Assembly: GCF_003334765.1 (NCBI RefSeq) | Contig: NZ_QOWT01000004.1 | Strand: one strand, 5' to 3' | DNA length: 64,000 nucleotides | Source: Escherichia coli | Lineage (GTDB): Bacteria > Pseudomonadota > Gammaproteobacteria > Enterobacterales > Enterobacteriaceae | Shown: positions 1-64,000 of the stretch, in pieces | How the letters are laid out: each line of letters starts with the position of its first letter | Position numbering within the stretch: position 1 is the first letter of the stretch | Made by a program: the position numbers and the translations under genes | Notes under the pieces: generated by a model | What the model was told of the DNA's origin: nothing | Seen by the model: the letters and a program-made list of their open reading frames with translations, nothing else | Database searches by the model: none

Positions 1-495
1 CTGCAAGACGCCCTCGGCGATCGCTTTTTGCTGGTGACGCAGAATATCGACAACCTGCATGAACGCGCAGGTAATACCAATGTGATTCATATGCATGGGG
101 AACTGCTGAAAGTGCGTTGTTCACAAAGTGGTCAGGTTCTCGACTGGACAGGAGACGTTACCCCAGAAGATAAATGCCATTGTTGCCAGTTTCCGGCACC
201 CTTGCGCCCGCACGTAGTGTGGTTTGGCGAAATGCCACTCGGCATGGATGAAATTTATATGGCGTTGTCGATGGCCGATATTTTCATTGCCATTGGCACA
301 TCCGGGCATGTTTATCCGGCGGCTGGGTTTGTTCACGAAGCGAAACTGCATGGCGCGCACACCGTGGAACTGAATCTTGAACCGAGTCAGGTTGGTAATG
401 AATTTGCCGAGAAATATTACGGCCCGGCAAGCCAGGTGGTGCCTGAGTTTGTTGAAAAGTTGCTGAAGGGATTAAAAGCGGGAAGCATTGCCTGA
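1..495 (+). CDS. cobB: NAD-dependent protein deacylase (sirtuin) CobB, 3' portion; gene starts upstream of window
   Basis: Open frame from position 1 in frame with ORF 28..495; translation matches CobB C-terminal region from memory. Confidence 0.85.
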
Positions 496-500
496 TGCAC

Positions 501-585
501 TACGCTTATCAGGCCTGCAAGGGGACGCAATTAATTGAATTTGCGGGTTTTGTGGGCCGGATAAGGCGTTCGCGCCCCATCCGGC
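501..585. repeat. REP/BIME-like palindromic units in cobB-ycfZ intergenic region (approx.)
   Basis: Sequences tacgcttatcaggcctgc and gccggataaggcgttcgcgccccatccggc resemble the REP consensus. Confidence 0.55.
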
Positions 586-614
586 ATAATACACGCGCAC
601 TTTTCCGGCCTCTT

Positions 615-1403
615 TTATCGTTTACTCGTCAATAACAATGCGGCAATAAACGTACAGACACCAATTAGCCCTGCCCAGAGTGGCGATATTCTGGTAATCG
701 CAAAGCTATTATCGATATACAAACATAAAGCCTGATAACCCATATTGGCAATAGTCATCGCCACTGCAAATTTTAACGCATAAATAAAACGAGTCGTGTA
801 GTAAAAGATCCTGGAAAATAAGATAAACGTCGCAGCCCAGGCGATAAAACCTAATGTGTTGGTGCTGCCGGGGGGAGCATTTTCATGCTGTTGTCCTGGA
901 TGCGGATAATACGTTAGTGGCGGCGTCGATTGTTTTAATATCTGTGCTTGTAGAACAGCCAATGCATTATTGATTCCCTGATACCAGAGATCTGCATTTA
1001 AATAAGCCAGCGTGTGATTTTCTATCAGAAGGCCGAGATGTTTATCGTCCAGACCACTTTCAACCTGGCCGTTGGTGATCATAATTAACCGTGGTTCGCG
1101 GGTAGTAAATAGTAACAGAACACTTCCTTTTACATCACTCAATGAAGATGACGCATGCGCCAGCATCGCTTTACCATTTTGTCTGAGACTGGCTTCATTA
1201 TTAATGTCGGGTAAAACCACAATAAACGGTGCAATTCCCGTTTGTTGGCGAAAAAGCTCGGCTTTATGCGCGATCTCTTCAGCATCTGGTACAGTACCGG
1301 TAACGTCCGTAAAAAGTGTCTTCATTATTGGAATTAATGGCTTGCTGGCTGCTGTCAGAGGCAGGAGTATCAGTAAACTGAGCAGTATAATGAATTTTTT
1401 CAT
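615..1403 (-). CDS. ycfZ: Inner membrane protein YcfZ
   Basis: 262-aa ORF with signal peptide and hydrophobic C-terminus; position and length match K-12 ycfZ. Confidence 0.8.
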
Positions 1404-1861
1404 GGGCGGGACTTCCGTTTCCTGCGTGATTTTTTAGAGGAGGGCATACTTATTAATAAACCGACGGCGATAAAAATAACGCCCATAATGCCGATAAACC
1501 CCCATTTAAAAAAATTAACCCACGGGTTATTTATCTCAGCCTTTTCAGGATGCCCGGGAGAATAATAAACATTAACTTTATCGCCTTCGCTGTCTTCATA
1601 AAAATCGCTGCCGATACTCGAATTGAAAATTAGCGTGTAATCTGGCGTCGGTCGAAAGGCAATGACGGGATACCACGAACCATCTTTACCCGTGCGATGA
1701 GAATGACTGGAGTGCCAGACGGTATCAACAATGACGCCTTCGGTATGAATCGCGTCTTTGCTATAGGTGAACTGGTTATAAAAGACAACAACAGAAATGA
1801 GGATCAGTACCAGACCGATACCGAGGAATATACGAAAGAAAACTTTACTGTCCTGACTCAT
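1400..1861 (-). CDS. ymfA: Inner membrane protein YmfA (DUF3592-type); start trimmed to MSQDSK
   Basis: 156-aa ORF; K-12 YmfA is 153 aa; synteny between ycfZ and potD. Confidence 0.75.
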
Positions 1862-1918
1862 TAGCCACATCCTTGCTAACTAAAAAACGGGCGGTAATAC
1901 CACCGCCCGCTTGCTGAA

Positions 1919-2965
1919 TTAACGTCCTGCTTTCAGCTTCTGATAATACTCTTCATAAATGCTGCTGGCTGCGCCAACGTCATTCTGCCATTCGCCATTT
2001 TTAATGGTTTCAGCATCCGGGTAGAGTGTTTTATCGTTCGCCACTTCTGGACTTAACAGCTTACGCGCCGCAAGGTTTGGCGTTGGATAACCGATAGTTT
2101 CAGCAACCTGTTTTGCCACATCCGGGCGCAGCAGGAAGTTGATCAATTTCAGCGCGCCTTCTTTGTTTTTGGCATTTGCCGGGATCGCCAGGCTGTCCAT
2201 CCAGAAAATGCCGCCTTCTTTCGGCCACACCACGTCAATTGGCGTACCCGCCTGGCGTGCAACGAAAGCAGAACCGTTCCAGATCATGCCGAGGTTAACT
2301 TCGCCTTCCATGTACGGGTTCGCCGGGTTATCGGAGTTAAAGGCTGCCACGTTTGGCATCAGTTTTTTCAGCTCGTTATATGCAGCTTCAATCTCTTTCG
2401 GATCGGTGGTGTTACCGGAGTAGCCCAGCTTACGCAGCGCCATCTGGAACACTTCACGGGCATCGTCGGTCAACAGCAGGCTGCCTTTGTACTCTGGCTT
2501 CCACAGATCGGCCCAGCTGGTGACAGATTTCGGATCCACCGCATCACCGTTAACACCAATCGCCGTCGCACCCCAGATATACGGAATGGAGTAGTCGTTA
2601 TTCGGGTCAAAAGGCTTGTTGAGCATGTCTGGATCGAGATTGCTGAAGTTTGTTAACTTCGACTTGTCGATCTTCTGGATCATCCCTTCTTTACGCATTT
2701 TATCAACGTAATAGGTTGAAGGAACCACCAGATCATAGGCACCGTCTTTGTATGTTTTCAGCTTGGCGTACATGGTTTCGTTCGACTCGTAAGTCGAATA
2801 GATAACCTTAATACCGGTTTCTTTGGTGAACTGTTCAAGCAGTCCTGGCGGCACGTACTCGGTCCAGTTGTAGAAATACAGCGTGTTGTTGTCATCGGCG
2901 TGAGCGGCGCTCATGCCCAGTGCCAGAGCACCCGCCGCGAGCAGGTGGCGTGACCATTTTTTCAT
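1919..2965 (-). CDS. potD: Spermidine/putrescine ABC transporter periplasmic binding protein PotD
   Basis: 348-aa ORF with signal peptide; matches PotD. Confidence 0.95.
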   Translation of the reverse strand: MKKWSRHLLAAGALALGMSAAHADDNNTLYFYNWTEYVPPGLLEQFTKETGIKVIYSTYESNETMYAKLKTYKDGAYDLVVPSTYYVDKMRKEGMIQKIDKSKLTNFSNLDPDMLNKPFDPNNDYSIPYIWGATAIGVNGDAVDPKSVTSWADLWKPEYKGSLLLTDDAREVFQMALRKLGYSGNTTDPKEIEAAYNELKKLMPNVAAFNSDNPANPYMEGEVNLGMIWNGSAFVARQAGTPIDVVWPKEGGIFWMDSLAIPANAKNKEGALKLINFLLRPDVAKQVAETIGYPTPNLAARKLLSPEVANDKTLYPDAETIKNGEWQNDVGAASSIYEEYYQKLKAGR

Positions 2966-3756
2966 TTAACGTCCCCTGTGTTACCTTTCGTTTTATCACG
3001 AGCAATAAGCTGGCTGGCAATAACCATCACCAGCGACAGCACCAGTAATATGGTTGCCAGCGCGTTAACTTCCGGCGATACGCCGACTTTGACCATCGAA
3101 TAAATTTTTAACGGCAGAATTTCATAACTTGGTCCGGTGACGAACGAAGAAACTACCACATCGTCCATCGACAGGGTAAAGCTTAACACCCAGCCCGCCG
3201 CCACCGCTGGCATTGCCAGTGGCAGAATGATTTTTCGCAGAATGGTAAATTCGCTGGCACCGAGATCTTTCGCCGCTTCCAGCATTCGCACGTCAAAACC
3301 TTTCAGGCGCGAATACACCGTCACCACCACAAATGGCAGGCAGAAGGTGATATGCGAGAACAGCAGCGACCAGAAGCCAAGCTGAATACCCAGCAGCATA
3401 AACAGCACCAGCAGCGAAATCGCCATCACGATATCTGGTGACATCATCACCACAAACAGCATTCCGCTAACGAACGGCTTACCACGAAAGCGATAACGGT
3501 ACAGCGCAACTGCCGTCAGTGAACCGATAAGCGTAGCAAACGTCGCCGAAAACACCGCCATTGTTAGTGAATGCTGCGCTGCCTGTAACAGGCTGTCGTT
3601 GTTCATCAGCAGGCTATACCATTTGGTGGTAAAACCCTGCCAGTTGATGCCAAAGCGCGAGCTGTTAAAGGAGTTCACAATCAAAATAATGATTGGGATA
3701 TACAGGTACGCGTAGATAGCGGTCATAAAACCGCCGCGAAGCAGTCGACCGATCAT
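2962..3756 (-). CDS. potC: Spermidine/putrescine ABC transporter permease PotC
   Basis: 264-aa polytopic membrane ORF; 4-bp overlap with potD. Confidence 0.95.
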   Translation of the reverse strand: MIGRLLRGGFMTAIYAYLYIPIIILIVNSFNSSRFGINWQGFTTKWYSLLMNNDSLLQAAQHSLTMAVFSATFATLIGSLTAVALYRYRFRGKPFVSGMLFVVMMSPDIVMAISLLVLFMLLGIQLGFWSLLFSHITFCLPFVVVTVYSRLKGFDVRMLEAAKDLGASEFTILRKIILPLAMPAVAAGWVLSFTLSMDDVVVSSFVTGPSYEILPLKIYSMVKVGVSPEVNALATILLVLSLVMVIASQLIARDKTKGNTGDVK

Positions 3757-4610
3757 TCGAGTTCCACCTTCTTATTCAGCAAACGAGAAGCGCGCCAGTA
3801 AACCAGCAACATCAGGCCCATTACGATAGTCAGCGTAATGCTGGTAGCTGCACCAAACGGCCAGTCACGAATATTAAGGAACTGGACCTTGATGACGTTA
3901 CCGATCAGCAGGTTTTTCGCACCGCCCATCAGGTCGGATACATAGAACAGGCCCATCGCTGGCAGCATCACCAGCAGACATCCGGCAATAATTCCCGGCA
4001 TCGTCAGTGGAATAATGATACGGATAAAAGTCTGTAACTTGCTGGCACCGAGATCGCGCGCCGCCTCAAGCAACGGCTTATCCAGTTTTTCGATACTGGA
4101 GTACAGCGGCATCACCATAAACGGCAGCAGAATGTAAACCAGACCGATAATCACCGCACTGGGCGTGAACATGATACGGATTGGTGTGTCGATAACGCCC
4201 AGCCAGAGCAAAAACTCGTTGAGATAGCCTTTGGTGCTGAGGAAAATTTTCAGCCCGTAGATACGAATTAATGAGTTGGTCCAGAACGGAACAATCAGCA
4301 GAAACAGCAGCAGCGGACGCACCTTGTGTGGCAACTTCGCCAGAAACCAGGCAAACGGGTAGCCCAGCACCAGGCAGGCGAGGGTGGCGATCAGCGCCAT
4401 ATTCAGCGAGTGCAATAGCACTTCAAAATAGAGCGGATCGAGCAGACGCGTGTAGTTATCCAGCGTAAAGACCATTTTGACAAAACTGGCGTCGTCGCGG
4501 GTCAAAAAGCTGGTGCCAATGATCATCAGGTTGGGCAGAAAGACAAACAACACAAGCCAACCGACAATAGTGACAATCACTACATTCTGGAACTTACTTG
4601 TGTTCTTCAT
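3753..4610 (-). CDS. potB: Spermidine/putrescine ABC transporter permease PotB (start codon uncertain; longest ORF given)
   Basis: 285-aa membrane ORF overlapping potC and potA ends; annotated PotB may start slightly downstream. Confidence 0.9.
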
Positions 4611-5730
4611 CAGCCAGTACGACCTCCCAGCTTTCTACCCAATTAATGGCCATTTTTTGGTCGAGAGAGTGGTCAAAGTCAGGATCGTCTTCATTGAAGA
4701 ATTCGCTGACCATCACCATCTTGCCATTTTCCAGTTCAACAACCGACTCCAGCGTCATGCCTTTGTAGTTACGCTCGCGAACGTAACCAATCAGCCCTTC
4801 AGCGTGGTTGTCGTCGTTAATCTCTTCAACACGTAAGTCTTCCGGGCGCAGCAGAACATGCAGTTTTTGCCCCGGTTCAACGGCGAAGTTAACGTAGATA
4901 TTACATTCGCGGCCTTCAACGTTGGCGCGTACGCGCTGCTCGTCTAGACGTTCGATGACAGTGGCGTTAAACATATTGATTTCGCCAATGAAGCCGGCAA
5001 CAAACAGGTTTTTCGGCTCTTCGTAGATTTCACGCGGCGTGCCGTCTTGCTCAATGCGACCATCGCGCATCACCACAATCCTGTCTGACATGGTGAGTGC
5101 TTCTTCCTGGTCGTGAGTCACAAAGACGAATGTAATGCCAAGCTTACGCTGTAACGCTTTCAGCTCGTTCTGCATTTGCTTACGCAGTTTGTAATCCAGC
5201 GCTGAGAGCGACTCATCCAGCAACAACAGACGAGGCTTGTTAACCACCGCGCGAGCAATGGCGACGCGTTGCTGTTGACCACCAGAGAGCTGATGCGGTT
5301 TGCGTTGAGCGAAGGTTTCCAACTGCACCATCCGCAGGGCTTCCATCACGCGGGGCGTAATTTCAGCAGCGGGGGTTTTTTGCATGCGCAACCCAAAGGC
5401 CACATTTTCGAACACGGTCATGTGGGGGAAAAGTGCGTAGCTTTGGAAAACAGTGTTCACATAGCGGTTTTCCGCCGGAACGTGGGTGATGTCCTCGTTA
5501 TCCAGCATGATGCGTCCGGAATCAACAGTTTCCAGACCTGCAATCAGGCGAAGAACGGTTGTTTTACCGCAGCCAGAAGGGCCAAGCAGCGTGAGGAACT
5601 CGCCATTGTTGATAGTCAGATCCAGCTGGGGAATGACCTCTTTACCATCAAAGCATTTGCGAATTCCCGCCAATTGCACCAGCGGTGAAAGCGAACTCGG
5701 TTGTTTATTCAATTTTTTACTCTGTCCCAT
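4594..5730 (-). CDS. potA: Spermidine/putrescine ABC transporter ATPase PotA
   Basis: 378-aa ORF with Walker [13 protein letters not shown] signature LSGGQQQR and Walker B LLLLDE. Confidence 0.95.
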
Positions 5731-5979
5731 GTAAACGCAACGGATGGCTTACCGATGCGGGGTTTGTGGTTAACCACCTTGGTGACTCTTAATGAGGGCG
5801 GTAATTCTACGGCAAACCGCTTGAATCGCCAATCTTTGTTGTGAATTACTGGCTTAGCTTTATATTCATTAAGGTAATGCTGATAAATATTCCCGCTTGC
5901 AGGGGTAAAAGTGACCTGACGCAATATTTGTCTTTTCTTGCTTCTTAATAATGTTGTCACAAAAAGTGAGGGTGACTAC

Positions 5980-7206
5980 ATGGATAAACTACTTGAGCGA
6001 TTTTTGAACTACGTGTCTCTGGATACCCAATCAAAAGCAGGGGTGAGACAGGTTCCCAGCACGGAAGGCCAATGGAAGTTATTGCATCTGCTGAAAGAGC
6101 AGCTCGAAGAGATGGGGCTTATCAATGTGACCTTAAGTGAGAAGGGCACTTTGATGGCGACGTTACCGGCTAACGTCCCTGGCGATATCCCGGCGATTGG
6201 CTTTATTTCTCATGTGGATACCTCACCGGATTGCAGCGGCAAAAATGTGAATCCGCAAATTGTTGAAAACTATCGCGGTGGCGATATTGCGCTGGGTATC
6301 GGCGATGAAGTTTTATCACCGGTTATGTTCCCGGTGCTGCATCAGCTACTGGGTCAGACGCTGATTACCACCGATGGTAAAACCTTGTTAGGTGCCGATG
6401 ACAAAGCAGGTATTGCAGAAATCATGACCGCGCTGGCGGTATTGCAACAGAAAAAAATTCCGCATGGTGATATTCGCGTCGCCTTTACCCCGGATGAAGA
6501 AGTGGGCAAAGGGGCGAAACATTTTGATGTTGACGCCTTCGATGCCCGCTGGGCTTACACTGTTGATGGTGGTGGCGTAGGCGAACTGGAGTTTGAAAAC
6601 TTCAACGCCGCGTCGGTCAATATCAAAATTGTCGGTAACAATGTTCATCCGGGCACGGCGAAAGGAGTGATGGTAAATGCGCTGTCGCTGGCGGCACGTA
6701 TTCATGCGGAAGTTCCGGCGGATGAAAGCCCGGAAATGACAGAAGGCTATGAAGGTTTCTATCATCTGGCGAGCATGAAAGGCACCGTTGAACGGGCCGA
6801 TATGCACTACATCATCCGTGATTTCGACCGTAAACAGTTTGAAGCGCGTAAACGTAAAATGATGGAGATCGCCAAAAAAGTGGGCAAAGGGTTACATCCT
6901 GATTGCTACATTGAACTGGTGATTGAAGACAGTTACTACAATATGCGCGAGAAAGTGGTTGAGCATCCGCATATTCTCGATATCGCCCAGCAGGCGATGC
7001 GCGATTGCGATATTGAACCGGAACTGAAACCGATCCGCGGTGGTACCGACGGCGCGCAGTTGTCGTTTATGGGATTACCGTGCCCGAACCTGTTCACTGG
7101 CGGTTACAACTATCATGGTAAGCATGAGTTTGTGACTCTGGAAGGTATGGAAAAAGCGGTGCAGGTGATCGTCCGTATTGCCGAGTTAACGGCGCAACGG
7201 AAGTAA
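5980..7206 (+). CDS. pepT: Peptidase T (tripeptide aminopeptidase); start trimmed to MDKLLERF (408 aa)
   Basis: ORF 5938..7206 has a 14-codon in-frame extension; M20-family sequence matches PepT. Confidence 0.93.
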
Positions 7207-7214
7207 GCGAAAAG

Positions 7215-7239
7215 GGATGCGGCATGTGATGCCGCATCC
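7215..7239. terminator. Bidirectional hairpin between convergent pepT and roxA (approx.)
   Basis: Inverted repeat ggatgcggcat-gtg-atgccgcatcc. Confidence 0.55.
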
Positions 7240-7254
7240 GGCTTAAATCCAAAC

Positions 7255-8376
7255 TTACCCTTCGAAGAACCAATACCCGCTATTGACCAGCGCCGCGAGC
7301 ATCGCGAGGAATGACGGATCTTCCAGCGCATCGCCAAAATTCTCCGCAGTCAGCGCAATGTTGCTGGCGAGTGCATCCAGTGCCGGACGGTGCGGGGAAT
7401 CGATCTTCTCACCATTGGCATACACGTCGTCGCCAATGCGCAATACGCGCAGACCACCCAGGCGCACCAGCACTTCACCTTGTTTCAGCGCATCGTAGAT
7501 TTCATCCGGCTGATAAGGCGGCTCTGGCGGCGCGATATCCAGTTCATGACGTGACTGGGATATAAACTCGCCAAACCATTGCTTAAAGTGTTCCGGCTGG
7601 TTGATCAATTCGAGCATCATCTCACGCAGTTTATCCATCTCTTGCGGCAGAACATCCGCAGGATGAGCGCGAGGTGGAACATCCGGATCGCTGTAGTAGT
7701 TGCCGCCCAGTTCACGTTGCAGCACATAATCGGCAAATCCACTAATCAGTTCCCGCGTATTTGGCGCGCGAAAGCCCACGGAATAGTTCATCGCATTTTC
7801 CAGCGCGTAGCCTTCATGCGGGAATCCTGGCGGAATATAAAGAATATCACCAGGCTCCAGCTCTTCATCGATGATGGCTTCGAACGGATCGACCTGTAAC
7901 AGATCCGGATGTGGGCAGTGCTGTTTCATTTGCAGCTTTTCGCCCACTCGCCAGCGACGACGTCCGGTACCCTGAATGATAAACACGTCGTACTGATCGA
8001 GATGCGGACCGACGCCGCCGCCGGGTACAGAAAAAGAAATCATCAGATCATCAATACGCCAGTCCGGTAGTTCACGGAACGGTCGCATCAGCGCGGCGGT
8101 CGGCTCATGCCAGTGGTTCACTGCCTGTACCAGTAATGACCAGTTGGTTTCACCGAGATGATCGTAGCTTTCGAACGGGCCGTGGCTGACCTGCCATTTG
8201 CCATCCTGGTGACTGACCAGTCGACTGTCAACTTCGCTTTCCATCGCCAGACCCGCCAACTCGTCTGGAGAGATCGGGTCAATAAAATTATTAAAGCCGC
8301 GTTTTAACACCACCGGGCGTTTCTGCCAGTGACGTTCAAGAAAATCGGGCCAGTTAAGAGTGAGTTGGTATTCCAT
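7255..8376 (-). CDS. roxA: Ribosomal protein uL16 arginine hydroxylase RoxA/YcfD (JmjC/cupin); start trimmed to MEYQL (373 aa)
   Basis: 376-aa ORF; matches YcfD. Confidence 0.9.
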   Translation of the reverse strand: MEYQLTLNWPDFLERHWQKRPVVLKRGFNNFIDPISPDELAGLAMESEVDSRLVSHQDGKWQVSHGPFESYDHLGETNWSLLVQAVNHWHEPTAALMRPFRELPDWRIDDLMISFSVPGGGVGPHLDQYDVFIIQGTGRRRWRVGEKLQMKQHCPHPDLLQVDPFEAIIDEELEPGDILYIPPGFPHEGYALENAMNYSVGFRAPNTRELISGFADYVLQRELGGNYYSDPDVPPRAHPADVLPQEMDKLREMMLELINQPEHFKQWFGEFISQSRHELDIAPPEPPYQPDEIYDALKQGEVLVRLGGLRVLRIGDDVYANGEKIDSPHRPALDALASNIALTAENFGDALEDPSFLAMLAALVNSGYWFFEG

Positions 8377-8451
8377 GTTAAGCATCCACAGGCTGGTATC
8401 TGCAACCGATTATAACGGATGCTTAACGTAATGCGTGAAGTATGGGCATAT

Positions 8452-9912
8452 TTATTCATCTTTCGGCGCAGAATGCTGGCGACCAAAAATCACCTCCATC
8501 CGCGCACCGCCCAGCATGCTCTCTCCGGCGACGATTTTACCCTCATATTGCTCGGTGATTTCGCGGGCTACCGCCAGCCCTACACCTTGCCCAGGGCGTA
8601 AAGTATCAACCCGTTGACCACGGTCGAAAATGACCTCTCGCTTGCTTAATGGAATACCGGGGCCATCATCCTCGACCACAATATAGAGATGCTCGTCGGT
8701 TTGCCTTGCAGAAATTTCGACAAACTCGAGGCAATATTTACAGGCATTATCCAGCACGTTGCCCATCACCTCGACAAAATCGTTCTGCTCACCGACAAAG
8801 CTGATCTCTGGCGAAATATCGAGAGAGATATTGACCCCTTTGCGTTGATACACTTTGTTCAGCGCTGAGGTGAGATTGTCCAGCAGTGGGGCGACCGGAT
8901 GCAGCTCGCGGCTGAGCAATGTCCCGCCGCGCATACTGGCACGATGCAGGTAGTAGCCAATTTGCTGTGAAATGCGGCTGATTTGCTCCAGCATTACCGG
9001 CTCAGCATCACTGACGCTCATCTTTTCACTACGCAGAGAACGCAGCGTACTTTGCAGCACCGCCAGTGGCGTTTTCAGACTATGGGTCAGGTCGGTGAGC
9101 GTCGTACGGTATTTGTCGTAACGTTCGCGTTCACTTTTTAACAATCGGTTCAGGTTTCGTACCAGACTGGTCAGTTCTCGCGTTGTGGCTGGATTGAGCA
9201 ATTCGCGGTTATGTTCTTCCAGTTCGCGGACTTCTTTTGCCAGGGCTTCGATGGGGCGTAAACTCCACCAGGCGGCGACCCACAGCAGCGGGATCACTAA
9301 CAGCAGATTGGCTGAGAGCACATAGATAAACCAGCTCCAGACCATATAGGAACTTTTTAGCTCCACCGGAATGGTATCCACCACCACAATGGTTAATTTT
9401 GGCATCCGCGATGTTGCCGGGTAGACGTTTACTGCCACCGAGTGGGTCATCTCCGCGTCGTCATCATCTTCCCGCACTTCCTGCAACTGTTGCTGTATCG
9501 AATGATCTCCACTCAGCAAGAGGCTGGTATCGTTAACATCCGCTTCAATTTCATGAAAACCATTCGATTTCAGCCAGTCAGGCTGGATCATCTTCATCAG
9601 CCAGGGCACGTCACGTTGCGCCCATAAAAGCTGCCCGTTCTCATCATAAATTAGCGTCATGGTGGGGCTTTGCTTGTCGATATTTTCGGGTAACTCGACA
9701 TGCAACTTATTGTTTTCCCACTTCGCAAGGGTATAGAACAGATTGCTCTCGCCACGTAACAGCCGAAACGTAGTTTTATCGAAACTGACGCTATAACCGA
9801 TCAGCGCGACCATTCCGTAGGCAAGCGAAAGCACCAGTACTACCGCTGCCGTTGCCAACAGAAAACGTACCCGCAGCGAGAGCGGGAAAAAAAGACGCAG
9901 TAATTTTTTCAT
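8452..9912 (-). CDS. phoQ: Sensor histidine kinase PhoQ
   Basis: 486-aa ORF with two TM segments, periplasmic domain and HisKA/HATPase motifs; 1-nt overlap with phoP. Confidence 0.96.
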
Positions 9913-10583
9913 CAGCGCAATTCGAACAGATAGCCCTGGCCGCGAACGGTGGTAATCACTTCTTGGGGATATTGTGCCTGAATTTTTTTGCGCAGACGTC
10001 CCATCAGTACATCAATGGTATGGCTTTCCCGCAGCTCCGCATCCGGATAGAGTTGGAGCATTAACGAATCTTTGCTGACCACTTTGCCATTATTGCGTAT
10101 CAACGTTTCCATAATGGTGTATTCGAACGCGGTCAGTTTGATCACTTCGTCATTAATAGATAATTCACGGCGAGAGAGATCAACCTGAAACGGGGGGAGC
10201 GAAATGACCTGTGAAGCCAGACCGCTATTACGCCGCATTAATGCCTGCATTCGCGCCATCACCTCTTCAATATGAAACGGTTTAGTCACATAATCATCAG
10301 CACCGGCACTTAATACTTCGACTTTGTCCTGCCAGCTTTCACGGGCGGTTAATACCAGAATCGGCAGTGAAACATCGTTGCTACGCCAGCGGCGAATCAG
10401 TGACAGACCGTCCTCGTCTGGCAATCCGAGATCGACAATCGCAATATCCGGTATATGTTCATTGAGATAATAATCGGCTTCTTTGGCATCTTCTGCGTCA
10501 TCGACCTGATGACCAGCATCCTGAATCTGAACTTTAAGGTGGTGACGTAACAACGCATTGTCTTCAACAACCAGTACGCGCAT
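9912..10583 (-). CDS. phoP: Response regulator PhoP (OmpR family)
   Basis: 223-aa ORF starting MRVLVVEDN with receiver and winged-helix regions. Confidence 0.96.
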
Positions 10584-10643
10584 TTTTATTTCTCCCTGTC
10601 TTAATTATTAAAATAGTGTAACGCGATTATGTGGTTATGGGGG

Positions 10644-10660
10644 TAAACATTAAATAAACC
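10644..10660 (-). promoter_or_regulatory. PhoP box (direct repeat GGTTTA-N5-TGTTTA) in phoPQ promoter (approx.)
   Basis: Plus strand taaacattaaataaacc; reverse complement ggtttatttaatgtttA matches the PhoP-box consensus (T/G)GTTTA-N5-(T/G)GTTTA. Confidence 0.7.
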
Positions 10661-10751
10661 AGCGGGGAGGGGAGGTAAAGTGAAAAAATAAAAAGCGGAT
10701 AATCTTAATAAGCAGGCCGGACAGCATCGCCATCCGGCACTGATACGAGGT

Positions 10752-12125
<1,374 letters not shown>

Positions 12126-12767
12126 TCACAACTCCGGGGTTAAATGAGCAAGAATTTGTTTTGCCTGAGTGGTCAGGCGATTACGAGAAAACATCAGTTG
12201 CAGACGTCCGCCGCCGACCTGGTGCCAGAGCACGGCGGCGCGAATGCCTGCCAGCAGGGTTGCGCGAACTTTCGCCTGCACTTGTGGGCTTTGCAGTACA
12301 GCAGGGGAACCGGTGACCTGAATGCGCGGGCCAAGCGGGCTAATCACATCAACATAGATAGCAGCCATCGCGCTCATCAGCGTTTCGGACTGTAAATCGA
12401 AGTGTTCGAGCTGGCGTTGCAGGCCGTTGATCCGGTTGCCCAGAGTGTCGAGCGCGCCTTTCGCTGAGGAGAGTTTGCGCTCAAGCACCATCAAGCTGAG
12501 TGTGTAGCGGGTTAATTCGGCGTTTAAGCCCTGGCGACTGCTGGCATTGAGCACGCCGAGCAGGGTTTCCAGCCCGACGCGCAGGTTGGCTTCGCTACCG
12601 CCAAAAACCGCCAGCGTCGAGCTGGGGTTCATATCAATAATACTGTTGAGTGAGACGTGTAGCGCATCGGCATCACAATGCCCCTGGTGAGCGAGTTGTT
12701 GCACCAGGCGTGCCGACTGACAAATACCGGCCAGGGCGAGGGTGATGTCATAGTAATTCTTTGCCAC
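12126..12767 (-). CDS. hflD: High-frequency lysogenization protein HflD; probable GTG start (213 aa)
   Basis: 215-aa ORF reads [19 protein letters not shown]; known HflD starts MAKNYYDIT. Confidence 0.9.
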
Positions 12768-12802
12768 GTTCACTGCTTCCTTGTTTTAAGTAAAGATAAT
12801 AA

Positions 12803-14424
<1,622 letters not shown>

Positions 14425-14433
14425 TTTGCATCC

Positions 14434-15087
14434 TTAATCTGTCACTTCTCGCCATTCACCATTGGCAAGATTATCCAAAGAGTAATCACCCATCGCATAG
14501 CGAATCAGTCGCAGCGTGGGGAAGCCAACATGGGCGGTCATGCGGCGCACCTGGCGATTACGTCCTTCATATAAGGTGATCTTCAGCCAGCTGGTGGGAA
14601 TACTTTTGCGTTCACGAATTGGTGGATTCCGCGGCCATAACCACGCGGGTTCGTCAACCAGCTCCGCGCCGGCGGGCAGGGTAGGGCCATCATTTAAGGT
14701 TACGCCATTGCGCAAGGCTTCAAGTGCGTCTTGTGTGGGAATACCTTCCACCTGCACATAATAGATTTTTCCGGTGCGTTTACCCGGCTGGGTTAAACGC
14801 GCCTGCAACGCGCCGTTATTGGTCAGCACCAGCAACCCTTCGCTATCGCGGTCAAGGCGACCTGCTGCATAAACACCCTGAACCGGGATGAATTCTTTTA
14901 ATGTTTTGCGTCCGGCTTCATCGGTGAACTGCGGAAGAACATCGTAGGGTTTATTGAACAGGATCACACGCGTGGGCTGGTTTTCAGGTTTACGCCTGGT
15001 AGAACGTTGCGAGCTGAATCGCTTAACCTGGTGATTTCTAAAAGAAGTTTTTTGCATGGTATTTTCAGAGATTATGAATTGCCGCAT
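14434..15087 (-). CDS. rluE: 23S rRNA pseudouridine(2457) synthase RluE
   Basis: 217-aa ORF; matches RluE. Confidence 0.9.
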
Positions 15088-15258
15088 TATAGCCTAATAA
15101 CGCGCATCTTTCATGACGGCAAACAATAGGGTAGTATTGACAAGCCAATTACAAATCATTAACAAAAAATTGCTCTAAAGCATCCGTATCGCAGGACGCA
15201 AACGCATATGCAACGTGGTGGCAGACGAGCAAACCAGTAGCGCTCGAAGGAGAGGTGA

Positions 15259-52309: not shown

Positions 52310-52628
52310 CAATCATTCTCCTTTGGCGAAACCGAATAAAACGGTATTCAAGTATCAGAAAACCTTAGTTCAGGATCGCACTAGCTGCATGATCGAAATC
52401 TCATTCTGCGAACTGTCAGGCATTTTAGAAAAGGGAATTAAAGGGATAAATAACGGCGAAATAGAGTGATCAAATAACGTCTGTTTATTAGCCAGCCAGC
52501 GGCGTTGGGTTCGTGATTAGCGAAGAAAAATCATCATAAATTGGTGAAAAATATAACAGGTAGTTAAAAACCATTAGTGCTGAGTAAATTGCCGGATGAC
52601 ATCAGAACGATGCCATCCGAACAGTGGC

Positions 52629-54047
52629 TTAACCCTGACGGTTGAAACGTTGCGTTTTAACGTCCAGCGTTAGCGTTTCTTCTGGTTGTATCGCATACAG
52701 TTTCTCACCCTGCTGGCAAATCCAGCCAATCCCCAGTTCACGGGCGATTAGGGCGCTGTGGGATACCGGACTTCCGGCGCTAAGGCAGATACCTTTTACA
52801 ACCGCCGGATCCAGTTGCAGTACTGTGGAAGGATAAATGTTCTCCGCCAGTAGAATAGTTGGCGAGTTAAACTGCGGGAGTTCTTCTTTCGTTTGGGTCA
52901 GGTGGACCAGGGTGCGATGCAGAAGATCGTCCACATCAATATAGCGAGCTTGTAGATATTCATCATCCAGTTGCTGGTATTGCTGGCTAAGTTCTTTAAG
53001 AACTTGCTGCCAGGCATATTCTGCCGTGCAATGTTCATGCTGAAGGAGTTCGCTTGCCGCCGCCAGCAGTTCCGGATCATCTAACAGTGTATGGTGACCA
53101 GAAAAGATTGCGGCAATATCGTCAAGCCCGCTGGCTTCTGCTTTCGCTGTTAACGTCATCAGATCTAATAACGTGAAGTCAATAGCCTGGCGTAATCGAT
53201 CTTGTTCTTCTTCCACGGTCAGGGTTGATTTTGCCTGTACCGTACATAAAACTGGTTGATAATAAAAGGCTTTACCCGAAACAGGCGGAACGGGACGCAG
53301 AGTAGGTGGAGCGACTTCCTCCGTTTCACCAAAGTTATCTTCAGCCAGCTGACGGAAAGCGATCAGTGCCTCTTCAGCTTCTGGCCCTTTCGCAATCAGG
53401 CGCAGCGTATCGTTATAGCGAACTTGTAGTAACGCAATCTGGTTAATACTCTCTGGTGTGACGCATTTGCCGTTTTTTTCCAGCAACATATCGGCATTAA
53501 ATGTCGATAAGGTATAAACCAGCCGGGAGGCCGGACGTACATGCAGGCCGTTACGGTTTTTTATGACCACCGCCAGAGAACGGGCTTCTTCATCGTACGC
53601 AGGACATGTGTCAGAGATTTCAGTGTCGGAGGACGGTAAACCCAGTTGTTCACGTTTGGCTTCCAGCGCATGCATGGCGTCAAAGATAACTTTGTCGATA
53701 TCCGCCCCCGAGGCCGCGCTGACCGTTGCTGCCAGTGTACCTTCGACCAACGGCGCAGCACACAAACGTACTTTTGCGGCGATCTCGGGAGCCAGCAATT
53801 CCAGCGCAGTTTCAGCACTCAATAATGCGCTACCCATATCCATCATGACCAGCACATGGTCGGCATCAGCAACAGATTCGATGGCCTCCATCACTTTGAC
53901 GGCATCGGTACCAATGGGATTTTGTGGATCGTCAATTCCCGCGGCAATGGCGATTTTACAACTATCACTCATTAACATCTGACGGGCTAATTCACCGACA
54001 CCTTCTCCCAGTCGGCTGCTATGTGAAACTATGACCAGGTTTACCAT
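52629..54047 (-). CDS. dhaM: PTS-dependent dihydroxyacetone kinase phosphotransferase subunit DhaM (DhaM/HPr/EI-like fusion; 472 aa)
   Basis: Starts MVNLVIVSHSSRLGEG; multidomain sequence matches DhaM. Confidence 0.93.
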   Translation of the reverse strand: MVNLVIVSHSSRLGEGVGELARQMLMSDSCKIAIAAGIDDPQNPIGTDAVKVMEAIESVADADHVLVMMDMGSALLSAETALELLAPEIAAKVRLCAAPLVEGTLAATVSAASGADIDKVIFDAMHALEAKREQLGLPSSDTEISDTCPAYDEEARSLAVVIKNRNGLHVRPASRLVYTLSTFNADMLLEKNGKCVTPESINQIALLQVRYNDTLRLIAKGPEAEEALIAFRQLAEDNFGETEEVAPPTLRPVPPVSGKAFYYQPVLCTVQAKSTLTVEEEQDRLRQAIDFTLLDLMTLTAKAEASGLDDIAAIFSGHHTLLDDPELLAAASELLQHEHCTAEYAWQQVLKELSQQYQQLDDEYLQARYIDVDDLLHRTLVHLTQTKEELPQFNSPTILLAENIYPSTVLQLDPAVVKGICLSAGSPVSHSALIARELGIGWICQQGEKLYAIQPEETLTLDVKTQRFNRQG

Positions 54048-54057
54048 CACCAATTCC

Positions 54058-54690
54058 TTACTCTTTTGCGGCTAACGCCAACATTTGCATCATAAACATC
54101 ACCGAGGTCGCGCCGGGATCCTGGTGACCAATACTGCGTTCACCGAGATAACTGGCGCGGCCTTTGCGGGCTTGCATCGTAATCGTACTTTGTGCAGCGG
54201 ATTCGGCGATGCTACTGGCAGCTTCGAGCGCCACCGGAACAGAGAGATTTTGCTCGCTGGACTGACGTAACGATTCCACCACCGGCACCCACACATCACA
54301 CATGGTTTTATCGCCAGGTTCGGCTTTCCCGCGACTGATTACGCCGTCCGCGCCATCGCGGAACATCTGATAAAGCTCTTCCAGTGTCAGGCTTTGCCGT
54401 GCCTGGGTCGCCTGTGCGGCGCGGATAAAGAAGGTACCGAACAGCGGACCACTGGCACCACCGACGCTGGAAAGCAGCGTCATACCGGTATTCTTGAGAA
54501 TGAAACCGATATCTTTATCTGCGATAGCAGGGAGTTTTTCCACCACTTTGCTAAAGCCTCGGTTCATATTTAGCCCGTGGTCAGCATCGCCAATTTCGCG
54601 ATCCAGTCCGGTAAGATACTCGCTCTCGGTGCTGAAAATATCGCCACAACGAGTGAGCCAGTTAACAATTTGAGTTCTGCTCAGTGACAT
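54058..54690 (-). CDS. dhaL: Dihydroxyacetone kinase ADP-binding subunit DhaL (210 aa)
   Basis: 236-aa ORF trimmed to MSLSRTQIVNWL. Confidence 0.93.
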   Translation of the reverse strand: MSLSRTQIVNWLTRCGDIFSTESEYLTGLDREIGDADHGLNMNRGFSKVVEKLPAIADKDIGFILKNTGMTLLSSVGGASGPLFGTFFIRAAQATQARQSLTLEELYQMFRDGADGVISRGKAEPGDKTMCDVWVPVVESLRQSSEQNLSVPVALEAASSIAESAAQSTITMQARKGRASYLGERSIGHQDPGATSVMFMMQMLALAAKE

Positions 54691-54700
54691 TGCTTTCTCC

Positions 54701-55771
54701 TTATTTACCCCAGTTAAGGGCCGGGGTGTGAACCGGGGCGTCCCAGAGTGCCAGCGTTTCGTCATCAACTTTCAGTAAGGTGATTGAGAAACCGGTCATA
54801 TCCAGTGAGGTGCAGTACGCGCCAATTAAATTACGTTCGATAGTCAATCCCGCTTGCTGGCAACGTGTGGTCAGGCGGTTATAGACGCCGTACAGCTCAG
54901 AAAGCGGAGTTGCGCCAAGATTGTTAACCAGCGCAATCACCCGATCGCCAGACTGGAGCGGTTGTTTGGTTTGTTGTTCTTCCTGCCAACTGCCTTGTTG
55001 ATAATCCCAGAAACGCAAAGTGCGATGGTATGAGCCATTTACCAGCAGGGTGTCGAACATTTCATCGACGGTTTGATCAAGGGAAGAGAAGGGGCGGCGG
55101 TCAATACCCGGCTCACCATGAATGCCGACGCCAAACTCCATCTCATTATCCGCCAGGGTAAAAGAAGGTTTGCCCGCGGCAGGAACGGTACAGGCACCGA
55201 GAGCGATACCTATTGAGTGGCCTTGATTATTCAGCTTACGCCCCAGTTCCGCACAGGCGTCCAGTGAGTCGCCACGCTCCGCCGCTGCGCCTACGAGTTT
55301 TTCAATTAATACGGTGTTGGCAACGCCGCGTCGCCCGGCAGTATAAAGACTGTCTTTTACCGCAACGTCGTCATCAATGACCACAGTGGTCACTTTTACG
55401 CCGCTATCGTGCAGTAACTCGGTCGCTGTTTCAAAGTTAAGAATATCGCCGGTGTAATTTTTGATAATCAACAGTACACCTTCGCCGCCATCAACTTGCA
55501 TGGCGCATTCAAAGATTTTATCGGGCGTCGGTGAGGTGAAAATTTCGCCCGGACAGGCCCCCGAAAGCATCCCCTGACCGATATAACCACAGTGCATCGG
55601 CTCGTGTCCGCTGCCGCCACCCGACAGCAGGGCGACTTTTCCTTCAACAGGGGCATCAGCTCGGGTGACATACACCGGATCCTGATGCAGTGTCAGCGAT
55701 GGATGCGCTTTCGCCAGTCCTGCCAGTTGTTCGTCCAGTACGTCTTGCACATCATTGATCAATTTTTTCAT
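54701..55771 (-). CDS. dhaK: Dihydroxyacetone kinase dihydroxyacetone-binding subunit DhaK (356 aa)
   Basis: 366-aa ORF trimmed to MKKLINDVQDVLDEQ. Confidence 0.93.
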   Translation of the reverse strand: MKKLINDVQDVLDEQLAGLAKAHPSLTLHQDPVYVTRADAPVEGKVALLSGGGSGHEPMHCGYIGQGMLSGACPGEIFTSPTPDKIFECAMQVDGGEGVLLIIKNYTGDILNFETATELLHDSGVKVTTVVIDDDVAVKDSLYTAGRRGVANTVLIEKLVGAAAERGDSLDACAELGRKLNNQGHSIGIALGACTVPAAGKPSFTLADNEMEFGVGIHGEPGIDRRPFSSLDQTVDEMFDTLLVNGSYHRTLRFWDYQQGSWQEEQQTKQPLQSGDRVIALVNNLGATPLSELYGVYNRLTTRCQQAGLTIERNLIGAYCTSLDMTGFSITLLKVDDETLALWDAPVHTPALNWGK

Positions 55772-55998
55772 TATTTTGCTCCAGCAATTACGGTAGGGCA
55801 TGGATGATGTTCAACGACACGGCGACCACTGACTGCCGATGAATCCATTGTGCATCAGGCAAGGGAAAAGAAAATTAGCCCAAATTATGTTTCATAGTGA
55901 AACATATGCTTTAATGAATGTTCCATATTGAAACTTTTACGTGTATTAATACTTAAAATTGCGAGCCGGAACACCTTTTGTCATAAGGGATGCGGGAT

Positions 55999-57918
55999 AT
56001 GAGTGGCGCTTTTAACAACGATGGTCGGGGCATATCTCCCTTAATTGCAACCTCCTGGGAGCGATGCAATAAGCTGATGAAACGGGAGACATGGAACGTA
56101 CCACATCAGGCCCAGGGCGTGACATTTGCTTCTATTTATCGGCGTAAGAAAGCGATGCTGACGCTCGGGCAGGCTGCGCTGGAAGATGCCTGGGAATATA
56201 TGGCACCGCGAGAGTGTGCGCTGTTTATCCTCGATGAAACCGCCTGCATTCTCAGCCGTAATGGCGATCCGCAAACCTTGCAGCAGCTAAGTGCACTGGG
56301 ATTCAATGACGGCACGTATTGCGCCGAGGGAATTATTGGTACTTGTGCGCTATCGTTAGCGGCTATCTCTGGTCAGGCCGTGAAAACGATGGCCGATCAA
56401 CATTTCAAACAGGTACTCTGGAACTGGGCCTTTTGTGCAACGCCGTTGTTTGACAGCAAGGGCCGATTGACGGGAACAATAGCGCTGGCGTGTCCGGTTG
56501 AGCAAACTACCGCAGCTGATTTGCCGTTGACGTTGGCAATCGCCCGCGAGGTCGGAAATTTACTGCTGACGGACAGTTTGCTCGCTGAAACTAACCGTCA
56601 TTTAAATCAACTTAATGCCCTGTTAGAAAGTATGGATGATGGCGTGATTAGCTGGGACGAGCAGGGTAATTTGCAATTTATTAATGCCCAGGCGGCGCGG
56701 GTCTTGCGCCTTGACGCGACGGCAAGTCAGGGACGGGCAATCACTGAACTCTTAACGTTACCCGCCGTATTGCAACAAGCAATAAAACAGGCACATCCGC
56801 TCAAACACGTAGAAGCAACCTTTGAAAGCCAGCACCAGTTTATTGATGCGGTGATAACCCTTAAACCGATAATAGAAACGCAGGGAACCAGCTTTATTTT
56901 GTTGCTCCATCCTGTGGAACAGATGCGGCAGTTGATGACCAGTCAATTAGGAAAAGTCAGCCATACCTTCGCTCATATGCCACAGGACGATCCGCAAACC
57001 CGCCGCTTGATTCATTTTGGTCGCCAGGCGGCGCGCAGTAGCTTTCCTGTCCTGCTTTGTGGAGAAGAGGGCGTGGGCAAGGCACTGCTAAGTCAGGCAA
57101 TTCATAATGAAAGCGAGCGTGCTGCAGGTCCTTATATCGCCGTCAATTGTGAGTTATATGGTGATGCTGCGCTGGCGGAAGAATTTATTGGTGGCGATCG
57201 CACGGACAATGAAAATGGCCGTCTGAGTCGGCTGGAACTGGCACACGGCGGCACGCTGTTTCTTGAAAAGATTGAATATCTGGCGGTGGAGTTACAGTCT
57301 GCTTTGCTTCAGGTTATCAAGCAGGGGGTTATCACGCGACTGGATGCGCGGCGTTTAATACCAATTGATGTCAAAGTGATTGCAACAACGACCGCGGACC
57401 TCGCAATGCTGGTGGAACAAAATCGTTTTAGTCGCCAGCTGTATTACGCGCTGCATGCATTTGAAATTACCATCCCGCCTCTGCGTATGCGGCGTGGCAG
57501 CATTCCGGCGCTGGTGAATAACAAATTACGCAGTCTTGAAAAACGCTTCTCTACGCGGCTGAAAATTGATGACGATGCCCTCGCTCGCCTGGTTTCTTGT
57601 GCATGGCCAGGCAACGATTTTGAACTTTACAGCGTCATCGAGAATCTTGCTCTGAGTAGTGATAACGGGCGCATTCGCGTCAGTGATTTGCCGGAACATC
57701 TGTTTACCGAGCAGGCGACAGATGATGTCAGCGCCACCCGCCTTTCCACCAGTCTGTCATTTGCGGAAGTTGAAAAAGAGGCAATTATTAACGCAGCCCA
57801 GGTCACAGGCGGTCGCATTCAGGAAATGTCGGCTTTACTTGGGATCGGCCGCACTACGCTGTGGCGGAAAATGAAGCAACATGGCATTGATGCAGGGCAG
57901 TTTAAGCGCCGGGTATGA
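55999..57918 (+). CDS. dhaR: Transcriptional activator DhaR (GAF/PAS, AAA+ domain, Fis-type HTH; 639 aa)
   Basis: 642-aa ORF trimmed to MSGAFNNDGRG; central AAA+ and C-terminal HTH recognisable. Confidence 0.92.
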   Translation: MSGAFNNDGRGISPLIATSWERCNKLMKRETWNVPHQAQGVTFASIYRRKKAMLTLGQAALEDAWEYMAPRECALFILDETACILSRNGDPQTLQQLSALGFNDGTYCAEGIIGTCALSLAAISGQAVKTMADQHFKQVLWNWAFCATPLFDSKGRLTGTIALACPVEQTTAADLPLTLAIAREVGNLLLTDSLLAETNRHLNQLNALLESMDDGVISWDEQGNLQFINAQAARVLRLDATASQGRAITELLTLPAVLQQAIKQAHPLKHVEATFESQHQFIDAVITLKPIIETQGTSFILLLHPVEQMRQLMTSQLGKVSHTFAHMPQDDPQTRRLIHFGRQAARSSFPVLLCGEEGVGKALLSQAIHNESERAAGPYIAVNCELYGDAALAEEFIGGDRTDNENGRLSRLELAHGGTLFLEKIEYLAVELQSALLQVIKQGVITRLDARRLIPIDVKVIATTTADLAMLVEQNRFSRQLYYALHAFEITIPPLRMRRGSIPALVNNKLRSLEKRFSTRLKIDDDALARLVSCAWPGNDFELYSVIENLALSSDNGRIRVSDLPEHLFTEQATDDVSATRLSTSLSFAEVEKEAIINAAQVTGGRIQEMSALLGIGRTTLWRKMKQHGIDAGQFKRRV

Positions 57919-58017
57919 AAGACAGAAACGATTTCTGATACATCAGAGTGATCTGTATTTCATTCCGGCGCACGCTAACAATTTTCAGCATCGTTTAAGG
58001 GCTTGTCTATCCCGCAC

Positions 58018-60885
58018 TTAAAAGCTGAAGCGATATCCTCCGTTGACTTGCTTCTGATCAAAGAGGTTACCCTGCGTGTAATCCGCTTCGAGATAGAATG
58101 TGTGCTGTTTGTTATACTGTGCACTGACTCCCACGCCGTTATTCCAGCCATTACCTTTGAAACTGTACTTCTCCCGGGAGTTGTTCAACAGATATTCGGT
58201 ATCCCCTGAAAACTCGCGGATAGCGCCAGTCTTCACATAGACATTCAGCTGGCTGTTGCCTGCGGTGATGTCATACCCCAGTATCATGCTGGCACGCCCC
58301 AGCAGCGATTCGTAGTGATTCAGATGTATATTGAGGCCATTACTCGCCTTCATAGTCATCTCATTCTGGTGGCTGTATGTAAGCTGGGTTTGCGGCTCTA
58401 TATAGAACCCATAACCAGTAGGGGACAGGTTGAACCTCTGCCCGGCTTCCAGGGAGATGCTCATTCCATTCGCAGTGCCGTTGGCGTTAACGCCGTTGTT
58501 CTGACTGTCCAGTACGTGGAAACTATTTTTCTGGCGCGATGCTTTTATAACGAGATCGCTGTAAAAACCGTTTTGTGCCATGTAACTGGCGTACATTCCC
58601 ATGTAGTCTGAACGTGCGGTACCGTCGCCTCCGCTATAGTCCGGCGATGCATGTGTTGAGCCAATATACAGACCGACATACAACGGCATTACATCAGAGA
58701 GACGTTTATCCCCACCAAACTGGATACCGCTGTAACCCATGTCAAAGCCGCTCAGTTTGCCACTGGCAAAGGAGTCCAGGCTTCCCCCATAACTGCGCAA
58801 CCAGATATTACCGTCTTTACTCTGATTTCGCAGGTCACCCATCCGTTGCATCAGCGTACGGTTTTCAACATAGTTCAATAAGTAACCGACATTGAGATAA
58901 TTGCCGCCAGCATCTGCGGTCGTGGTGGGTTTAGGCGTGGGAGCGGGTTCAGGCGTAGGATCGGGGTTGACTATGGGAGGCTGAGCGGGAGCTGGTGTGG
59001 GTTCAGGATTAGGAGTCGGTTCCGGAACTGTCCCGGAAGCGTAAAGCTCCCAGTTAGTGCCATTTTTACGCACATCGTACAGATATCCCCCCAACTCAAC
59101 CTGAGAAGACGCGCTGAACGAGGCCGCGCCGTCAGTGGTTTTTACCACTGTCAGAACTTCATTTCCCGTTGTGGCCTCGCTGCCCTGGTTGCGGATAGCC
59201 AATACGTGATTACCAGCACTACTCCCGCTGATATTCAATAAATCCCCTTTATTATTAACGCCATTACCCTCGCCAACAACATCAGCACGCATAATAAAGG
59301 TACTGTTACCGCTCAGGTTCTCTACGTTTAATGTGGCAAATGTGCCGGCAGTTGACCCGTGGCTGGCAAAATCGACAGTTGAATGGCTCAGCGCCAGCGT
59401 GTCGAGATTAGAATTACTTGTTACGTTCCAGACGCTGTTATTCATTGCAACGTCCAGTTTTCCGCCATTGACATTATCGCTGAGGGAGGAACCTGTCCAA
59501 ACCGACCCAGGGTGCATATCCAGATTGATTAGCCCACCTTTGGAAAGAACGCTACCGTTGATAAGCATACGACCCGAGGCGTTGATGCGGCTGGCGGCAT
59601 AACCATCGTCATGTTGCGTTGCGATGGCCATCTGGTCGGGTGTACTCATATCAATGACCAGATCGCTCGTGAGGTCGATCTGGCTGTTGGTCATGGCATA
59701 AATTCCCCTGGCTCCTGCCGCGCCGGTGATAGCCAAACTGTCTCCGGTTATTCTACCGCCGCTGAGAGCCCACAAACCCAGCGCCAGACTGCCATTACGA
59801 TCAACTGTAATATCGGTATTTTGCATGTTGACAACAGCCGTTGCCGTCTGGGCCGAGGCACCATAAGAACCGCCGGAAAAGATGCTGTTTCGTTGCGCTG
59901 CCGTGCCAGTAAAATTGATTATCGCGTCTGAACCACTGGTGACGAGGCCACCGCCCTGCGCGGAAGAAATATGGCTATCTGCACCGATAGTGGTTGTACC
60001 ACCACGAACTTCGACGCCATTGGCCGCGGCTCCAGTTACATCAACAGTGAGTGCATTCGCGCTAACCTGGCCAAAGCTCCAGAGGCCGTGAGCATTATCG
60101 CCATTGGTTTTAATGGTACTGTTTGTTCCGAGATCGACAACAGAGTTTTTCTGTACGTTTATCCCCATGGCGCTGTAGCCCTGAACATCGATTGTCAGGT
60201 CTGTAGCCGTAAAACGCGCAGCACCATTGGCGTTATTGCCGTTGAGACCACCGATATAAACACCTGTACTTCCATCGGTCGTGATTTTACTTCCGCTTCC
60301 AAGATCGACACTGGTGCCATAGTCATTGATGGTTAGGCCTATACCGTTCGAGTTTTCAATGGTGAATTGAGTGGCTGTTAGTGTTGAGCTATGCCCAATA
60401 ATGATGCCGTCATCGTTACTCTTAATGGTGCTGCCTGTGCCTAAGTCAGCATGGGTATAGTCACCAATTAAGTTAATGCCGATGGCAGAGGTTTGACCAA
60501 CAACATCTACTGTGAGTCGGTTAGCTGTCAGGGAGCTGTTTTTGCCCTGAATAATGATTCCTTTTGCATATCCAGAGGCGTCGTTGACATTGACGGTGAC
60601 ATCATTACCCAGGTTGATATTGCCAGGCGTGTTTCCTGCTGGGGTCATTACACCATAGAGGTTTCCTGATGGATCGGCGGTATCTCCTGTAATTCTGTCA
60701 CCATCATTAATAGTAATATTGGTGCCATATTGACTTCCTGTATCAGCAGCTATCAGCAGGGGGGAAAAGATAATTGCATTCAAACCAATAGCGCCAAATT
60801 TTATCAGTTGAATTGAGGGCGAACGGATTTTTAATTCAGCGAGACGATCTGCTTTGGTATTCCCATTGTGTTGTTTGATGCCCAT
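58018..60885 (-). CDS. ycgV: Autotransporter adhesin YcgV, intact (955 aa)
   Basis: Repetitive Gly/Thr/Asn-rich passenger, Pro-rich linker (PEPTPNPEPTPAPAQPPIVNPDPTPEPAPTPKP), C-terminal beta-barrel ending ...GGYRFSF. Confidence 0.9.
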   Translation of the reverse strand: MGIKQHNGNTKADRLAELKIRSPSIQLIKFGAIGLNAIIFSPLLIAADTGSQYGTNITINDGDRITGDTADPSGNLYGVMTPAGNTPGNINLGNDVTVNVNDASGYAKGIIIQGKNSSLTANRLTVDVVGQTSAIGINLIGDYTHADLGTGSTIKSNDDGIIIGHSSTLTATQFTIENSNGIGLTINDYGTSVDLGSGSKITTDGSTGVYIGGLNGNNANGAARFTATDLTIDVQGYSAMGINVQKNSVVDLGTNSTIKTNGDNAHGLWSFGQVSANALTVDVTGAAANGVEVRGGTTTIGADSHISSAQGGGLVTSGSDAIINFTGTAAQRNSIFSGGSYGASAQTATAVVNMQNTDITVDRNGSLALGLWALSGGRITGDSLAITGAAGARGIYAMTNSQIDLTSDLVIDMSTPDQMAIATQHDDGYAASRINASGRMLINGSVLSKGGLINLDMHPGSVWTGSSLSDNVNGGKLDVAMNNSVWNVTSNSNLDTLALSHSTVDFASHGSTAGTFATLNVENLSGNSTFIMRADVVGEGNGVNNKGDLLNISGSSAGNHVLAIRNQGSEATTGNEVLTVVKTTDGAASFSASSQVELGGYLYDVRKNGTNWELYASGTVPEPTPNPEPTPAPAQPPIVNPDPTPEPAPTPKPTTTADAGGNYLNVGYLLNYVENRTLMQRMGDLRNQSKDGNIWLRSYGGSLDSFASGKLSGFDMGYSGIQFGGDKRLSDVMPLYVGLYIGSTHASPDYSGGDGTARSDYMGMYASYMAQNGFYSDLVIKASRQKNSFHVLDSQNNGVNANGTANGMSISLEAGQRFNLSPTGYGFYIEPQTQLTYSHQNEMTMKASNGLNIHLNHYESLLGRASMILGYDITAGNSQLNVYVKTGAIREFSGDTEYLLNNSREKYSFKGNGWNNGVGVSAQYNKQHTFYLEADYTQGNLFDQKQVNGGYRFSF

Positions 60886-61653
60886 ACCACTCCTATATAG
60901 TACCCAGACTATGGGTCTATGGATTTTGTCATTTTGTTTAAATCAATGAATAATATCCTCTTATCATCATGATATTTGTATGGTGCAATCATGATGAGCT
61001 TCTCAGAGAATAATTCTCTATTACCGGGCAAAATCAGGAACACAGGAATTAATATATATTTAACATCCCCCTTACAAAGGTGAGTTTATATCGAGTTATT
61101 CCCTAAGTTGTCGTTACTTATTCCAATTCGTTACTATAAATATGGCAAAAATATTACAACAAACAGCGGTTAAAAAATTTGGTGAAGATTTTTTGTAATA
61201 ATCCTAATTAGTTATGGGAATTTCGCTTGATGTATCTGCATAACAAAAACAATATGCGCCATTTTTGCATTACTAATAAGAAAAAGCAAAAAACATCGAT
61301 ATTCATTTTTGGTCAATGGGTTTTCTGGCCTATCGTTGTTATTGTGCTACTGGTTATCATTTTCATCTTGCCAGCATATTGGAGCGTGATCAATTTTGAT
61401 CAGCTGTGAAGGGGGCTGATGTGTAGTGATACAAAAACTTACGTTATATCACTGCTAATGAGATATCCGTCATCTGAACACTTATGTCTTTAATTATTCT
61501 CGTGGTTCACTATAGGCAATAAGCACAAAAGTGTAGGATGTTACAAGAATGATTAGGACTCGGTGAAATGAAAAATCCACGCAATTGCGTGGATTTTATA
61601 TACTTTTGCGCTCTTCATGAGATTTAGCGAAACCTCATGAGACAATAAATTAA

Positions 61654-62745
61654 TTAGACGTTGAAAAGGAAGTTCATCACATCGCCATCTTTCACGATGT
61701 AATCTTTACCTTCTGCACGCATTTTGCCTGCTTCTTTCGCGCCTTGTTCACCTTTGTAAGTGATGAAATCTTCAAACGAGATGGTTTGTGCACGGATAAA
61801 GCCTTTTTCAAAATCAGTATGGATTTTGCCCGCTGCCTGCGGCGCGGTTGCTCCAACCGGAATGGTCCATGCACGCACTTCTTTCACCCCAGCGGTGAAG
61901 TAAGTTTGCAGGTTCAGCAGTTTATAACCGGCACGGATCACACGGTTCAGGCCCGGCTCTTCCAGCCCAAGCTCCTGCATAAACTCGTCACGTTCTTCGT
62001 CGTCCAGTTCGGCAATGTCTGCTTCAACAGCAGCACAAACCGGAACCACAACAGAACCTTCTTTCGCCGCGATTTCACGCACCTGGTCAAGATATGGGTT
62101 GTTTTCAAAACCGTCTTCGTTGACGTTGGCGATGTACATTGTTGGTTTCAGCGTCAGGAAGCTCAGGTAACGAATAGCCGCTTTCTCTTCAGCGCTTAAA
62201 TCCAGCGCGCGCAGCATACCTGCATTTTCCAACTGGGGCAGGCATTTTTCCAGGACCGCCAGCTCAGCTTTCGCGTCTTTATCGCCACCTTTGGCTTTCT
62301 TCTGTACGCGATGAATCGCACGTTCGCAGGTGTCGAGGTCTGCCAGCGCCAGTTCGGTGTTGATAACTTCAATATCGTCAGCCGGGTTAACTTTGCCGGA
62401 AACGTGAATGATGTTGTCATTTTCAAAGCAGCGAACAACGTGACCGATCGCTTCGGTTTCACGGATGTTGGTCAGGAACTGGTTACCCAGACCTTCGCCT
62501 TTCGATGCGCCTTTTACCAGACCGGCGATATCGACAAATTCCATGGTCGTGGGAAGCGTACGCTGCGGTTTTACGATTTCAGCCAGTTGATCCAGGCGAG
62601 GATCAGGCATTGGTACGACGCCTGTGTTCGGCTCAATGGTGCAGAATGGAAAGTTGGCCGCTTCAATACCGGCTTTGGTCAGCGCGTTGAACAGGGTAGA
62701 TTTCCCGACGTTGGGCAAACCGACGATACCGCATTTGAATCCCAT
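61654..62745 (-). CDS. ychF: Ribosome-binding ATPase YchF (Obg-family GTPase/ATPase)
   Basis: 363-aa ORF with P-loop GLPNVGKST; highly conserved. Confidence 0.97.
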
Positions 62746-62861
62746 GATTTAAATCACCTTAATATCTTAATAATCAACCTGTTATTGCTAACAGATTGCA
62801 GAAATGGAAATAACTTTGCCTATTATACACGGCACTCGGCAAAAATGCCGCAGACAACGAC

Positions 62862-63446
62862 TTATTGCGCTTTAAAGGCGTGCAATCGGTTCGTTGCTTT
62901 GGTCAAGCCATCTGTAAACCACATTTCAGTACAACGCGCCGCTTCGTCAATGGCTTCATCAATTAACTTCTGTTCACTAACAGGCGGTTTGCCTAACACA
63001 AAACCGACAACTTTATTTTTATCGCCCGGATGACCGATTCCGATGCGTAAACGGTGAAAGTTAGGGTTATTACCCAATTTACTGATGATGTCTTTCAGTC
63101 CATTGTGACCACCATGGCCACCGCCCAATTTAAATTTGGCGACGCCAGGAGGCAGATCCAGTTCGTCGTGGGCCACCAGAATTTCGTCCGGATTAATGCG
63201 GAAAAAACTGGCCATCGCCGCAACGGCTTTGCCGCTGAGATTCATAAATGTAGTCGGGACTAACAGGCGGACATCTTCGCCTCCAAGAGTGACTCGCGAA
63301 GTATAACCAAAGAATTTAGCCTCTTCGCGCAGCGGAGCGCGCAAACGCTCTGCCAGTAAGTCAACGAACCAGGCACCAGCATTATGTCGCGTTGCGGCGT
63401 ATTCAGCACCGGGGTTCGCCAGGCCGACAATCAATTTAATCGTCAC
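62862..63446 (-). CDS. pth: Peptidyl-tRNA hydrolase Pth
   Basis: 194-aa [27 protein letters not shown]... Confidence 0.97.
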
Positions 63447-63723
63447 GTTTTTTTGTCCTGAGTGTGTACATAACTGGCGCGTAGTTTACTGGTTGCGGCC
63501 CCGCTTGACAAAAAACTGCGTATCAAATGCAGATAACGTAATAATTGCCTGAGTGGACTATTAGAAAGTCAAGGTGTTCAGGCGTTTATTTGTAAAGTTT
63601 TGTTGAAATAAGGGTTGTAATTGTGATCACGCCCGCACATAACCCACTGGGTGTTGTCTATACTTTACACATAAGGAAGAGGGGTATTCCCTGTTACAAC
63701 CCAGAAAGTTCCGGAGGTGACAT

Positions 63724-64000: not shown

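Follow-up and report, generated by a model that had tools for sequence, protein, structure and literature searches.

Background

Transcription of the dhaKLM operon of Escherichia coli is reportedly activated from a sigma-70 promoter by DhaR, which is also said to repress its own gene and to have its activity set by DhaL-ADP and DhaK. Two further systems invite comparison at the level of DNA sites. The TyrR boxes, TGTAAA-N6-TTTACA, occur as strong and weak pairs and activate or repress according to the position of the box, and the NtrC enhancer at glnAp2 comprises two dyad sites ~32 bp apart, at -140 and -108. Passages of PMC10084136 and PMC5890353 cite the control that DhaR exerts over dhaKLM and dhaR in E. 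coli. A literature search, outside whose reach Bachler et al. 2005 lay, returned no DhaR footprint, inverted repeat, motif or site sequence.

The dhaK-dhaR spacer

The window, by which is meant the whole 64-kb stretch of E. coli DNA that was analysed, carries dhaKLM and dhaR in divergent orientation with two palindromes between them.

dhaM, 52629-54047, part of dhaKLM (NCBIfam equivalog)
dhaL, 54058-54690, part of dhaKLM (NCBIfam equivalog)
dhaK, 54701-55771, minus strand, first gene of dhaKLM, start codon at 55769-55771 (NCBIfam equivalog, MG1655 annotation)
Site 1, 55886-55906, no strand, nearest dhaK, perfect palindrome TATGTTTCA-tag-TGAAACATA
Site 2, 55918-55936, no strand, dhaK-distal and near dhaR, imperfect palindrome ATGTTCCAtatTGAAACTT
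dhaR, 55999-57918, plus strand, ATG at 55999, encoding GAF, PAS and AAA+ domains, the last lacking GAFTGA, followed by a Fis-type helix-turn-helix (NCBIfam equivalog, MG1655 annotation)

The spacer that contains both palindromes is 227 bp long (55772-55998) and is 100% identical across thousands of complete E. coli genomes. The layout is the same in MG1655, where dhaK is b1200 and dhaR is b1201, the latter annotated as 'dual regulator DhaR'; adding 1,195,067 to a window position gives the MG1655 coordinate. A mechanically compiled list of open reading frames starts dhaK at an in-frame upstream ATG at 55801 (54701-55801, minus strand; 366 aa), whereas the start that agrees with the family model is the annotated one at 55771 (356 aa).

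An earlier sequence-only reading had described two copies of a palindrome between the divergent dhaKLM and dhaR, and both are indeed there, although some of its details needed adjustment. The first copy was called perfect, with 8-bp arms, and placed from 55888; the dyad symmetry is perfect, but the arms TATGTTTCA and TGAAACATA are 9 bp long (55886-55906) and the start given was one base too high, ATGTTTCATAGTGAAACAT occupying 55887-55905. The second copy, described as imperfect, was found as ATGTTCCATATTGAAAC at 55918-55934, and the gap between the copies measures 12 bp rather than the 11 bp reported. The core of site 1 lies at 55889-55903 and reads GTTTCAtagTGAAAC (also written GTTTCATAGTGAAAC), with its centre at 55896, and that of site 2, GTTCCATATTGAAAC, lies at 55920-55934 with its centre at 55927. 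Both the centres and the starts of the two cores are 31 bp apart.

When the pattern of the earlier reading was searched for with up to one mismatch, only these two places in the 64-kb window were recovered, against 0.08 matches expected. Perfect palindromes with arms of 8 bp around a 3-nt spacer are not in themselves uncommon, the window having three compared with 0.94 in shuffled sequences. The other two, at 7218-7236 and 31976-31994, are GC-rich (TGCGGCATgtgATGCCGCA and GACGGGGAgagTCCCCGTC). The significance of the palindromes in the dhaK-dhaR spacer comes from their duplication at 31 bp and their conservation across species.

Conservation upstream of dhaK

A scan with the DhaR N-terminal domain, using one genome per species, yielded 28 loci from Escherichia, Citrobacter, Raoultella, Klebsiella, Enterobacter, Kosakonia, Phytobacter, Pluralibacter, Cedecea, Pantoea, Rahnella, Yersinia and Mangrovibacter, plus one alphaproteobacterium. 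A tandem pair of the core GTTYC-N5-GRAAC, 30-32 bp apart, precedes dhaK in all 26 of the DhaR-linked loci that have dhaK upstream, and sits 110-190 bp ahead of the dhaK start. One locus (L010) keeps a pair before dhaD. No motif was found in the alphaproteobacterial DhaR-like locus (L028) or in L032, neither of which has a dhaK promoter within reach, so that both are uninformative. Exact matches to the core fall in these intergenic regions only; no coding sequence at any locus contains one, nor does the rest of the window.

In orthologous DhaR-linked loci the cores are conserved whereas the flanking spacer diverges. Aligned on the dhaK side, the loci reach 80% consensus only in the two cores, in a T-tract, in a -10-like block and at the ribosome-binding site, and within Escherichia both cores are intact in the different species although the stretch from site 2 to dhaR is heavily diverged. 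Altogether 48 pairs were found in the 268 kb scanned, where ~0.01 would be expected by chance; 25 of them are spaced by 31 bp, 22 by 32 bp and one by 30 bp. Unpaired matches with one mismatch numbered 21 in the same 268 kb, against a chance expectation of 27.6. The 85 distinct sites all have an odd, 5-nt centre, with C at position 5 in 92% and mostly A at the next, which gives the extended form GTTYCA-N3-TGRAAC; the motif frequencies are partly circular at the core positions, as the sites were picked with that same pattern.

These figures bear on whether the palindromes might act as a DNA cruciform or RNA hairpin, or be functionless chance repeats. Single palindromes of this size do arise by chance, and site 1 as single-stranded DNA folds at -6.2 kcal/mol (z = -5.4). 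However, no fold is predicted for site 2 (0 kcal/mol), an Rfam scan gave no match, and the Y/R positions of the two half-sites vary independently, being complementary in 37 of the 85 distinct sites where 48% is expected. Both sites also lie upstream of both predicted start sites, and chance cannot yield 48 phased pairs. A structural or accidental origin is therefore scarcely credible: with half-sites that do not covary, a second site that does not fold and no Rfam match, the two half-sites are read by a protein and not through base pairing.

As to which protein, operators for GlpR, the glycerol-3-phosphate repressor, or for another DeoR-type regulator would be one possibility. GlpR operators, which also occur in tandem, have the form GTTCG-N4-CGAAC, whose centre is even; Zhao et al. 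1994 reportedly gave ATGTTCG as the consensus half-site. Both systems are tied to glycerol metabolism, and the likeness in sequence is limited to the outer bases ATGTT (ATGTTCC/ATGTTTC). The odd 5-nt centre of all 85 distinct sites, with C and then mostly A at positions 5-6, does not agree with the even GlpR centre, and the sites co-occur with dhaR, which makes an assignment to GlpR or its relatives extremely unlikely.

Recurrence across the dha regulon

In most genera dhaD, encoding a glycerol dehydrogenase of 365 aa, is placed between dhaK and dhaR, and where dhaD-dhaR forms an operon a second tandem pair precedes dhaD by ~155 and 187 bp. Six matches with up to one mismatch occur in the 21.6-kb dha cluster of K. 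pneumoniae (L029), and they form exactly three pairs, preceding dhaK, dhaD and dhaB. The third of these lies in the divergent spacer between dhaT and dhaB, ~140 and 171 bp ahead of dhaB, and the 15-bp core of its stronger site is identical to that of E. coli site 1. In a more distant relative (L031, 51% identity) a pair precedes gldA-dhaKLM, with dhaR convergent and ~5 kb away. A plasmid copy of dhaKLM in K. pneumoniae retains the pair despite an IS element just upstream. An Enterobacter plasmid (L035) with two operons of dhaK paralogues and no dhaR has no pair, although this is one control only.

The K. pneumoniae plasmid in question, NZ_CP056373.1 (L034), carries a rearranged dha cluster (positions 825-1124 and 8850-8895 of the locus). 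ISKpn26 is inserted just ahead of the dhaK module, and two more dyad pairs adjoin a separated glycerol dehydrogenase gene. Kosakonia and Phytobacter have one exact dyad upstream of dhaR (L014, 2387-2401; L016, 2386-2400), which is accompanied by a T-tract and a third conserved element, described below, at the usual distances, as if a 31-bp unit had been deleted.

The modules with a single dyad have a bearing on whether DhaR might occupy both E. coli sites but act at each independently, activating dhaK from site 1 and repressing dhaR from site 2 with no cooperativity. Since the modules upstream of dhaR in Phytobacter and Kosakonia hold a single site, one site can persist alone. Against this, the spacing is 30-32 bp in all 48 pairs, including those at dhaD and dhaB, where there is no divergent regulator promoter to repress, and independent action is rather unlikely. 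The three-turn spacing, held constant as it is, favours cooperative binding of DhaR as judged from the sequence comparison, in line with the suggestion of the earlier reading.

Predicted promoter layout and associated elements

Alignments anchored on the dyads identified further conserved elements on either side of the pair.

-10-like hexamer CACAAT, 55847-55852, minus strand (that of dhaK), identified by conservation
T-tract ATTTTCTTTT, 55866-55875, minus strand (that of dhaK), 13 nt downstream of site 1 at the -35 position
Best candidate for the dhaR -10, TAAAAT, 55954-55959, plus strand, read from the sequence with low confidence
Third element CTCGCAAT (plus strand ATTGCGAG), 55958-55965, minus strand, from anchored alignments, K. 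pneumoniae and the plasmid copy

The T-tract is conserved in the dhaK, dhaD and dhaB modules, as seen in the alignments and in the dhaB region of K. pneumoniae. The -10-like hexamer takes the form cAgAAT in most genera and TAcAGT or TAgAGT before dhaD, and in every module its start is 43-44 nt away from the near-dyad centre. On this basis the dhaK start is predicted near 55840, which would put the dyad centres near -56 and -87. At the position aligned to the candidate dhaR -10 other Escherichia have TAAATT, and the -35 region of dhaR would, with low confidence, lie beneath the right half of site 2, with a predicted dhaR start near 55966. A scan of the spacer for consensus sigma-70 promoters and terminators gave no match; the lack of a strong consensus promoter is to be expected where promoters depend on an activator.

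Regulators other than DhaR have been linked to this region. The LysR-type proteins YgfI/DhfA and YneJ/PtrR both gave a ChIP-exo signal at the dhaK promoter (PMC9068703), and one or other of them might bind the palindromes instead of DhaR. Site 1 does hold a generic LysR T-N11-A box, TTTCATAGTGAAA, and a strong site paired with a weaker one recalls the way in which LysR-type regulators combine a recognition site with an activation site. However, the T-N11-A pattern is too loose to discriminate, and the DhfA box predicted in PMC9068703, GATGCACAATGGATTC, maps to 55841-55856 on the minus strand, off the palindromes. Moreover, from genus to genus the motif goes together with dhaR and the dha cluster, and it is repeated ahead of dhaD and dhaB next to dhaR, so that binding of the palindromes by either protein is very unlikely. 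The predicted DhfA box overlaps the -10-like CACAAT of the inferred dhaK promoter, where the box of a putative activator would be oddly placed, and the dhaK promoter itself may account for the conservation at this position.

A gSELEX peak for NtrC, of 40% intensity, has also been placed in the dhaK/dhaR spacer (PMC8743547). It corresponds roughly to window position 55866 (old MG1655 coordinate 1,250,156), the conversion being approximate, and may represent in-vitro cross-binding of a related Fis-type helix-turn-helix protein.

The third element, (C/A)TCGCA(A/T)T, lies 33-38 nt past the centre of the far dyad in dhaK-side and dhaD-side modules alike, and was found at the same offset in loci L001-L027, L029 and L034. 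On the dhaD side it falls within a small palindrome, GGAT-CGCA-ATCC. Two identities for it were considered and rejected: it matches TGRAAC at only three of six positions, which argues against a third DhaR half-site, and it is not conserved on the dhaD side in the form of an outward-facing -10 hexamer. The order of elements at dhaK, dhaD and dhaB is the third element, ~24 nt, the far dyad, 16-17 nt, the near dyad, ~13 nt, the T-tract and the -10-like hexamer.

In most Enterobacterales (loci L007-L011, L015, L017-L027 and L029) dhaD-dhaR stands behind its own dyad pair, which implies positive autoregulation of dhaR in these loci. Escherichia and some Citrobacter are without dhaD and its pair, so that dhaR lies directly next to the dhaK module, with site 2 overlapping its predicted promoter; from the arrangement of these loci, this looks like an evolutionary change from positive to negative autoregulation. 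It is a tentative suggestion that DhaR promoters share a fixed, undescribed composite module at dhaK, dhaD-dhaR and dhaB and that, as part of the same reading, E. coli lost dhaD together with its module, leaving dhaR abutting the dhaK module and its autoregulation switched from positive to negative. Were it true, the rigid geometry of the module would point to a specific route for the activation of sigma-70 RNA polymerase by an AAA+ relative of the enhancer-binding proteins that has no GAFTGA.

The DhaR protein and promoter class

The HTH_8 domain of DhaR comprises residues 588-627. Its recognition helix, IGRTTLWRKMKQ, is almost invariant in Enterobacterales, with minor substitutions in Pantoea and one Citrobacter only, and at the sequence level this fits with the invariant DNA core. 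The GAFTGA motif is absent from 29 of 29 DhaR sequences, which have G..TD.ENGRLSRLE at that position, and no sigma-54 -24/-12 element (TGGYAY-N5-YTGCW) was found in 27 spacers. Membership of the sigma-54 enhancer class was rejected on these two grounds, although the locus does have tandem dyads three turns apart. The missing GAFTGA and -24/-12 agree with a sigma-70 dependence of DhaR activation, which a passage of PMC10084136 cites as published.

Probable operator assignment and proposed mechanism

The proposal that the palindromes are candidate DhaR operators gains strong, if indirect, support from the conserved pairs, their recurrence at dhaD and dhaB and their absence from the locus without dhaR. 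The palindromes also lie in the control region of an operon known to be regulated by DhaR, and their dyad symmetry suits a dimer with a Fis-type helix-turn-helix. Very probably DhaR, encoded next door, has these two palindromes as its operator pair and works by the mechanism set out here. From these sequence comparisons we infer DhaR binding, its cooperativity, the promoter positions and the mechanism of autorepression alike. One DhaR dimer would bind each 15-bp core, GTTYC-N5-GRAAC, through its C-terminal Fis-type helix-turn-helix, site 1 presumably being the strong dimer site and site 2 that of a second dimer. Because the centres are 31 bp apart, or three helical turns, both dimers would lie on the same face of the DNA, where they might form a higher oligomer. 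With the dimers centred near -56 and -87 relative to a weak sigma-70 dhaK promoter, DhaR with DhaL-ADP bound would turn on dhaKLM, and DhaK would silence DhaR. Site 2 would also cover the predicted -35 region of the divergent dhaR promoter, and autorepression in E. coli would result from that overlap.

Comparison with known regulatory systems

DhaR as envisaged here resembles TyrR in being an AAA+ enhancer-binding-protein relative without GAFTGA that acts at sigma-70 promoters through paired palindromic boxes. The two differ in the sequence of the box and the length of its centre, and while TyrR binds amino acids, DhaR senses protein partners through GAF-PAS. That the sites might themselves be TyrR boxes was rejected on comparing GTTYCA-N3-TGRAAC with TGTAAA-N6-TTTACA.

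The likeness to the NtrC enhancer lies in two dyads three helical turns apart, for dimers with a Fis-type helix-turn-helix that oligomerise. NtrC, however, reaches sigma-54 by DNA looping, whereas the DhaR sites are predicted to be close to the promoter, with no -24/-12 element and no GAFTGA.

The closest described case is the E. coli DhaR system itself (Bachler et al. 2005), in which the locus and the regulator are identical to those considered here. The action of DhaR on the dhaK-dhaR spacer was already established, the palindromes are almost certainly an ordinary pair of operators through which a known regulator acts at its known target, and understanding of the DhaR system is unchanged by a definition of the operator. 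What is added to Bachler et al. 2005 is the comparative core GTTYC-N5-GRAAC, together with the findings that it is paired and that it recurs ahead of dhaD and dhaB; the comparative box and the definition of the shared module, with the third element, make up a small and modest addition. A DhaR box and promoter layout backed by conservation at the nucleotide level should be of use for annotation of the dha regulon, and the definition of the box for pathway engineering in Klebsiella and Citrobacter (glycerol, 1,3-propanediol) and for dihydroxyacetone-responsive reporters.
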